Origin: a virus
Lineage: Duplodnaviria > Caudoviricetes
Virus record (IMG/VR): IMGVR_UViG_3300021400_001148
Location: 160,001 to 224,000 of that record
Length of the DNA stretch: 64,000 bases
Direction: 5' to 3' (one strand)
Under the pieces are notes generated by a model. It saw only the letters and a list, made by a program, of their open reading frames with translations, searched no databases and had not been told where the DNA came from. A program made the position numbers and the translations under genes. Every line of letters begins with the position of its first letter. Within the stretch, counting starts at the first letter, position 1. Of this stretch, positions 1 to 64,000 are shown one piece after another.

Positions 1-6
1 CCTGTT

Positions 7-591
7 TTGAAGAGACTGGTTGAGGCTGGACACAAGTTAATTCTTTTTACAATGCGAAGTTCTAAAAATGGAACCCTGCAAGACGCTGTCAATTGGTTTA
101 AAGAGAACAACATTCCATTATATGGTGTAAACACTAATCCAACACAAAGTGAGTGGACTGATTCACCAAAAGCACATTGCAATGTATACATTGACGATGC
201 TGGTTTTGGTATGCCGGTGAAATTCGATTCTGAAAGTAGAAGAAGATATGTCGACTGGGAAAAATTGGAAAGTATGCTAGAAGAAGAAGGAATATTAGAA
301 TCAGAAAATAATGATAATATGAGAAAAGTGCAAATAACGGAATCAGTTCTTCGGTCGATAATCGAAGAAAGTGTAAAGAGGATACTTGAATCCACCGATG
401 AGAAAGCAGTCTCTAAGGCACAGCAAAGATTTTTCGGTATGGTCCACGCATATCAAAATGGAGATATGCCCAATGCCAGCAAGTCAATAAAAGACGCTGC
501 TGACAGTATGACAGATGATGAAGTGGAGGATTTTGCATCTACAAAACACAAAGGCCTCCCGAATCATGTGAAAAAGAGTAAGAAAAAATAA
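7..591 (+). CDS. HAD-like hydrolase (5' end probably outside window) fused via the leader motif to a DUF3008-like C-terminal domain
   Basis: LILFTMRS...YIDDAG HAD motifs; internal MRKVQITESVLRSIIEESVKRILES; C-terminal SKAQQRFFG...FASTKHKGLP resembles DUF3008. Confidence 0.6.
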   Translation: MKRLVEAGHKLILFTMRSSKNGTLQDAVNWFKENNIPLYGVNTNPTQSEWTDSPKAHCNVYIDDAGFGMPVKFDSESRRRYVDWEKLESMLEEEGILESENNDNMRKVQITESVLRSIIEESVKRILESTDEKAVSKAQQRFFGMVHAYQNGDMPNASKSIKDAADSMTDDEVEDFASTKHKGLPNHVKKSKKK

Positions 592-603
592 GTACCTAAT
601 TAA

Positions 604-634
604 AAAAACCCACGGCCCAGACCGCGGGTTTTTC
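604..634. terminator. bidirectional intrinsic terminator
   Basis: aaaacccacgg...ccgcgggtttt hairpin with A/T tails between convergent genes. Confidence 0.65.
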
Positions 635-847
635 TTAAACTTTGTTGTATACTTGCTGGCGTGGCCTCAGGATATCAAACCCAAATCGTTCTTCTTTAGC
701 AATCAATCTTCCAAAAACGCCCTGGTAGTAATCATCAACCATTCCTTCATTGTAATAAATCACACCGTTTACAACTGAAAGGTCCGTACCAGCCGGCACT
801 GTATTTTCCCCAATTTTATAGGGTTTAAAAAAGTAATACCTCTTCAT
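635..847 (-). CDS. hypothetical protein
   Basis: 70 aa ORF, last gene of the minus-strand run, ends at the terminator. Confidence 0.6.
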   Translation of the reverse strand: MKRYYFFKPYKIGENTVPAGTDLSVVNGVIYYNEGMVDDYYQGVFGRLIAKEERFGFDILRPRQQVYNKV

Positions 848-876
848 GCTTTTTCTTTTAATGTAGTTATTTCTCG

Positions 877-1770
877 TTAAAAATCAATATTTGAGATGCC
901 GGCGTCAACCTCTATCTCGTGTATAACTCGCTCCATTATTAGTTCCTTTAATTTTACAACTTCATATTCACCAGATTCCTTAATCCATATAAGCCGTTTT
1001 CCGAAAACCTTCACACCTTTATCGCGTAAAGCCTTTTCGTACAAAGTTTGCTGAACCTCGTAGTGATTTTTGGGGTTATCAAGTAAATATTCGAGCCCCC
1101 TTATCATTTTTTTATTATTGAAGTTCTTATATAGGTCAGCATTGGTTTTCCAGTCGAACATTACCGTTCCTCGCTTTCCGTTTATTTCTGTATAAAAAAG
1201 AAGGTCAAATGTGCCGGCATAAAGTATGGTTCCATCTTTCGCTTCTGTATATACCTGTGTCTCGGCAAGTATTGGCACATATGAATCCGGTACGGCAAGC
1301 CAGAACTTTACTATTGCATCTTCGAAACCACCGTTCGAATAAAACCTCCCATCAGGGAGAAGCCGGTCTCTATATTCCGGCAGAATGCCATCATAATCCC
1401 CCACCATATAATGCATACAACTTTCCCCAAAGGCGTGGGCTATTGTGCCCCTGTCGGTTGCCGCTTTAGCATTGTCGGCCCATGACTTTTTAATTTGAGC
1501 AGCGGTCATATGATAGTACTCAGAAGATTCATCATTAAAGTGTTTTTCTGCACAAAATTTTGATATTCGTTCTGAATCGAACGGAACTACAAATTTTTCC
1601 ACCATTGATGAAACAGATGGGATATTTTGACCATTCAGTGTATAAGTGTGAGGCCCCTCATCAAAGACAAGCCCCTTGAAGGCGTCTTTAATGAGGGTTC
1701 TCTGTACTACGCAGGCAGGACTATTATACTTCTCCCGCCACGGTCTCTCTGTGTTGTCCAGATAAAGCAC
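877..1770 (-). CDS. PD-(D/E)xK exonuclease (Cas4/RecB-like phage exonuclease)
   Basis: PSVS, GTIAH, YAGTFDLL, DWKT and QQTLY motifs. Confidence 0.75.
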   Translation of the reverse strand: MLYLDNTERPWREKYNSPACVVQRTLIKDAFKGLVFDEGPHTYTLNGQNIPSVSSMVEKFVVPFDSERISKFCAEKHFNDESSEYYHMTAAQIKKSWADNAKAATDRGTIAHAFGESCMHYMVGDYDGILPEYRDRLLPDGRFYSNGGFEDAIVKFWLAVPDSYVPILAETQVYTEAKDGTILYAGTFDLLFYTEINGKRGTVMFDWKTNADLYKNFNNKKMIRGLEYLLDNPKNHYEVQQTLYEKALRDKGVKVFGKRLIWIKESGEYEVVKLKELIMERVIHEIEVDAGISNIDF

Positions 1771-2140
1771 TTTTCTCTTTCCTAATATTGTCTATTTTTT
1801 CTTTAAGGAGCCTTTGCTCGAGTTTTTCGATAATGATATCACCATGGCAAGGCTCAGGTTTGCAGTAGCATTCTAAATAAATATCCTCACCGTTTTTGTA
1901 TTTTTCATAAAGAATATCTACCGCCCGTTTAAACTTAACATTGGATTTATACATCAAGTCAAAGTAATGGGAATAATTTTTTATTGCTTCTTCTCTTGTT
2001 TTGACTTGATATATGGCTTTGGTCTTTTCGAGTTTCAAGTGTGTGTATGGATTACCCAAAACACTGCCCCGGTAAATTGGTATATTATTCTTCTCTGCTT
2101 GGTGGTTCTCTAATTTTCTATTATATACTACTATTCCCAT
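1724..2140 (-). CDS. DUF4326 family protein
   Basis: YRGSVLGNPY and LECYCKPEPCHGDII signatures. Confidence 0.75.
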   Translation of the reverse strand: MGIVVYNRKLENHQAEKNNIPIYRGSVLGNPYTHLKLEKTKAIYQVKTREEAIKNYSHYFDLMYKSNVKFKRAVDILYEKYKNGEDIYLECYCKPEPCHGDIIIEKLEQRLLKEKIDNIRKEKSALSGQHRETVAGEV

Positions 2141-2594
2141 GTTTTCTTTTTCTCCTCAGTTCAGTAGCGTTACCGTTATAAACAACCTCGTATTCATCAA
2201 GAGTATTTTCCAGAAAATCTCTAACAATAATAACTGATTTGTCGCCTTTAGGGTCACCCAAATCCACATTTATCTTGTATTCTGGCTCTAAAACCCAGAG
2301 ATTTTCATCAAGAAATGACCAGCCGCCTTTATCACCAAGATTAGTATCAATAGTACCTTCGGTTCCTTTCTTGATATGCCCAATCATTAGTTGTCTCGGA
2401 TTGTCTTCTGAAATTGTTACTTCAATTTCATATTTCTCTCCGCCAGACCCATTAAGAAATGCCCGTTTGTTAAGTGGAGTGACTGGATGGCCAAAATCCT
2501 CTTGGAAATAGACTGATGCAATTATTTCATCAGCGGTAATGCCGGTAATAATAACTTCTTGTAGCCAATACCAAAATCTAAGTCTGTATGTCAT
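2121..2594 (-). CDS. hypothetical protein
   Basis: 157 aa ORF packed in operon. Confidence 0.55.
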   Translation of the reverse strand: MTYRLRFWYWLQEVIITGITADEIIASVYFQEDFGHPVTPLNKRAFLNGSGGEKYEIEVTISEDNPRQLMIGHIKKGTEGTIDTNLGDKGGWSFLDENLWVLEPEYKINVDLGDPKGDKSVIIVRDFLENTLDEYEVVYNGNATELRRKRKHGNSSI

Positions 2595-2600
2595 AATGTT

Positions 2601-3359
2601 TTAGTTTGTTCTATCATACCTATGTTCTTCAACTTCAATAACCAGTGGCTCGTACACCATTTGATACCCCTCGTTTTTTACGGACAGACAAGCAATGGCC
2701 GTACCATCTTTTTCCTCTAATGTGTGACTGCTACTATGTATATGACCATGAAAGGCATAACGCGGTTTTTTGGATACAATAGCAGAAGCCAGTGGTTTGT
2801 TGCCTGCATCCTTACCCTTGTACCGGCCTTCGCTGATTAGGCCATAAGGAGGGATTGCGGGGGCGTCGTGCGTAAGAAGAATATCCACATCACCCGGTAT
2901 ATTATCAAATGCCACGGTTAATTTTTCATCATCAATCATAAAAGCCCAACCACCAAAGATTTTACACCAAGGGGTACCATAAATTTTCAACCATTCATCA
3001 CACTTTTCAAAACGATATTCTTGGTCGAAAAGATATACAAGTCTACCCTTACAAGGTTTAATTACATCCGGCCATATGGCGCTATATCCACCAGTGTTGT
3101 ACGGCTGTGACTCCTGCTCCAACCAAAAATCATGATTTCCGGCGATAAAAATCACTTTACTGTACTCGTCGGCAAACGGAAGCCCCATTACCCACGGTAC
3201 GAAAACATCCATAAACCATTTATGTTGACCTTCAGCATCAAGAAACCTATCCCAAGAAAAGTTAGGTGCGACATCCCCACCAATCAGTAGGATATCAAAT
3301 GTTTCTTCTATTTTTGGGAGGTCACCATGTGTGTCGCTTATTCCAATTACTTTAAGCAT
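2601..3359 (-). CDS. calcineurin-like metallophosphoesterase
   Basis: SDTHG, GGD, GNHD, LLTH, HGHIH. Confidence 0.9.
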   Translation of the reverse strand: MLKVIGISDTHGDLPKIEETFDILLIGGDVAPNFSWDRFLDAEGQHKWFMDVFVPWVMGLPFADEYSKVIFIAGNHDFWLEQESQPYNTGGYSAIWPDVIKPCKGRLVYLFDQEYRFEKCDEWLKIYGTPWCKIFGGWAFMIDDEKLTVAFDNIPGDVDILLTHDAPAIPPYGLISEGRYKGKDAGNKPLASAIVSKKPRYAFHGHIHSSSHTLEEKDGTAIACLSVKNEGYQMVYEPLVIEVEEHRYDRTN

Positions 3360-5017
3360 TCTAATTTCTTTGATTTTGCCAGATTATTTTCAAAAGTGCT
3401 GATAGTCCTATTTCTATCACGAGTGTACTGGACCCCCCATTTTTTTTCCTTGTTTATCTTACTCAGGCGGTCATTATATTCTTTATATCGTCCCAAAACA
3501 TATTCAAGTGAAAGGAATTTATAGTGCAAAAGGAATACACTATTTCCAGTATACCATTGTATGCTCCCAATCGGGGAACAATTGTGCGCCCCGGCAGAAT
3601 ATTTTATATCCTTAATGGCGTTTGGGTTGAATATCGTGACTTTTCGGAAAGTTTTATCCGGAAAACCGTTCGGTATCTGTTCCCACATAAGGCCCTTACC
3701 TTCTATTGGGAACGCTTCCGAAACCATGTTATAACCGAACGGCTTACAGATGGTTTCACCGCGGGCTTTCATTTTTTCAAGTTCATTTCTAATACCATTG
3801 GGTGAATACATGAATTCATCCAAATCGCACACCACAACAAAATCAGCCTTTCCCCTTGATGCTTTCCAAACCTCATTTTTCAGTCTTCGGTGGATATCGT
3901 CATTGAACCCATCACTGGAAAACTCCACTATATGAACATTGGGGATTTTTGAGAGGTATTCTTTTGAGCCGTCTGTTGAATTATTGTCGAGAACAAAAAC
4001 TTCATCTGCAATGGTTTTCCAATACTCAACGGCAAACGGTAAAATTTTTATCTCATTGTAACACAATGTATACAAATGGACCGTAAGATTTTTCCCTTTA
4101 TTACTCGGTTTTTCATACAATGACGGTACGGGAAATAAACTATCCAATGCGTGGTTCACTTCCACCTTTGTTTTCTCAAAGTCAGTAACCCCGGAGTCAT
4201 TTATGCAAAGTAGTTTACTTCTGTTTTGTTTAATCCTTTCGACAGCCGCACGCGTAATTCCGTGTTCAAAACTGATATATACAGAAGTTGTTTTTGGGTT
4301 TTTCACACTCTTTTTCTTGATTAGGTCATAGAATGAAAAAAGGTATTGATTGTAGCATTCTCTCGTCCTGAACCTTCCTATCTTGCGTTTAATTTCTTCG
4401 CCGCATTTTTCCCAAACCTCAATGTAACTGCTTCTCGTAAGAGGGTTCACCATGTGTTTTGGCATAATGCGACTGAAATTGATATGTGAACCACTGGCTT
4501 TTTTTGCTAAAAGAAATGAATTCTGAAGTTGAGCCTCATATTCTGAATTTCTTACATCGTATTGGGTGTTGGTTAACGAGTAGTTCAAAACAGGGCGGCC
4601 ATCAACGAAAAAGTCTGTTTCTTCACACTTACTAGAAACAAATGTATCATCATTAGCATAAATAAACCGTTCAGATATCCCCGGAATAAAACCCAAAAAC
4701 ATCTCGATGGTGGTTGAACAGAATGTGGGGAGGTATTCTTCCGGTATAAAATCTTTGTGTAAAACCACTTTTACCTTGTTTCGATTCACCCATTCCGGTA
4801 CTTGTGATTCACTGGATACAACCAAAAACACATTACCAATGAACGGGAGGTTGTCCTGAACCCCCCGAAGATTGTATTTGAGATTGTCCCATGACCTGAA
4901 ACGCTCTTCTAATTTTGAAAAATCCACAACTGAGTTGGTAGAATATTTTTCAAAAGTTTCCAACCATTCAGGGTCAGAGGAATCAACATATGTCACAACA
5001 TAGTCGATTTTTTCCAT
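3347..5017 (-). CDS. Stealth-family sugar-phosphotransferase fused to a GT2-like glycosyltransferase
   Basis: Stealth CR1 IDYVVTYVD, CR2 LKYNLR...LPTF..TTIE...FIYANDD, CR4 LCIND; C-terminal YNE..LP, DNNSTDGS, VCDLDEF, LLHYK. Confidence 0.85.
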   Translation of the reverse strand: MEKIDYVVTYVDSSDPEWLETFEKYSTNSVVDFSKLEERFRSWDNLKYNLRGVQDNLPFIGNVFLVVSSESQVPEWVNRNKVKVVLHKDFIPEEYLPTFCSTTIEMFLGFIPGISERFIYANDDTFVSSKCEETDFFVDGRPVLNYSLTNTQYDVRNSEYEAQLQNSFLLAKKASGSHINFSRIMPKHMVNPLTRSSYIEVWEKCGEEIKRKIGRFRTRECYNQYLFSFYDLIKKKSVKNPKTTSVYISFEHGITRAAVERIKQNRSKLLCINDSGVTDFEKTKVEVNHALDSLFPVPSLYEKPSNKGKNLTVHLYTLCYNEIKILPFAVEYWKTIADEVFVLDNNSTDGSKEYLSKIPNVHIVEFSSDGFNDDIHRRLKNEVWKASRGKADFVVVCDLDEFMYSPNGIRNELEKMKARGETICKPFGYNMVSEAFPIEGKGLMWEQIPNGFPDKTFRKVTIFNPNAIKDIKYSAGAHNCSPIGSIQWYTGNSVFLLHYKFLSLEYVLGRYKEYNDRLSKINKEKKWGVQYTRDRNRTISTFENNLAKSKKLECLK

Positions 5018-5020
5018 AAC

Positions 5021-5425
5021 TTATTTCGAGCATGTTATATACCACGGGCATAGCGGATTCCAAGGGGTCCAAGGGGTGACACCTGGCACATTTGTCGGGG
5101 GATAAGGTGAAGTTGTGTCTGGCCGCTGTGAACTTTCCAGTATAGACAGTCTGAGTGAGAGGGTAGCAATTTGTTGACTAAGTTCCTCAATTTTCTTCAT
5201 TACCCGCTCTTCCGGGTCTTGCGGAGCATTAGCCGGTTCGGGATTAAGATATGGTTTGAGTGCTTCAAAAAACTCATCAAATCTGCTTGGTGTTGGCGAG
5301 GCAACATCTGTTTTTGTCAGTTCCCTCCCATCGGAAAGTTTGAGTGTTAGTGTACAGTTAAAGGTCCCTAATTGAATGTTGGGTATTACTTTGTACTCAG
5401 AATCAATAATGCGTATTTCTTCCAT
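5021..5425 (-). CDS. hypothetical protein
   Basis: ORF; start moved to MEEIRII because the promoter motif at 5444-5451 overlaps the longer start. Confidence 0.55.
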   Translation of the reverse strand: MEEIRIIDSEYKVIPNIQLGTFNCTLTLKLSDGRELTKTDVASPTPSRFDEFFEALKPYLNPEPANAPQDPEERVMKKIEELSQQIATLSLRLSILESSQRPDTTSPYPPTNVPGVTPWTPWNPLCPWYITCSK

Positions 5426-5443
5426 GTTGTTACTTGTTTTTTG

Positions 5444-5452
5444 CAAATATAC
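5444..5452 (-). promoter_or_regulatory. Bacteroidetes-type -7 promoter element GTATATTTG; same motif at 6067, 9651, 10726, 12742, 35766, 40178, 44497, 47349, 55407
   Basis: Ten CAAATATAC copies on + strand, each just upstream of a minus-strand gene start; matches TAnnTTTG. Confidence 0.8.
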
Positions 5453-5473
5453 AAAAAATAGCGGAGATATCCG

Positions 5474-5917
5474 CTATTGTAAAAGGTTTTTTACGATTTT
5501 TGAAATTACTTGTCCTGAGGCAGTGCCGGCCATTTGTTTATTGGCAAGTCCCATGACCTTTCCCATATCCCTAATAGAGGTTGCACCAACATCAGAAATG
5601 ATTTTCTTGATACTTTTTGTAATTTCTTCTTCAGAAAGTTGTTTCGGGAGATATTCTTCGAGGTACCTGTTTTCAGATAATTCTTTCTCAGCCAAATCCG
5701 GGCGGTTTGCGTTTTGATATATTTCGGCCGACTCGCGATGCTGTTTAACCAGTTTCTGGATGAGTTTCAGAACAACATCATCAGTTGCATCCTTGTTTGC
5801 CCCGGAGGTCTTGTAAACTTGTATCTCGTTTTTAATGGCTTTCACAGCAGACAGCCTGTCAGTATTTCGCTCTTTTGTAGCGGCAATAATGTCCTGTTGA
5901 ATTTTCTCTTCTAGCAT
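5474..5917 (-). CDS. GatB/YqeY domain protein
   Basis: KLVKQHRESAEIY..ANRPDLAEKE, YLPKQLSEEE, DMGKVMG; start MLEEKIQ (longer ORF overlaps the tRNA-like gene). Confidence 0.9.
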   Translation of the reverse strand: MLEEKIQQDIIAATKERNTDRLSAVKAIKNEIQVYKTSGANKDATDDVVLKLIQKLVKQHRESAEIYQNANRPDLAEKELSENRYLEEYLPKQLSEEEITKSIKKIISDVGATSIRDMGKVMGLANKQMAGTASGQVISKIVKNLLQ

Positions 5918-5938
5918 ACAAATGAATCTTTTTAACTG

Positions 5939-6058
5939 AGCCAGAGGGAGGATTCGAACCTCCAACCTACGGTTTGTTCAATAATTTTAAAAATTGCTGT
6001 TAGCCTCCGTATTTACCAAAGGCATTTATCCGCCGCTCTACCGTTGAGCTACTCTGGC
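5939..6058 (-). tRNA. tRNA-Thr-like gene with ~47 nt insertion in the anticodon arm (anticodon not assignable)
   Basis: GCCAGAG/CTCTGGC acceptor, GCTC-AACGGTA-GAGC D arm, GGAGG-TTCGAAT-CCTCC T arm; 120 nt; own promoter at 6067; no encoded CCA. Confidence 0.8.
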
Positions 6059-6079
6059 TAGTGTTACAAATATACAAAA

Positions 6080-6286
6080 TTAATTGGAATTCTCAAGTGC
6101 ATCCATCAATTCTGATGTTTCTTTTAGAAGTTTTCTCATTATTCTTTTGACTGCAATGTCGCTGTTTTCGGTAGTTTGGGAAACAACATCCCCACATACA
6201 ACTACAGGTTTAATTATGCACTCTTCAAGAATGTTACTGTTCAATTTCTCGGCTTCCATTTTCAGTGATTTTAAAAACTTTACCAT
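6080..6286 (-). CDS. hypothetical protein
   Basis: 68 aa ORF overlapping the end of the upstream gene. Confidence 0.35.
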   Translation of the reverse strand: MVKFLKSLKMEAEKLNSNILEECIIKPVVVCGDVVSQTTENSDIAVKRIMRKLLKETSELMDALENSN

Positions 6287-6698
6287 CTACAAGTCTTTTC
6301 CATTTTCTTGCAGCAAATTCAGGACTGAGGTGTTCAGACATTCGTTTGACCTGCTTTTCTGCGCACTCTTGACAGACAGTACGATACCATTTATTAATTA
6401 TCATACCGACATTCTTTTTTGTACCACAATCTTCGCAAGTGTGTGACGCTTCTTCTCGGGCCGCAGCTACCATATCGTTGAATTTTTTAACTACATCAGA
6501 TGGCACTCCATCAAAATGGAGGTATATTTCAAGTCCACCCCATTTTTCTTTAATTTGAGCGATTTCAATGTTTCCGCCCTTGGATTGTGAGTTGTATTCT
6601 TCAATAGATTTAACAACCGGCTCTACTATTTTAAACCAGCCCTCACCAATTTCCCACCCGAAAAGTTCGTATGGGGTTTTCAATTCATCATTTCTCAT
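6234..6698 (-). CDS. conserved phage hypothetical protein with Zn-ribbon
   Basis: GEGWFKIV, QIKEKWGGL, CEDCG...CQEC. Confidence 0.65.
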   Translation of the reverse strand: MRNDELKTPYELFGWEIGEGWFKIVEPVVKSIEEYNSQSKGGNIEIAQIKEKWGGLEIYLHFDGVPSDVVKKFNDMVAAAREEASHTCEDCGTKKNVGMIINKWYRTVCQECAEKQVKRMSEHLSPEFAARKWKRLVDGKVFKITENGSREIEQ

Positions 6699-7249
6699 GC
6701 AAACCTTTGTTTAAACAGTAATTCATCCTCAATATCTTCACCTGATGCGGTACGAAATTTCCATCCTTTTGGGGCGAGACAAATGGTTGGAAGCCCTAAT
6801 TTGTCAGCAGCCTTTAGTGCGGCCTCATCAATTCCAGTCTGTCCGCCAGACCTCACGCAATAGAAGATAATGCCTTTCTCTTTGAAACGCAAGAGGATAT
6901 TGTAAATCATTTCATCAAGCCTAGACTGACTAATACCATATTTTGAGAATGTGTACATTCCATTTCCTGCTACGTTCAAAATGACCCCTCTCAAGTTTTT
7001 ACTTATGAGTTGTTTCATTTTTTCGAAGCATTGATTCAGAGTGTCTTTTTCTGATGAGGAAATCTTCCCACGCTCATTAATATGAATCATAAAAAAAGGT
7101 GTGGCAGAGTCTTCGGCAAACTTCTTTGTTGCTTTTTCGCCATATGTGGTGTCATCAATAGCAAATGCTATTGTGATGTCTGACATCACAACATTGAGCC
7201 TAGTTCTGGACTGATATCCATATTTCACATCTTCACCGAACCGTATCAT
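6695..7249 (-). CDS. SLOG-superfamily (MoCo-carrier/YpsA-like) nucleotide-binding protein
   Basis: RTRLNV..SDITIAF, LNVAGN, SGGQTGIDEAAL. Confidence 0.7.
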   Translation of the reverse strand: MIRFGEDVKYGYQSRTRLNVVMSDITIAFAIDDTTYGEKATKKFAEDSATPFFMIHINERGKISSSEKDTLNQCFEKMKQLISKNLRGVILNVAGNGMYTFSKYGISQSRLDEMIYNILLRFKEKGIIFYCVRSGGQTGIDEAALKAADKLGLPTICLAPKGWKFRTASGEDIEDELLFKQRFA

Positions 7250-8664
7250 TTCTGTATTGGTTTAAGGCCCATTTCTAGGGCTTTCTCGAGCATAAGTTTC
7301 TCCGCTTCTTCGAAATTGTTTCCTATTTTTCCATCAAGAATAGCATCCTTTACAAACTCCTTGATGATTTTAATCTCCTTCCCGGGGCCAATACCAAAGG
7401 TTTCCATAATATGAAAACCATCAATGGGATTCTTGAAATTACGGATAGCATCTTTAGCCTCAACCTCTTTCATATGTTCTTCGATGATGAGGATATTATT
7501 GTATATCTTCTGCCGTTTTGACTCATATCTTGTAGTCACATCACATTTAGCAAGAATCATCAAATCATCAATATCGTCCCCCGCGTCGAATAGCAGTCTC
7601 CTGATTGCAGAGTCAGTCACACCTTCTTCGGCGAGGGTTGTAGGACGCATATGCATCTCCACCATCTTTTTCACAAACGCCATCCTTCCGTCAGTCGGCA
7701 TTTTCATCCTCTGGAAAATCTTTTCCACCATCTTGGCACCAGCACCAGCGTGGTCATAAAATGTCCAGCCAATTCCGCCTATAAATTTTCTAGTTGGAAC
7801 CTTCCCAATGTCGTGGAGAAGAGCCGCCCAGCGTAGCCAGAGATTGTCACTTTTCTGTGTTACATTCCACAGCACTTGGAGTGTATGCTCGAAAATGTCT
7901 TTGTGACCTTTATCTTGCGGGAGTTTGAGTGCTTCCACCTCTGGTAAAATCAATTCAAGTAATCCGCACTCACTAAGAATTCTCACACCGTCAGATGCAT
8001 ATGGGGTAGAGAGAGTTTTATTCACTTCATCAACAATTCTTTCCTTTGTCAGAATCTCGTTGCGATATGAATTCCGTTTCATCGCCTCAAATGTTGGGGT
8101 ATCGAAATGAAACACTTTTCTGGGACTGGATAATTTACATTTGAATCTTACTGCTCGATAAATTCTGAGAGGGTCCTCGGAGAATCGTTCGTCGGGAGCC
8201 CCAACACACTTGATAACCCCATTCTCCAAATCCTCAAGTCCACCAAATTTATCTATCAACTGGCCAAAGGTCTCCTTGTTGATTGAAATGGCCATTGCAT
8301 TGATGGTGAAGTCTCTTCTTGACAAATCGTCGTCCAAAGTCCCATTATCGACAATTGGTTTCCTTGAGCCTCTTTTGTAAAATTCCTTCCGGCACCCAAC
8401 AAATTCAACTTCACCATCTCCATAGTGAACCTTTGCGGTACCAAAGTTTTCATACAAATCTACTTTCCCACCAACAATTTTTCCAAAAGCGGTTGCGGTT
8501 GCAAGGCCATTGCCCTCCACAACAATATCAATGTCGTCATTCGGCCTCCCAAGGAAATAATCCCGGACAAAACCACCAACAACATATCCATTTACACCAA
8601 GATTTTCGCAAACCTCAGAAAGGGTTTGAAAAACCGGATTTTTAATTGCTTTTTTATAATACAT
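7246..8664 (-). CDS. cca: CCA tRNA nucleotidyltransferase with HD domain
   Basis: VGGFVRD, DIDI, RRDFTINAMA, EDPLRI.RA.RF, ALLHDIGK. Confidence 0.92.
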   Translation of the reverse strand: MYYKKAIKNPVFQTLSEVCENLGVNGYVVGGFVRDYFLGRPNDDIDIVVEGNGLATATAFGKIVGGKVDLYENFGTAKVHYGDGEVEFVGCRKEFYKRGSRKPIVDNGTLDDDLSRRDFTINAMAISINKETFGQLIDKFGGLEDLENGVIKCVGAPDERFSEDPLRIYRAVRFKCKLSSPRKVFHFDTPTFEAMKRNSYRNEILTKERIVDEVNKTLSTPYASDGVRILSECGLLELILPEVEALKLPQDKGHKDIFEHTLQVLWNVTQKSDNLWLRWAALLHDIGKVPTRKFIGGIGWTFYDHAGAGAKMVEKIFQRMKMPTDGRMAFVKKMVEMHMRPTTLAEEGVTDSAIRRLLFDAGDDIDDLMILAKCDVTTRYESKRQKIYNNILIIEEHMKEVEAKDAIRNFKNPIDGFHIMETFGIGPGKEIKIIKEFVKDAILDGKIGNNFEEAEKLMLEKALEMGLKPIQK

Positions 8665-8698
8665 AAAATTTTTGCTGTAAATTTAATGAGAAAAAACT

Positions 8699-9643
8699 CT
8701 ATTCTAGGGCTGTGGGCGCATTCACATTCAGCGAATCAGGGTCATCCCGGCGTTCTTTAAGGTATGTGTCCCTGTATTTTTGATAGGCTTTCTCATCAAT
8801 TGCACGCCAATCAGTATCTGGAAACTCTTTGTATAATATCCTTCGAAAAGTTTTATTAAAGTTACTATCTTCAATCCACATTTTCGAGTATCGGACGGCA
8901 TTTCTCCGTTCAATATCGAGTTCCCATTTTGTTTTATTCAGTTCTTCTTGGAGTTCTTCATATGTTTTTTCATGCCCCCGGGCTGTCAATTCAAGAAGAA
9001 GCTTATTTTCCACTTCCTTAGTTTTTTTTTCGTTTTTTTTAGCCCTGTTTTTCCAAGTCACCATATTATAGTAAAACTTCTCCCCGAGATTCAGTTGTTC
9101 ATCGGAGTATTTTTCTTTATGGAGACAAGGAGCTTTTTTAACTACAACAATGCCGTCATATTCATTAACATATATAAGGCCTGCATAATCCGGAACTTCG
9201 TTTTCCCCTATCAGACCCGTTGGTACTGCATAGTAAAAATAATTAGGCCTTTTGTGATTGGTGGCCAGATAGTACGGGTTTTCATCTGCATATTTGTGAA
9301 AGCTTTCCCCCGCGCGCTTTATTGCCTCGTAATATCTCGGAAGGTACTTGTCACCATCAGGTTTGTTTTCAAGTATGATATGTTTATCTTTCTTGTGTTT
9401 GAAGTCGTTTTTGAAATCCGATTTGCTTATTTTAATTTCAAATTCGTAAATGTATCCACTTTTAGTTTCCAGTAATTTGTCACTTTCCCAATCAAACACA
9501 TAAAGACCATCTATGTTGTATTTAACAGAGTTAGGAGCAAAGAAACCGTTCAAAACATCTTGAATATACTCTTCGGTGTACTTGAATGGTTCCTTTTCCG
9601 TTTTTTTCTCCCACGGCTGTTGTCTCTTTCCTTGTGTTCCCAT
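8699..9643 (-). CDS. PD-(D/E)xK (MmcB-like) nuclease-fold protein with coiled-coil tail
   Basis: ESD, YEFEIKISKSDF, PNYFYYAVP, YAGLIY; start downstream of promoter at 9651. Confidence 0.6.
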   Translation of the reverse strand: MGTQGKRQQPWEKKTEKEPFKYTEEYIQDVLNGFFAPNSVKYNIDGLYVFDWESDKLLETKSGYIYEFEIKISKSDFKNDFKHKKDKHIILENKPDGDKYLPRYYEAIKRAGESFHKYADENPYYLATNHKRPNYFYYAVPTGLIGENEVPDYAGLIYVNEYDGIVVVKKAPCLHKEKYSDEQLNLGEKFYYNMVTWKNRAKKNEKKTKEVENKLLLELTARGHEKTYEELQEELNKTKWELDIERRNAVRYSKMWIEDSNFNKTFRRILYKEFPDTDWRAIDEKAYQKYRDTYLKERRDDPDSLNVNAPTALE

Positions 9644-9685
9644 AACTTTGCAAATATACAAAAATCCCCAGAAACACCGGGGATA

Positions 9686-10705
9686 TTATCTTGCAACCGT
9701 AGCGTATTTCTTTATCTTGGCCAAGGCATTTTTCTCAACCTGTTTAACCCTCATTGGGCCAAGGTTAAATATTTCGCCAATTTCTTCAACGGGCACTGGC
9801 GCATCATACCCAATACCATAGAGCATTTTTAGTATTGTCCGGTCGCGTTCTGTGCAGACAGAAAGCAGTGTTTCAAGTCTTTCTGCCATGGCTTCCCTCT
9901 CCACCTCTTCTTCATAGTCATTATAAGAAGCGGTGGTAGCGTCAAACTCAAGTTGTGCGGGTGTTGGTTGATTATCATCACCACTCATCATCTCGTTTAT
10001 TGACGAGAAGTTGAGGTCCGATACATCAGAAGTGTTTTTTACTTTGAAGCCGAACATTTTTTCAACCATTTCCACAAGTTCGTCATTGTACGGTTCACGG
10101 CCGTTCTCTTGAATAAATTTGGCTTTTGCCTTCGGGAGCATAGTTATGAGTTTCTGTTTGTTGGCGGTTTTCACCATTTTGGAGTGGTTCGTTATATAAA
10201 ATCCCATATTTCTCCTTATGTACCACACAGCAAAAGTGAGGAACCTCGTCCCCTTCGTCGGGTCAAATTTATCAATAGCCTCAATAAGGCCAATGTTTCC
10301 CTCGTCCACGAGGTCAAGGACATTTGCCTGTGAGCCCATTTTCTTGGCAATGGAGAAAACAAACTTCTGGTTGCACTCAACTATTTTCTTCCTTGCAGAC
10401 TCGACCCTGCTGTCATTTTTAGCAATCTTCTTGTTGAGTTCATCAATCTTTCCAAGATTTTCCGCCTTGGTACGTTGAAGTTCAGCAATCTGTTTTTCAA
10501 TCTCAATGTTCTTATTAAGAATTTCAGACTTTTCAGAAGCATATCTCTCGGAGTCATTGTTCTTAATAACGCCGAAAAGTTCTATCTCCTCTTCCGGAGA
10601 AAGGGTTTCAATTCCACGGATTTCATTGAGAAAGGTTGAAATGTCCTCTGTTCTCTGTGTCGGCCTGATGATGCCGGATTCTTTACCTACTCTAACAACT
10701 GTCAT
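9686..10705 (-). CDS. sigma70-family RNA polymerase sigma factor
   Basis: region 2 NQKFVFSIAK, DLVDEGNIGLIEAIDKFDPTKGTRFLTFAVWYIR; region 4 EEIGEIFNLGPMRVKQVEKNALAKI. Confidence 0.92.
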   Translation of the reverse strand: MTVVRVGKESGIIRPTQRTEDISTFLNEIRGIETLSPEEEIELFGVIKNNDSERYASEKSEILNKNIEIEKQIAELQRTKAENLGKIDELNKKIAKNDSRVESARKKIVECNQKFVFSIAKKMGSQANVLDLVDEGNIGLIEAIDKFDPTKGTRFLTFAVWYIRRNMGFYITNHSKMVKTANKQKLITMLPKAKAKFIQENGREPYNDELVEMVEKMFGFKVKNTSDVSDLNFSSINEMMSGDDNQPTPAQLEFDATTASYNDYEEEVEREAMAERLETLLSVCTERDRTILKMLYGIGYDAPVPVEEIGEIFNLGPMRVKQVEKNALAKIKKYATVAR

Positions 10706-10759
10706 ACTTTTTACTTTAATGCTGGCAAATATACAACAATTTTTTTAAAAAATAATGTA

Positions 10760-10767
10760 TATTTATA
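10760..10767 (+). promoter_or_regulatory. putative phage late promoter TATTTAT(A); also at 15223(+), 15218(-), 17179(+), 37584(-), 40127(+), 42453(-), 48155(+), 50677(+), 54210(+), 55922(-), 57186(+), 58662(+), 60273(+)
   Basis: Same sense-strand motif upstream of structural and leader-motif genes on both strands. Confidence 0.65.
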
Positions 10768-10785
10768 TGAAAAACGTTTTTTAAT

Positions 10786-11250
10786 ATGAAAAATCTTGAT
10801 TTGGCAATTCGTAAAGCTTTACGCGAATCGATAGAAGAACTGTCAAGGGAGTGGGAGCCTAAGTTCGCTACCGGTAACGGTCCTGTTGGTGATGATGCCC
10901 CCTTTGAAAAGGAAGTCAATGAAAGCGAATGTGTCTGCCCTAAGTGTGGTAAGAAAGAGTGCATCTGCAAGGAGAGTGCTGAAACACCTGTTGAAGATGC
11001 CATCAACCCAACTCCTAACACTGACATTGAGGCCGAAAACACTGTTGCTGAGGAACCTGCAGCCGCTGGTCTTCCCGTAACTACCGATTGGGACCTCGCC
11101 CCTGAATCCGGTGCTTCCGAAGTTGGTGACGGTGACCCATTTGGTCTTAACCAAGAAGATACTCTCAGTGAAGACGAGTCTGCTATGCTACAGGAAGAAA
11201 ACAATCGTTTCCACAGCATTCTTGACAGAATCTCCAAACTTTACGATTAA
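10786..11250 (+). CDS. acidic late protein, probably virion-associated
   Basis: TATTTATA promoter, IRKALRES motif, GDDAPFEK/GDGDPF motifs, own terminator. Confidence 0.6.
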   Translation: MKNLDLAIRKALRESIEELSREWEPKFATGNGPVGDDAPFEKEVNESECVCPKCGKKECICKESAETPVEDAINPTPNTDIEAENTVAEEPAAAGLPVTTDWDLAPESGASEVGDGDPFGLNQEDTLSEDESAMLQEENNRFHSILDRISKLYD

Positions 11251-11255
11251 ACAGC

Positions 11256-11283
11256 AACCTCGGTTATCCGAGGTTTTTTTTTA
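11256..11283. terminator. intrinsic terminator
   Basis: aacctcgg-ttat-ccgaggtt followed by a T run, between convergent genes. Confidence 0.75.
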
Positions 11284-11649
11284 TTCCTCAACCTTTTCCC
11301 AATTAAGCTGGTAATCAATGCATTTGTATACCCCCGGGGTTAAGCCACCCTTAAAAGAAAACTGATGTACAAGACTTTCTATGTAAAGAAGGTTGGCTTT
11401 GAACCAATCGTAGAGACTTAACATGTACTTTTCCTTGTCTTCAGAATATCTCCTTCCAGTATAGTCCTCCTCTGTGCCTTGAATCTGTTCGTCGTAGAAG
11501 CCCAAAATTAGAGCCATGTCCTCAAAAAGGTAGGAACCACCCCAAAGAGAATTTACATTATAAACCACATTGTCCTTATCGTCCCTTGTTGGATTCAAAC
11601 CCTGTATGAGTTTGATGTGGTCTTCGGTGATTTTAACTTTTACAATCAT
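11281..11649 (-). CDS. hypothetical protein
   Basis: 122 aa ORF overlapping the dnaJ stop. Confidence 0.6.
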   Translation of the reverse strand: MIVKVKITEDHIKLIQGLNPTRDDKDNVVYNVNSLWGGSYLFEDMALILGFYDEQIQGTEEDYTGRRYSEDKEKYMLSLYDWFKANLLYIESLVHQFSFKGGLTPGVYKCIDYQLNWEKVEE

Positions 11650-12722
11650 TTTATTGTCTTTTTAAAGTTATTTAGTAAATCTTTCTGTTCAGCGGTAAGT
11701 TTCTTCACGCCTTGAGTATAGTTAACAACTATTTTGAAGTCTGCCTGACTACTTATACCCTCTCCGCGGAAAATTCTTTCATAACCATTAACCGTATTTT
11801 CGGGTATTTTTATCTTTTCCTTCTTACCGCTCGGCAAAACCACCTCTTTTTCGCAACCAAGCATTGCATCATAGAAAGGGACATCCAGTTTATACTCAAT
11901 CCCGCCACGGTTATCAGTCAATGCATAGCCCTGAGGCAAGTAAAGAGTGAAGTGCAATATGAGGTCTCCTCTGACACCAGTCCCACCACTTGGGTAGCCA
12001 CCGTGACCACTGACAGCAAGGTCTCCAACAAAAATAATGCCAGCAGGTATATCAACCGGGGTACTCTCTTTTGATGGTTTTTTGTCAAAACCAGTTCCCC
12101 CACAACTTGGACAGGGGTTAATGATATGTTTTCCAGTTCCACCGCAGTGAGGGCAAGGTGTCCTTGTTGTCCATTGCATAAAGCCCTGATTGACCGTCTT
12201 TGACATGAAACCCGTGCCGCCGCAATGAGGACAGTTTTCTACTCGTCCGTCAGTTCCGAGGCCTGTTCCATTACAATGCCCACAAGGTTTCTGCACATCA
12301 TATTCTATGATTTTTCCCTTGGCGCCGTTTATAACCTCTTCCATTGTAAGGCTGACTTCAACAACGATGTTTGGGCCTTTATTAATTGTTTGTTGCCTTC
12401 TTCGTTTGAACGGATTTCCGCCAAAATTTCTCCAAAAGGCCTCTTCCATATCATCGTAGCCATCTTCACCCCAGTCAGTGTTCACACCAGAATTATCAAG
12501 GCCCATGTCATATGCAGACCTTTTGTCTTTGTCAGAGAGAACGCTATAAGCCTCATTCAGCTCTTTAAATTTGGTCTCTGCATTCTTTTTCTCTTCCTCA
12601 CTTGCATTAACCCATCTGTCCGGGTGCCATTTCAGTGCCAGTGTACGGAATTTTTTTTGAATTTCTTCAGTGGTGGCGTTTTCATTTACACCAAGAAGTT
12701 TATAATAACCTTTATTGTCCAT
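11646..12722 (-). CDS. dnaJ: molecular chaperone DnaJ
   Basis: J domain with HPD, four CxxCxGxG repeats, C-terminal domain; start MDNKGYY. Confidence 0.93.
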   Translation of the reverse strand: MDNKGYYKLLGVNENATTEEIQKKFRTLALKWHPDRWVNASEEEKKNAETKFKELNEAYSVLSDKDKRSAYDMGLDNSGVNTDWGEDGYDDMEEAFWRNFGGNPFKRRRQQTINKGPNIVVEVSLTMEEVINGAKGKIIEYDVQKPCGHCNGTGLGTDGRVENCPHCGGTGFMSKTVNQGFMQWTTRTPCPHCGGTGKHIINPCPSCGGTGFDKKPSKESTPVDIPAGIIFVGDLAVSGHGGYPSGGTGVRGDLILHFTLYLPQGYALTDNRGGIEYKLDVPFYDAMLGCEKEVVLPSGKKEKIKIPENTVNGYERIFRGEGISSQADFKIVVNYTQGVKKLTAEQKDLLNNFKKTIK

Positions 12723-12807
12723 TTCTTTCTTTTTCTGTGTGCAAATATACAAAAAAAGTGCCGAAGGCATAAGCCTCCGGCGCAAAAATGGAATTTGATT
12801 TCACTTG

Positions 12808-13407
12808 TTATTTCTCAGCCTTCTTTTTCAATGTAAGCTTTGCTTCAAAAACATTACCCTTAAGGTCGACGAATGTTAAAACCCCACCGGATTTTATTTT
12901 CATTCCGCCAAGCACACCCTCATTAAGGGTAACCTTTTTCATCTCTTCGAGGTTGGACTTGATGCTTTCATCTATGAGATATTTGATGTAGTTGTAATCA
13001 ACTGCCATCGCCGGTGTGGAAAAACTAGTACTAGGGGTTTGTTCATTTATCCGCCTCGTAGCAGGACGGGCAACCGGAGTCCTTCTTTCAAGTTCTTCAT
13101 AATTCTCCAATGTATCAAGCACCGAACCACCGGCCCCGGGGGCTGCAGACATATCAATCGGATTACTTATCATCGCCTCCAGTATTTCTTTCGGAAGATT
13201 GGTGTTAATCTGTGATTCATCCAAACCCGAATAAGCCATTGGGTCCACGCCTTGCCTGTATCTTGGTTGGGAATCAATGACAGGTGTTGTGTTGTAGGAT
13301 TCTTCTGTTATAGTGCCCCTTTTTGCAGCAACAGCCGCATTGAAATTGTCGTCATTCATCAATCGTTGGGCATTAGCCAGAGCCCTGCCCACTATTCTAT
13401 GGTCCAT
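12808..13407 (-). CDS. hypothetical protein
   Basis: 199 aa ORF coupled to the upstream gene; hairpin at 12760-12781 downstream. Confidence 0.65.
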   Translation of the reverse strand: MDHRIVGRALANAQRLMNDDNFNAAVAAKRGTITEESYNTTPVIDSQPRYRQGVDPMAYSGLDESQINTNLPKEILEAMISNPIDMSAAPGAGGSVLDTLENYEELERRTPVARPATRRINEQTPSTSFSTPAMAVDYNYIKYLIDESIKSNLEEMKKVTLNEGVLGGMKIKSGGVLTFVDLKGNVFEAKLTLKKKAEK

Positions 13408-14078
13408 TATATTTCTTCTTCTGTTTCTTTATTGTTATCCGGGCCGTACTCATAGTCGTTCAACGCCTGTGACACATAGTCCTCATCTGAAAGTTTATTT
13501 CTCAGTCTCTCATTGTCGGGCTTCTCGCCATTAGCTGCCTTTACATCGTCTTTTGTTACTGGTCCCGTTGGCTTTTGTCCGGTAGCCGGGTTTTCCTGTG
13601 GGGTTGGGACAGTATTGCCCTTATTTTGGGAAACATCATTTTTGGTCACCGGCCCTAGAACAGTCTTTTCCTTTTTACCCCTTCCGAAACTCGCAATATT
13701 GAAAACATCCTCCATAGTTTCATCCCCATTTGGGTTGAACTTACCAAGGATTACTTCCTTACTGGTTCCGGGAGGCTGGCTAAATATGTGTAATTTCAAG
13801 GTTTTCCAATCAACAATCCTGTCAAGGCGGAAAAATTTCCATGCGGTACCTTTTGTTGTAGAATCCCCGTAAGGTTGAAACGCTCTCACAACAGGGTTTC
13901 CGGATTTTGTAGTCCCATACGCCACTGGCTGTATGAGCCTTTGGTCGGTATGTTCGTCTTCACCATCGGTTTTATACTTAATAATAGCCTCATAGTGATG
14001 ATTTATAGCATCATTCACGGTGCTTACATCAACACTTTCCTTAAGGATATCCTTAACTATATCACCAAACAACGACAT
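13407..14078 (-). CDS. WYL-like domain protein with short leader motif
   Basis: RLIQPVAYG...RAFQ...WKFFRLDRI; N-terminal IVKDILKES. Confidence 0.65.
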   Translation of the reverse strand: MSLFGDIVKDILKESVDVSTVNDAINHHYEAIIKYKTDGEDEHTDQRLIQPVAYGTTKSGNPVVRAFQPYGDSTTKGTAWKFFRLDRIVDWKTLKLHIFSQPPGTSKEVILGKFNPNGDETMEDVFNIASFGRGKKEKTVLGPVTKNDVSQNKGNTVPTPQENPATGQKPTGPVTKDDVKAANGEKPDNERLRNKLSDEDYVSQALNDYEYGPDNNKETEEEI

Positions 14079-14461
14079 TATTTTACAAAATACTGTCCGT
14101 CTTTAATATTGAGGCTCGTGTCAACGCTGGTATCACCGTAAGGATGCTCCTCGTTGTACTTGCTGATAGCAGCCAAATATTCACGGCCACCAATTCCATT
14201 TCTACCTTTGATGTCGTAAAGCCCGCCACCATGTTGTGTATCCAACTGATGATAATTATATCCAGTAATAACTGATTTGTCATCACTTGGAATAACATGT
14301 GTGTGCCCACCGTGACGAGTACCCTTACCAAGGGGGTCGCCGTCACTTATAGCATCCTTATGAGTCTCTTTGTACTCGTCATTCCTTGTATAGTCATTCC
14401 TTACTTCGAGCTCTTGTCTTTTCTCGAAACCGGTTTTCTCAAGGTTACTCTGTTTTGCCAT
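14078..14461 (-). CDS. hypothetical protein
   Basis: 127 aa ORF, stop overlaps next start. Confidence 0.65.
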   Translation of the reverse strand: MAKQSNLEKTGFEKRQELEVRNDYTRNDEYKETHKDAISDGDPLGKGTRHGGHTHVIPSDDKSVITGYNYHQLDTQHGGGLYDIKGRNGIGGREYLAAISKYNEEHPYGDTSVDTSLNIKDGQYFVK

Positions 14462-14503
14462 ATTCGTTTATAATTTATATTCTTTATTTCTTTTTTTCAA
14501 GGG

Positions 14504-15196
14504 TTATTCCCCATAATAATTAGTGCTTGTCTTGGGTGTATGAGCCATTCCATTACCGGAACCCTTGGTGTGAGGAGATATGAAGGCATTTGTGTCTCCA
14601 GCCTGACTTTTGGTTTCTTTGTAAGATTTGTCAATAATCTGGTCACTTTTCACTTTCCTGTCAAGTTCCCGTTTTAAATCGTCACCACCCAAGGTCTGAT
14701 ATTCTTCAGGCGTTATTTTCCCGCTTTCCATATCACTTAAAAGGTTTGAGGCGTAGTTGTTTGTATATCCGCTCAAAAGATGTTCAATCCTTTTGCTTCC
14801 CACAACTCTGTCGCCACTTGCGTTGTAATTCGCCTTAAGTTTTTGTGCCAATGGCCCGGAGATTTTGTGTCTCCTTGTCATATTAGCGGTACTTACTTCA
14901 TTAACTGGATTTTTTTTTTCAACAGATTCCATTGTATATCCACCCCTGGCAGGCATCACACCCCTGTCACTGTACATATTTCTTGGGACAATGGATTTTG
15001 CAATGGTGTCAGTGGTTACAGGCTTGCCGTCGGGAAGAGGGTTTAATCCAACCTCGTACCCCAAGTCTTTAACATTACCGTCAGATGTAGAGTCATCAAG
15101 ATATTGCCCGTCAAGAATTTCATCTACATTTTCCTTGACGGTGTTCGCTATCAGTTGATTGAACTGTTCTTCCGTTATTCGTATTTTTCGGTTCAT
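14504..15196 (-). CDS. leader-motif late protein
   Basis: starts MNRKIRITEEQFNQLIANTVKE just downstream of the TATTTAT element. Confidence 0.65.
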   Translation of the reverse strand: MNRKIRITEEQFNQLIANTVKENVDEILDGQYLDDSTSDGNVKDLGYEVGLNPLPDGKPVTTDTIAKSIVPRNMYSDRGVMPARGGYTMESVEKKNPVNEVSTANMTRRHKISGPLAQKLKANYNASGDRVVGSKRIEHLLSGYTNNYASNLLSDMESGKITPEEYQTLGGDDLKRELDRKVKSDQIIDKSYKETKSQAGDTNAFISPHTKGSGNGMAHTPKTSTNYYGE

Positions 15197-15251
15197 TGTG
15201 TACTCAAACCATTTACCATAAATATTTATTGGTAAGAAAAAACACGCTCTG

Positions 15252-17147
15252 ATGGCAAATATCAAGATTAACAATACACGAAAACTGAGCCTGAAATTAC
15301 GAAACGACCAGTATTGGGACTTCATGCTTTTCAAAGATGAAGCCTACGGGCGTGGCAGTGAGTTTTTCGATGATGAGAATATGGGGTGCCTTGCGTCATT
15401 CATTTCGTCCAACGATGATGAATGCGTAAAATATTTTGATAATGGAAAAGTTTTCTCCAACAAATCATGGGACGGTGCGATAAATGAACCGGAAGATGAT
15501 GATGAAAAGGGCTTGATTCTGAAAAATATTGGCTTCACTGGAGTGGATAACGGTCTTGTTTTTTACGATAAAAACATAACATCTAACCTGCAGTTTTTCA
15601 ACTATTACACAAGGAGTCATTTTGACACTTTGGGGGAAACTCGTTTAAACCTGTCTGTTGTAAGGTCAAATACCGGGGAACATTGGTATCCAGTACATCT
15701 TGTTGGTGAAGAAGCCGAAAAGTATTTTGAATTTAAGGGTGGATTCCTTCAGGGCTTTTTTAAAACATACGGCCACAAGTACCAGACACTTCCTGATTAT
15801 ATAGAAAGTGACTGGTGCCTTAATTTTTCTCTGAGGCCAAGAAAAGAATACGAAGTGGACGAACACACTTTAAATTACGAGCATCCGGAGAATAATGGCA
15901 TATTCTTCTATCTTGGAACTCGTGCGGAAAACAAGTTTTGGGAACAATTCGCCAGTGAGCAAGAAAAAGAAAAACTTAAACGGTATTTCATTGAAGGTGG
16001 TTACAATGAAGTTCAAGAAGATGTAAAGGATTATAATGGTGACAATCTTCCGTATGAATTCGATGAAGAATACCATGTACAGGCTGATGATTCTTGCCCC
16101 ACAACGCCGCAGGACTGGATATCCCCGGGGGTTATAACGCTCGACGAGGAAATCCAGTATGTTTCCGGTGTGATTCTCAAAGATTGTTGTGAAATGGATG
16201 TTCCCGTCGAACCGGATTACTACTCTGAGATTGTTTGTGGCGACGAAACTAATCCTTGGATTGAAGCGGGTTACTTCATCAAAGATATTTCTCTCGACGA
16301 CATTGATATTGAAACTCTTGGTGGTTACTCCTTGGATAAGAACACAAGTTCTGCTTATGAAATTACAAGCAACAATAAGTACCTTCTCTTTAACCAGACC
16401 TGTAGTGGGTACACCGTGCCGAAGTGGGAGAAAGACGACGGGGAGAACAAAACTTTTGTTTTCATCACGGAGAAGAAAAAAATTCCCAACTACTATCTTC
16501 TTTTCAACCAAACCCGCACTGGATACACGGTCAACACGATTGACGACTATTATGAAGAGAATTTGGATGAATATGACATTTATCGCGACCTCTATAGGAA
16601 CGCTTTCTGTCTTAAAGCCAACGAGGATGGGTCAATATCTTATCGGTACCTCCTTAAAAACTGTGGTGAGGGTAGCGACTATTATGAGTACCCCGGGGAA
16701 ATCTTGGATGAGAAATTAAAGGTTATTGAAGAAACCACATCTCCCGGACTTTTGGTTGATGGTGAATGGAACAGCGTTACGGTCCGTTTCTCCATATTAG
16801 GCGGAACAGGTTTGGATAAATGCAGTACAACAATAGGCAAACGCCTTATGCAGATTTACATATATGTTGGCGGCTATTTGAAGTTCATCAGTAAACCTCT
16901 GCCAGAGATAAGACTTCGTCCTCTCAATGATGTTGCGGATAAACAGGAAGGTGTGCCATATAACATTTCAATTGGTGGTGGCACTCAGGGCTTGGCAGAC
17001 ACCGTCTCTCTCGATTTTATGAGCCATACTGATTACACCCTGCCGCTGGAAAAGGTTTTCGGAGGGTCGTTTATGGGTGATGTCAGGCTGTTTAGATTTT
17101 ACGATTGTGCACTGGATTTAACTGCAATTAGGTCATTCAAAAAATAG
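15252..17147 (+). CDS. putative structural protein, LamG/ConA-like C-terminus
   Basis: 631 aa, late promoter, C-terminal ISIGGG...SFMGDVRLFRFYD..L. Confidence 0.6.
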   Translation: MANIKINNTRKLSLKLRNDQYWDFMLFKDEAYGRGSEFFDDENMGCLASFISSNDDECVKYFDNGKVFSNKSWDGAINEPEDDDEKGLILKNIGFTGVDNGLVFYDKNITSNLQFFNYYTRSHFDTLGETRLNLSVVRSNTGEHWYPVHLVGEEAEKYFEFKGGFLQGFFKTYGHKYQTLPDYIESDWCLNFSLRPRKEYEVDEHTLNYEHPENNGIFFYLGTRAENKFWEQFASEQEKEKLKRYFIEGGYNEVQEDVKDYNGDNLPYEFDEEYHVQADDSCPTTPQDWISPGVITLDEEIQYVSGVILKDCCEMDVPVEPDYYSEIVCGDETNPWIEAGYFIKDISLDDIDIETLGGYSLDKNTSSAYEITSNNKYLLFNQTCSGYTVPKWEKDDGENKTFVFITEKKKIPNYYLLFNQTRTGYTVNTIDDYYEENLDEYDIYRDLYRNAFCLKANEDGSISYRYLLKNCGEGSDYYEYPGEILDEKLKVIEETTSPGLLVDGEWNSVTVRFSILGGTGLDKCSTTIGKRLMQIYIYVGGYLKFISKPLPEIRLRPLNDVADKQEGVPYNISIGGGTQGLADTVSLDFMSHTDYTLPLEKVFGGSFMGDVRLFRFYDCALDLTAIRSFKK

Positions 17148-17245
17148 TATGGATGGCCTATTTTTAATGGTTGACTGCTATTTATGTTTAACGGACGAGA
17201 AGGTCCAGCATTTACATCAAAAAGAGAAAAGAAAACAGAAGTCGT

Positions 17246-19672
17246 ATGGCTAAACTTATATTATACCAAACCAAGTCTCCTTATGAAGGGGATGTTACTA
17301 AAAACTGTCAGATGACAGGTAAGGAAATGGACAGTAATTTCCTTAATCTCAAAGGGGATGACATAAAAACAATAGTTCTCGATGACAAAACAAATATCCT
17401 CACTGTTACAAGAAACAAGGATGGTTTCCGTGACTGTAATGGGGAGGTTATCAATGCAAAATATCGCATAGACCTTAATAAACTTGGTTTCATTTCTGAT
17501 ATCAAGGCAGAGAATGGTATGCTTATTGGTAAAAAATCAGATGGAACTAATGTTTCAGTCAGACTTTCTGATATAAGCATCCTTTGCTCCACCGATGGTA
17601 CTATCGATGGTAATGGTAGTGCTGCACACCCACTTTCAATTTCAAGAGGTTCCAGAACCGGCCAGTATTCTGCCTGCAAGGAAATCATTGATGTTATTGA
17701 GGGCGAGAAACTTCCGGAAAATCCATCTCTCGGTGAGAGGTATATCACGAGGGAGGAAATCAACAAATCCGGTAAACTCTATCCCTATGACGCAGTTTGG
17801 AAAATAGCCAAAGACCTCGAAGCGGCAAACTACGGCTGGAGAATTCCAACCAAGAAAGACTGGGATGACACTCTTATGCTTCTTGAAGGATGTAAAGACC
17901 TTCCAAAGGGATATAAGAATCACCATAGTGAGGAAACCGGAAACCTCGGTAGGTATGCCGGCAAATTAGCCAAGACAGTTGACACTTGGAAAGAACACGA
18001 GCTCAACAAGGACAACTTCGGGTTTATGGGTATCTATGCTGTCGGCTATAAGGATGCTGCCGGTAACTGGTCTGCCGGAAGTGACAATCACGCTTCGGGT
18101 ATGTCGACTGCGTTCTGGACATCCACACTCCGTGAGGGAGATAAGATTGACGATGATGGGTACAAGGTATACGCCAAACGATTCGATGCATTCAAGAAAC
18201 TCAGCACCGGAAAGGTAGAATGCGACACCGTGCGTCAGGATGTGCTCCCGCAAATTTCAAAACTTTCGCTCAGGCTTGTTAAAGACTACGACGGAACCAA
18301 TTTCAGGTCTTCTGAAGACATTTTCGGTACATATTATCCTTGCGAGATTGTTGATGCCAAAACTGATGATGAGGAAGTTAACAATGAACTTAATGAATAC
18401 TATAAGCCCAGAATTTGGACTTCCATCAACCTCTCTTATTCAACTGAGAAAATAGAGAATGAAATTGAAGATGCGCCTAAAGTCGGTGAATCTGATATCA
18501 GATTCTTCATTAACGATTGGGATGGCACCCGTTGGGTTCGTCAGGAACTTATACTCGGTGATAGTGTTGTTCTCACAGAAGAATTTGTTGATGAAAGTGG
18601 AAACACCCAGGTTCATGAATTCAGAATGCTTCCTGATGAGGAAGGTAATATCAGCCTCGTAGACCTTACTGAGGCCGGTAGTAGCGAAACTGCAAAACTC
18701 GAAGAAGAGATTGAGGCTATATCTGCAGTAACTGGAAACATCGTTTCTTCAATTGGTGGAAATGAGGATGGTACAATTGAACCTTTTGAAAATGAAATTA
18801 TTGCCAGTGCTGAAACAATTGTGGATGCAGTTACTGCAATCGCTGACGAGGTTGTTGCACAGGGTACTCGCATGAACACAATCAATGAATCTGCTGGTTT
18901 TGGCCCAGATGGTGAATATATTCCAGCAAGTGGAATCACTGAAGACGCGGAAAATATAGCAGAGGCTGTTCAAATTCTTAGTGATGCAATTTCTGGGGGT
19001 GCAGGTACTACTGGCAAAATTATTGAATCGGTCGGTCTCAACGACGATGGTACAATGCCGGAGGTTGAAGGCGAATACCTTGACAGCCCAGAAACTGTCA
19101 TTGATGCTCTCAAAGCACTTGATGAAGCAATAAAGGCTGGAAGAGAAGAATCCTCTGCCAAAACCGAAGCAATCATTGAATCTGTTGGACTTGACGAAAA
19201 CGGCCACTATGTTGCGACAACAGATAAATTTACCAGTGCCGCCACCAAGGTTACGGAAGCAATTGGTCTGCTTAACAATCAGGCTGTTAGCAACCAAGAT
19301 GAAACAGACTCAATAGAAACTGCAGTTGGGCTTGATGAGAATGGTGATTATGTAAAGAAAACGACCGGCCATTTCATTAACGAGGCTAATTCAATTGAAG
19401 AAGAAATTGCTGCACTTGATGAACAGATACATGATGATGACAAGGAACTCGAAAATGTTGAGGCTTCTGTTGGTTTAAAAGTTGGCAAGGGCGACCTTCC
19501 TGATGAATATGCCAGCACCAATGTCATTAGCAATGGTATGACAGTCATTGAGGCTGTTGAATCTATCGACAAAAAAATCGGCACCCCTTCTGATGTAAGG
19601 CTCGAAGGCCAAAAGGATGATGAGATTTCACTTTACGCTTATATTAACGAATCAGATTACGGCGAATTTTAA
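17246..19672 (+). CDS. fibre/adhesin-like protein with Fib_succ_major (FISUMP)-like domain and ESVGL repeats
   Basis: GKLYPYDAV, GWRIPTKKDW, FWTST, LSLRLVKD; repeated IIESVGLxxxG units. Confidence 0.7.
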   Translation: MAKLILYQTKSPYEGDVTKNCQMTGKEMDSNFLNLKGDDIKTIVLDDKTNILTVTRNKDGFRDCNGEVINAKYRIDLNKLGFISDIKAENGMLIGKKSDGTNVSVRLSDISILCSTDGTIDGNGSAAHPLSISRGSRTGQYSACKEIIDVIEGEKLPENPSLGERYITREEINKSGKLYPYDAVWKIAKDLEAANYGWRIPTKKDWDDTLMLLEGCKDLPKGYKNHHSEETGNLGRYAGKLAKTVDTWKEHELNKDNFGFMGIYAVGYKDAAGNWSAGSDNHASGMSTAFWTSTLREGDKIDDDGYKVYAKRFDAFKKLSTGKVECDTVRQDVLPQISKLSLRLVKDYDGTNFRSSEDIFGTYYPCEIVDAKTDDEEVNNELNEYYKPRIWTSINLSYSTEKIENEIEDAPKVGESDIRFFINDWDGTRWVRQELILGDSVVLTEEFVDESGNTQVHEFRMLPDEEGNISLVDLTEAGSSETAKLEEEIEAISAVTGNIVSSIGGNEDGTIEPFENEIIASAETIVDAVTAIADEVVAQGTRMNTINESAGFGPDGEYIPASGITEDAENIAEAVQILSDAISGGAGTTGKIIESVGLNDDGTMPEVEGEYLDSPETVIDALKALDEAIKAGREESSAKTEAIIESVGLDENGHYVATTDKFTSAATKVTEAIGLLNNQAVSNQDETDSIETAVGLDENGDYVKKTTGHFINEANSIEEEIAALDEQIHDDDKELENVEASVGLKVGKGDLPDEYASTNVISNGMTVIEAVESIDKKIGTPSDVRLEGQKDDEISLYAYINESDYGEF

Positions 19673-19673
19673 T

Positions 19674-20537
19674 ATGGATTTTAAAGATAGAATACTTCGT
19701 TTAAGGCGAGCAAAAACTATTTTCAATAGCAGGGATGCCGCCATGGCTTATGTAGAGGACAATAGAAAGTCCCACTACGGGGAGCCTGTCGTTGTACGCT
19801 ATCGCGGTGAAAAAGGCGAAATCTACGCAATACTCGCCATTGGTTCATCGGAATATACAGCCAAAAACCCCAATAACAGGTATCAATATATTGACCCGGG
19901 GCTTATGGAGAAACTTCTTCACGGTGAACTTGAAGGTAGAGTTGCAGCGGATGAGAAAATGTATGCATCAATCGGGCTTGGCTCGGAAGGAGCACACGAA
20001 AGGTCCGCCGGACACTATACCAGTGCAAGAACCATTAACAGTATTGAAGAAGAGATACTCGCGGTTGATGCTGAAGTTTTTGCAGTTAACGAAAAAATTT
20101 CTGATGAATCTTCTGCCAGACAATCGGACAAAACCCAAATAATCGAGGCGGTTGGGCTTTCGGAAACCGGTAATTATAAAACAATGGGGTACTATTACAC
20201 CACCGGAGCAACCTCAGTGTCAGAAAGTATAAAACTTCTTGATAGTAAGTTACACGACATTGAAACTTTTGTGGGCAAATCCACTGATGCTAAAACCAAA
20301 AACACTGTTTTCGGCTACATTAACAAAATGAAGGCTGAAACCGACTCGGATGTATCAGAACTGGACCGCACATTGGAAATGGTTGATGGGAAATTTAAGC
20401 CTTACACTGTGGAGGATGGTACAAAATATATAAACAACCAAAACTCAATCAGGGATGAAATCCGCGCATTGGATTTTGCTATACAAAATTTGGCAAAGGC
20501 AATTGAGGAGATTCACGCTGATATCAACAAAAATTAA
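19674..20537 (+). CDS. fibre-associated structural protein
   Basis: N-terminus (GEPVVVRY...ILAIG) resembles that of the next gene; VGL repeats. Confidence 0.65.
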   Translation: MDFKDRILRLRRAKTIFNSRDAAMAYVEDNRKSHYGEPVVVRYRGEKGEIYAILAIGSSEYTAKNPNNRYQYIDPGLMEKLLHGELEGRVAADEKMYASIGLGSEGAHERSAGHYTSARTINSIEEEILAVDAEVFAVNEKISDESSARQSDKTQIIEAVGLSETGNYKTMGYYYTTGATSVSESIKLLDSKLHDIETFVGKSTDAKTKNTVFGYINKMKAETDSDVSELDRTLEMVDGKFKPYTVEDGTKYINNQNSIRDEIRALDFAIQNLAKAIEEIHADINKN

Positions 20538-20558
20538 AAGTAAACACTACAATATATT

Positions 20559-23500
20559 ATGGCAAACAAAGGCGCATTCATAAATGGTGACACAGGTCAG
20601 ACTACAAGTAGAGAATTGAGATTCCTTCACGCTGGTGCGTCGTTCAACACCCGTGAGGAAGCAAAACAATACATTTTAGACAAGGTTGGTGATGAAACAA
20701 TCAACTCAACCTATGCACAGCCTGTTGTTGCCAGATACAAAGATAATGGCGGGGAACAGATTATACTCGGTATTGGCAAGGGAGATAATGGGTTTCATTT
20801 CATTGACTCTGCAGCAATAGAGCATGATATTCGTGCCATCATCGAGAGCATCGGTGTTGGCTCAGAGGGCATTGATGTTGTATACAGTGACGAAAAACTC
20901 GTTTCTGTCAAAGATGAAATTCTCAAATTAAATGAGATAATTCAGAATGGTGATGAAACCACTGCATTTGATACGATTAACACCGTCGCCGCAAAAATTG
21001 ATGAAATACTTTCAACGATTTCAAACGACGAGAGAGTTTCAAATAGTATAATTGAATCCGTTGGTCTGAATGCAGATGGTACACTTCCGGAATTTGAAAG
21101 CACGGAGTATATCGCTGACGGCGAATCACTGAAACACGCAATTGAAACTCTTGACGAGTCTCTTGCTGGTGTGCAGTCACAGGTTACATCGAACAAAATC
21201 GCAAGTGCTGATGGTAGTATTGTGGTTACCGCTGATGAGACTGGTACTGATGTCGCTGTTAATGTAGACAGAACCACAGTCGTGGTAGGTAATAACGGCA
21301 AGGTTTCAACTGGCCTTTGGATTAAGAAATATGATGAAAACGATAACATAAGCCCGGACCTCCGTGCCGTGTACAAACTTGTTGATGCGAACGGTACACC
21401 CGTTTCCGGAAGTAAGGACATCGAAATTCCAAAAGACAGTTCGTTCGTTACCGCACAACTTGGCACCGAAGACATCTATGTTGATACAAATACAGGTGAG
21501 ATTCACGACCCCGGTGTTGAACAAGGTAAAAAGGTAGATGTGCTTTTCCTTGTCTATCTGAACAATGAAAACAAATATGTTGGTGTACAGATTCCAATTG
21601 GTGATTTCCTTCAGGAAGCCGAGTTTAAAGACGGTTTAAAGGTTGTAAACCATGAGGTTTATGTTCGTATTGATGATACTTCTGAGGCTTTCCTTTCCGT
21701 AAGTCCGGATGGCGTTAAACTTTCTGGTGTGCAAACTGCAATTGATGATGCGGTTGAATCCGAGAAGGAGCGTGCTATTTTGGAGGAAGAAGCACTTGAC
21801 GCTGCAATAAAATCCGAAGAAAATAGGGCGAAAGCCGCAGAGAAGGATATTAGGCAAAAGGTTGGTTTGGATGAAGAAACAGGTGCATATGTTCCTTACA
21901 CTGAAGGCGTATATACTTCTGCAGCAACAACCGTCCTTGACGCAACATCCAAACTTGACGATGCTGTCAAGGATATACAGAAACAGGTTATTGATAATCA
22001 TGTGGAGGGTGAAAACGCAATTGTTGCCACCCCCGGGGACGGTAAAACAGTAGTTTCACTCAAAATAGGACAAGAAGATAAACTGCTCACAAATGACACT
22101 GAAGGCCTTCACTCAACCATTGACCTTGTTGAAGTTACTGGTGAAGAGCTCAGGGCTCTTGGCAATGATGTGCGGGAAGCCTATAAACTCACTGGTGTAA
22201 ACAGTCAGATTGGTGCATACATTAAGATATACAACAATTCATCCGCACTTCATAGTATCGCCGTGGGTGATATGGGTGACAGGTTCAGTGCTCCCCTTGA
22301 TGGAAGTGACGGTAAAAAAACTGTTTATCCCGACGGAATCATAACCGGTAGTACACATCAAGAAGCCATAAGAGTTATTTACAAAACTGACAAACTCGAT
22401 GATGCTACTGGTATGGCCATTTATGAAATGGTTCTTACAGATGTTGATAGTTTCCTTCAGACAGATGAGTTTGAGGATGGTCTCGAAGTGGTTCACGGAG
22501 AAGAGAGTGATATCGTTAAAGTTAAGATTGCTGAGGATTCTGAAGAATTCTTAACAGTCAGTATCACCGGTGTCAAACTTTCTGGCGTACAAACTGCGAT
22601 TGACAACGCTGTTGAGGTTGAAAAAGAGCGTGCAACCGCCAAAGAAAATGAAATTGCGGATAATCTTGCAAGTGAAATCACAAGTGCCAGAACTGAAGAA
22701 GCTCGTATTGAGGCTAAGGTTGATGCTGAAAAAACTCGTGCCGAGGCTGCCGAAGCCGACCTTCAATCTCAAATAACCGCAGAGGTTGAACGCGCAATCG
22801 CACGCGAGAACGCTATTGAAACTGACCTTCAGTCTGAGGTTACAAGGGCTACAGGCGAAGAAACCCGTATTGAAAGTAGACTTAACGGTGAGATTGATAG
22901 GGCTATTGAACAAGAAGATACTATAGAATCCAATGTTGGCCTTGATGAAAATGGCAAACATATCCAGACGGAAGGCAACTACACAAACGCAGCCACCACA
23001 ATTACAGGTGAAATCGCAGCCCTTGATACACAAGTAAAGAACGAACAGGATGAAATTGACCACGTTGAGGACGCAGCTGGCTTTGCGGCCGACGGCACAT
23101 ATGTTAAATACACTGGTGGTGCCTACATATCCAATGCAACAAGCGTCCTTGATGCGACATCCAAACTTGATGATGCAATTGTTGATGTTCAGGAACAAAT
23201 CACGGCTAATAAGGTGGTTGGTGACAACGCTATAGTTGTAACGACCGCTACCACAGGAACAACCGTTAGTCTTAAACTTAAGGGTGATAACATCTTGACT
23301 AATAATGCTGACGGCCTTTATGCTACATTGACTATCAAACAACTTTCAAGTGGTGCAGCTGAGGCTCTTGGTGAAAATGTTCGTGAAGCATATAAACTTG
23401 TGGGTGTTGATGGGGAAACTCAGTTGGGTGATGTAATCAAAGTTTACAAAGACTCCTCACTTGTGGATGTTTCTATTGGTGATATGGGCGACAAATTTGC

Positions 23501-26453
23501 TAACCCTACAACTGATGACTATCACTCCAAAGATACGAACATCGATGCGGGTATCACCGGGAAAGAGGCATTAAGGTTTATCTATCTTCTTTCAGACGGA
23601 ACTTATGAAATGGCTCTCATAGACCTTTCATCTTATTTGAGAGAGTCAGAGTTTGAGGACGGACTTGAGGTTTCTGGCCACATTGTCAAGGTTAAAATTG
23701 ACCCCGCATCTGAGGCTTTCTTAAGTGTAAGCGGCAACGGTGTGAAATTGAGTGGTGTACAAGATGCCATCAACGACGAAGCAAACCGTGCCACAAGGCA
23801 AGAAGATACTATTGAAGGTGCCGTTGGTCTCAATACTGATGGCACACATAAGAGAAGCGGCGGTACCTATACCAATAACGCAAATACAATAGCAGATGAG
23901 ATTGCTGCACTTGATGCACAGGCTGCTGCAAATCAGACTGAAACAGACACAATTGAATCTGCCGTCGGGCTTGATGAAACTGGTGTTCACAAACCTACTT
24001 CCGGCAAATACACAAATAGTGCTACCACAATTGCCGGTGAAATCGCCGCCCTTGATGCTGAGGCTTTCAGACATTCTGGTGAAACTGATAACATCGAAAC
24101 TGCAGTTGGGCTCGATGCTGACGGCAACTATGTCCGTACAACCGGTGATATTACCAGAGATGCTGATAGTGTTAAGGCAGCTATTGAACTTCTCGACAGA
24201 AATGCTGTTTCCGAACAAGCAGAGATAGATGTGGTTGAAGATAATGTTGGTTTAAATGCTGACGGCACACACAAAGCGTCTGGCGGACATTATACTAATG
24301 ATGCTACAACAATTGTTGGCGAAATTGCTGCACTTGATGCAGAAGCATATAGACATTCTGGTGAGACCAACAACATTGAAACTGCAGTTGGGCTTGATGC
24401 CGACGGAAACTATGTTCATACCACCGGTCAAACCACTAGTGCGGCTGAAAGCATTAAGGAGGCCATTGAGCTCCTCGACGCTAAATCATCCACTGATGCT
24501 GGTGAGGTTGATAATATCGAGGCTTCTGTTGGACTTGACGAAAATGGCGGATATGTTGCACCTTCCGGAGAATATGTATCCACCTCTACAACAGTCAAAA
24601 ATGCCATTGAACTTCTCGACGCACAGGCAGTCTCCAATCAAACTGAAACTGACACGATTGAAAACGGTGTTGGTCTGAATGCCAATGGAACACATAAGCC
24701 ATCCGGTGGGCATTACACAAACAATGCTACAACAATTGCCGGCGAGATTGCAGCCCTCGACACACAAGCAAAGGACGAACAGGATGAAATCGACCGGATT
24801 GAATCTGCTGCTGGTTTTAATGAGAACGGAACATATAAACAAACCAGAACCAAATACACCAGCGGTACATCATCGGTTTATGACGCAATTGAGGCACTTG
24901 ATACTCAGGAAACATCCAATCAGGATGAGACTGATAGAATTGAGTCTGGTGTTGGACTTGATGCAAGTGGTAATTATGTAAGGCCTTCCGGAAGATACAT
25001 TAGTGGAACTTCAAGTGTGATGGAAGCCATTGAATCACTCAATGCCCATGCAAGTGATAGTCAAAATGAACTTGATAAAGCTGAAAGTAGTGTTGGACTT
25101 AATGAAGATGGCTCATACAAGGCCACTAGGACAAGATATACCAGTGGGACTAGTTCGGTGTACAGTGCTATTGAGGCCCTCGATACGCAAGAAGCCGACA
25201 ATCAAAATGAAACCGATAGAATTGAAACGGGGGTTGGTCTTAATGCCGACGGAACATACACATCACCTTCCGGTAAGTATGTCAGTGGAAGCACGAGTGT
25301 GATTGACGCCATTTCTAAACTCAACACTGAGTTTGAAAATGTGCACACAGAAATAGACGAAACTAATGATGACCTTGCAACCGTTCGCAGCAGTGTTGGC
25401 CTTGCATCTGACGGTTCGCATGTTGCTTCTTCGGGACGATACACTTCAGGTGCCAGTACAGTTGAGGGTGAAATCGTCGCCCTCGATGCACAGGCGGTCG
25501 CAAATCAGAATGAAACTGATGCGATTGAAAATGCGGTTGGACTAAATGCTGATGGAACTTTCAAAACCATCAACGGAAATTATACCACTGATGCCGGAAG
25601 TACTTCAGATGCAATTAAGGCTGTTGATGCTCAAACTAAGTTGAATACCGACCATATTGCAACTAACGCCTCTGACATCCTTAAAAACAAGGTATACAGT
25701 TCAAGTAATGCGATAGAGGTTGAACACACTGACACAGAGGGCGCTGGTACAAAAGTAGGACTCACCATTAATGGTAATGATATGGTTCTTACCCAAGATG
25801 CCGGTCTGCTTGCTACCATACACCTCGAAAAAGTAACTGGCGTTACAACAGCTGGAACTGCTTATACGGCAATTCAACTTAAAGGGAAAGAGGGTAGAAT
25901 AATCGATGAAATTGACGCGAGCGACTTTGTTGCTGACGGATTCTTGGAGTCAGTTGAAGTTGTGACAAGAGGTGCTAGCACTTACATTGTATTCACTTGG
26001 AATACCGCGGCTGGAAGTAGGGTTACAGAAATACCTGTAACAGATATCTTTGTTCCCTACACAGCATCTACCGGTGTTAGGCTTGTTGGGCACGATTTCC
26101 AAGGTGTTGTTGACCCGAATAGTGACAAGTACTTGACTGTTGGTCTTGATGGTTTCAAACTCGATGGTATTGAAGAAGTTGTTGAAGAATTTGAAGAGGC
26201 GGTCAGAGATATTAACGAGAAACTCGTAGACATTGTCTCTGACAATGAGGCTTTGGTAATCACCAACGAAGACCAGGGCTTCAGAAAATATCGTAGATTA
26301 ACGATAACTCTTGGTTCTACTCTTGATACTACTGAGACTCAATTACCTGAAAAGAACTATTTAAGAATAGCAGATGATGGTCTTCATACAACCATCAGGC
26401 CGCTTACTAATGAAGAAATTCATGGAATAACAAATATTGACAATATACAATAA
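20559..26453 (+). CDS. giant repetitive fibre protein (1964 aa)
   Basis: many ~42 aa IExxVGLxxxGx(Y/H)...YT..A.....I.ALD repeats, coiled coil, recurring SExFLxVSxxGVKLSGVQxAI module. Confidence 0.8.
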   Translation: MANKGAFINGDTGQTTSRELRFLHAGASFNTREEAKQYILDKVGDETINSTYAQPVVARYKDNGGEQIILGIGKGDNGFHFIDSAAIEHDIRAIIESIGVGSEGIDVVYSDEKLVSVKDEILKLNEIIQNGDETTAFDTINTVAAKIDEILSTISNDERVSNSIIESVGLNADGTLPEFESTEYIADGESLKHAIETLDESLAGVQSQVTSNKIASADGSIVVTADETGTDVAVNVDRTTVVVGNNGKVSTGLWIKKYDENDNISPDLRAVYKLVDANGTPVSGSKDIEIPKDSSFVTAQLGTEDIYVDTNTGEIHDPGVEQGKKVDVLFLVYLNNENKYVGVQIPIGDFLQEAEFKDGLKVVNHEVYVRIDDTSEAFLSVSPDGVKLSGVQTAIDDAVESEKERAILEEEALDAAIKSEENRAKAAEKDIRQKVGLDEETGAYVPYTEGVYTSAATTVLDATSKLDDAVKDIQKQVIDNHVEGENAIVATPGDGKTVVSLKIGQEDKLLTNDTEGLHSTIDLVEVTGEELRALGNDVREAYKLTGVNSQIGAYIKIYNNSSALHSIAVGDMGDRFSAPLDGSDGKKTVYPDGIITGSTHQEAIRVIYKTDKLDDATGMAIYEMVLTDVDSFLQTDEFEDGLEVVHGEESDIVKVKIAEDSEEFLTVSITGVKLSGVQTAIDNAVEVEKERATAKENEIADNLASEITSARTEEARIEAKVDAEKTRAEAAEADLQSQITAEVERAIARENAIETDLQSEVTRATGEETRIESRLNGEIDRAIEQEDTIESNVGLDENGKHIQTEGNYTNAATTITGEIAALDTQVKNEQDEIDHVEDAAGFAADGTYVKYTGGAYISNATSVLDATSKLDDAIVDVQEQITANKVVGDNAIVVTTATTGTTVSLKLKGDNILTNNADGLYATLTIKQLSSGAAEALGENVREAYKLVGVDGETQLGDVIKVYKDSSLVDVSIGDMGDKFANPTTDDYHSKDTNIDAGITGKEALRFIYLLSDGTYEMALIDLSSYLRESEFEDGLEVSGHIVKVKIDPASEAFLSVSGNGVKLSGVQDAINDEANRATRQEDTIEGAVGLNTDGTHKRSGGTYTNNANTIADEIAALDAQAAANQTETDTIESAVGLDETGVHKPTSGKYTNSATTIAGEIAALDAEAFRHSGETDNIETAVGLDADGNYVRTTGDITRDADSVKAAIELLDRNAVSEQAEIDVVEDNVGLNADGTHKASGGHYTNDATTIVGEIAALDAEAYRHSGETNNIETAVGLDADGNYVHTTGQTTSAAESIKEAIELLDAKSSTDAGEVDNIEASVGLDENGGYVAPSGEYVSTSTTVKNAIELLDAQAVSNQTETDTIENGVGLNANGTHKPSGGHYTNNATTIAGEIAALDTQAKDEQDEIDRIESAAGFNENGTYKQTRTKYTSGTSSVYDAIEALDTQETSNQDETDRIESGVGLDASGNYVRPSGRYISGTSSVMEAIESLNAHASDSQNELDKAESSVGLNEDGSYKATRTRYTSGTSSVYSAIEALDTQEADNQNETDRIETGVGLNADGTYTSPSGKYVSGSTSVIDAISKLNTEFENVHTEIDETNDDLATVRSSVGLASDGSHVASSGRYTSGASTVEGEIVALDAQAVANQNETDAIENAVGLNADGTFKTINGNYTTDAGSTSDAIKAVDAQTKLNTDHIATNASDILKNKVYSSSNAIEVEHTDTEGAGTKVGLTINGNDMVLTQDAGLLATIHLEKVTGVTTAGTAYTAIQLKGKEGRIIDEIDASDFVADGFLESVEVVTRGASTYIVFTWNTAAGSRVTEIPVTDIFVPYTASTGVRLVGHDFQGVVDPNSDKYLTVGLDGFKLDGIEEVVEEFEEAVRDINEKLVDIVSDNEALVITNEDQGFRKYRRLTITLGSTLDTTETQLPEKNYLRIADDGLHTTIRPLTNEEIHGITNIDNIQ

Positions 26454-26455
26454 CA

Positions 26456-29400
26456 ATGAGTGACGGAATTTTCTTGAATAAAAGGGGTACTGCAGCCCTC
26501 TGGAACGATGTAACTGCAATGGAAACCAAGGGCAAAAAGGCTCTTGCTGAGGCAATTGGCCTTGGTTTCTCTGGGGCTACTAGTGACAATCAAACCGGTG
26601 TTGTAAAGCACCTTGACAGTGGTGACCATTACACAAGCGGTGCTACCACTGTATTGGGTGAGGTTGAAAAACTCGACACCACTCTTTGGAATGCAATCGA
26701 GGAGGACCAGGTTTTCCACAACAGCAAAACTTTCTCTGGCGATACGCAGAACATCACCGGAAGAACAAGTGTTAATGTCAAAGGTGGTGTTGTTAATGTG
26801 ACTGGGGAGACGGAAACTAATTTCTCCGGGGCTAAAATGTCTGTTGATGAAACATCTTCAGTTTCAGTGAAAACCCCTTCAACAACAGTAAGTGGCTCAA
26901 CACTTAGTGTCACAGAAAACACTTCGGCGACAGTAACAACGCCTGATGCTAAAATCATTGCAACAGCAAGCACAATCAGTGGTTCTACGCTATCAGTTAC
27001 GGAGACATCTTCTGCATCAGTGTCTGCCCCAACAACAAATGTTTCTGGTACAACAACCCTCAACTTAAAGGGCGGAACAACTACAAATTTGGAGTCCGGG
27101 GATATTGTCAATGTTACTGGGAAGACCGTAAATGCCAAAGGCTCAACGGCTGTTAATGTTTCTGGGGCAACAATCAATGCCACGGGTACAACAAATATCG
27201 AAGGTAATACCAATATAACAGGTGTTACCAGGGTAAGTGGCGTAACTTCCATCACGGGAGATACTACTATTACGGGAAACGAAACCGTTACAAAGAACCT
27301 CAATGTTAGTGGTAATACCAATATTACTGGGAATACAAACATTAGTGGTACTACAACCATCGACGATTCACTCGAAATACATGACGGTCTTACTGTAACC
27401 GCTGGTGGTGTTGCAATCACCGGCAACACTTCAGTTAGTGGTGACACAAACATTAAAGGAGCAACAAACATCACAGGGAACACAAGTGTGACCGGAAACA
27501 CCACTTTGAGCGGCAATACAAAAATTACTTCCGGAGGTCTCAATGTGACCGGTAACACAACAGTTAGTGGAGACACAACCTTGACTGGTAATGAGGGCAT
27601 TTCCGGTAATCTCACTGTCAGTGGAAATACTGGGATTTCAGGGACAACAGAGATTGGTAAAACACTCACTGTAGCCTCCGGCCTTACTGTAAATAAAGGT
27701 GGTATCGCATCCACCGGTGTGACTTCCCTGAGTGGCCAAACAAATATTGATGGTGCAACAAATATCACAGGAAGCACCACAATTACCGGAGACGAAATCC
27801 TCAACGGAAACCTCCATGTCACTGGAACCACTGTACTTGACAAAAACACCAAAATTAACGCCGGTGGGCTTAATGTAACCGGCGATACAACCATAAGTGG
27901 TAACACAACCATTACTGGCACCACAAAGGTCACTGGAGACACAACCATTAGTGGCAATACTGTAATCAGTGGTGATACTACGCTAAATGGCAAAGAAAGA
28001 GTTAATGGAAACCTTGAAGTTACTGGTACTGCTACAATAACTGGGAACACTACTATTAACAGTAATACCAAGATTACCAGTGGTGGCCTTAATGTGACTG
28101 GAACCACTACTGTTAGTGGTAACACCACAATTAATGGTGAGACTAAAGTAACTGGGGATACAACTATCAGTGGTGCGACTACAATATCTGGTACTACGAC
28201 AGTTAAAGGTGCTACCAATATTGACGGCACAACTTCGATAACTGGCAATACGAATGTTCGTGGCAGCATTGATTTCAGTGGTGCAACAGCCTCCATTAAA
28301 TCAACCGGAACCAACGCAATTAGTGGGGGTACTAATACCTTTACTAGCACTGGAGAGACAGACATTAACGCAGGTTCTAAACTTGTGGTAAAAACACCTG
28401 TCACTGAGATAAGCGGAACCAGCGTGAGTGTCACTGGGACCACTAACCTGAACGGAAACACTAATATTACAGGCAGTCTTACGGTAAGCGAAAATGAAAC
28501 TATATCCAAGAACTTGACTGTCAATGGAAATACTACCCTCGGGGATACTTCTGGTGATACAGTAACAATTGCAGGCAATACCAAAATCAAAGCCGGTGGT
28601 CTTAATGTAACTGGTGATACAACAATCAGCGGCAACACGACTTTGAATGGTAATGAAACTGTCAATGGAAGCCTTGGCGTAACAGGTAACACTAACATAA
28701 CTGGCAACACAAACATCACCGGTAATACAACTGTGAAGGGTAATACGAATTTGGGTGATGCGGATAGTGATGTGCTCACTGTTGTCGGCACAACAAATGC
28801 AACTGGGCCCGTCAACATTACGGGAGACACTCTTATCGATGGCAAACTCACAGTTACTGATGGTATGGAAGTTGGTTGCCCGTTTGATGTTTGCGATACT
28901 CTAGGTGTGACCGCCGGAACCATTGTTGTATCAGGAAACGAGGCTGTTACAGGCAATATTGGAATTTCTGGTACCACAACTACAACCGGAAAATTGACTG
29001 CAAACGGTGGGGCTGATATTACTGGTGCTACAAATGTTCGTGGTAATACAACTTTTAGTGGCGGGACTATCACTGAGACTGCCACAACAAGCATATCTCT
29101 CACCGCACCCACAACCAACATTAGCGGAACAACTACTAATGTAAGTGGAAATACCAACATAACCGGAAACGAAACCGTAAGTGGAAGTCTTTCCGTCAGT
29201 GGCAATACCACACTTGGTGATGCTGCAACGGATGTTACGACAATCTGCGGAGCAACCAACGCAAATGGTAATATTAGTGTAACTGGCAGTGTTTCTGCAA
29301 GTTCCGATGTTAATGCTGGTGGAAACCTCAGTATAACAGGTAATGCTACTGTTAAGGGAAACACCACCCTCGGAGACGCTTCCACTGATACCGTCACAAT

Positions 29401-32400
29401 CAACGGGAGTACCAACGCTACTGGACCCGTGACTATCACAGGGAATGAAACTGTGAATGGAAACCTTGTCGTTACAGGTACTACAAGTATTAGTGGTAAC
29501 ACTTCTATTGATGGAAGTACTCGCCTTGGAAACGCGGCAAGCGACACTCTTACTGTGTGCGGTACAACAAACACTAATGGCAATCTAAATGTCACAGGTA
29601 GCACCACAGTGTCTGGTAATGCAAGTATTGGCGGAACATTAAATGTGACTGGAAGCACCACTCTTGCAGATGCTTCTGCTACGAGCGTTTCAGCAACAAG
29701 TATCAGCACCCCATCACTTACAGTAACAACATTGTCAGCAACAAACGGTAATTTCTCTGGTAATGTGAATGTCACTGGAAATACAAAACTTGGTGCAGTA
29801 ACTGCCACCACTATTTCTGGACAGACAGAAACACTTTCAGGAAACCTTACAGTATCAGGTAGCACAACCCTTGGTGATGCGGTAAGTGATACGCTTACAA
29901 TCAATGCAAATACCACCGCTGCTGCCGGAACTAAGTTCGATGCACTATCAATTGTGTCTGCCACTACAGAGTCCGTAAATGTGAAGGAGGCGTGGAAACT
30001 CGTTGATAAAGCTGGCAACCAGTATGGTTCAACTATTAATATCTATAAGGATAGTTCCCTCAAGAGTGTTGAACTTACAGACACCAGTGGTGGAACATCA
30101 ACCGGACAATACCTTAAGTTTACATACATTCTTTCAGATGGGTCGGAAAGTGTTGTTTACCTCGATGTTTCACAGTTCCTTGTTCAGAGTGAATTTGCCA
30201 GCGGTGTGACTTCAACATCAGCCGGAATTGTCAGAGGTGTGGTTGACCCCACTTCAGAATCTTTCCTTAGTGTAGGGGTTAATGGTTTCAAACTTTCCGG
30301 TGTGCAAAACGCTATTAACGCCAAAGTTAACTCTCTGGATGTTACCACTGATGTCGCTGTTGCTGGACAATATGTCGCTGCAATTCAGGAGGCTGACGGT
30401 ATTGTCTCTGTAAAGGCTAGGGCTAATGTTAGTGAGGCTGTTCTTAACAATTACAGGAAGGGTAGTGATTCTTCAGCGGTTACATCCGCTGATACTGTTA
30501 ATGCCGCAATCAGCAAACTTGAAAATCAGATTACAAAATCTGCCTCCGCTGCTACAACGAAAATCACTGAAGACGCAACCGGGCATGTAACGGTTTCCAA
30601 AACAACAAACACAGATGGTTCGGCAACCTACACCATTGGGGAGAATGATATCGCATCTGCAAGTGGCCTTTCATCTGAAATTACAGCAAGAAAGGCTGTT
30701 GATGGACAGACCGGTCAAACCTATGCAGCAAATTCCGGAACACATTACATATCCGCGGCAACAAGCCTTAACAATGCTGACGTACGGCTTGATACTGCAA
30801 TATATAATGAAGTAACTGCAAGAACTGCTGCAATTGAAGCACTGGATAAATCCGATACGGCCGTCGCTAACAATTTTGTCACTGCTGTAAGCGAAGAGAA
30901 CGGTATTATTACCGTTTCGAGAAAGCAGCCTGGTTTCAGTGAAATTAGCGGCACCACAACCGCAGCACAGCACTATGCCGTAACGGGTTCCGGTGCGACT
31001 GGTGGTACTAACGAATGGATTAAGAGTGTGGCTGTTGATGCTAAAGGCCATGTCACCGGTGCTACCAAGAGCCAGCCTGCATTCTCTAACATTTCAGGGG
31101 CAATTTCAGAAGCACAACACTATGCCGTGACGGGTTCCGGTGCTACCAGTAACACAAGCAAGTGGGTCAACAGTATATCTGTCGACGCCAAGGGCCATGT
31201 CACCGGTACGACAACAAGCCAGCCAACAGGCACTGATGTATCGCTTTCTGGGTACACGATATCCACTGCGAGCACATATAGCGACCTTGAAATTAAGGAT
31301 ACAGATAATGCGAACACTGCTTTCGGAAAAATCCAGAAACAAGTTCTTGACAATGAGGACGTGACAAGTGCGGCCCTTAATGACCTGAATAACCGCATTG
31401 AAGAACTTAACAATGCTGATGTACAGCTCGACGCTGCAATACATAACGAAGTAGTTGCAAGAACTGCTGCGATTGAGGCACTGGATAAATCCGATACGGC
31501 CGTCGCCAACAATTTTGTTACCGCTGTAAGTGAAGAAAATGGTATAATCACTGTCTCAAGAAAACAACCTGGTTTCAGTGAAATTAGCGGTGTCACAACC
31601 GCTGCACAGCACTATGCCGTAACGGGTTCCGGTGCTACCAGTGGTGTAAGCAAATGGGTCAACAGTATATCTGTCGACACCAAGGGTCATGTCACCGGTA
31701 CGACAACAAGCCAGCCAACAGGTGCCGACGTGTCACTTTCCGGATACACGATATCTACCGCGAGTACATATAGTGACCTTGAAATCAAGAGTGCTGATAA
31801 TGCAAATACTGCCTTCGGAAAAATCCAGAAACAAGTTCTTGATAACGAGGAAGTAACAAGTGCAGCCCTTAATGACCTGAATAGTCGCATTGAAGGACTT
31901 AATTATGGCGATAGTGGGTCCGGATTTGTAACTGCAGTCACACAAACAAATGGTAAAATTTCAGTTTCCAAGGGCCAGCCGACAGGTGGCGATGTATCGC
32001 TTTCTGGATACACGATATCCACCGCGAGTACATATAGTGACCTTGAAATCAAGAGTAGTGATAACGCAAACACTGCTTTCGGAAAAATCCAGAAACAAAT
32101 TCTCGACAATGAAGAAGTAACAAGTGCGGCCCTTAATGACCTGAATGGACGTATGGTGAAAGTAACCGATGGTAACGGTTTGTCAATTTCAAACGGAACC
32201 ATTTCAATGGCTGCTGCGAATGGTGCTACTGCCGGTGCAGTAACTGCTGGTGCTCAGACATTCAATGGTAACAAGACGTTTAGTGGGAACATAACCGCTA
32301 GCACGGTGACCACAACAACAGTCAACGCCCAGCAAGGTTTCTACCAAACATCTGACGAGCGGCTCAAAATCTTCATTGGTGAAGTTGATGGTGATATTGA

Positions 32401-32638
32401 GAAAATCAAGAAAATCCCCACAACATACTTCTACTGGAAGAATGACTATGACGCAAGGCAGATGGGTACTTCTGCACAAAAAGTTAAAGAGGTCTACCCC
32501 GAGATTGTTTCTGGAGACGAGCAACTTTCAGTCGACTATTCAAAATTTGGTATAATAGCCCTTGCCGCAATAAAGAAACTTGCTGAAAGAGTAGATGAAC
32601 TTGAAAAAGAGGTTGCTGAATTGAAAGCATCTCGTTAA
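26456..32638 (+). CDS. giant tail fibre/spike (2060 aa) with beta-helix-like repeats and C-terminal peptidase S74 chaperone
   Basis: long G/T/N/V 6-residue periodic region; TSDERLK...AQKVKEVYPEIV...VDYSK plus terminal coiled coil. Confidence 0.85.
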   Translation: MSDGIFLNKRGTAALWNDVTAMETKGKKALAEAIGLGFSGATSDNQTGVVKHLDSGDHYTSGATTVLGEVEKLDTTLWNAIEEDQVFHNSKTFSGDTQNITGRTSVNVKGGVVNVTGETETNFSGAKMSVDETSSVSVKTPSTTVSGSTLSVTENTSATVTTPDAKIIATASTISGSTLSVTETSSASVSAPTTNVSGTTTLNLKGGTTTNLESGDIVNVTGKTVNAKGSTAVNVSGATINATGTTNIEGNTNITGVTRVSGVTSITGDTTITGNETVTKNLNVSGNTNITGNTNISGTTTIDDSLEIHDGLTVTAGGVAITGNTSVSGDTNIKGATNITGNTSVTGNTTLSGNTKITSGGLNVTGNTTVSGDTTLTGNEGISGNLTVSGNTGISGTTEIGKTLTVASGLTVNKGGIASTGVTSLSGQTNIDGATNITGSTTITGDEILNGNLHVTGTTVLDKNTKINAGGLNVTGDTTISGNTTITGTTKVTGDTTISGNTVISGDTTLNGKERVNGNLEVTGTATITGNTTINSNTKITSGGLNVTGTTTVSGNTTINGETKVTGDTTISGATTISGTTTVKGATNIDGTTSITGNTNVRGSIDFSGATASIKSTGTNAISGGTNTFTSTGETDINAGSKLVVKTPVTEISGTSVSVTGTTNLNGNTNITGSLTVSENETISKNLTVNGNTTLGDTSGDTVTIAGNTKIKAGGLNVTGDTTISGNTTLNGNETVNGSLGVTGNTNITGNTNITGNTTVKGNTNLGDADSDVLTVVGTTNATGPVNITGDTLIDGKLTVTDGMEVGCPFDVCDTLGVTAGTIVVSGNEAVTGNIGISGTTTTTGKLTANGGADITGATNVRGNTTFSGGTITETATTSISLTAPTTNISGTTTNVSGNTNITGNETVSGSLSVSGNTTLGDAATDVTTICGATNANGNISVTGSVSASSDVNAGGNLSITGNATVKGNTTLGDASTDTVTINGSTNATGPVTITGNETVNGNLVVTGTTSISGNTSIDGSTRLGNAASDTLTVCGTTNTNGNLNVTGSTTVSGNASIGGTLNVTGSTTLADASATSVSATSISTPSLTVTTLSATNGNFSGNVNVTGNTKLGAVTATTISGQTETLSGNLTVSGSTTLGDAVSDTLTINANTTAAAGTKFDALSIVSATTESVNVKEAWKLVDKAGNQYGSTINIYKDSSLKSVELTDTSGGTSTGQYLKFTYILSDGSESVVYLDVSQFLVQSEFASGVTSTSAGIVRGVVDPTSESFLSVGVNGFKLSGVQNAINAKVNSLDVTTDVAVAGQYVAAIQEADGIVSVKARANVSEAVLNNYRKGSDSSAVTSADTVNAAISKLENQITKSASAATTKITEDATGHVTVSKTTNTDGSATYTIGENDIASASGLSSEITARKAVDGQTGQTYAANSGTHYISAATSLNNADVRLDTAIYNEVTARTAAIEALDKSDTAVANNFVTAVSEENGIITVSRKQPGFSEISGTTTAAQHYAVTGSGATGGTNEWIKSVAVDAKGHVTGATKSQPAFSNISGAISEAQHYAVTGSGATSNTSKWVNSISVDAKGHVTGTTTSQPTGTDVSLSGYTISTASTYSDLEIKDTDNANTAFGKIQKQVLDNEDVTSAALNDLNNRIEELNNADVQLDAAIHNEVVARTAAIEALDKSDTAVANNFVTAVSEENGIITVSRKQPGFSEISGVTTAAQHYAVTGSGATSGVSKWVNSISVDTKGHVTGTTTSQPTGADVSLSGYTISTASTYSDLEIKSADNANTAFGKIQKQVLDNEEVTSAALNDLNSRIEGLNYGDSGSGFVTAVTQTNGKISVSKGQPTGGDVSLSGYTISTASTYSDLEIKSSDNANTAFGKIQKQILDNEEVTSAALNDLNGRMVKVTDGNGLSISNGTISMAAANGATAGAVTAGAQTFNGNKTFSGNITASTVTTTTVNAQQGFYQTSDERLKIFIGEVDGDIEKIKKIPTTYFYWKNDYDARQMGTSAQKVKEVYPEIVSGDEQLSVDYSKFGIIALAAIKKLAERVDELEKEVAELKASR
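30767..32146 (+). repeat. intragenic duplications in the fibre gene
   Basis: block A ~30767-30997 and ~31406-31636; block B ~31217-31390, ~31709-31882, ~31974-32146; near-identical DNA. Confidence 0.85.
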
Positions 32639-32660
32639 GAAAATACCTAATCTCACGAAT

Positions 32661-32686
32661 AACGCACCCCGGTAAGAGGTGCGTTT
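32661..32686. terminator. bidirectional terminator
   Basis: aacgcacc...ggtgcgtt hairpin between convergent genes. Confidence 0.65.
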
Positions 32687-34157
32687 ATTCTTTGTACCAT
32701 GTGTACTTTATTAGCCCGCAGTCATAAATCCTCATAAGGCCAGCAGAAGTAGCCATTTCAGACTCTGTAAGGTTCAGGGGTAAGTCAAATCTTCTGGACA
32801 AATCGCTCTTTCTGAAACCAAATTTGTGAGCCCTTACTAGTTTACCATTCTTTACAGTTATATATCTATAATCAGGCAAAAGTATTTTCTCTTTTTTAAA
32901 ACCAAGTCTATCATATAAATTTGGCTTAATTGTCGTGGTCCACCGACGGTCAGCGAAAGACTTGATTTTTTTCGGGTCCCACCCGTCTATAAATTTTTTC
33001 AATAATTTTCCGGCAACGCCACAAACAACATAATCTATTTTAGACGCAAAACGGTTTAGTTCCCACTCATCCTTTCTTTTAATAAAAGTCATCACCGAAA
33101 CAAGTTCGGAGTTGAAAAAAGCGCCTAAATAAACAGTTGCTTTACTAAAACCTTGTATGTGGTTTATATATAAAAAATCCTTAGCCTCTGCCGCTGAAAT
33201 TGTGGAAACATCACACTTCCTCCCATATATATGTTTCCCACAGGATAAGTTCAAAATATGTTTTATTTTTTCTAAAACAATTTCCCGGTGGTTTACATAT
33301 TCATCTTCAAAAACTTGTATTAGCCTTATTCCTTTTGATTCACAGGCTTCGGTTTTCATTAGGTGATAGTTTTTATTTTTTTTCTCAGAACTATGCCAAT
33401 ACAAACCATTATATTCAATTGCCAACTTGTATTTCGGAATATATACATCCAATTCAATATTTCCAAGAGTTTTTCGGTCTCTGAATATTACATTCTCCGG
33501 TCCTACGATACTTTTAACATATTCACCTATTTCTGTTTCTGCAGCAGAGGTGTTGGCATAACACTTCAAACACCCACCATGTGGTGAGGTTAGGTGGTCG
33601 CAGGCAATTTTTTCAAACATATTGCCGCATTTGCGGCACTTTATCCTGATTTTACTATGGCTGTTTTTATATAAAGTGTTTATTTCAGGAAATTCATAGA
33701 TATCACCAAACCTTTTTTTCGATTCTTCAATAAAATCATTATATTGCCCCCGCCTCCACTCTTTTGCGTATTTTTTCCCGCACTCAGGACAGCCTTGTTT
33801 TTGGAAAATGTGATTGTGCGGGTTCTGTTTGAAAACACCGTGTATAGGACATATAATGCTAACCGGCGTTCTCTTGTTCACATAATGTGTAAGTGAATAG
33901 TCGTACTTGTCCCCGTGTATTTCTTTGGCTTTTTCGATGAATTTTTCTGTATTCCACTTATGAAGTCCGGAGCACTCGGGGCAGCCATTGATACTAGATA
34001 GGAAAACAGACGGTTTTGCCCAGAACTCACCATGTTCCGGGCAAATTATGCATACCTTTGTTTGGCTGTTTTTGTATTCTACTTTCGAATAGTCAAACTT
34101 GTTTCCGAACTTCTTTATAGCCTCTTCAAGAAATTCGCTTTGTGTTTTTTTCTGCAT
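32685..34157 (-). CDS. free-standing homing endonuclease-like protein (DUF723-like Zn repeats, Vsr/PD-(D/E)xK-like nuclease, GNAT-like C-terminus)
   Basis: YDYS...IICPxHGxF repeats; ELDVYIP...AIEYNGLYWHS; WELNRF, SFADRRW, IYDCG. Confidence 0.8.
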   Translation of the reverse strand: MQKKTQSEFLEEAIKKFGNKFDYSKVEYKNSQTKVCIICPEHGEFWAKPSVFLSSINGCPECSGLHKWNTEKFIEKAKEIHGDKYDYSLTHYVNKRTPVSIICPIHGVFKQNPHNHIFQKQGCPECGKKYAKEWRRGQYNDFIEESKKRFGDIYEFPEINTLYKNSHSKIRIKCRKCGNMFEKIACDHLTSPHGGCLKCYANTSAAETEIGEYVKSIVGPENVIFRDRKTLGNIELDVYIPKYKLAIEYNGLYWHSSEKKNKNYHLMKTEACESKGIRLIQVFEDEYVNHREIVLEKIKHILNLSCGKHIYGRKCDVSTISAAEAKDFLYINHIQGFSKATVYLGAFFNSELVSVMTFIKRKDEWELNRFASKIDYVVCGVAGKLLKKFIDGWDPKKIKSFADRRWTTTIKPNLYDRLGFKKEKILLPDYRYITVKNGKLVRAHKFGFRKSDLSRRFDLPLNLTESEMATSAGLMRIYDCGLIKYTWYKE

Positions 34158-34178
34158 TCACAAATCAATTCTTGCTTT

Positions 34179-35747
34179 TTAGTCAAAAACATCTTCGTCT
34201 GTGTCGTCAGGGATTAAATCATACACCGTACCAATAACTATACCCTTGAATTTTTTGGAAACGAAATTATTTGTAAGAGGGTCCAATTCAACGATTTCCT
34301 TCATTTCTTTGGTGAGGTTGCCGGCTAGAATTTTTTCCCGTTGTTCTTCCTCTACATGCTTTAAATCTTCAATGAGTTCGTTCCACTTCACCCTTTCGAG
34401 ATTGATACCCAGCCTTTCTTCCAACTCTTTCCGCTCAAGGTATTTTTTCTTAATGTCTTCCCAACTGACACCACATTCTTCGGTGTAAGGTGGAGTCCAT
34501 TCAGGATGTTTAATCCAGAACTCAATTTCACGGTCTTCCATTCTAAGAATGTCTTCGATTTTATCCTCATCCCCCGGATTATTAGGCTCGCCAGAAACGA
34601 GTTTAGCCTCTTCGTTCGTGAAATATTTACGGTCTTTCGGGTTTTCAATAAGAATAGATGACCTTATGTTCTTTGAAAAACAGACCAGAAGTGGTGTTAT
34701 TCGCTTATTGAACATATCAATGTATTTAGCAACATTGTACTCTTTTCCAATATCATCACAGAAATGGTCATCCTCTGAGTCTACAATATTCCGGTCCAAG
34801 AGTTCGCTTGCAAAGATGAGTTCATATTCCTTCGTGTAGAAACACTTGTTTTCTTTCATCCATTCTATTTCTGGATAAACACCATCGGGGTAATCTTCAT
34901 GATTCTTTTTCCACTCTTTAGCCCCCTTTTCAACCTCTTTTGTCCTGTCAGTCTTGGTTCCATCAGCATTAACTTCATACCATTTTGTAACCTTTTTAAT
35001 GTCTGATTCAGATTTCTTTTTGCCAGTATTAATGTAATAAATCGTTTCGCCAATATCGGGTTTCAGCCCCGCCTTTATACATAGTTCATACCATGCCTGC
35101 CTTGACTTGGGCCGACCGGCTTTAGTAAGGGTTGCACAATCCTTAATATACTCATCCATACTCTTCTTAATCTTACCCTTGGAGGCAATCTGAATGAGGG
35201 GGATTTGATAATTATATATTTTCTCGATATAACTGTAATAATAGTCAAGGAATGCCGGCCCATTATCCTGCAGAAGCATACGAACCCCCTTGTCGAGGAA
35301 CTCAGCAATATACCCCGGCATTTTTTTCGATTTAATTGTGTTGCCGACAAGTTTCACATCTTTCGGATAAGGATTTTCCGGAAAGTAGTCAGCATAGTTT
35401 TTCCTCGAGAAGTTGATGGTTGATTCTACAATTTCGTCTATTCCGAGACCCATCTTGTTAACAGCCTCCGGATGATAATGCTTGTCTGACATATACAAGT
35501 CATTAAACTCAGCAACATCCGCCTTGTAGCCCGTGTATTCAACACCCTGTTTAGTCTCACGGCTAAGCCCGGGGCTAATATAAGGGTGCTCTTTAGTGTA
35601 ACGAAATTCGGTTTCGTCTGGAAGTTGAAAGTTGAACCCATCTGTATTTGAGTTCACATTCATCCCGAGTGCATTTACAACAGTACCATCAAGGGAAATG
35701 TCGTAAACATATGCAGATGTTTTTCCTTTATTTGTTTTTTCTAACAT
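34179..35747 (-). CDS. polB: DNA polymerase B C-terminal half, with N-terminal split-intein C fragment
   Basis: 34 aa IntC ending VYDIS...NVNSN, then TDG (second half of motif C), RKNYA, thumb region. Confidence 0.88.
   Translation of the reverse strand: MLEKTNKGKTSAYVYDISLDGTVVNALGMNVNSNTDGFNFQLPDETEFRYTKEHPYISPGLSRETKQGVEYTGYKADVAEFNDLYMSDKHYHPEAVNKMGLGIDEIVESTINFSRKNYADYFPENPYPKDVKLVGNTIKSKKMPGYIAEFLDKGVRMLLQDNGPAFLDYYYSYIEKIYNYQIPLIQIASKGKIKKSMDEYIKDCATLTKAGRPKSRQAWYELCIKAGLKPDIGETIYYINTGKKKSESDIKKVTKWYEVNADGTKTDRTKEVEKGAKEWKKNHEDYPDGVYPEIEWMKENKCFYTKEYELIFASELLDRNIVDSEDDHFCDDIGKEYNVAKYIDMFNKRITPLLVCFSKNIRSSILIENPKDRKYFTNEEAKLVSGEPNNPGDEDKIEDILRMEDREIEFWIKHPEWTPPYTEECGVSWEDIKKKYLERKELEERLGINLERVKWNELIEDLKHVEEEQREKILAGNLTKEMKEIVELDPLTNNFVSKKFKGIVIGTVYDLIPDDTDEDVFD
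35646..35747 (-). mobile_element. split intein C fragment (IntC, 34 aa)
   Basis: block F YVYDI, terminal Asn, +1 Thr. Confidence 0.85.
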
Positions 35748-35865
35748 ATCTTAAATCTAATGTTGCAAATATACATTTTTCTTTGGAATTTTAAGGATTT
35801 TTGGCGCAGTATCTATTATACCAAACATTATATGTTTTTCTGTGGACAACATGTATATAGTTCCC

Positions 35866-37575
35866 TTAAATATCTTGCTTCTTTAATGTCCAGATATATT
35901 TTCTTGTTCCGCAGTCATACACCCGGTACCACCCTTTAGATTCACAAAATTCTTTTTCTGTCATCTCTGACGGGCATCCATATTTCCTAATGAGCACATC
36001 TTTTCTCATATTAAATCGATTAACCCTGCGTTTATTGATTACATAAAAATAACTTGGGGGTGTGTTCTCCTCAAACTCAAACCCTATTTTTTCATACAAG
36101 TTTCCATTGGACCATCTCCTGTCAGCAAAAGACTTAACTTTTTCCGGAGAATATGTTTCTACGAAATACTTAAACATTCTGCTTGCACCCCCGACTACGG
36201 TTGTGCCCAGCATGTTAGCAAACCTCACTAATTCATATTCTTTATCATTCCGAGGCTTACCGTTAAGATTAATCCTGTTTCGACAAAATGCCATAACACT
36301 CACCAGTTCATCTTCATAAAACAAGCCTATTCTCACATTCGTTTGTGTTTTACCTTGTATGTGGTTCCTGTCTAAAAACCGAGTGGCCGTTTTCGAGTCT
36401 ACTTCCGCAATACGACAATTTCTTGCATATATCTTTTTCTCAGTAAAGCCGAGGATGTTCCTAATCCTACTTTTACAAATGCTGTTCTTGAGCATCCACT
36501 CATCATCAAAGATTTGTATCAGGCGAATGCCCTTCTTTTCGCATTCTTCAGTTTTCAACAAGTGGTACTTCTTTTCAGTATTAAACTTTTCAGAGTGCCA
36601 GATTAGCCCATTCATCTCAAAACCAATGTTCAGGCCGGGGATAAAAATATCAATCTCCTTCGGGGGGATTACATCTCTGACATTTTCAAGAACCTCCGTA
36701 CTAGGTAGAAGTGACTTGATATACTCCAATAATTCTTTCTCAACCGTTGACTTGTCTTTAAAACATTTTGGACAGCCCTGCCCAAAAAGGTGGTTCCCCG
36801 CTATCTGTTCAAATTCACCGTGTATTGGGCATATTATCTTTAGTGGCTGACGGCTGTTTTCGTAAACAGATTGAGTATAATCATATTTGTCACCGTGAAC
36901 TTCCCTTGCTCTTTGCACCCATTCTTCTGTCGTCATCAATCTTTCACTACCACACTTTATCCTTCCACATACGGGACACCCTTGTTTTCCTTTGATGTGG
37001 TTGTTCATTGTTTGATAAAACACTCCATGCTCAGGGCAAATAATTGGATATTTAATACGGTCATTCTTGTACTCCGTGAGCATTGAATAATCGTATTTGT
37101 CCCCGTGGACTTTTTTTGCTTCCTCTATTACGGATTGAATACTCCTGCGATTCTTGGACGATGACTTTATGTATCTACACTTTGGGCATCCCTCCCCGGA
37201 CAGCAAGTGCCCCGGGGTTATTTCAAACTGACCATGTTCACAGCCGTTTTCGTCTTTCTCGTGACAAGTAACTGTTATTTTGGTTTTATTATTTACATAG
37301 ACCGTATTTTCGAATGTATATGTGCTGCAATGAGGTAGTTTGCTTACTTTATCAACAAACTCCTCGGTTGTGTACTGGTATCTTCCACTGCACTTTTTGC
37401 AACCATCGCCACGATATATGTGATGATAAAAATCTTTGTAAAAGACACCATGCTCTGGGCAAATGATGGGGCATTTAGTTCTATTATTTACATATTCTTT
37501 TATAAGAGAATAGTCATATTTGAAGTTATGCACCTCGTTTGCCAATCTGATACATTCGGATAGTGTATTTTTCAT
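35866..37575 (-). CDS. free-standing homing endonuclease-like protein between the polymerase halves
   Basis: four YDYS/CPxHGxF/GCPKC repeats; EIDIFIP...FEMNGLIWHS; YELVRF, SFADRRWS, VYDCG. Confidence 0.82.
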   Translation of the reverse strand: MKNTLSECIRLANEVHNFKYDYSLIKEYVNNRTKCPIICPEHGVFYKDFYHHIYRGDGCKKCSGRYQYTTEEFVDKVSKLPHCSTYTFENTVYVNNKTKITVTCHEKDENGCEHGQFEITPGHLLSGEGCPKCRYIKSSSKNRRSIQSVIEEAKKVHGDKYDYSMLTEYKNDRIKYPIICPEHGVFYQTMNNHIKGKQGCPVCGRIKCGSERLMTTEEWVQRAREVHGDKYDYTQSVYENSRQPLKIICPIHGEFEQIAGNHLFGQGCPKCFKDKSTVEKELLEYIKSLLPSTEVLENVRDVIPPKEIDIFIPGLNIGFEMNGLIWHSEKFNTEKKYHLLKTEECEKKGIRLIQIFDDEWMLKNSICKSRIRNILGFTEKKIYARNCRIAEVDSKTATRFLDRNHIQGKTQTNVRIGLFYEDELVSVMAFCRNRINLNGKPRNDKEYELVRFANMLGTTVVGGASRMFKYFVETYSPEKVKSFADRRWSNGNLYEKIGFEFEENTPPSYFYVINKRRVNRFNMRKDVLIRKYGCPSEMTEKEFCESKGWYRVYDCGTRKYIWTLKKQDI

Positions 37576-37623
37576 TTTTTTCTTATAAATATCTTGTTGC
37601 GGACAAAAGTACCAAAAAACGAT

Positions 37624-40110
37624 TTATTTTATGCCAGAATAAGTGCTCACTTCAGATATCATTTTTAAAAAATACAACCCAGCAAGGCAAGTTTTACTAT
37701 ACTGAATGTCATCGCGGTAATTTTTTATGAACACCTCGTAAAATTCTCGCCCTTCTTTTGTTGGCCTATTAAGAAACCATGATGGAACTCTGTCTATTTT
37801 ACCATTCGCAAGTGCTTTGGCGTAAAAATGAGGATTTCTTGTATCCGCCGGAAGCCATTTTGCTTTTTTAAAAACCTCGTAATCGTTAAAATATTCAAGA
37901 TGAGTTTCATTATTAACTTCTGATGGCTTAATTTTTTCCTTTTTATCATTAAAAAGGCTGTGGTCTTCAGTGACTTCTATCTTCATATCACCATCTGTGA
38001 TTTCATAAATGTCCTTATCAGTTTTATGGCGGTAAATGTATGATGGGGTTACCCATCCACTTCGACAAAGGACTTGGTACGGTTTTGGCGAATAATCGTA
38101 TTCACGGCCAAGCGCATCAGTTTCAATTTTATTCTCATCTATAAGTTCGCATATAGGTTTAATATCAATTGCTCCATTCTTTACATTGCGAACAAATACA
38201 GGAGTGTCTTCAGTGAACGAGTCGCCAACGATAGGCTTATAGCCAAGTCCCATAAAATGGCTTATCATTAAGCGAAGGCTTTGTCGGCCAGTACAGGTGA
38301 TTCTCTCAGCACAGTTTTTGTCGCCAAGAGGGAAAAGGTTTTCTGCGCCAAAACTACCAAACGCTGAGTTTCCAAGGATTTTCAGAGGGTTCTGTAATCG
38401 GTCATTCTTCATCTCCTCATTTTCCCAGTGCTGGATTTCGGAGAGTAAAGATTTATCTTGTGTCTCTTTATACTCTTTTCGTTTGGCCTCGGCGTTTTTG
38501 GCACCTATTTTCTTTAGTTTCTTATATGTCTCTCGCTGTGTGAGAACATAGTTCAGCATGGCCGGGAGAACACCCTGAATATCAATTTTCGGGTCAATGT
38601 GCCAAGTAAGCATAATGGAGGGGTACAGAGAGTTGTAGTCAAGTTTGATGACTTTCTTAATGAACCCCGTGCGGCAAAGACGGGACAAACCCCCGGTAAA
38701 TGCACCACCCTTTCCGAAAGCCGGAACAGCAAGGCCCTGCTCATAGGACCACGCAAGAATAATAAGTTTCCAAATGCCGGCGGTACCCATTGTACAGGCC
38801 CTTGCAAAACCAGTGGGAACAATTTTATTAATAAGGAAATTGGCTTGATTAAGTTGGAGTTCCACCTTGTCAGTTTCCCAAATATCATCAAGGAGGTACC
38901 GGTCAACGATGTAGGCACCTGTCTTTAACACATATCCCTCTTTAAGGGGATGTTTTTCATCAACAAGATACCAATCCCCGTTTTCATCGTTAAAGGCAAA
39001 TGCGTCGCCCTCTGTCCTGAGAGTCGTAGTAATCTTGTCTCCGGGGATGTATACACGGTTCGGCTTGTTCAGTGAAAGATACTTGGTAACATACTTCAAG
39101 TCTGCTTTAAGCATACTACTATCACCGGCCTGTGCACGGCGGGCGGCGTGCAGACTATCGAGAACGATGTGCCCCGGGACGATTGTCTGATAATATGTTT
39201 CAACCTCACCGCCGAGTTTAAGTGTTGTCGGCTTCGGGTTCTTGTAAATAGGGCCGCCGAAAAGTTCTTTGGTAAACGCTTCGAAATCGCCACCAAGAAT
39301 CTTATATCTTGCAATGACATGGTTCCAGTCGAAGTTCTCACTGTTGTGACCGGCAATGGTATCCGGGTCCTTTGTGTATATGATTCTGAGAAAATCTTCA
39401 ATGCATTTTTTCTCGCTTGCGTCCAGTTCCTCTTTGGTATTTCCCTTGACAGTAAGAATCTTCTCGAAGCCCTTGTTAACCCTAATACCGATTTTAGTGA
39501 TGCGGTGCTTGTCCTCGAGGCCCTCGGACTCAATATCCCAAAGAAGTCTGTGGATATCGTCATAAGTTTCATAACCCTGAAACAGTCTCGTGCCAGTAGC
39601 AATCATATACTGTTCCTGTGGGGAGACAGAAAGGAAAGGCCTGTCGTCACCCATGAACTGTTTATTGTCAGGGTCATCGTTATTGCCGCGGTCAGAAAAC
39701 ACCGGAGTCCCCGCATCTTTGAAAAACTTCAGAAATGTGGAGTATGACATTGGATGTGTGGCTCTGAAAATGAACTTGTAGCCATTGACCATTCGTTCCT
39801 CTTCAGTGCCATCATAGCCTTTTGTACGAAGTTTCTTTACCTCAATTCCGTATTTGTTGAGGAGTTGCTTAACCAGATGACGGTCACCGCCGCACATCTT
39901 GTCACAGATAGAATATTTTGCCCATACGAACGGATAGAAGTCGTCGTATTTTATGGCTTTTTCGTCTTTTTCTGTTCTGTATGTGATTTTGGCCTGTGTA
40001 TCTCCGTATGTAATATCAACTGAGATTGCCCGTTTGAAGGGGTTGCGGCCGTTCAAGAATTTCTCAATTTCCTCAAAGGAAATGTTTGGCTTTTGCTCTA
40101 TTTCTGCCAT
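37624..40110 (-). CDS. polB: DNA polymerase B N-terminal half (3'-5' exonuclease, motifs A and B) fused to split-intein N fragment
   Basis: WDIES, GHNSENFD, YLLDD; DYNSLYPS; KILGNSAFG; VGD followed by intein. Confidence 0.9.
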   Translation of the reverse strand: MAEIEQKPNISFEEIEKFLNGRNPFKRAISVDITYGDTQAKITYRTEKDEKAIKYDDFYPFVWAKYSICDKMCGGDRHLVKQLLNKYGIEVKKLRTKGYDGTEEERMVNGYKFIFRATHPMSYSTFLKFFKDAGTPVFSDRGNNDDPDNKQFMGDDRPFLSVSPQEQYMIATGTRLFQGYETYDDIHRLLWDIESEGLEDKHRITKIGIRVNKGFEKILTVKGNTKEELDASEKKCIEDFLRIIYTKDPDTIAGHNSENFDWNHVIARYKILGGDFEAFTKELFGGPIYKNPKPTTLKLGGEVETYYQTIVPGHIVLDSLHAARRAQAGDSSMLKADLKYVTKYLSLNKPNRVYIPGDKITTTLRTEGDAFAFNDENGDWYLVDEKHPLKEGYVLKTGAYIVDRYLLDDIWETDKVELQLNQANFLINKIVPTGFARACTMGTAGIWKLIILAWSYEQGLAVPAFGKGGAFTGGLSRLCRTGFIKKVIKLDYNSLYPSIMLTWHIDPKIDIQGVLPAMLNYVLTQRETYKKLKKIGAKNAEAKRKEYKETQDKSLLSEIQHWENEEMKNDRLQNPLKILGNSAFGSFGAENLFPLGDKNCAERITCTGRQSLRLMISHFMGLGYKPIVGDSFTEDTPVFVRNVKNGAIDIKPICELIDENKIETDALGREYDYSPKPYQVLCRSGWVTPSYIYRHKTDKDIYEITDGDMKIEVTEDHSLFNDKKEKIKPSEVNNETHLEYFNDYEVFKKAKWLPADTRNPHFYAKALANGKIDRVPSWFLNRPTKEGREFYEVFIKNYRDDIQYSKTCLAGLYFLKMISEVSTYSGIK
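37627..38220 (-). mobile_element. split intein N fragment (IntN, 198 aa)
   Basis: block A SFTEDTPVFV, block B EVTEDHSLF; ends at a stop codon without blocks F/G. Confidence 0.85.
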
Positions 40111-40193
40111 TTCTTTCAAAAAATTATATTTATAGTTATAGGATTAGAGCACACACTTGTGCATCATCTTTTCGTGACAAATATACAAAAATT

Positions 40194-41351
40194 ATGAAGA
40201 TTTTTTTAACCGAGGAGCAAATAAGAAAAATGCTCAACGAATCATTTTCGAGATACATATACCATTTTACAACATATGAGGTACTTTACAATATGCTAAA
40301 AATGGACGCGTTTATTCTGAGTAGTTCGTTAACAACACAAGTCGACAAAGAATTAAATAATGGCTATTCTTTTTACATGTCATTCACAAGGCAACACACA
40401 AACAAAGTTGGCTTCCCGGCGTGGAAAAACTATGTGGTATCCAGAAGTAATGGCCCAGAGAGTGACTTTATGAATGTTAGAATTACAGTAAACGGTGATT
40501 TGCTGGGCAGTACATATAAGGGCTCTCCGGTAAATTATCACCATAAAGCAATACGAACAAGCAATCAGCAAAAAGAGGTTGGGTCTGACCCGGCTGTGCT
40601 GGTTACAATAAGGCAATCAGAAGATAGACTTTTGTCCAACGAACCCATTGTTAAAGGGATTTCGCGTTTCATTGAAAGAATAGACATTCTGGCTCCGAAA
40701 TCTGAAAACAACACCATAAAACAGAATACGGTAAACTCAATTTATAAAATATTAAGAATATCAAAGAATGAATATGCAAACAGAATTTTTGTCTATGATA
40801 ACGAAAGGGATTTTAACATGCCTAAGTCAAGAAATTACATCAATGGCAAAATAATCTCTATGCTATCAGGCAATATTCTTAATTCAATTAACGATAAAAA
40901 CATCATTAATAATGATATCGTAAAGCAAAATACCGTTACTAGCAGAGGGCATGACAGAATTAAACTTTTAAGTCAATATCAACTCGAATATATTGGCGCA
41001 ACTGCCATAATGCTGGCAGAATTGACTAGAAACCCGGGGAATATAGAAAAATATATTGATTATATTTTTTCCACAAGACAAAAGTATGTCGGAAATACAA
41101 AGATAGCAAGGGAAAAAGGACAAGCCCTGCGGCTCGGAAAAAAACTTTTTAAAACGAACAACCCCATTGAAAGTTATCTGGGAAAATTTAAGTTTTTTTC
41201 CCAGTCATTTTCTGGCAGCACAAGAGACATGTATGCTCTTATGATGCATTTAATGAAACAAGTCGTAGATGCTTATGGATTTGGCTCAGTTCCGCAGTTA
41301 CTCCGAGCCATTAATAGTGGAAAACTTAAACCAATGCACTTGAACCTTTAA
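40194..41351 (+). CDS. leader-motif protein with putative ADP-ribosyltransferase-like fold
   Basis: MKIFLTEEQIRKMLNES then YHFT...MSFTR...QSEDR (H-S-E-like order). Confidence 0.5.
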   Translation: MKIFLTEEQIRKMLNESFSRYIYHFTTYEVLYNMLKMDAFILSSSLTTQVDKELNNGYSFYMSFTRQHTNKVGFPAWKNYVVSRSNGPESDFMNVRITVNGDLLGSTYKGSPVNYHHKAIRTSNQQKEVGSDPAVLVTIRQSEDRLLSNEPIVKGISRFIERIDILAPKSENNTIKQNTVNSIYKILRISKNEYANRIFVYDNERDFNMPKSRNYINGKIISMLSGNILNSINDKNIINNDIVKQNTVTSRGHDRIKLLSQYQLEYIGATAIMLAELTRNPGNIEKYIDYIFSTRQKYVGNTKIAREKGQALRLGKKLFKTNNPIESYLGKFKFFSQSFSGSTRDMYALMMHLMKQVVDAYGFGSVPQLLRAINSGKLKPMHLNL

Positions 41352-42448
41352 AAAAAAGATGCCAGTACATTAATTCCTTTTTCAACCTTTCGTTGGAGTG
41401 TTCCGAACTTCTCTTCGTTTTCATCTAGACACTTACTATTTTTGTAGTAATTCAGAAATTCATTAAGTTCGAACAGTTTATTCAGTATTTCATCCACCTC
41501 TTTTGAAGCATTTTCGTAAACAATATCATCTTTTGTCATTTCTCTACCGTGAAGGTCGTTGAAATCTTTGTTTTCTTCCTCTGTTAGAGGTTCGGAATAT
41601 CTAAGGAAATTGTTCATGGTATTTTGTTGTTTTAAAATTTTTCTTACTTCAGAATTCGTCTTATATGTTGTGGGTGTGAATCCAGTACTGTCTTCTTTCG
41701 GACCTAGTGTTCTTTCTATTTTTGTTTTTAGTTCATCTGGTATTAGAAAACCACCATCATCTTTTTTTTGTAGTCTATAGATGGAATTTGCTTCCTCTTC
41801 TGGTGTCATTTTTTGCAAGCTGTCGGAAGAAGAAAACGCTATATAAGCAAAATCAACCCCCGAACATAGGTTTGATTGTAAAAAACTCGGTACAAAGTTG
41901 TTCACTTGATTGGTTCTTTGATGAAACGGCTTGTCTGGAATGAGTTTTCTTTTGCCGGATATACTTCGTTCCACATTTCTTCTCATTGCCACGGACCTGT
42001 TCACGACCACCCATATAATGGATACTGTATATCCTAGGGGTTTAACCATACTGACAATTTCTTCAGCAAGGCTTTTTTCTCCTCTTTTTCCCGGCCGGCC
42101 ACATATGTCAAATATGATGTTTCCCTTGTTCTTTGTTTGGTTTTTTAAGAAAAGTTCTTCTGATTTTTGTAACTTTTCCGCGGAAGCACGGTGTAAATCT
42201 TTGAAACTAGGAATTTTTTTCCCTTGCTGTTTCAAAAGGTTTTCGTAGTTTTGCCTAAATAAATCAATATCAAAAACCTTACCGCTTATTGGTAGTTTGT
42301 TTTTCAAAAGGTATGACTTACCGGAACCAGGTGCCCCCATCAAAATTATACATTGCCCGTAATTCGGAAAGTTACCATTATTGAATGAGATAGTCCTGAT
42401 TTCATTTATGACTTCACCAACTATTTTATTCACTATGTTGTTGCTCAT
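41348..42448 (-). CDS. P-loop kinase (zeta-toxin/AAA_33-like)
   Basis: GAPGSGKS, IIFD, VAMRRNVER lid; N-terminal IVNKIVGEVINE. Confidence 0.75.
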   Translation of the reverse strand: MSNNIVNKIVGEVINEIRTISFNNGNFPNYGQCIILMGAPGSGKSYLLKNKLPISGKVFDIDLFRQNYENLLKQQGKKIPSFKDLHRASAEKLQKSEELFLKNQTKNKGNIIFDICGRPGKRGEKSLAEEIVSMVKPLGYTVSIIWVVVNRSVAMRRNVERSISGKRKLIPDKPFHQRTNQVNNFVPSFLQSNLCSGVDFAYIAFSSSDSLQKMTPEEEANSIYRLQKKDDGGFLIPDELKTKIERTLGPKEDSTGFTPTTYKTNSEVRKILKQQNTMNNFLRYSEPLTEEENKDFNDLHGREMTKDDIVYENASKEVDEILNKLFELNEFLNYYKNSKCLDENEEKFGTLQRKVEKGINVLASFF

Positions 42449-42489
42449 ATGCAATAAATATAACTTTTGTATACAAAGATAATTAAAAA

Positions 42490-42514
42490 CGCCAGAACAT
42501 TTTTTGTTCTGGCG
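42490..42514 (-). terminator. terminator downstream of tmRNA
   Basis: cgccagaaca/tgttctggcg stem followed by T run on minus strand. Confidence 0.75.
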
Positions 42515-42521
42515 CAACAAG

Positions 42522-43111
42522 TGGAGCTGACGGGACTCGCTGAGTATTACTCTGGGCCATCTCATCATCTGTTCTAGATGCTGCTCGCTATAGGCTCACC
42601 GTAGTGTCCTTGGTCTCTGAACCTTCCACAATCTTCCTTGTGGCTTGGCTGCTGATTGCCTCTTCGGTTTCCAGCAATTCAAGCAGTTTTTAACATAATG
42701 TCCCCATTATGTGGGTCCGATATGCTGAACCCGTGTCCAAACATCTCATCCAATCGCTTTCTACACATTTATCCCAATGTTGTTTTTCGTAATCCCCCGG
42801 GAGATGGGCTTCCAAAGAGATTCTTAACCCGGTTCTACTTAGGCGGGATTTACGGATGTTACCCGCTTGCATCTGATTGTAATTGCACCCCTTAGCCACA
42901 ACCATACAGAAAACTGTGAGGGATGTACGCCGAGCGGAACCTTGTTCTGCTCTGTCGCAGCCCGGAATCACCTAGTGATTAGGCAGCATAAGCGTAAGAG
43001 TAAGCGTAACGATTAGCAGTTACTTTTTTGGTGTTCTGGATTAACGGGACCACCACCTTCGCCCGATGTGCTTACGATGAAACGACAATGCTGTCAAAAC
43101 CAAACAGCCCC
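42522..43111 (-). ncRNA. ssrA: tmRNA, intron-containing; tag (A)ANRYAYSYAYAA*
   Basis: 5' GGGGCTGTTTGGTTTTGACAGC; acceptor GGGGCTG/CAGCTCC-A with G3.U; tag ORF 43017-42979 after TAACT; T arm ACGGG-TT^CGAGT-CCCGT. Confidence 0.93.
42540..42727 (-). mobile_element. group I intron (188 nt, no ORF) in tmRNA T-loop
   Basis: P1 GGGUU/GACCC with U.G, P2 with GGGA loop, AATTGCTGGAAA, AATCAGCAG, TTCAGAGACCA, TGAGATGGCCC, terminal G. Confidence 0.9.
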
Positions 43112-43118
43112 ATTATAA

Positions 43119-43337
43119 CTATTTCAGTCTTTGAGAAATCCTCCCTCTAGTGAGGTCGTAAGGGGACATCTCAACTTTAACTTTATCGCCCTCAATTACT
43201 CGAATATTATTCATCCGCATTTTTCCAGAAAGGGTACACAGGATTTCAAGGCCGTTCTCCAGTTCAACCCTGAACATTGCATTGGGGAGTGATTCAATCA
43301 CACTCCCCTGCGTTATAATAGCCTGTTGTTTACTCAT
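43119..43337 (-). CDS. infA: translation initiation factor IF-1
   Basis: 72 aa; [15 protein letters not shown]...[10 protein letters not shown]...[18 protein letters not shown]. Confidence 0.95.
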
Positions 43338-44466
43338 CGATGAAACCAATGATTTTCTTGTTAGTCTCAGTCTCGTAAGAGTCCTCCTCATAGTTGTAAA
43401 TATCTGCAAGTGAAAGTGCTTTATCCACAACTGTCTTCTCACCACGAATCTTCGTAAGAAGCGCGGAGGACTTATCCGCAGAAAGTTTAGTGAACTCGTA
43501 CTTGGATATCAGTCGCCCTTTCCTGAGAAGTGCATCATCAATCTGGTCAACCTCAGCATTGAATGTACAGATGAACTTCACACCAAGAGACTTGAGGAGT
43601 CCGTCGGCAAGGTTAAGAAGAAGGTTCACTGGTGAGTTGCTGTTGAAATCATTTCTCGACTTGAGGGCATCCTCACAGTCTTCAAGAATAAGGATGCTGT
43701 CCTTGAACCTTGCAAGGAAAGAAGTGAACGAAGGCTGGCCAAGAAGCGGAACCAACGACGACGGAAAATAAATGAACTGTTTATCAGGGTGTGTCTTCAC
43801 AAGATTAGAGATGTAAGTACTCTTACCAGTTCCCTTCTCGCCGTGAAGGATAATGATGCCACTCTTCTTTTTTGCGGAAATAAATTCCTCGATTTTTTCA
43901 GCCTCTCTCTTGAAGTTGTCATTGTACTGTTCATCTATATTGAAATCCTCAACAGTATCAATTTCAAAATCAATGAGGTCAAAACCTGTCTGAGTTGAAA
44001 TAATGAGTTTCACATTGTTGAGTTTCTGTTTCGGGAGAACATAATATTTCTTCACAATCTCCTCAATCTCTTCAAGAGCCTCTTCATCGCCGTCTCCATA
44101 AAGAATGTAAGATTCACTCACACTGTCCTCGAAGCGGGCGAATATGTTCTTATCCTCGATGATGATTGAGAAACCGAGTTTAATCTCCCCGTCGGTGAGG
44201 TTGCAGTTGCGGTAGACAACCGTGTAGTATTTACTGTCCTTATAATGTTCTTTCAACGCTTTAAGGAGACCGGTCGTGTCAAAGTGAGAATCCGCATCTT
44301 CCCTCAACTGTGTAAACATATCACAATATGGGAAATATCTGTTCTTGCAGAAAAACAAGTTCTGAAGTGAAAGACCATCCACCTTTGAATAGACATCGTC
44401 AAACTTAGCATCAAGGCTCATATTATGAAGGATTGCCTTGGCTGCGATTTCTTCGTTTTTTACCAT
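43330..44466 (-). CDS. AAA+ ATPase
   Basis: [24 protein letters not shown]; C-terminal IIGF. Confidence 0.85.
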
Positions 44467-44531
44467 AAATTTTTTTGACTAAAATAAACTTCGTTGCAAA
44501 TATACAATTTTTTTCTCAAACAAAAACAATA

Positions 44532-44765
44532 CTAAACTTTTCCCATTTGGTATATGTTGAAAATTTCCGAGTAGGTGATAAAGTCATTCATATCTTCAAA
44601 ATCGTTGTCCCCTTCATAGAAAGCATTCCTGTCATTCATCACGGTTGAACCGAGGAATGGCTTAACGAAATATTCCGGTTCTTCTTTGTCTTCTTCTTCC
44701 CGGGGCAGTACTTCCATAAAGTATATTGTATCGGGATACATTTTTTTACCAAAGTACTTTTTCAT
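44532..44765 (-). CDS. hypothetical protein
   Basis: 77 aa ORF directly after the Clp ATPase. Confidence 0.55.
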   Translation of the reverse strand: MKKYFGKKMYPDTIYFMEVLPREEEDKEEPEYFVKPFLGSTVMNDRNAFYEGDNDFEDMNDFITYSEIFNIYQMGKV

Positions 44766-44777
44766 ATTATACAGGCT

Positions 44778-47309
44778 TTATTGTATAATTAGGTTGCCGT
44801 TTTCAGTTGTAAGGTTTATTTCAATGTTTTTATCACTGCTCTCAAGGATAATATCCGTAACCGGGTTTACTATATCTTCTTGTATTACTCGTATGATAGG
44901 CCTTGCTCCGAATTCTTTTTCAGGCTCAATCCTCTTAAGGAAATATTCCACCACACCATTGTCGTAAGACAAGCCATAGCCGGCATCGGATATTTTCTTT
45001 TTCGTCTTTTCAAGTTCAATCCGGATAATGCTCCTGAGATTGTCTTCTGTCAGAGAATTGAAGTAAATGATTTCATCAATCCTGTTCAGGAACTCCGGGG
45101 TGAACTTACTTTTCAGTTCCCTATCGAGGATGGCCTTGGTTTTTTCTTGAATGTCGTCATCGATAAAGCCGAAACTTTTGCTGTTTTCCTGAGCTTCTCT
45201 CGCACCTACATTAGAAGTGAAGATAAGAATAAGGTTCTTACAGTCAATTTTCTTGCCGAAATTGTCTGTCACCCGCCCTTCGTCCATAATCTGGAGGAAT
45301 ATGTTGTAAATTTCCGGGTCAGCCTTTTCAATCTCATCGCAAAGGAGAACGGCATATTTGTTTTTCTTGATTGCCTCAGTAAGGAGACCGCCGTTCTCAT
45401 AGCCAACATAACCCGCACCGGCACCGATAAGTTTATTGACAGCGGTTTTATCCGCGTACTCCGACATATCGAACCTGATAAGGTATTTTTCATCGCCGAA
45501 CACCTCTTTTGCTATTGTTTTTGCGAGAAGAGTTTTACCAATACCAGTCTTACCAAGTTCAAGAAATGTAACCGGCTTGTTGGGAGTTCCGAGGCCTACG
45601 CGGTTTCTTTTTATTGCCCGGCATATAGAGTCCACCGCCTCGTCTTGGCCCACAACTATTTTCTTAATCTTTTCATTGATGTTTGTAAGGCTCTTTTTCT
45701 CATCACTTGAAAGTTTGCTGACTGGTATTCCGGTTTTTTCGGAAATTATATGATGAACATCGTCCAGTGTAATTTCTTTCGTATTTTGTGATTGATGGTA
45801 TTTTTCCTTTGCATCGAGCAATTCTGATGTATAGTCGTTAATTTCTTTGTTAATCTCTCTCAGTCTCTCCAAATCATCGTCCTCAATGGCGGACTGTTTT
45901 TCTGCCTCAAGTGCCTTAATCATAGCGGTGAGGTCGCCGATTATTTTTGGTTCAATCATACCCACTCTGATTGATGACCCGACTTCGTCAAGTATGTCAA
46001 TGGCAGAATCCGGGAGCAGACGCTCACTGATGTATTTATCTGAAAGTTTTACAATTTCTTCCACAACATCGGCAGGATATTTCACATTGTGATACTTCTC
46101 GTAGTAGTCTTTTGTCGAGGAAATTATCTCAATGGTCTCCTCGATTGTGGCCGGGGAAATATTGAGTTTCTGGAACTTGCGGTCGAAACTGTTGTTTGTT
46201 TCAATGGCCGAGTGGTAATTTTTGTATGTCGTAGTTCCGATTATCTGGATTTCATTCTCACTTAATGCTTGGTTGAAAACTGCAGACATATCAACATCGG
46301 ATTTTCCGGAAGACATAATCATATTGATGTCATCTATGAAAAGGATGTTGTTTTTGTTTTTCTTGAACTCCTTGATTAGTTTCTTCAGTCTCTCTTCCAG
46401 CATACCCCTCATCGATGTTCCCGCAATGAGTGCGGTTACATCCAGCGAGTAAAAGTGCTTTGACTGTATTGACTCCGGGGCATTTCCGTTGACAATTTCT
46501 TGCACAAGGCCTTTGATAATGGCTGTCTTGCCCACACCTCCATCACCAAGAATAAGGACATTGTTCTTATTTCTTCTCCCCAGAACACGATAAATCTGTG
46601 CAAGTTCACTTTTTCGTCCGATTAGACGGTCATATTTCCCCTCTTCAGCCTCACGGTTCATGTCCGCGCAGTATGCCAATATAAGGGAACCTCCCTGCCG
46701 GCTCGTTTCCTTTGGGGGCTCCATTGGAAAAAGTATCTGTTTCATTTCACTCGGGTCGAAGTGTATTGGAATCTGTATCGGCCCGGAGTCAAGCATCATT
46801 GTGCTCTGCAGAGGTGCCCCGATGGTGGAAGAATCGCTGTTTTGCGGGAGGTTAATCTGACTTTTTGCAAGAAACTCCTTATACCCCATTCCAATGGTGC
46901 TGGAAAACACATACTCAATGTTTTTGTCATTTTTGAGGATTGACAGGAAAAGCAGTGTGGATGTGATTGATTCTTCTCCAAGGGTTTTCCTTATTTTTTC
47001 CGCATCGTCGAGAACTACCGAAAAGTCCTTGCTGAGTTTGAATGAGGCGTTTGGGCGTAGCGACAGCATCTCCTTGAGGGAGATTTCCCGGATGAAGTAA
47101 TTCTCAATTGATGACAATGATGTTGAACTTGCGGTATTTTTAAGGATTGAGAAGGCTTTACAGTTGCGAGAGTTCAACATAGCCACAATAAAATATGGCG
47201 TTGTAATAGCAACCGAAGGGTGCTCCTCCAATATGACTGTCGTTATGAATTCAAAAACAGATTTTAACTCGGCCGAACAGTTCTTGTCTTTAAGTTGTTC
47301 TATCTCCAC
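44778..47309 (-). CDS. clpC: Clp protease ATP-binding subunit (ClpC-like)
   Basis: two AAA modules GDGGVGKT and GKTGIGKT, RFDMSEY, GYVGY, SFGF loop, PEFLNRID, GARPI. Confidence 0.9.
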   Translation of the reverse strand: MEIEQLKDKNCSAELKSVFEFITTVILEEHPSVAITTPYFIVAMLNSRNCKAFSILKNTASSTSLSSIENYFIREISLKEMLSLRPNASFKLSKDFSVVLDDAEKIRKTLGEESITSTLLFLSILKNDKNIEYVFSSTIGMGYKEFLAKSQINLPQNSDSSTIGAPLQSTMMLDSGPIQIPIHFDPSEMKQILFPMEPPKETSRQGGSLILAYCADMNREAEEGKYDRLIGRKSELAQIYRVLGRRNKNNVLILGDGGVGKTAIIKGLVQEIVNGNAPESIQSKHFYSLDVTALIAGTSMRGMLEERLKKLIKEFKKNKNNILFIDDINMIMSSGKSDVDMSAVFNQALSENEIQIIGTTTYKNYHSAIETNNSFDRKFQKLNISPATIEETIEIISSTKDYYEKYHNVKYPADVVEEIVKLSDKYISERLLPDSAIDILDEVGSSIRVGMIEPKIIGDLTAMIKALEAEKQSAIEDDDLERLREINKEINDYTSELLDAKEKYHQSQNTKEITLDDVHHIISEKTGIPVSKLSSDEKKSLTNINEKIKKIVVGQDEAVDSICRAIKRNRVGLGTPNKPVTFLELGKTGIGKTLLAKTIAKEVFGDEKYLIRFDMSEYADKTAVNKLIGAGAGYVGYENGGLLTEAIKKNKYAVLLCDEIEKADPEIYNIFLQIMDEGRVTDNFGKKIDCKNLILIFTSNVGAREAQENSKSFGFIDDDIQEKTKAILDRELKSKFTPEFLNRIDEIIYFNSLTEDNLRSIIRIELEKTKKKISDAGYGLSYDNGVVEYFLKRIEPEKEFGARPIIRVIQEDIVNPVTDIILESSDKNIEINLTTENGNLIIQ

Positions 47310-47382
47310 TATCCTTTACTTTTTGCTGTTATTTTCGTATTTTCTTTACAAATATACAAATAATCCGGCAAAAAGAAAAGAT

Positions 47383-48120
47383 ATGGCTATTGTTAAGAAA
47401 AAATATGATGTCACGACTCACACCGATAAAGTGTTATATGAATCGTCCAATGTAATATATTCTTCATTTATTGAAAATCCGACAGACAATACCGGTGATT
47501 TGTTTGTGGTCTTCAAAGAAGGAAAACAGTATAAATATGAAAATGTTTCTTATCAGGACTATCTTATGTTCAAGCACGGAGGCCTTGAAGGGTCGTCCGG
47601 AAAAGCCCTCAATAGTTTCATAATCAAGAAGTACGCCGCAGAAAAAATTGAAGACGCTGATGTGAATAAGATACTGGAGGAGATGAACAAACCGGATAGC
47701 AAGGAAGTAACTTACTTTATTCACGGACCGCGTGGAAGTGTAGACAATGAAATTTTCGAGAAATACTATATCCCAACCCTCACATATATAGTGGACAGTG
47801 TACCGGACTCAAGATTTGTTTTCAGTGCATTTGAGACCGGTTATGTCCAGAAGTCTGTTGAATATCTGCTTGGTATTGGAGTGACAGCGGATAGAATTAA
47901 AGGGTATATTCTTGAGTCGATGGATGTTCCGACATATTACTATCAAAATGTCCCTAACATTGAAACGCTTTCGACCGTACAATATCCAAATGAAAGTGCC
48001 CTTGGTGATTTCCTAATCTCCTGTTCTTCCGGTGATGTGGGGTTTGTTTCTGAACAGGAATTGAAACATATACGAAATATTTCAGAAAGTGCTTATGCAA
48101 TTCTTTCAAGGTACTTTTAA
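47383..48120 (+). CDS. KTSC-like domain protein
   Basis: SSNV..S......L.V.FK.G.QY.Y.NV......F......S.GK.LN..I. Confidence 0.65.
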   Translation: MAIVKKKYDVTTHTDKVLYESSNVIYSSFIENPTDNTGDLFVVFKEGKQYKYENVSYQDYLMFKHGGLEGSSGKALNSFIIKKYAAEKIEDADVNKILEEMNKPDSKEVTYFIHGPRGSVDNEIFEKYYIPTLTYIVDSVPDSRFVFSAFETGYVQKSVEYLLGIGVTADRIKGYILESMDVPTYYYQNVPNIETLSTVQYPNESALGDFLISCSSGDVGFVSEQELKHIRNISESAYAILSRYF

Positions 48121-48123
48121 ACC

Positions 48124-48149
48124 AAACCGCAGGTTAAAAACTGCGGTTT
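48124..48149 (+). terminator. intrinsic terminator
   Basis: aaaccgcag...ctgcggttt hairpin. Confidence 0.65.
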
Positions 48150-48183
48150 ATTTATATTTATAAAATATAGAACGAGAAATATC

Positions 48184-48420
48184 ATGGACGAGGTAACTTC
48201 TTTTTTATCACAAACATATTATGAAAGTCCTTACTGGGGCGGTTGCTGCTGTTGCTGCGCAACAAATACTAATAAGTCTAAAGCACCAAAAACTAACGAC
48301 TCGGATGTGTGCCTGAATGAAGAAAAACCTAAATCAAAGGGTTGCGTTTGTGGTAAGAATGTCGAGGGGACTCCGGGGGAAGTGTGTTACACTTGTTATA
48401 ATGACAGTGCCTGTAACTAA
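48184..48420 (+). CDS. small Cys-rich protein
   Basis: 78 aa with CCCCC, CVC, CYTC; late promoter; stop overlaps next start. Confidence 0.55.
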   Translation: MDEVTSFLSQTYYESPYWGGCCCCCATNTNKSKAPKTNDSDVCLNEEKPKSKGCVCGKNVEGTPGEVCYTCYNDSACN

Positions 48421-50657
48421 TGAAAAGAACCATTTACATAACAGAAAAACAAGCCAAAAAGATGGGCCTTCCAAAGAAGGTCCGTCAAAACCTTATACCC
48501 TATGGTGACGGAGAAGAAATCGCCGGAAGTTACCAACTCTCTTCGTCTGAAGGTGACCTTGGGTATGCACATGTGGTCGGTGGAGATGCTGGCGCAATTT
48601 GTGAGAGCAAAAGCCCTATTGAAGTATATTACCGTGGCTATAATAAGAAATACGGCCCTTGGAGAGACCACCTTTTCTGGCTCACCGACAACCCGTCTTA
48701 TGCCAAGGAGTACGGTGACACAGTTGCGGAGGTTTTACTCGATACAAGGCGTTTGAAAGACCGTGATTTTGAATGGTACGATGATTTTGACTATTATGAT
48801 GGACCATCTGAGCAAAAGGCATCTGAACTTTTGAGGGATGGTGTAAATTATTATTCATTCTCCACATACGAATTAGATAGTGAAATACTTTGCCTTTGGG
48901 ATAAGAATGCTATTGTCGGATTCCGTGAACTGTCTCAGAAAGAGTATGACGAAATACCTTCTTATGACGATATAGATGAGTCTTTGTTCAGGAGTAGTAA
49001 CCTCATTACCGAGGGATTGGACCCGAACTTCGACCTTATGCCTTATATAAACTCCTACAACGATTTCCTTGTAAGAGAAGGCCTGCCGGTAAAACCATTC
49101 CCAGAACTACATCTTGATAATACGGACCAGCGTGATATTATGATTCGCACCGGCTTTTATCGTCCGGACGAAAAATCTATAACACTCTTTGTCAAAGATA
49201 GGCATCCAAAAGATATCTTAAGGTCTTACGCCCACGAGATGTGTCATCACATCCAAAATATGGAAGACCCCGACAGGGATTGGGGGTCAGGAAAAGACCT
49301 TTCAGAAGATGATGTCCTAACTGAAATTGAATCCGATGCATATAAAAGAGGCAATATTCTCTTCAGGAAATGGACTGAGGAATTGAAGAAACATCCAGAC
49401 AACAGGCTGAACGAGGGAATAAATTGGAAAGAGCGGCTTAAAAAACTTATGAAACGCCGCGACCCGGATGGAATTGAAAGACTTAAAGAATCGGTTTCCA
49501 ATAATCTTGAAACATGGTACAGGGGATACAAGGCATCTTATGGTTCGGACAGAACGCACCTCCTTTGGTTGACAAGTGATATCTCTTATGCCAGAGCATA
49601 TGGCAACAGAGTCGAAGAGGTGGTTGTTGATATGGATAAATTAAACCCAGGCTCATTATATGATATTGACAGTGTTGTTGGGTATGAGTTTGATTACTAT
49701 GACGGGATAGATGAAGAAGATGCCGCGAAAGCAATGCAGGAAGGAATTGGTGGCTATGAATTCGAAGTGGCTGAGGATGCTGGCTATTCTTGCCTTTGCT
49801 TGTGGGATAAGTCAGCAATTGTTTCAAGAAGAGAATTGTCAAAAGAAGAGTTTACTGAAATTGAAGCCATTGAGGGGTATGATAGTCCGGAATATGATGA
49901 TGTTATCTATGAGGCAACGGAATCTGATGTGGACCTCACATCTTTTAAAATCAAAGACGAACTCAACCCCAAAATATGGAAAGATGGCGGTAAAAAAATC
50001 CGTCCCGAAGTCCGGCTGAAACTTATGGATATTGCAGACGAATTCTATGATTTCCTCAAGATATCTTGGGTCAAAGTCAAGGATATTATTGTTGTTGGCT
50101 CGATTGCAAATTACAACTGGTCCAAATTTTCCGACATAGACCTTCATATTGTAATAGATTATAATGATATCGATAAACGAAAAAATTTTGTTGAGGAATA
50201 CCTCACTTCTAAGAAAAAAGAGTGGAACTCCGGGCACCCGGGTATTAAAATTTATGGATATCAAGTCGAACTTTATGCACAGGACGAGAAAAAAGACGCT
50301 GCATCTTCCGCTGTTTATTCTATAAAGGATGACAAGTGGGTAAAAGAGCCGGTTAAAGGTGAGTTCAAAAAAAAGGACATTAATTCAAACCTCGTAAAAC
50401 GCAAGGCCGCTGATATAATGACGGACATCGAAAAAGCGGAAGATGAATATAAGTCTGGTGGAGAAAAGTCTGTTTTCAAGAAAATGGATACATTACTCGG
50501 AAATGTGAGTAAATCAAGAAGGGAGAGTCTAGCAAGCACCAAGGATGAACTCAATATTGATAACATAGTTTTCAAAGTATTGAGGAGGAATGGATATTTA
50601 GACAAAGCCTTCAATCTCAAAGACCGTGCGTTTGACAAAATACACTCTCTGGGATAG
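48420..50657 (+). CDS. polyvalent protein: duplicated ART-like domain, HExxH metallopeptidase-like domain, Pol-beta nucleotidyltransferase
   Basis: (Y/W)YRGY...WLT...YA..YG twice; AHEMCHHIQ; GSIANYNWSKFSDIDLH. Confidence 0.7.
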   Translation: MKRTIYITEKQAKKMGLPKKVRQNLIPYGDGEEIAGSYQLSSSEGDLGYAHVVGGDAGAICESKSPIEVYYRGYNKKYGPWRDHLFWLTDNPSYAKEYGDTVAEVLLDTRRLKDRDFEWYDDFDYYDGPSEQKASELLRDGVNYYSFSTYELDSEILCLWDKNAIVGFRELSQKEYDEIPSYDDIDESLFRSSNLITEGLDPNFDLMPYINSYNDFLVREGLPVKPFPELHLDNTDQRDIMIRTGFYRPDEKSITLFVKDRHPKDILRSYAHEMCHHIQNMEDPDRDWGSGKDLSEDDVLTEIESDAYKRGNILFRKWTEELKKHPDNRLNEGINWKERLKKLMKRRDPDGIERLKESVSNNLETWYRGYKASYGSDRTHLLWLTSDISYARAYGNRVEEVVVDMDKLNPGSLYDIDSVVGYEFDYYDGIDEEDAAKAMQEGIGGYEFEVAEDAGYSCLCLWDKSAIVSRRELSKEEFTEIEAIEGYDSPEYDDVIYEATESDVDLTSFKIKDELNPKIWKDGGKKIRPEVRLKLMDIADEFYDFLKISWVKVKDIIVVGSIANYNWSKFSDIDLHIVIDYNDIDKRKNFVEEYLTSKKKEWNSGHPGIKIYGYQVELYAQDEKKDAASSAVYSIKDDKWVKEPVKGEFKKKDINSNLVKRKAADIMTDIEKAEDEYKSGGEKSVFKKMDTLLGNVSKSRRESLASTKDELNIDNIVFKVLRRNGYLDKAFNLKDRAFDKIHSLG

Positions 50658-50704
50658 TATTTTAATCCAAAAGAACTATTTATAAAGAAAAATAACCAAT
50701 TGTT

Positions 50705-53269
50705 ATGTCAAATTATTACGATAACCAATTGTCTCATATGACACACCTTATGTTCTTCGGTGAATCCAAAGAAAATAAGGATAAGAAAAATATTGTTATT
50801 GAGAACAAGAAATATGGTGCTGATGGCAATGTTTACGGCATTGTTAAAGAAGGTACCAAATACTATGTCAAAACTACAACAAAGGACAAAGAAAACATTC
50901 TTGAATCCTTTGATTATATCGGCGGTTTCAATAACAGGAAAGATTACGAATATTCCAGTTACGCCGATGCTGTCAAGGATATGAATATGAAACTCATGTC
51001 TCTTAATGAAGACTATGGTAAAAGAGTCCCAGTGAATGAGGCTAAGAAAAACAATTTTGACTTCATGGATGAAAGTATGTCTGAAATGAAGGAAGATATT
51101 GCCCGTTATCGTCAAATCATGGAAAATATTGGCCAGATTTATGTTAACAAGAAGTCTGGCATTGGCGATAGGAATATTGGTGTTCCGGAGGCCCCAAAAA
51201 CCACTGATTTCAAACCAGAAATCGGCGGCCCGTTCGAAGATAAGGCCAAATATGAGGCAAATCGTGACAACAAAGAGAATGCTAAGAATTTCAAAGGTCA
51301 AGGCGGTCCTTTTGAAAAGGATAGTTCCGTTAGTGACTCCGAACTTGAGTCAGACAAAGCCCCTAAAGATATTGCCACAGACGATAAACTTGGTCAGCCT
51401 TATACTGATGCTGCACAGTATGTTCCTGACAACAGTGTTGCTGCCCAGCACCCAAAAGGCGGTGAGGTTGTAAGGGTTAATGAATCTTTTGAAGAAGAAA
51501 ATCCTGATATTGAAAGTGATGAATTTGGCCAATTAAGTCCCGAGAGTGACGCCCTTTCAAACGATGAAATTCTTTCAAAACTTGATGATACCGACGAAGA
51601 CGGTGAAACACCAGACTATGGGAATGATTTTTGGAATGAAATGGACCCCGAGTATCGTCGTCAACACGATGTAGATGGCGAAGGCAATGAGATTGCTGGC
51701 ATTGATGATATGAGTGGCGTTGACCGCAACGACATTGTTGACAGTGCTGTTAATGAGGCAGTGGAGAAAGTGCTCCATAGAAAAAATCTTGATGTGATTG
51801 CTGAGTCCGTTGCTAAAAGCCTTCTAAAAGAAGATGGTTTTGACGCTGGCACCAACAAGGGCGAAGAGGGTGACAGATACTTCAAACACGATTCTGATTT
51901 TAGATTCAAGGGTCCAGATTACAGTTCTTCAAAAAATAAAAAGGCTATAGATAACTCATTATCCAATTATATGGCCGGTGAGGGTAATAGAAAACCAAAC
52001 CTTCATAAAAATAAAGAAACGGGAGAAGCAGAACTTTATGACGAAAGCCCCAACGCTCCAAAATTTGTAAATCCGTTTAGAAAAGAACTTGATAAAAATA
52101 GTCCAAATTACGGCGAAAACAAATATGGGTTGAACATGAATGATGACCCTAACGATGATGATACGGATTTCGAAAAGAGACATGGGGCCTGGGAAAACAC
52201 TACAGATGTAAGACGAAAATTTTCCAATTATTTTTTATTGAACGGCCTTAAGGACCTTATTGATGCTGGGGCCGACCCCAAAAAAATGGTGGCGTTGGGT
52301 GATAAAATATCCAAGAGTTTTGAGCATGGCGTGTATGTTCTTCAAAGAGCCAAAAATGCGGCCGCACAAGACCTTGGCATTAGCCCTAGAATGATTGAGA
52401 ACTTCCTTTCCTCAAATTTCAAATTTGGGCAAGAATCTATTTCCGATGAAGATGATAAGAAACAAGTGTACACAGATTCTTTGAACAAATTCGGTTATCG
52501 TGATGCTAAAGTCTCTCAAAACTGCTTCATTCTTCCGGATGGAGAACTCCCCTTGAATCAGGAAAGCAAAGCATATTGTGAGGACCTAATGAATGGTCAA
52601 GTAGTTATTGGTCCTAGTTTAAAGGCCGTTGGTTATACAAATAGTGACGGTTCAGACCTCTCAACTGAAGACCTCAGGTCTTTTGTTGATGATTGTATGA
52701 AATGGGACAGCGAGTGGACAGAGGTGCTTGATACAGAAGAGGAGACGATGAAGTCAGTAATTGAATATATTAACTCAATTAAGGCTAACGATTCATATAG
52801 TGCTACTGATAGTACTAACATGCGTACCGCCATTTCTCAATGGTATAACATTATTGAACAGTTTGGTGCCTTGCAATCCCTTGTGATTATTCCTATGGAA
52901 GTACTTAATCGCAGGGAGGATGCAGAAGACCTTGTTAAATATGGAAAATTCAAGAGGAACCCGGAAGCACTGAGAACTGTCGGCCGTAGTGATGTGAGTA
53001 GCTCTGTTCCAGCAAGGGCTGGCCTTAGCGAAGAGACAACAGTTCTTCACGATTTCGGTAAACACCCGGGATACAGAAAGAAACCTATGGTTCATCCAGA
53101 AAATGTGGAAGACGCCCCCAACGGTGCAAAGGACTGGAACGACGATTCCACTAAAAGTTCAGAACCATTTGGAAAGCAGATTGGCTCCAGTAGCCCCTAT
53201 GATGAAATTGTGAAAAATGCTGTAAAAGCCGTAATCACTGTTTTAAAAGAAAATCAAAATAAAAAGTAA
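50705..53269 (+). CDS. large acidic late protein, probable head/core component
   Basis: late promoter, many (L/V/I)xE sites, GxPF motifs. Confidence 0.65.
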   Translation: MSNYYDNQLSHMTHLMFFGESKENKDKKNIVIENKKYGADGNVYGIVKEGTKYYVKTTTKDKENILESFDYIGGFNNRKDYEYSSYADAVKDMNMKLMSLNEDYGKRVPVNEAKKNNFDFMDESMSEMKEDIARYRQIMENIGQIYVNKKSGIGDRNIGVPEAPKTTDFKPEIGGPFEDKAKYEANRDNKENAKNFKGQGGPFEKDSSVSDSELESDKAPKDIATDDKLGQPYTDAAQYVPDNSVAAQHPKGGEVVRVNESFEEENPDIESDEFGQLSPESDALSNDEILSKLDDTDEDGETPDYGNDFWNEMDPEYRRQHDVDGEGNEIAGIDDMSGVDRNDIVDSAVNEAVEKVLHRKNLDVIAESVAKSLLKEDGFDAGTNKGEEGDRYFKHDSDFRFKGPDYSSSKNKKAIDNSLSNYMAGEGNRKPNLHKNKETGEAELYDESPNAPKFVNPFRKELDKNSPNYGENKYGLNMNDDPNDDDTDFEKRHGAWENTTDVRRKFSNYFLLNGLKDLIDAGADPKKMVALGDKISKSFEHGVYVLQRAKNAAAQDLGISPRMIENFLSSNFKFGQESISDEDDKKQVYTDSLNKFGYRDAKVSQNCFILPDGELPLNQESKAYCEDLMNGQVVIGPSLKAVGYTNSDGSDLSTEDLRSFVDDCMKWDSEWTEVLDTEEETMKSVIEYINSIKANDSYSATDSTNMRTAISQWYNIIEQFGALQSLVIIPMEVLNRREDAEDLVKYGKFKRNPEALRTVGRSDVSSSVPARAGLSEETTVLHDFGKHPGYRKKPMVHPENVEDAPNGAKDWNDDSTKSSEPFGKQIGSSSPYDEIVKNAVKAVITVLKENQNKK

Positions 53270-53469
53270 TACAACCTTTGTCATGTTGAAGGAAGAAGTT
53301 ACAAAACTCAACGATTTCGGTAAACACCCCGGATATAGGAAGAAGCCTATGAATCTTCCTGATAACAACGAGGTCGCCCCAAACGGTGCACGCGATTGGA
53401 ATGATGACTCAGCCAAGAGTTCAGAACCGTTTGGAAAACAGATTGGCTCCAGTGCCCCGTACGATGAAA
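53050..53469 (+). repeat. ~158 bp direct repeat shared by the end of one gene and the start of the next
   Basis: DFGKHPGYRKKPM...DWNDDS.KSSEPFGKQIGSS.PYDE at ~53050-53207 and ~53312-53469. Confidence 0.85.
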
Positions 53470-54194
53470 AGGTTGTTAACATACTTGTTGACGCTGTATT
53501 CAACGAACTCAAACGCAGTAATGTGATTAAGGAAGCTGTTGATGAAAAAAATTTTCTGAGGGTCCCACAGCAGGAACCAGCAGCGCCGGCCGCTCTTCCT
53601 GAAATGCCGGAGATGAATGCTGATGCAAATGGTGTGGCTGATGCTGGTATGATGCCTGACGACCCCGCATTGCAGGGCGGCCCCGAAAGTGGCGAAGAGA
53701 ATCCTTATGGTGCTGATTTTGATGCTGGTGTTGAGGCAGATGAAGATACTGACCCGGAAAAGTATATTCAGCAATTAACCGGTAAACTTACACAGGTTCT
53801 TCGCGACTTCGATGAGCAGAACCAAGGAAATTCTGACCTTGACAAATATGTTCTTGGGATGGTGATTAAACAGTGTGTTAAAAGCCTCGATGATGAGGGG
53901 AGAAAAGACATCATCAAAAAAATCAAGGAGACACCACAAGGCGAGGAAGTCGACATAGATTCTCCATCTGAGCCTGAGTCAAATGAACCGGTTGGTGATA
54001 CTCCTGATAATGAGGAAATGCCACCAATGAATGAAGTTAGGAAAATTAAGATGAGTAAAAAACAGTTTATGAAACTTTTTGAAAATCTTAATGATGATGA
54101 AAAACCTTCTTCTGAGAGAATTGAAAGCAAAATTTCAAAACAGGCAAAAATAAATAACAGAACCAAACCATTTACAGCACCTTCTTTCAAATAA
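53283..54194 (+). CDS. acidic late protein, probable head/core component
   Basis: 303 aa; shared module; RKIKMSKKQFMKLFE motif. Confidence 0.65.
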   Translation: MLKEEVTKLNDFGKHPGYRKKPMNLPDNNEVAPNGARDWNDDSAKSSEPFGKQIGSSAPYDEKVVNILVDAVFNELKRSNVIKEAVDEKNFLRVPQQEPAAPAALPEMPEMNADANGVADAGMMPDDPALQGGPESGEENPYGADFDAGVEADEDTDPEKYIQQLTGKLTQVLRDFDEQNQGNSDLDKYVLGMVIKQCVKSLDDEGRKDIIKKIKETPQGEEVDIDSPSEPESNEPVGDTPDNEEMPPMNEVRKIKMSKKQFMKLFENLNDDEKPSSERIESKISKQAKINNRTKPFTAPSFK

Positions 54195-54250
54195 AAAGAA
54201 AAAAAGGCATATTTATAATTAAAAATAAGAAAAAGTAAACACGATATATT

Positions 54251-54739
54251 ATGAGTGATATGTTAACCAAAATGCCGTTGCAGTATGAGCCTAAAAGAAA
54301 AAATAGGTTTATACTCCGTTTTCCTTCCGACCTCGGCATTAATGAATGGACCGTGGTGAGTGCTTCAAGGCCTCAAATACAGCAAAATGTTACTGAAATC
54401 CAGTTCCTTAACACCTCTACTTATGTAGTTGGTCGTTATACTTGGCAGACCATTCAGGTAACACTTCGTGACCCAATCGGTCCAAGCTCAGCACAAGCTG
54501 TTATGGAGTGGGTTCGTCTTCATTCCGAATCAATCACTGGTCGTCAGGGATATGCCGCGGGATACAAAAGAGATGTTGAACTCGAAATGCTTGACCCTAC
54601 CGGCGTAGTGTGCGAGAAATGGATTTTGAAGAACACATTTCTAAGTGATGTCAACTATGGCAATTTAAGTTATACTGATGATGCTCTCGCTGATATTACT
54701 ATGACACTTCGTCCTGACTATTGTGTATTAGCATATTAG
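54251..54739 (+). CDS. tail tube protein (T4 gp19-like)
   Basis: 162 aa; NRF, GRYTWQTIQVTL, EWV, YKRDVELEMLD..G...EKWIL, YGNLSY, TLRPDY. Confidence 0.85.
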   Translation: MSDMLTKMPLQYEPKRKNRFILRFPSDLGINEWTVVSASRPQIQQNVTEIQFLNTSTYVVGRYTWQTIQVTLRDPIGPSSAQAVMEWVRLHSESITGRQGYAAGYKRDVELEMLDPTGVVCEKWILKNTFLSDVNYGNLSYTDDALADITMTLRPDYCVLAY

Positions 54740-54764
54740 TATTTAATCACTTACATGTGCAGTT

Positions 54765-54797
54765 TGGTGGCTAAGACTCTTAGCCACCATTTTTTTT
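54765..54797 (+). terminator. terminator after tail tube gene
   Basis: tggtggctaag/cttagccacca stem plus T run. Confidence 0.8.
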
Positions 54798-54862
54798 CGG
54801 AATTATCCCTTTATCTGTTGTGAATAAGTCATAAAGAAAGCCGTAGGTGAAAAATCTACGGC

Positions 54863-55387
54863 TTAAATTGTATCAACATATTGTGTTATTGTATCTGTGT
54901 TTCTTGATAGAATTGCATTGAATATACCCTGCACTTTGCTTATGCAATCAATCAGCGTTGTAGCATATTCGTCTGACTTCGTATCAATACCTTCTTCGTA
55001 GAACTTATTGTGAACGGTAAGGTTGATTGCATTTGGTATTGAGAAGTCATTTTCTTCCCAAACCTCATTAAAAACTTTTTGCCTCTTCTCAGGTGCATCA
55101 TTTCCTTTGATGGAATGCCTTGCAGCAGTTGAAAGATGTCCCCTCAATTCTCCTTTCCAATGCTCTTTTGATAATGGTTCGCCTGTAATTGTACAATAGT
55201 GAACCAAGCACCAATTTATAAGAATTTGAGGTAATTCATTGTTGATTTTTTCCTTATAAACACCCCTTGGATATGGCATTTCCATAATCAGATGTTTTCC
55301 CCTTGCTTCCAACGCCTGCTCCACAGATTCCCGAATCATTTCCCTTAATTGAGATTCGGAGAGTTTTATCACTTCTTTCTTTGCCAT
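54863..55387 (-). CDS. IS passenger protein with leader motif
   Basis: MAKKEVIKLSESQLREMIRESVEQALE; helical domain with HWKGEL; hairpin 54838-54864 downstream. Confidence 0.75.
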   Translation of the reverse strand: MAKKEVIKLSESQLREMIRESVEQALEARGKHLIMEMPYPRGVYKEKINNELPQILINWCLVHYCTITGEPLSKEHWKGELRGHLSTAARHSIKGNDAPEKRQKVFNEVWEENDFSIPNAINLTVHNKFYEEGIDTKSDEYATTLIDCISKVQGIFNAILSRNTDTITQYVDTI

Positions 55388-55439
55388 ATTCGTACTTAAG
55401 TTTTATCAAATATACTAAAAATATTTGAGAATTACAAAG

Positions 55440-55889
55440 TTAAAAGGCAAAATCACCATTAAGGTAAGAGTCTGGATGAATCGGATTTTCATAAGGTTTA
55501 TCATATTCATCTTTAAATTGATTAGCAAGTTCTATTAGTCCAACCTTCATCTTCTGAAAAGGCTCACAATATTTGTTCCCTGATTGGTAAAGAATACCTA
55601 CGGCATCAGCCAATGAGTTGATTGAGTCCTTAATTTTTCCCATAGCCGATGAATAATCAAAAACCTCTTCAGATTCCTTCAAGTTTTTATTGTTAGGGTT
55701 TTTTCCACCTTTGTATATGTAGTCCATTGTTTCCCTATACTTGCTGGCATCGTCCATATCTTTAAACCATTGTTGCATGGGGTCCTTCTTATCTCGTTTA
55801 GGGTGATATTCTTTCAAAACTTTTTTCACGCTCTCTGTAATCATGTTTCGGAGTTGCGTTTCATTCAATTTGATTACATTCTTCTCCAT
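55440..55889 (-). CDS. IS passenger protein with leader motif
   Basis: MEKNVIKLNETQLRNMITESVKKVLKE; TATTTATA element at 55922-55929. Confidence 0.75.
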   Translation of the reverse strand: MEKNVIKLNETQLRNMITESVKKVLKEYHPKRDKKDPMQQWFKDMDDASKYRETMDYIYKGGKNPNNKNLKESEEVFDYSSAMGKIKDSINSLADAVGILYQSGNKYCEPFQKMKVGLIELANQFKDEYDKPYENPIHPDSYLNGDFAF

Positions 55890-55946
55890 ATATTCAATCT
55901 ATTTATAAAGTCTTATTTAATTATAAATAGTTTGAAAACCAGTAAA

Positions 55947-56888
55947 CTACGCAGCAATTGAAAGTTTTACGAGACTTTCGAAACCTTCTTCCACTTTTCT
56001 GTGATTCATACGGAAACAGAATTCATCCATATATGTCTGCATGTGCTTGACTGATACATGATGATAGATACCATATACACCCCTTTTCACGATTGCCCAA
56101 AAGGATTCAATACCATTGGTATGCTTTCCGTCACCCTTGGAAAATTCAACATCGTGGTTCACCATGATACGAATGAAATTCTTCGTGTTCTCAGCACGTC
56201 CTTCGTTAATGACATTGTAGCCACTGTACTGGTCTGTCATAACCGTAGTACCTTCCTTACAGGCATCATTCAGTACCTTTAACAATTGTTTACCTGACAG
56301 TTTAGTCCCATCTGAATTCTTGGTGGCAACCACACAATGCACCCTGCCACTACTTCTTTCCTTAACACCGATAACAGGTGTTTTGGAAGACGAACCACGC
56401 CCACGCTTGTTAAATTTCTCATTGGTTTCCCTCTCATTGTGAATATTTTCCTTACGAGGTTTACCACCAACATAAGTTTCATCAACTTCCACAATGGCTT
56501 CAAAAGTATTCTTATACTCTTCCTTACCCATGCACTCACGGATAAGGTGAAGCATTCTCCAAGCACCCTTATAGGAAACCATACCAAGTTCCCTTTGCAA
56601 CTGACAAGCGGAAATACCCTTCTTTGCAACCATAACGAGATTGATTGCATACAGCCACATGCGAATGTCAAGGTGGGTATTTTCAAAGATAGTTCCTGTC
56701 AGCACAGAGAAATGGGATTTGCAGTTATTGCAGTACAAATCCTTTCCGTCATGGGAGTTGTCTCTATAGATGTTATGAACACACCCACAGAACGGGCATA
56801 CATAAGTGCCGTTATACTTAACACGGATAATGAAGTCAATGGCAGACTTCTTGGTGGGGAAACGCTTGTTGAAATCAAAAATAGTCAT
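55947..56888 (-). CDS. IS1595-family DDE transposase
   Basis: CPFCG/CNNC zinc ribbon, HTH, VEVDETYVGG, TDQYSGY, NGIESFWAIVKR, YMDEFCFR. Confidence 0.93.
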   Translation of the reverse strand: MTIFDFNKRFPTKKSAIDFIIRVKYNGTYVCPFCGCVHNIYRDNSHDGKDLYCNNCKSHFSVLTGTIFENTHLDIRMWLYAINLVMVAKKGISACQLQRELGMVSYKGAWRMLHLIRECMGKEEYKNTFEAIVEVDETYVGGKPRKENIHNERETNEKFNKRGRGSSSKTPVIGVKERSSGRVHCVVATKNSDGTKLSGKQLLKVLNDACKEGTTVMTDQYSGYNVINEGRAENTKNFIRIMVNHDVEFSKGDGKHTNGIESFWAIVKRGVYGIYHHVSVKHMQTYMDEFCFRMNHRKVEEGFESLVKLSIAA

Positions 56889-56969
56889 AGTCTAAGTCCT
56901 TCTAACCTAAATCTATGACTATATACCCTAAAAGTCCAGGATTCTTACAACATAAAAAGGGATAATTCC

Positions 56970-57158
56970 GATTATTTTTATGTCATCAACGGAAAAAGAT
57001 ATAACCGTTTCGGATTCAGAAAAGATGTTCTGGTTAGGAAATACGGATGCCCGCCGGAGATGACAGAGAAGTCCTTCTGCGAATCAAAAGGATGGTATCG
57101 AATATACGATTGTGGGTGCCTTGTTTATAAGTGGGAAAAACCAATTGAAAGCGAGTAG
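56970..57158 (+). pseudogene. 3' remnant of a third homing endonuclease-like gene, truncated at the IS end
   Basis: frame reads DYFYVINGKRYNRFGFRKDVLVRKYGCPPEMTEKSFCESKGWYRIYDCGCLVYKW..*, close to the C-terminus of 35866..37575. Confidence 0.85.
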
Positions 57159-57211
57159 AAATACCCGCTTTTTCTTTTGCCCAACTATTTATAGTTGTAA
57201 TAATCGCAGGA

Positions 57212-57371
57212 GAAAATCTCACGGCTTTATCTGTTGGAATAAACCCTGTGGAGAAACTTCGTCGGGACATCGACGAATTGGCGAGCGACGGTAAGCCCAA
57301 TGACCGCGTGGTCAGCGGCGGGTGCGTTTGAAGCCAAGAATCTCACGGATTCATCCGTGGGAGTATGCCAA
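57212..57371 (+). mobile_element. miniature non-autonomous IS200/IS605 (tnpB-type) remnant
   Basis: two related subterminal hairpins tctcacggctttatctgttgga and tctcacggattcatccgtggga-gtatgccaa; cctgtggag and GC-rich hairpins between. Confidence 0.6.
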
Positions 57372-57393
57372 AGTTGATAAATTGCAATGTTTT

Positions 57394-58383
57394 ATGATTA
57401 ATTATTTACCGGGAATGCTTGAGGTACCCATCATTGAGGGACAGTCTGAGGATTTTTGCAACCAAGATGACAGGTATTATCATTTCGGTTTGTGGACCGA
57501 CTTCTGTGATATATCCATTAACCAGATGAAGCAGTACAACACCTTTCCGAATGCACCTAAAGATGACGGATATCCATACGACCCGTCCGAAGGTACTGAC
57601 ATTATTGCTTATCATGTCAGTGGCACAAGCATTGTGTTCGAATCACCGGAAAAGGTTGAATCCACGCTCACATTCACTATAAACTACGATTATACGGACA
57701 AAAACGGTAATATCCAGCACGCTACTATCACAACTAAAATGCCTAAGTGGGGAACTGAGGCTGAGGCAACAATTGTGCTTCCGGATGGAATTACCAAATA
57801 CGACATTACCAAAGTTGAAGTTTCACCAGAGAGAGATGCTTGGTATTATTATGTCCTTAAAAGAAGAAAACCGGATGTTGATATTGACAAGGCATTTAGA
57901 TTTGGCCTTATCTCGCATCTTGCCAGTGATGTGGATATTATGTCTGATGAATATCTCGAAAAAATGGTGGAGGGTGATTTCTATACCGGTTCGACAATGA
58001 CAATGCAGATTTCCATTGGGAATACTAATAATGTTACAAATGATATCGACCGTGATGTGGAGTTCAAGACATATGAAGAACTTGTACCGGTGGATGGTTT
58101 AAACAACCTGCCAGATTCAGAAGCGGACGAGGCTATCATTAATAATGCTGTCGACATTATATTTGCCGTCGACACTGATATTGAAAAATGGTCGATTAAA
58201 GACGAGTTTGGTAATGACATTGAGACCCCCGAACACATGTTCGAGGAAATTGGGCAATATATTTATGACGGTGAGACATATCGTATGTTAAGATACCAGA
58301 ATCCGGAAGTCCTGTCGCTTGCATACGACCCCGCATATACTGGTATAACCAGAAGATTTTTAATAACATTCACAATACGATAA
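57394..58383 (+). CDS. putative structural protein
   Basis: beta-rich acidic ORF in late cluster; start MINYLPG. Confidence 0.6.
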   Translation: MINYLPGMLEVPIIEGQSEDFCNQDDRYYHFGLWTDFCDISINQMKQYNTFPNAPKDDGYPYDPSEGTDIIAYHVSGTSIVFESPEKVESTLTFTINYDYTDKNGNIQHATITTKMPKWGTEAEATIVLPDGITKYDITKVEVSPERDAWYYYVLKRRKPDVDIDKAFRFGLISHLASDVDIMSDEYLEKMVEGDFYTGSTMTMQISIGNTNNVTNDIDRDVEFKTYEELVPVDGLNNLPDSEADEAIINNAVDIIFAVDTDIEKWSIKDEFGNDIETPEHMFEEIGQYIYDGETYRMLRYQNPEVLSLAYDPAYTGITRRFLITFTIR

Positions 58384-58386
58384 TAG

Positions 58387-58650
58387 ATGTCAACTATTAG
58401 TACGCTTAATCAGATAAATTACAGTGGGAAAGGTAACCTTGACCCTAAAATAAATGCTGTAGACACCTTGGATGAACTTTATGAAGTAATTCCGAGGAAA
58501 GAACGCCGTATAGGGATGACCGTGACTGTACTCAACGCTGATGGTGACTTTGAACCGCATGATTATTGGTTAATAGGTGGCACATCCGATTCCAACTGGG
58601 CAAGAAAAGACACAAATAGTTATATTGGCGGAAATGACATTGAGGTTTAA
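58387..58650 (+). CDS. small structural/adaptor protein
   Basis: NLD...RRIGMTVTV...YWL..G....NW; ends IGGNDIEV. Confidence 0.6.
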   Translation: MSTISTLNQINYSGKGNLDPKINAVDTLDELYEVIPRKERRIGMTVTVLNADGDFEPHDYWLIGGTSDSNWARKDTNSYIGGNDIEV

Positions 58651-58702
58651 AACTCAACTGATATTTATAGGAAATAATAAACAAAAGAAATAAAGAAAAA
58701 TT

Positions 58703-59680
58703 ATGGCAAAAGTACTTTTTAAAGGTTTTATGCAGGTGACTGCTGATGTGTTCAACGGAAAAACCGAGGCTGAGAAAAAACAGTATCTCTGGCTTGTAAG
58801 ACCAAATGGTGCAACTGATGGAACTAAGGGTGACCTCTATTTCGGAACCCGTCACTACGGTCATGTTGATGAGGCTGAACTTGATGCTCTTAAACAGATT
58901 CTCACTTCCGTAGGCCTCAACCCCACGACTGGTGAATATGTTCCTTATGGTAGTGGCGTATATACATCTGGAGCCACAACTGTCCTTGATGCGACATCCA
59001 AACTTGATGACGCTGTCAAAGCAAATAAAGTTTATGAGGCTAATGGTATCACCGTTACCAACAATGCAACCGGTACAACTGTTGCTGTAAAGGTAAAAGA
59101 TGGTGATAGTGTTCTTGCTACTGATGCAAGCGGCCTTTCTGCTACCCTCCAGCTTGTTAAAATTGACCAACCCGCTGCTGAGTTTGCCTCACAGTACAAA
59201 CTCGTGGGCAAAGATGGTGTAACTGCACTTGGTACCACTATTGATATTGTTAAGGACCAGTTCCTTAAGAAAGTTGCTTATGTGGAAGAAATGACTGATG
59301 CAATAATTGCTGAATATCATCTTCCTGGTACTGTTGGGGATTACACAAAGAATCCATACCTCTGCTTCCTTTGGGAACTCGACACAGACCCCTCAACAGC
59401 TGGTGACCAGGTTGGTACTGCAATTCCTCTCGGTGAAATTTTCGAAGATTTCACACTTGTTTTCAAACTTAATGGTGAACAATTCATTAAGAATACCCAG
59501 ACTAATGAGTATGAACTTACCATTGATGCAACTGAGATTGACACAGTCGCTGCCATCACCCCTGACAATACAGTGGAACCAGGCACAGCAGTTACTGCCG
59601 GTGTAAGTATTGAAGATGCTCTCAAGGCTGTTTACAGCGGTTCACTTCTTTACATCGACGGTAATGATGTAGAAAACTAA
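58703..59680 (+). CDS. fibre-related structural protein
   Basis: YVPY..GVYTS.ATTVLDATSKLDDAVK shared with the 1964 aa fibre; ends IDGNDVEN. Confidence 0.7.
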   Translation: MAKVLFKGFMQVTADVFNGKTEAEKKQYLWLVRPNGATDGTKGDLYFGTRHYGHVDEAELDALKQILTSVGLNPTTGEYVPYGSGVYTSGATTVLDATSKLDDAVKANKVYEANGITVTNNATGTTVAVKVKDGDSVLATDASGLSATLQLVKIDQPAAEFASQYKLVGKDGVTALGTTIDIVKDQFLKKVAYVEEMTDAIIAEYHLPGTVGDYTKNPYLCFLWELDTDPSTAGDQVGTAIPLGEIFEDFTLVFKLNGEQFIKNTQTNEYELTIDATEIDTVAAITPDNTVEPGTAVTAGVSIEDALKAVYSGSLLYIDGNDVEN

Positions 59681-59705
59681 TAACATTTGATTTTTAGGGA
59701 GAGTT

Positions 59706-60125
59706 ATGGGAATTTTTGATGCTTTCAAGAAAAAAGACGCCGCCGCCGAACAGGCGACGGCAACTCCCCTTGTCTCCCCAGACGAATTGGATATTGAAGG
59801 GAATGATGTTGAGTCGACCGGGATTACTATGGACGAACTCGAAAACCTTGTTTCAAAAGTACTCAAGTCGAACAATACAAATATCAGACTCGGTGCCGGT
59901 TCAGATTCCGGTTCAACATCTAACAAAGTTTTATTCAAAGGAATCAAACAGTTATTAGCGGATGATTTCGAATCACTGAAAGAAGACGACCCCGATACCC
60001 TGAAGGGCTATCTCAATTTGGTCAGGGATAGTTCCACATCCGAAAGGGGAGTTATCTATTTTGGCACGAGACGGTATGGGCTCGAAGAAAGTGACTTTGC
60101 GGTCATTGATTGCGGGACATACTAG
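59706..60125 (+). CDS. fibre-related small protein
   Basis: internal IEGNDVES; KVLFKG...YFGTRRYG paralogous to the N-terminus of 58703..59680; ends IDCGTY. Confidence 0.65.
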   Translation: MGIFDAFKKKDAAAEQATATPLVSPDELDIEGNDVESTGITMDELENLVSKVLKSNNTNIRLGAGSDSGSTSNKVLFKGIKQLLADDFESLKEDDPDTLKGYLNLVRDSSTSERGVIYFGTRRYGLEESDFAVIDCGTY

Positions 60126-60298
60126 TACCATTTCAAAAAGAAAAGGAAACGCATCTGGGAACAGGTGTGTTTTTTTTTTAATTATTATCAGTTATTCAAA
60201 TTGAAATCTAATTGCGGGAATTTTCCTGTGGCTTTCTATTTGTTTACTGTGGGCAAAAGGGGTGGTCTCGACTATTTATATATAAACTGTGATTATAT

Positions 60299-61966
60299 AT
60301 GAAATACTTGACCAAATTCGGTACTCAAAACGAATATGTTTCTTTTGCAAACAGCGATGCATACGAAACACCCAATGTAAGCCTTGTGGGGGAGGGTACT
60401 GTAAAGTACAATGACTATAGTAAGATGCCACTTACAATTAAAGCATTGGAAAGTGGTGTTTTTGGGCTTGTTTCGGACTATTATGAAGGATTTCTCGAAG
60501 TTGACCTCTGGTATTCAAAGAACGGTGGCGAAAGAATAACCATTACTTCTGCTGACACCGTTAGTGTCAATGCAGGTGATATTTTGGAATTGTATGGAAA
60601 CAACACCCGTTTCTACAATGATGATGACAGTGAGTTGGGCACATACTTTTCTATAGGTTTTGAGTGCAATATATATGGCAATCTAATGTCCATCTTCAAC
60701 GGGGATGGCTTCAAGACCAATTCGGAATTTACGCCGGAATATAATAAACAATGTTATGGTCTATTTAGGGAAAGCAAAGTAGTTGATGCTTCTAAATTGA
60801 TATTACCCGCAACCACGCTTGCGGGCTCTTGCTATCAGTATATGTTCAATGGTTGCACCTCCCTGATATCAGCGCCGGCGGCACTTCCAGCAACCACGCT
60901 TGCACCGGATTGCTATTCCAGTATGTTCCAAGATTGTATCTCCCTGACCTCCGCACCGGCACTCCCTGCAACGACGCTTGTGAGTAATTGCTATGAGAAT
61001 ATGTTCGCTGGTTGCGCCTCCCTGGCCTCTGCACCGGAACTCCCAGCGACCACACTTGCGAATCATTGTTATTACGGTATGTTCGATGGTTGCACTTCCC
61101 TGACCTCCGCACCGGAACTTCCAGCAACCACGCTTTCAAGTAATTGTTATAACTATATGTTCAGTGGTTGCACATCCCTGGCATCAGCACCGGAACTTCC
61201 AGCAACCACGCTTGCGAATGGTTGCTATCAGAATATGTTCTTTGGTTGCACCTCCCTTGCCTCCGCACCTGAACTTCCCGCAACCACCCTTGCGGATTCT
61301 TGCTATCAGTATATGTTCCGTAATTGCACCTCCCTGACCTCCGCGCCAGAACTTTCAGCAACCACCCTTGCGAATTCTTGCTGTCTGCATATGTTCAATG
61401 GTTGCACCTCCCTGACCTCTGTGCCGGAACTTCCCGCAACCACACTTGCGACTCGTTGCTATTCCAATATGTTCCAAGGTTGCACCTCTCTGACCTCCGC
61501 ACCTGAACTCCCCGCAACCACCCTTGCAGATAATTGCTATCAGTATATGTTCAAAAATTGCACCTCGCTGACCTCCGCGCCGGAACTTCCCGCAACCACG
61601 CTTACAACTCAATGCTATTACAATATGTTCGTAGGTTGCGTCTCCCTGACCTCCGCACCGGAACTTCCAGCAACCACACTTGCGAATTATTGCTATCAAA
61701 ATATGTTCCAAGGTTGCACTTCTCTTATCTCTGCGCCGGAACTTCCGGCGACCACCCTTGCATCTCAATGCTATTACAGCATATTCAGTGGTTGCACATC
61801 CCTAAATCACATCAAGTGCCTTGCAACGAATATATCAGCAACAGGGGCATTAACAAATTGGGTTCGGAATGTTGCCGCATCAGGAACTTTTATAAAAAAA
61901 TCAGGCGTGTCTTGGCCCTCAGGTGTGAGTGGTATTCCTTCCGGTTGGACAGTTCAAGAAGTATAA
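60299..61966 (+). CDS. BspA-like leucine-rich repeat protein, candidate receptor-binding/decoration protein
   Basis: 13 x 26 aa repeats ELPATTLxxxCYxxMFxxCTSLTSAP; late promoter; C-terminal cap GIPSGWTV. Confidence 0.85.
   Translation: MKYLTKFGTQNEYVSFANSDAYETPNVSLVGEGTVKYNDYSKMPLTIKALESGVFGLVSDYYEGFLEVDLWYSKNGGERITITSADTVSVNAGDILELYGNNTRFYNDDDSELGTYFSIGFECNIYGNLMSIFNGDGFKTNSEFTPEYNKQCYGLFRESKVVDASKLILPATTLAGSCYQYMFNGCTSLISAPAALPATTLAPDCYSSMFQDCISLTSAPALPATTLVSNCYENMFAGCASLASAPELPATTLANHCYYGMFDGCTSLTSAPELPATTLSSNCYNYMFSGCTSLASAPELPATTLANGCYQNMFFGCTSLASAPELPATTLADSCYQYMFRNCTSLTSAPELSATTLANSCCLHMFNGCTSLTSVPELPATTLATRCYSNMFQGCTSLTSAPELPATTLADNCYQYMFKNCTSLTSAPELPATTLTTQCYYNMFVGCVSLTSAPELPATTLANYCYQNMFQGCTSLISAPELPATTLASQCYYSIFSGCTSLNHIKCLATNISATGALTNWVRNVAASGTFIKKSGVSWPSGVSGIPSGWTVQEV
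60803..61806 (+). repeat. 13 tandem 78 bp coding repeats
   Basis: ccgcaaccacgcttgcg...tgctat...atgttc...ggttgcacctccctgacctccgcaccggaact unit. Confidence 0.9.
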
Positions 61967-61970
61967 AATG

Positions 61971-62002
61971 AAACCCACAGAAGTTAACTCCTCTGTGGGT
62001 TT
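61971..62002. terminator. bidirectional terminator
   Basis: aaacccacag...ctgtgggttt hairpin between convergent genes. Confidence 0.75.
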
Positions 62003-62031
62003 AATTTATTGTCTCGAGTAAACAATACAAT

Positions 62032-63699
62032 CTAAGGTCTTGGAATACTTCCAGTTTGTCCATCCGGCGAAGTGAATTCAATTTCTTCGGGCTCAATATC
62101 AATGTCTCCGCCACCAATATTTGTACCATTCCCATAACCCTCAAATTTCCAAGTACCTCCGTTTTCATCTTTAACTTCACCCCAGAGGTTTACACTGCAA
62201 CCGTAAGGTGGGTCGACCCAGTCAGCAATCTCATGCTCCAGATTGGTTCGTTCGTACATTTCTTGGGCTTTCCTAAGCAGGGGATTTTGTATTGCCTCGT
62301 CGCGTTCTGCTTTGTTAAAAGCATCGGTGAAGTTTTTCAAATGCTGGGCAATCGGTTTTTTGTCTTTCGGATGAAGCGGGTTCCCGTACTGGTCCTTTTC
62401 AAGACTGTTTCTTTCACTTCCACCCCATCCATATTTTTGCCAGAACTTATTACTGGCACGACCAATCATATCAGAGGAAATTTCGTTGATTTGCTGGTTT
62501 CTTGGGGTTACCCGGCTTTGCATATCCATTGAAAATTCCTCTTTCAACACCTTTTTCACACTTTCGGTAATAATCTGTCTGAGAGTGCTCTCGTTTATCT
62601 TTACTACATTCTTCTTCATATAATTTCTTCTTTGTATCATTATTTCATTTATCGCATTCTTAATCATCTCTCGAACATCATTCTCATTCAGTTTAGTAAC
62701 CCATTTATATTCAGAAAACGGTTTTTTCTGTTTTTTGCCATCATAAAGCCATTCCTTGAATTTATCCACACTGACTTCTGTAATTTTCCTGAAGCCTTTC
62801 CAATCTTTTGAAAAGTTAGCGAAGTATGCATCTTTCGCTTCTTTTTCGTTACGAAATCCAAGCATCACCTTGCTCTCATCAAAACTACCATCGGTTTTGT
62901 TCTGGTCAACAACATATATCTTATCGAAGTCCAAATAGGTGCCGATAAAAACATCGACAGCATCCCCATCATACCCTTCGCTCCGTTTGAAGTACCCGTA
63001 ATGGTGTTTCATAACATTGAATCCCTTGGTACCATCCGGATTTTTATAATATCTCTTACTCCCTTTCGGGTTCTCTATCGTGATATCAAAGCCTTTTATC
63101 CGGACATGGCCCATACGGTAGTTACCGGCCTCTTTCTCGGAGTCAGTCGGATTCTTGTCAGCCTTGTTTGCCAAAGCGGTAATCTCTTTGTTAGTGATTT
63201 CGTTAACCATAGTGTGTTCTTTTGCTATTTCTTCAAATGCATCATATAAATCAGAATGGAAGATATGCGTTGCCTCCGGAAAAAAATATTCACCGAATTC
63301 CTCACACAAAGATTCCTCCTTATCATAGTTTGAGTGAATTATTTTATTAACAGTCTCGCTGTTTCCTTTCCGAAGCACATTTCTCATCCAGTCAATCAAT
63401 CCATGCCCAACCTCGTGCATAATACTTATTTTTGCCTGCGCCTCTATGTTGAACCGGTCATTTTCAATCCCCCGGGACCTCATTTCGGAATAAATCAACG
63501 GCAGATTAACTCCGATGACGATTTTTCCGTTAGAAATCTGCCCACTGCGCCTGTTGTACACCGCAAGCCATTTCTTACCCCGGAAGTTGTAGGACAGGTC
63601 CAGAACTATTTTCAAACCGGCCCGGGAAATTAGTTCTTCAGCATCATCCATTGCCTCTTTGGCAAATCCAAGAAATATATTTTTGAATTCTTCGGGCAT
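62032..63699 (-). CDS. polyvalent protein: HExxH zincin-like domain, inorganic pyrophosphatase-like domain, two leader motifs, unknown C-terminal domain
   Basis: MHEVGHGL; GNYRMGH...IENPKGS.R...HYGYF...DGDAVDVFIG...FDESKVMLGF; KLNENDVREMIKNAINE and KINESTLRQIITESVKKVLKEE. Confidence 0.75.
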   Translation of the reverse strand: MPEEFKNIFLGFAKEAMDDAEELISRAGLKIVLDLSYNFRGKKWLAVYNRRSGQISNGKIVIGVNLPLIYSEMRSRGIENDRFNIEAQAKISIMHEVGHGLIDWMRNVLRKGNSETVNKIIHSNYDKEESLCEEFGEYFFPEATHIFHSDLYDAFEEIAKEHTMVNEITNKEITALANKADKNPTDSEKEAGNYRMGHVRIKGFDITIENPKGSKRYYKNPDGTKGFNVMKHHYGYFKRSEGYDGDAVDVFIGTYLDFDKIYVVDQNKTDGSFDESKVMLGFRNEKEAKDAYFANFSKDWKGFRKITEVSVDKFKEWLYDGKKQKKPFSEYKWVTKLNENDVREMIKNAINEIMIQRRNYMKKNVVKINESTLRQIITESVKKVLKEEFSMDMQSRVTPRNQQINEISSDMIGRASNKFWQKYGWGGSERNSLEKDQYGNPLHPKDKKPIAQHLKNFTDAFNKAERDEAIQNPLLRKAQEMYERTNLEHEIADWVDPPYGCSVNLWGEVKDENGGTWKFEGYGNGTNIGGGDIDIEPEEIEFTSPDGQTGSIPRP

Positions 63700-63992
63700 T
63701 AGTAAGTGTTGACAGACAGTTGTCCGTAGGTATTTATTCTTTTATAGAACCAATCTTTAATGACTTGCTGGAGAAATTTTGTCCTTCTGACTTTATCCTC
63801 GTAGATGTTTTTGAAATATGCTTCGACATTATCAAAGACCTGTCTCGGAAGCAGCGGCATTTTTTCCATCGCTTCACCGGTCTCCGGATTCTTGAATAAT
63901 GCTATTGGCTGCACATGTGGCTGTCCACCTTTCATATCAGTGTAGTTTGCCCGGGTAAAAGTTTTGTCAAGATAGTTTTTTACAGCTATCAC
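63699..63992 (-). CDS. hypothetical protein (5' part outside window)
   Basis: frame open to window edge; stop overlaps next start. Confidence 0.5.
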   Translation of the reverse strand: MIAVKNYLDKTFTRANYTDMKGGQPHVQPIALFKNPETGEAMEKMPLLPRQVFDNVEAYFKNIYEDKVRRTKFLQQVIKDWFYKRINTYGQLSVNTY

Positions 63993-64000
63993 TTTGTCCG

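Follow-up and report, generated by a model that had tools for sequence, protein, structure and literature searches.

A 188-nt group I intron without an ORF in the T-loop of a phage tmRNA gene

Intron-form tmRNAs and small phage introns

Group I introns in the T-loop of tmRNA are well documented in bacteria, as a recent catalogue (PMC11915505, Nawrocki et al. 2025) reports 883 unique intron-form tmRNA sequences from 21 phyla, distributed over four T-loop subsites, with a mean founding intron length of 293 nt and a smallest intron-form gene of 545 bp. The first case to be described was that of C. botulinum at subsite 7, and subsite 3 is represented by nine genome instances, all belonging to the class Bacteroidia (Bacteroidota). 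The same work catalogued 79 phage tmRNAs, and neither its text nor its phylum table gives a phage intron form. The C. botulinum intron (287 nt) self-splices, and for the 167-nt intron of the Derbesia plastid tRNA-Leu gene self-splicing was not detected (PMC2729099). In Jug jumbo phages, ORF-less introns with an average length of about 206 nt are spliced in vivo, as evidenced by metatranscriptome reads (PMC12880540). No report of a phage tmRNA intron was found in the literature searched, most subscription journals lying outside that search.

In the current study, a 64,000-nt stretch of phage DNA (the window; positions 160,001 to 224,000 of IMG/VR record IMGVR_UViG_3300021400_001148) was analysed, and comparison of related sequences confirmed that positions 42727-42540 on its minus strand represent a 188-nt group I intron that has no ORF and interrupts the T-loop of a complete phage tmRNA. 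As far as its core features are testable, the intron corresponds to those of subsite-3 intron-form tmRNAs, and it resembles the bacterial subsite-3 cases in being a T-loop group I intron with U(-1)/omega-G borders whose removal rebuilds the T-loop, while the catalogued set includes HEGs located after P9 (PMC11915505). It differs from the bacterial intron-form tmRNAs in its location in a phage genome, in its length (188 nt versus a mean of 293 nt) and in a P5 that is a stub and a P9 that is reduced or, in its relatives, absent. Since the smallest catalogued gene (545 bp) is shorter than the 590-bp phage gene, equally small bacterial introns may exist, and the designation ‘smallest known’ was rejected in view of the 545-bp gene and of the Derbesia intron. 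What is new here is that the intron lies in a phage and that P5 and P9 have been lost together; the intron-form layout has already been catalogued in bacteria, and knowledge of tmRNA and of group I chemistry is unchanged by the finding. A preceding sequence-only reading had called the intron very compact, which holds in so far as it is small, although it is no record given sister introns of 177-186 nt and the Derbesia and Jug introns; the statement that T-loop introns of tmRNA are rare was an overstatement in light of the 883 catalogued sequences, and the chosen example, C. botulinum, carries its intron at subsite 7 rather than subsite 3.

The Jug-phage introns share with the present locus a jumbo-phage setting with Bacteroidota as hosts (probable hosts in the present case), a small size, the absence of an ORF and the occurrence of free-standing nucleases elsewhere in the genome, but they reside in protein genes, number about 18 per genome and are described in a paper that makes no mention of tmRNA (PMC12880540), whereas the genome studied here contains only the tmRNA intron and one group I core in a tRNA-Lys-like gene. 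The introns of T4 td, S-PM2 psbA, the Bacillus-phage polymerase and crAss-like phages have P7.1 and lack P5abc, as does the tmRNA intron, which in turn differs from phage IA-type introns in the absence of P7.2, in its minimal P5 and P9 and in having an RNA as host gene. The Azoarcus (IC3) and Derbesia introns are likewise very small and located in tRNA-like exons; the Azoarcus pre-tRNA-Ile intron, of about 205 nt, keeps both the L2-P8 and L9-P5 contacts, whereas the phage clade keeps L2-P8 and P7.1 and drops L9-P5.

The interrupted gene and its borders

ARAGORN called no tmRNA in the unspliced 64-kb window, and Rfam model RF00023 matched positions 43111-42723 (minus strand) at 77.9 bits, the model breaking at the T-stem. 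Following in silico deletion of 42727-42540, ARAGORN recovered a standard tmRNA of 402 nt to the discriminator, with tag ANRYAYSYAYAA, a 7-bp acceptor stem including G3.U70 and a perfect T arm (ACGGG-UUCGAGU-CCCGU), thereby substantiating the intron coordinates, the restored T arm and the spliced length of approximately 402 nt that had been predicted from the sequence alone. As judged by Rfam and ARAGORN, the features expected of a complete tmRNA are present, namely the acceptor stem with G3.U70, the tag frame with its stop codon, and helix 2.

The 384-nt 5' exon (42728-43111, minus strand; RF00023 and ARAGORN on the spliced sequence) contributes the 5' strand of the acceptor stem, helix 2, the pseudoknots, the tag frame, the 5' strand of the T-stem and the first two U residues of the T-loop. 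The tag reading frame and its stop codon occupy 42979-43017 (minus strand; ARAGORN positions 95-133 of the spliced tmRNA), and the tag is identical in the intron-less relatives L114 and L158. The 3' exon, deduced from the sequence and ARAGORN, extends over 18 nt to the discriminator A (42522-42539, minus strand), retains G3.U70 and encodes the CCA tail only partly; an intrinsic-terminator-like hairpin of 11 bp with a T run (42489-42515, minus strand) lies directly 3' of the tmRNA, and gene callers put the start of the downstream kinase-like gene at about 42449. Upstream, 8 nt separate the stop codon of the IF-1 gene (43119-43337, minus strand; Pfam eIF-1a, E 2e-25) from the tmRNA start at 43111, and synteny in related phages reveals ClpB-AAA-IF1-tmRNA to be a conserved block. 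An SmpB gene is absent from the 100%-complete phage genome.

The intron (42540-42727, minus strand) was matched by Rfam RF00028 (Intron_gpI, relaxed filters) at 42737-42540 with 47.8 bits and an E value of 5.6e-11, which is just under the 50-bit gathering score of this model; routine annotation therefore misses it, as ARAGORN is also blank on the window, and subsite-3 phage introns evade both ARAGORN and the Rfam gathering cut-off. The intron folds with a z score of -4.13, and none of 200 shuffled sequences folds as well. It is inserted after the second loop U, i.e. at T-loop subsite 3 in the numbering of PMC11915505, and its preceding base U(-1) and terminal omega-G at 42540 satisfy the group I splice-site rules. 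Two ORFs across the intron (41348-42568 and 42690-42971) were considered as genes and rejected as chance extensions, and there is no endonuclease ORF inside it, in agreement with the earlier description of the intron as ORF-less.

The intron borders are fixed independently by intron-less alleles in related phages. Syntenic ClpB-AAA-IF1-tmRNA blocks were retrieved via the neighbouring AAA gene, and in the nearest relatives by AAA (L112 and L114, 84-85% identity) the tmRNA is uninterrupted, the T arm of L114 matching the predicted spliced product at every position.

Contigs from three RNA libraries, originating from two studies, cover the tmRNA 5' exon. The contig from run X5 crosses the 5' splice site to position 42657, 71 nt into the intron, and those from runs X9 and X11 do not cover the intron and stop at different positions (42730 and 42753, respectively). 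The RNA contigs show no spliced joint, the 3' exon of 18-20 nt being shorter than the assembly word; since so short an exon is lost in contig assembly, the contigs argue neither for nor against splicing, and RNA libraries may hold DNA.

A number of tmRNAs of related phages (L100, L119, L122, L127-L134 and L159-L162) specify tags that end in Cys, e.g. DNSYAYAYAYAC, rather than Ala-Ala; these adjoin a phage ClpB/ClpC-like ATPase, and such tags could evade or redirect host proteases. The viral contigs L078 and L080-L083 have the first 22 nt of the window tmRNA in common with it, within an apparent permuted two-piece tmRNA gene.

Conserved core and reduced periphery

All helices described below are encoded on the minus strand. 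In P1 (42713-42732, from the fold), exon GGGUU and an intron C lie opposite the guide GGACCC, the 5' splice site being marked by a U(-1).G pair, and a 3-bp P10 can form between guide bases 42720-42718 (UCG) and the 3'-exon CGA; invariance of the guide in the site-3 set is a product of search-pattern selection, and the two bases 5' of the guide are at least 90% conserved in that set. P2 with its GGGA tetraloop, L2, spans 42693-42712 (seven of eight pairs change on both sides), and the 5' strand of P3 (42680-42686) has its partner at 42587-42581 (five of six pairs change on both sides). P4 (42650-42676; 42676-42671 with 42655-42650) is invariant in 16/16 homologues and encloses J4/5 together with P5, here a 2-bp stub with a 5-nt loop (42667-42659), and is followed by P6 and P6a (42621-42649; five of six P6a pairs change on both sides). 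The strands of P7 lie at 42611-42617 (5') and 42554-42559 (3'), G42615-C42555 being the G-binding pair, while the P7.1 hairpin (42592-42610), with an internal loop, a UACG loop and three pairs that change on both sides, is placed between P7 and P3, as an IA-type insertion. P8 (42566-42580) carries a CU:AG tetraloop receptor, as indicated by covariation and the L2 pairing rule, and a reduced P9 of 4 bp with a 3-nt loop (42542-42552) shows a compensatory change against L102.

P1, P2, P3, P4, P6/P6a, P7, P7.1, P8 and a 4-bp P9 can all be drawn, and the sequence-only reading was correct for every helix it listed, although the reduction of P5 to a 2-bp stub and the lack of a GNRA tetraloop in L9 had escaped it. 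The drawn helices are 99.3% paired across 16 site-3 homologues, as compared to 27-41% in slid controls (the homologues being mutually related, shuffle counts from this set do not represent probabilities), and 25 of the 46 pairs change on both sides. A P3-P7-P8 and P4-P6 core with P, Q, R and S elements is present (RF00028, covariation). The combinations GNGA/CU:AG and GNAA/CC:GG constitute the L2-P8 tetraloop-receptor rule, which is obeyed in 17 of 18 introns, a GGGA L2 being found with a CU:AG P8 in 12/13 and GGAA with CC:GG in 5/5. At the level of sequence, the compensatory changes, with L2 and P8 covarying, show that pairing of the catalytic core is under selection.

The periphery presents a different picture from that of longer relatives. 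The P4-enclosed region measures 14-17 nt in the minimal introns versus at least 23 nt in longer relatives, while the stretch from P7 to omega-G comprises 6-8 nt without a P9 in the 177-182-nt forms, and 14-15 nt with a 4-bp P9 and a 3-nt loop in the 186-188-nt forms; the long site-3 relatives possess a full P9 that is usually GAAA-capped. Docking of a GNRA L9 in P5 was not found in the 188-nt intron, where P5 has 2 bp and L9 is 3 nt with no tetraloop. P5 and P9, which are the partners of the L9-P5 contact, have accordingly become smaller jointly, with retention of L2-P8. Loss of the L9-P5 contact usually lowers group I activity. With regard to subgroup IA, P7.1 is present and covaries, and P7.2 and P5abc are absent. 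We consider it likely that the intron, though much reduced, works as a group I intron, putatively of the IA type. Sister introns without a P9 and with a canonical P7 occur at L122:4074-4250 and L159:3756-3934 and in L132, L100 and L128.

The joint loss of the P5 and P9 peripheries would also be in keeping with splicing that takes place in vivo only with a dedicated host or phage protein cofactor, as in degenerate plastid tRNA-Leu introns, self-splicing being absent, and self-splicing went undetected for the Derbesia (167 nt) and Bryopsis (206 nt) introns, the RNAs of which were partly degraded (PMC2729099). However, searches of the genome revealed no maturase candidate, L2-P8 and P7.1 are kept and are GC-rich, and general chaperones would suffice; a strict need for a cofactor is in our estimation unlikely.

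In P7 the bulged A and the G-C pair are present, and the pair next to the G-C is an A.C mismatch (A42614.C42556), adjacent to the G-binding pair. This mismatch, already noticed in the sequence-only reading, is real: the intron is identical in 4/4 full-length loci compared (L106-L109) and in a DNA run, with intact exons, and since two intron-identical copies differ at 34 of 7137 positions, a sequencing error does not account for it. The pair is A-U in 32 other distinct introns and A.C in this one of the 33. A second P7 pair, C42612-G42558, is a compensatory change from the U-A of all other introns, and most of the substitutions that set this species apart preserve pairing in the same way (P2, P6a, one P7 pair and P9).

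The uniqueness of the A.C pair among 33 introns and its position beside the G-binding site, together with the lost L9-P5 contact, could signify that the intron, though real, is crippled or dead in the source species, in which case the tmRNA would remain mostly unspliced and be a recent pseudogene, dispensable by virtue of the host tmRNA. It would accord with this that the branch to the 188-nt intron, at 0.16, exceeds all others of the clade in length, that an RNA contig from the source sample passes the 5' splice site and that some relatives, such as L117, are without a tmRNA altogether. Against such decay, the neighbouring changes in P7, P2, P6a and P9 are compensatory, the acceptor stem, G3.U70, tag and terminator are all intact, the sequence is unchanged in copies from several studies, and an A.C pair is able to mimic a wobble; we regard it as improbable. 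Activity of the intron in vivo is instead judged likely to very likely.

Distribution, ancestry and mobility

A pattern combining tmRNA and intron retrieved 17 matches from IMG/VR, 13 of which were true cases (seven at subsite 3, one at subsite 7, four at subsite 8 and one truncated). The site-3 pattern retrieved 22 metagenome stretches, some duplicating the IMG/VR matches, and, from a collection of 185,579 species, a single genome, the match being on an apparently bacterial contig of the Prolixibacteraceae; this single match undercounts bacterial site-3 introns, as the pattern used on the genome collection demanded a T-stem GGG and a single guide sequence. For 200 other Prolixibacteraceae genomes only the exon was covered, among the matches listed. 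Site-3 introns were thus found mostly in viral and metagenomic contigs, and subsite 3, seldom seen in bacteria, extends to phages and is recurrent there. In annotated phages, BLAST matches were confined to the P4-P6 core. Searches of IMG/VR with the exact spliced junction gave no match, and with a pattern for further P9-less introns none were found; the exact 5'-end pattern returned unrelated genes only, and IF-1 relatives in IMG/VR were too distant, with none adjoining a tmRNA.

The intron is a member of a phage clade of 177-188-nt introns with a stub-like P5 and with P9 either reduced or missing. In the tree, the six distinct minimal introns group as one clade (support 99/98), which is nested among HEG-bearing site-3 introns with weaker support (88/96) from a short alignment, its tree neighbours being the long, LAGLIDADG-bearing introns of L069, L085, L088 and L077. 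Relatives with an AAA identity of about 62-65% have same-site introns of 177, 179, 182 or 186 nt, or none. Within one species, whose AAA protein is identical and whose DNA is about 98% identical, a 182-nt intron occurs in L128 and L129 and none in L127, L130 and L131; the persistence of intron-less alleles within one phage species indicates that the intron is dispensable. In these three intron-less alleles one T-stem pair is flipped at -5/+8 from the insertion site, a change that would also abolish the last P1 pair and that is shared by L119. The flip (T arm, about 3750-3960) is a candidate homing-resistant allele or co-conversion marker. The intron has a patchy distribution across the AAA-protein tree, and in its 3' half the window tmRNA is nearer to the intron-bearing group than to its closest AAA relatives, which suggests that the intron was exchanged together with flanking exon or was repeatedly lost.

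ORFs are present in many of the long site-3 introns; they lie on either strand and mostly downstream of P9, the commonest encoding a single-motif LAGLIDADG protein. Those of L067, L073 and L063 contain non-LAGLIDADG ORFs of 160-200 aa on the opposite strand, which appear HNH-like by eye, Pfam matches for L073 being weak and uninformative; accordingly, more than one endonuclease type has entered tmRNA introns. In the 100%-complete phage genome, neither Pfam LAGLIDADG nor homologues of the intron ORFs were found. One weak LAGLIDADG-profile match (genome 272324-273085) runs on the strand opposite a 1191-codon frame and was dismissed as a shadow frame. A homing endonuclease is thus encoded by long relatives and neither by this intron, which has no ORF, nor, as regards LAGLIDADG, by its genome.

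The sequence-only reading had proposed that nearby free-standing endonucleases mobilise the intron in trans, for which the window offers two DUF723-repeat proteins (32685-34157 and 35866-37575, minus strand), paralogues that share 38% identity and give weak matches of the PD-(D/E)XK type and to Mom. The patchy occurrence on the AAA tree and the polymorphism within one species do imply that the intron moves or is lost, and would fit either mobilisation of this kind, one of the two proteins having a weak PD-(D/E)XK-type match, or the use of splicing as a tmRNA switch during infection. Yet the DUF723 genes lie 5 and 8 kb from the intron and belong to a multicopy family (a third copy and a fragment occur elsewhere in the genome), their products bear no likeness to the ORFs inside site-3 introns, and collaborative homing usually needs a nuclease beside the intron. 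As long relatives possess LAGLIDADG genes and this genome does not, mobilisation by neighbouring nucleases is unsupported; regulation is indicated by nothing, sister phages managing without the intron, and both proposals are highly improbable.

We rather favour an origin from a site-3 intron that carried a LAGLIDADG gene behind P9, would have homed into a phage tmRNA and would subsequently have lost that gene together with most of P9. Once in place, the intron would persist because the tmRNA needs it spliced, and its present movement would be passive only, through recombination or through conversion during co-infection by a HEG-bearing relative. That Bacteroidota phages are the main reservoir of subsite-3 introns and that the T-stem flip is an escape from homing is a tentative and rather doubtful proposition. 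The single phage lineage provides a natural deletion series in identical exons, ranging from HEG-bearing introns over the 186-188-nt and 177-182-nt forms to intron-less alleles, which offers a direct test of the periphery required by a natural group I ribozyme and of its tolerance for an A.C pair under the G site.

Predicted splicing, phage host and further elements

The two-step, guanosine-dependent reaction is established group I chemistry. The tmRNA would be transcribed with IF-1 or from its own start, up to the terminator at 42515-42489, whereupon a free guanosine bound in P7 would attack after U42728 and the 5' exon would then attack after G42540. The resulting 402-nt RNA is predicted to fold its T arm, receive CCA, be alanylated and work with the SmpB of the host, invoked here since the phage has none. 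As splicing restores the T-loop, the tRNA-like domain could form only by this route, so the earlier view that tmRNA maturation is splicing-dependent appears sound. The L9-P5 clamp having presumably been lost through the joint shrinkage of P5 and P9, the remaining supports would be L2-P8, P7.1 and the tRNA-like domain that holds both exons together, with a probable contribution of cellular Mg2+ and RNA chaperones. A lower splicing rate than that of full-size introns is likely, and the A.C pair under the G site would slow the reaction further in the source species.

The source record, that of a giant ruminant-gut phage, comprises 354,809 bases with direct terminal repeats and is rated complete. 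Sequencing runs that contain at least half of the window derive from gut and bovine-gut metagenomes; smaller shares of it occur in goat-gut runs. A Bacteroidota-type -7 promoter motif precedes 18.7% of 284 genes versus 5.7% in the background, and no enrichment of Shine-Dalgarno motifs was found before the phage genes; based on this threefold enrichment and on the lack of Shine-Dalgarno enrichment, the phage host is probably a member of the Bacteroidota, with which the Bacteroidia range reported for subsite 3 agrees (PMC11915505).

The further group I core of this genome is located in the tRNA-Lys-like gene, which spans the contig ends outside the window: the 5' half of a tRNA-Lys(UUU) is followed by an intron of roughly 555 nt, the whole extending from C1 354462 through the terminal repeat as far as about 350. 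The R and S elements of this intron are canonical, a clear ORF is lacking, and its excision restores the anticodon stem; as no T arm follows, the gene may be broken or rearranged. A tRNA at window positions 5939-6058 (minus strand; Rfam 53.5 bits, ARAGORN Phe with intron, anticodon uncertain) has an insertion of roughly 46 nt in its anticodon loop with no group I core, and a tRNA-Glu at genome positions 1208-1364 contains a similar 71-nt insertion. Finally, the family-B DNA polymerase frame at window positions 37624-40119 (minus strand) encodes 831 aa as compared to about 1120 aa in relatives, and since its end diverges into intein-like sequence, this gene appears to be split or interrupted.

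Follow-up and report, generated by a model that had tools for sequence, protein, structure and literature searches.

Insertion sequences are rare in the genomes of virulent phages. The closest described systems to the element presented here are the transporter IS, which reportedly belong to the IS1595-family subgroups ISPna2+, ISNwi1+ and ISNha5. Like the clade described below, these encode one DDE transposase with an N-terminal zinc ribbon, are bounded by short terminal inverted repeats, duplicate 8 bp of AT-rich target and carry their passengers in the stretch from the transposase gene to the opposite repeat. Members of ISNha5 reportedly end in CGGnnTT and are 3.4 kb or longer. A short N-terminal amphipathic peptide on otherwise unrelated small phage proteins is known from the internal proteins of phage T4, whose capsid-targeting sequence of about 10 N-terminal residues is removed by the prohead protease. 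The polyvalent proteins of phages and conjugative elements are reportedly multi-module, with Pfam InPase (PF18823) associated with them, and such proteins have been proposed in the literature to be packaged.

The window analysed here (a stretch of 64,000 nt) belongs to a 355-kb rumen jumbo phage, present in sheep rumen samples, with a T4-like tail tube and contains, at 54798-56970, a passenger-carrying IS1595-family element of 2,173 bp, which at 2.2 kb is smaller than the reported ISNha5 members. Its terminal inverted repeats lie at 54797-54821 (cargo end, outermost bases CGGAATTATCCC) and 56947-56971 (transposase end). These are 25 nt in length and 92% complementary, and form the longest inverted pair of the region, with CGGAATT read at both element ends (54798 and 56970), which would fit the CGGnnTT termini reported for ISNha5. 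More than 10 sister elements are bounded by the same inverted-repeat sequence. Within the repeats is a gene for a DDE transposase of 313 aa (55947-56888, minus strand) with an N-terminal CxxC...CxxC zinc ribbon, matching PF12762 (DDE_Tnp_IS1595; 1.4e-30, 106.8 bits, cut-off 27) and NF033547 (2.9e-55, 187.5 bits, cut-off 75). Across 13 relatives with identities as low as 35%, residues C31, C34, C53, C56, D136, D219, N258, E261, K268 and R269 do not vary. The transposase is intact, with the zinc ribbon and the conserved, predicted catalytic acidic residues ahead of a basic one that are expected of the family. Two ORFs unrelated to transposition also lie inside the repeats. Phage strains either have the whole unit or lack it entirely, and in the sister elements the same slot is occupied by other cargo. 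A first-pass annotation of this DNA, made from its letters, had described repeats starting CGGAATT that enclose an intact IS1595 transposase with passenger genes, and this description is borne out by the anatomy and by the sister elements with their variable cargo. The element differs from the transporter IS in residing in a jumbo phage and in that a common peptide motif defines the cargo of its clade, a feature not known to have been reported for the IS1595 family. Perfect 8-bp target duplications were identified in four sister copies (AAAAAATT, AAAAAATC, AAAAAAAT and AATGATTA), but the phage copy has none, its flanks (tttttttt versus attatttt) agreeing in 6 of 8 positions.

The tail tube gene is followed by a terminator with a T-run (54765-54797, plus strand), and the IS borders this T-run with its cargo end. 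At least seven further assemblies of the phage have the same IS at the identical site. An assembly chimera was considered and rejected, the same junctions being found in independent assemblies. A search for empty-site alleles identified IS-free sister strains, their tail tube protein 100% identical and their flanks 97-100% identical to those of this phage, in which 2,475 other bases, encoding two DUF723 proteins, lie exactly between 54797 and 56971. The gene for the second of these, an endonuclease-like protein of 622 aa, is whole in the IS-free strains, and its last 61 codons and stop remain beside the IS as a remnant at 56973-57158 (plus strand). The insertion is recent, and its target duplication is missing because deletion of the 2,475-bp DUF723 cassette accompanied it. 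Near-identical phage strains are polymorphic for it, and the endonuclease cassette that it displaced can still be seen. More distant tail tube relatives (81% identity or less) gave no empty site because no downstream gene is conserved among them.

A total of 7,119 homologs of the transposase were found, the closest being 94% identical, and a donor identical to the phage element was not among them. The close relatives that were found, which share the inverted repeats and have transposases of 80-94% identity, are without exception in a bacterial chromosomal setting. Named Bacteroidales MAGs are among their sources, as are Cryptobacteroides and Bacteroidia MAGs, and fab genes, RHS, cytochrome bd and RNase Y are among their neighbors; MAG and metagenome contigs could in principle hold unrecognised prophage DNA, but the flanking genes are housekeeping genes. 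The GC content of the elements is 37-42%, versus 46-58% for their bacterial flanks. A single-protein scan of IMG/VR with the transposase returned no relative besides this phage, an alignment-based scan of the same resource gave relatives of at most 64% identity, and a DNA search of GenBank phages with the element had no match. A search of 300 sampled Bacteroidales genomes at E<=1e-60 found no further copy, which says little because MAGs often drop IS copies. The expectation that copies would be restricted to a phage clade is contradicted by these relatives. The view of the element as a phage-adapted transposon and not a host IS holds as regards an intact transposon with motif cargo, but not as regards the host, relatives with the same ends being resident in Bacteroidales chromosomes.

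Both passengers open with the proposed leader motif. Cargo A (149 aa; 55440-55889, minus strand) starts MEKNVIKLNETQLRNMITESVKKVLKE and consists of the helix motif, a KDPMxxWFKDM module and a helical C-terminal module. Cargo B (174 aa; 54863-55387, minus strand) starts MAKKEVIKLSESQLREMIRESVEQALE and has the motif followed by a compact helical domain. The structure model of cargo A (pLDDT 50) was too poor for a structure search. The AlphaFold2 model of cargo B (pLDDT 92) places the motif helix at residues 11-30, and its best PDB structure match with VIA-align is 3fcn, with a Z of 8.2 that is within the range common for helical bundles; Foldseek gave no match in the PDB at E<=0.001. Sequence searches of Pfam, PHROGs, NCBIfam, PADLOC and PDB were blank for the cargo proteins, neither A nor B matching a PADLOC anti-phage defence profile, and a sister cargo had one sub-threshold PADLOC match (PDC-S05, E 0.036) over its motif region. 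Feature searches of the ESM Atlas with the cargo returned unnamed clusters only. Among metatranscriptome contigs none covers cargo A or the transposase, and one matches cargo B exactly over 54928-55116; as the data consist solely of contigs and could include carried-over DNA, this match is not taken to show expression. Other phages, and bacteria too, have relatives of both cargo genes that are unaccompanied by an IS, which does not support the first-pass reading. Relatives of cargo B also adjoin a tRNA gene, without an IS, in a bacterial chromosome, so motif genes in bacteria are not solely IS cargo.

The motif is a single amphipathic helix of about 25 residues with the consensus IKLxESQLRxIVxESVKKVLxE. 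At E<=1e-3 its profile finds 7,301 cluster representatives, many of which contain it two to four times. About 16 motif ORFs were identified in this phage against 0 in the reversed control, the motif standing at the head of phage ORFs or punctuating them, as it does in thousands of uncharacterised proteins from metagenomes. The copies that had been pointed out mid-protein, straight after an internal Met, in the genes at 7..591 and 62032..63699 are real, and in many sister cargos the motif is likewise mid-protein, at residue 135-220. One motif-bearing protein of the window resembles the polyvalent proteins in being multi-module, possessing an HExxH peptidase-like region, an InPase domain (1.1e-48) and further modules with the motif as punctuation between them. 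Cargos A and B differ from that type in being small, with one or two modules, and the helix is not known among the domain families of polyvalent-protein work. Compared with the T4 capsid-targeting sequence the motif is longer, often internal or repeated 2-4 times and also found on bacterial IS cargo, and its internal and repeated copies do not fit a simple N-terminal leader. The motif has no Pfam family of its own. The only Pfam family that recurrently touches it is PF25734 (RelB_like_antitoxin, 43 positions), over profile positions 2-23 and in 6 of 25 motif segments, at 15-22 bits, which lies below the gathering cut-off of 27 and does not amount to membership. A cluster look-up of ten strong motif proteins gave no names, all being metagenomic; a literature search with the motif strings found no paper, and tblastn of GenBank phages with a two-motif protein had no match. 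Complex prediction of a homodimer of the motif helix scored 0.03, a value that speaks neither in favor of binding nor against it.

The link of the motif to the transposon is clade-specific. Cargo differs between sister elements of the clade with at least 80% transposase identity, and a motif ORF is present in all seven elements of this clade seen first (the phage element and six bacterial sisters), as well as in the sole 70%-identity element examined. An independent metagenome sample had a motif ORF in 7 of 8 elements, the count on the upstream side of the transposase being 0 of 4. At 126 further loci, motif ORFs were found downstream of the transposase in 19 of 95 cases versus upstream in 3 of 94 (p = 4e-4). 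Between 55 and 80% transposase identity the motif occurs in 1 of 29 elements, the cargo being mostly of other kinds, e.g., an N6-methylase/specificity fusion. The expectation of variable cargo that always has the leader stands with respect to the variation and is too strong in its "always", the motif being nearly always present and not invariably. Three whole MAGs have five motif ORFs between them, every one next to an IS1595 transposase, with three transposase lineages represented. The phage itself also carries a motif gene on a second IS1595 element, unrelated to the first, whose transposase is 36% identical and whose inverted repeats differ. These findings tie a transposon clade, together with at least one other lineage, to a "dark" family of 7,301 clusters defined only by a 25-residue helix. 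That family can be approached through the motif profile, through the IS context and through this phage with its roughly 16 copies.

The element has its own regulatory features, and the internal box, host-type promoter and terminator of the first-pass annotation were all confirmed. An intergenic AT hairpin at 55893-55936 (minus strand) contains a TATTTATA box at 55929-55922 on the coding strand, 32 nt ahead of the cargo A start, with an inverted copy of the box at 55900. In this phage TATTTATA genuinely has the orientation of an upstream element (29 sense versus 8 antisense); it precedes the sheath, tail tube and other structural genes, and it has no orientation bias in 320 kb of host-like genome. 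It is also kept just past the transposase stop in all sister elements, bacterial copies included, the conserved backbone consisting of the inverted repeat, the transposase and then about 45 nt containing the box. Since the bacterial copies already have it, the box is not a phage-specific rewiring of the phage copy. In three sister elements a GC hairpin follows the box directly, the box is 300-470 nt from the cargo start, and a host-type TAnnTTTG box lies nearer the cargo gene; TATTTATA may therefore instead serve the 3′ end of the transposase gene. A predicted Bacteroidetes-type promoter, TTTG-N20-TATATTTG (55438-55407, minus strand), ends 20 nt before the cargo B start. TAnnTTTG has the expected sense bias in phage and host-like DNA alike. 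The cargo unit is closed by an intrinsic terminator at 54829-54864 (minus strand; hairpin 54838-54864), with a 9-bp stem (-12.8 kcal/mol, z -5.2) followed by UUUCUUUAU.

The element is a passenger IS with swappable helix-tagged cargo, which probably stems from a clade of Bacteroidales chromosomes and landed recently in the phage. Its DDE transposase would move everything between the 25-nt inverted repeats into AT-rich 8-bp targets, the home of the clade probably being the chromosomes of rumen and gut Bacteroidales. One copy has landed in the 355-kb jumbo phage directly past the tail tube terminator, its arrival accompanied by the loss of 2,475 bp of the DUF723 endonuclease-like cassette. Behind the conserved backbone, the passenger slot holds small, exchangeable genes that bring their promoters and terminator with them. 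The cargo may represent phage-type accessory genes acquired in phage genomes, where such genes abound, an origin suggested by abundance and composition and not by a tree; from such acquisition it would follow that the elements shuttle cargo between phages and hosts. The helix itself may be a portable docking module through which unrelated domains engage one common partner. If it is a docking or packaging signal, it could provide a portable tag for phage engineering and would reveal which unknown genes share one process in rumen and gut Bacteroidales phages.

A wider reading, which we regard as unlikely, would make several IS1595 lineages dedicated shuttles, by which a large, undescribed class of phage accessory genes with the helix tag passes from jumbo phages to Bacteroidales hosts and back. 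The cargo of bacterial copies would be expressed only during infection, via the phage-type box, and the helix would bring it to whatever phage component the tag binds, possibly one of the virion or of assembly, with the transposon either arming the host or riding the phage. It is quite improbable that the passengers are conflict cargo, switched on in bacterial copies solely by the phage transcription programme, with the helix docking on a phage partner and disturbing it (as a decoy, in abortive infection or in phage parasitism) and the same cargo, within a phage, acting against rival phages. Retention of TATTTATA in bacterial copies, when it is no general upstream element of the host-like genome, is consistent with this, as are the restriction of motif genes to IS1595 elements in the three MAGs and the conflict-type genes carried by sister and cousin elements (a GIY-YIG nuclease and the N6-methylase/S fusion). 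However, the hairpin, gap and nearer TAnnTTTG of the three sisters, together with the lack of PADLOC matches for the cargo, argue against it.

The proposal of the first-pass annotation was that a phage-adapted transposon on the late programme moves cargo whose helix is a capsid-targeting leader, so that the products are packaged and injected and effectors spread between jumbo phages. This we consider very doubtful. The oriented TATTTATA box shared by structural genes and cargo A, its lack of bias in host-like DNA, the motif in an HExxH and InPase protein of polyvalent type and the motif genes on two different IS lineages of this phage would agree with it, as would several L/I/V-x-E triplets in the helix, the form of T4 prohead-protease sites. 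Against it are the close relatives in bacterial chromosomes, already with box and motif cargo, the host-type promoter rather than the phage box ahead of cargo B, and the motif at residue 135-220 of many sister cargos, where a cleavable N-terminal leader would not be. That the motif is a cis-acting DNA or RNA site needed by the transposon, or a tag from the element backbone, is scarcely credible: it does travel with the transposase across lineages, but its copies have a mean nucleotide identity of 56%, with different codons at 58% of identical residues and third codon positions the most variable, they stand at no fixed distance from either element end, and most phage copies have no IS nearby. 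The motif is, by its codons, selected as a peptide and not as DNA. In a related jumbo phage, four motif ORFs lie in tandem with no IS.

The source IMG/VR virus record, of which the window covers positions 160,001-224,000, is 354,809 bp in length with direct terminal repeats and a GC content of 41%, and near-identical contigs occur in gut or rumen metagenomes of sheep, cattle and goat. Its tail module carries genes for the sheath (50705-53269), an acidic protein of 303 aa and the tail tube (54251-54739; PHROG tail tube, 7.8e-31), and directly downstream of these lies a 2,173-bp insertion of the IS1595 family (54798-56970), present as one copy in the genome. All of the parts ascribed to it by the first-pass annotation were present, namely inverted repeats, transposase, two motif genes, box, promoter and terminator. 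The inverted repeat (54797-54821 and 56947-56971) is 25 nt long with 92% complementarity, is the longest of the region and has CGGAATT at each tip. It encloses three genes, all in the same orientation on the minus strand. The 313-aa transposase matches PF12762 (1.4e-30) and NF033547 (2.9e-55), and relatives as distant as 35% identity preserve its zinc-ribbon cysteines and catalytic columns without change. The two passenger genes, cargo A (55440-55889, minus strand, 149 aa) and cargo B (54863-55387, minus strand, 174 aa), each start with the helix motif, an amphipathic helix of approximately 25 residues (consensus IKLxESQLRxIVxESVKKVLxE). A TATTTATA box sits 32 nt upstream of cargo A within an AT hairpin, cargo B is preceded by what reads as a textbook Bacteroidetes promoter (TTTG-N20-TATATTTG), and the cargo unit ends with a 9-bp hairpin and U-rich tail (-12.8 kcal/mol, z -5.2). 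The sole expected feature lacking is an 8-bp target duplication at the flanks (tttttttt versus attatttt). The element is an IS1595 transporter element of a Bacteroidales-resident clade, recently arrived in the phage and probably active.

Among 7,119 transposase homologs, those of 80-94% identity had bacterial surroundings in every context that could be read. Neighbors on these sister contigs include fatty-acid synthesis genes, RHS, NUDIX, cytochrome bd, RNase Y or a secreted esterase, and other sister copies lie in MAGs named Cryptobacteroides, Bacteroidia and Bacteroidales. The sister copies are bounded by the same inverted repeats (CGGAATTATCCCTTT), four of them with perfect 8-bp target duplications (AAAAAATT, AAAAAATC, AAAAAAAT and AATGATTA), and have a GC content of 37-42% against 46-58% in their flanks. 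A transposase search of IMG/VR gave nothing above 64% identity except this phage. The clade is therefore not restricted to phages, as had been proposed; the first-pass annotation had itself named residence of homologs in bacterial chromosomes as an argument against its reading, and this is where the close relatives are found. In one sister of 80% identity (loci L155, L156 and L157), the inverted repeat reaches 37 nt, 25 nt of these beyond the CGGAATT tip, which may reflect a palindromic target or a nested repeat around this copy.

Comparison of contigs encoding an identical tail tube protein showed two alleles at the insertion site, one with and one without the IS, so that an IS-free site does exist, occupied by DUF723 genes. 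In contigs of two cattle studies, window positions 54797 and 56971 are separated by 2,475 other bases, with left flanks that are 100% and right flanks that are 97.4% identical between the alleles. What stands there in the IS-free allele (L160:6612-9211) is a pair of plus-strand, endonuclease-like genes whose products (245 and 622 aa) have DUF723 and treble-clef zinc-finger domains. Window 56973-57158 still encodes the C-terminal 61 residues of the 622-aa protein but has no start codon, and the IS allele therefore derives from a DUF723-bearing ancestor. The IS inserted at the T-run that follows the tail tube terminator, with concomitant deletion of 2,475 bp; such a deletion takes away one copy of any target duplication, which explains why none is seen here. 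A less closely related phage, with a tail tube of 81% identity, also has a 552-aa DUF723-type gene beside its tail tube gene (L031:6546-8204). This spot therefore gathers selfish genes, and it appears to be a hot spot of selfish endonucleases.

The conserved backbone consists of the inverted repeat, the transposase gene and approximately 45 nt past its stop, including TATTTATA; beyond this the elements share no similarity up to the far inverted repeat. Sister elements hold genes of 70 and 288 aa, 51 and 255 aa, 161 aa, 273 aa with a GIY-YIG protein, 329 aa, or 68 and 322 aa in this slot, and one bacterial copy has two genes with N-terminal motifs laid out like those of the phage element. A motif ORF was present in all seven elements of the ≥80% clade first seen (the phage element and six bacterial sisters) and in the single 70%-identity element examined (L135), with the motif N-terminal or at residues 135-220. 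A second, independent metagenome sample had it downstream in 7/8 close relatives and upstream in 0/4. Variable cargo with a shared motif, as predicted, is thus borne out, and the passenger slot is in practice reserved for helix-motif genes. The rule is specific to the clade: elements of 55-80% identity mostly have other cargo, such as an N6-methylase/specificity fusion, with the motif in 1/29. Viral contigs, some of them records of 235-412 kb, frequently contain a separate lineage of 35-40% identity, which often has a convergent motif gene (downstream 8/38, upstream 3/40). Over all 126 extra loci, motif ORFs were downstream in 19/95 and upstream in 3/94 (p = 4e-4). Three whole bacterial MAGs contain five motif ORFs in total, each of them next to an IS1595 transposase, with three transposase lineages represented. 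The cousin elements L145-L153 (63% transposase identity, inverted repeat CGGAATTATCTAC), from human and animal gut, carry N6-methylase/specificity-subunit fusions of 577-746 aa and occupy no fewer than two different chromosomal sites. Another motif gene (L140:1167-1370, minus strand, KNKTIKLTESDLHNIIKESMKKVLKES) is located directly beyond the transposase end of a sister element of 70% identity, and it may have been left behind by a different element.

The phage has 60 TATTTATA sites, 48 of them intergenic, and 8-70 nt upstream of start codons there are 29 sense versus 8 antisense sites. On inspection, most of the sense sites precede the ATG of a structural gene, or of one of several motif genes, by 12-28 nt. 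A host-like Bacteroidia genome (320 kb) has no such orientation bias (3 versus 2), so TATTTATA is a phage-type signal; the host box TAnnTTTG behaved as expected in both genomes. However, TATTTATA is also conserved in the backbone of bacterial copies, three of which have a GC hairpin immediately after it, and therefore it cannot have arisen as this copy adapted to the phage, as had been thought. Either the whole clade is attuned to such phages or TATTTATA serves the 3′ end of the transposase gene. The same box is found in the near-identical upstream region, followed by first codons MKYLTKFGTQ, shared by three repeat-protein paralogs of the genome (window 60299-61966, plus strand; genome 5,621, 220,273 and 268,485), the window copy encoding 555 aa with approximately 20 units of CYxxMFxGCTSLTSAPELPATTL.

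A 34-position motif profile searched among 1.84 billion proteins matched 7,301 cluster representatives at E ≤ 1e-3 and 322 at E ≤ 1e-10, many with two to four motif copies, N-terminal or between modules. None of those examined had a name, Pfam gave solely sub-threshold matches to PF25734, and a literature search found no paper containing the motif strings. Approximately 16 ORFs of this phage have the motif (reversed control, 0). Copies average 56% nucleotide identity, different codons encode 58% of the identical residues and variation is greatest at third codon positions; by these sequence measures, conservation is at the peptide level. A confident structure prediction for cargo B (pLDDT 92) places the motif in a helix (residues 11-30) before a compact helical domain, which had no decisive structural match. 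Most motif copies, internal ones included, begin no more than two residues from a Met, in agreement with the earlier suggestion of gene fusion. The gene at window 1-591 (plus strand), with a HAD-like N-terminal domain, the motif after an internal Met and a DUF3008 tail (PF11450, 6.4e-09), resembles a motif gene fused in frame to an upstream gene. The 555-aa protein at 62032-63699 (minus strand) has a HExxH metallopeptidase-like N-terminus, an InPase domain (PF18823, 1.1e-48), two motif copies and a further C-terminal module, an architecture that is that of polyvalent proteins.

Not all motif genes are linked to an IS. In a related jumbo phage, four stand in tandem with no IS, one of them 58% identical to cargo A, whose relatives have modules shuffled around the motif. 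Relatives of cargo B likewise lie at IS-free places: next to a tRNA gene of a bacterial chromosome, on a phage-like contig that also encodes a tape measure protein, and in an island that includes SIR2 and HipA genes. The motif cargo is likely to represent phage-type accessory genes carried by these elements between phages and hosts. It may be switched on by phage infection and act in phage-host conflict, with which the conserved TATTTATA box and the conflict-type cargo of the cousin elements are consistent. The cargo proteins may instead be packaged in virions and injected, although internal and repeated motif copies fit this poorly. On a related jumbo-phage contig (L029:5001-6364), four consecutive small genes each open with MKKNxVKLNENTLRKIVAESVKKVLKE and have unrelated C-termini.

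The phage has a second IS1595-family element outside the window (L111:1630-3296, genome 239,629-241,295), with different inverted repeats of 23 nt (GGGAACGATATACTAC...). Its 313-aa transposase is only 36% identical to that of the first, and with a convergent gene beginning MKKNTIKLNEQQLRKVIAGAIKKTLNE it is of the 35-40% lineage type that has a convergent motif gene.
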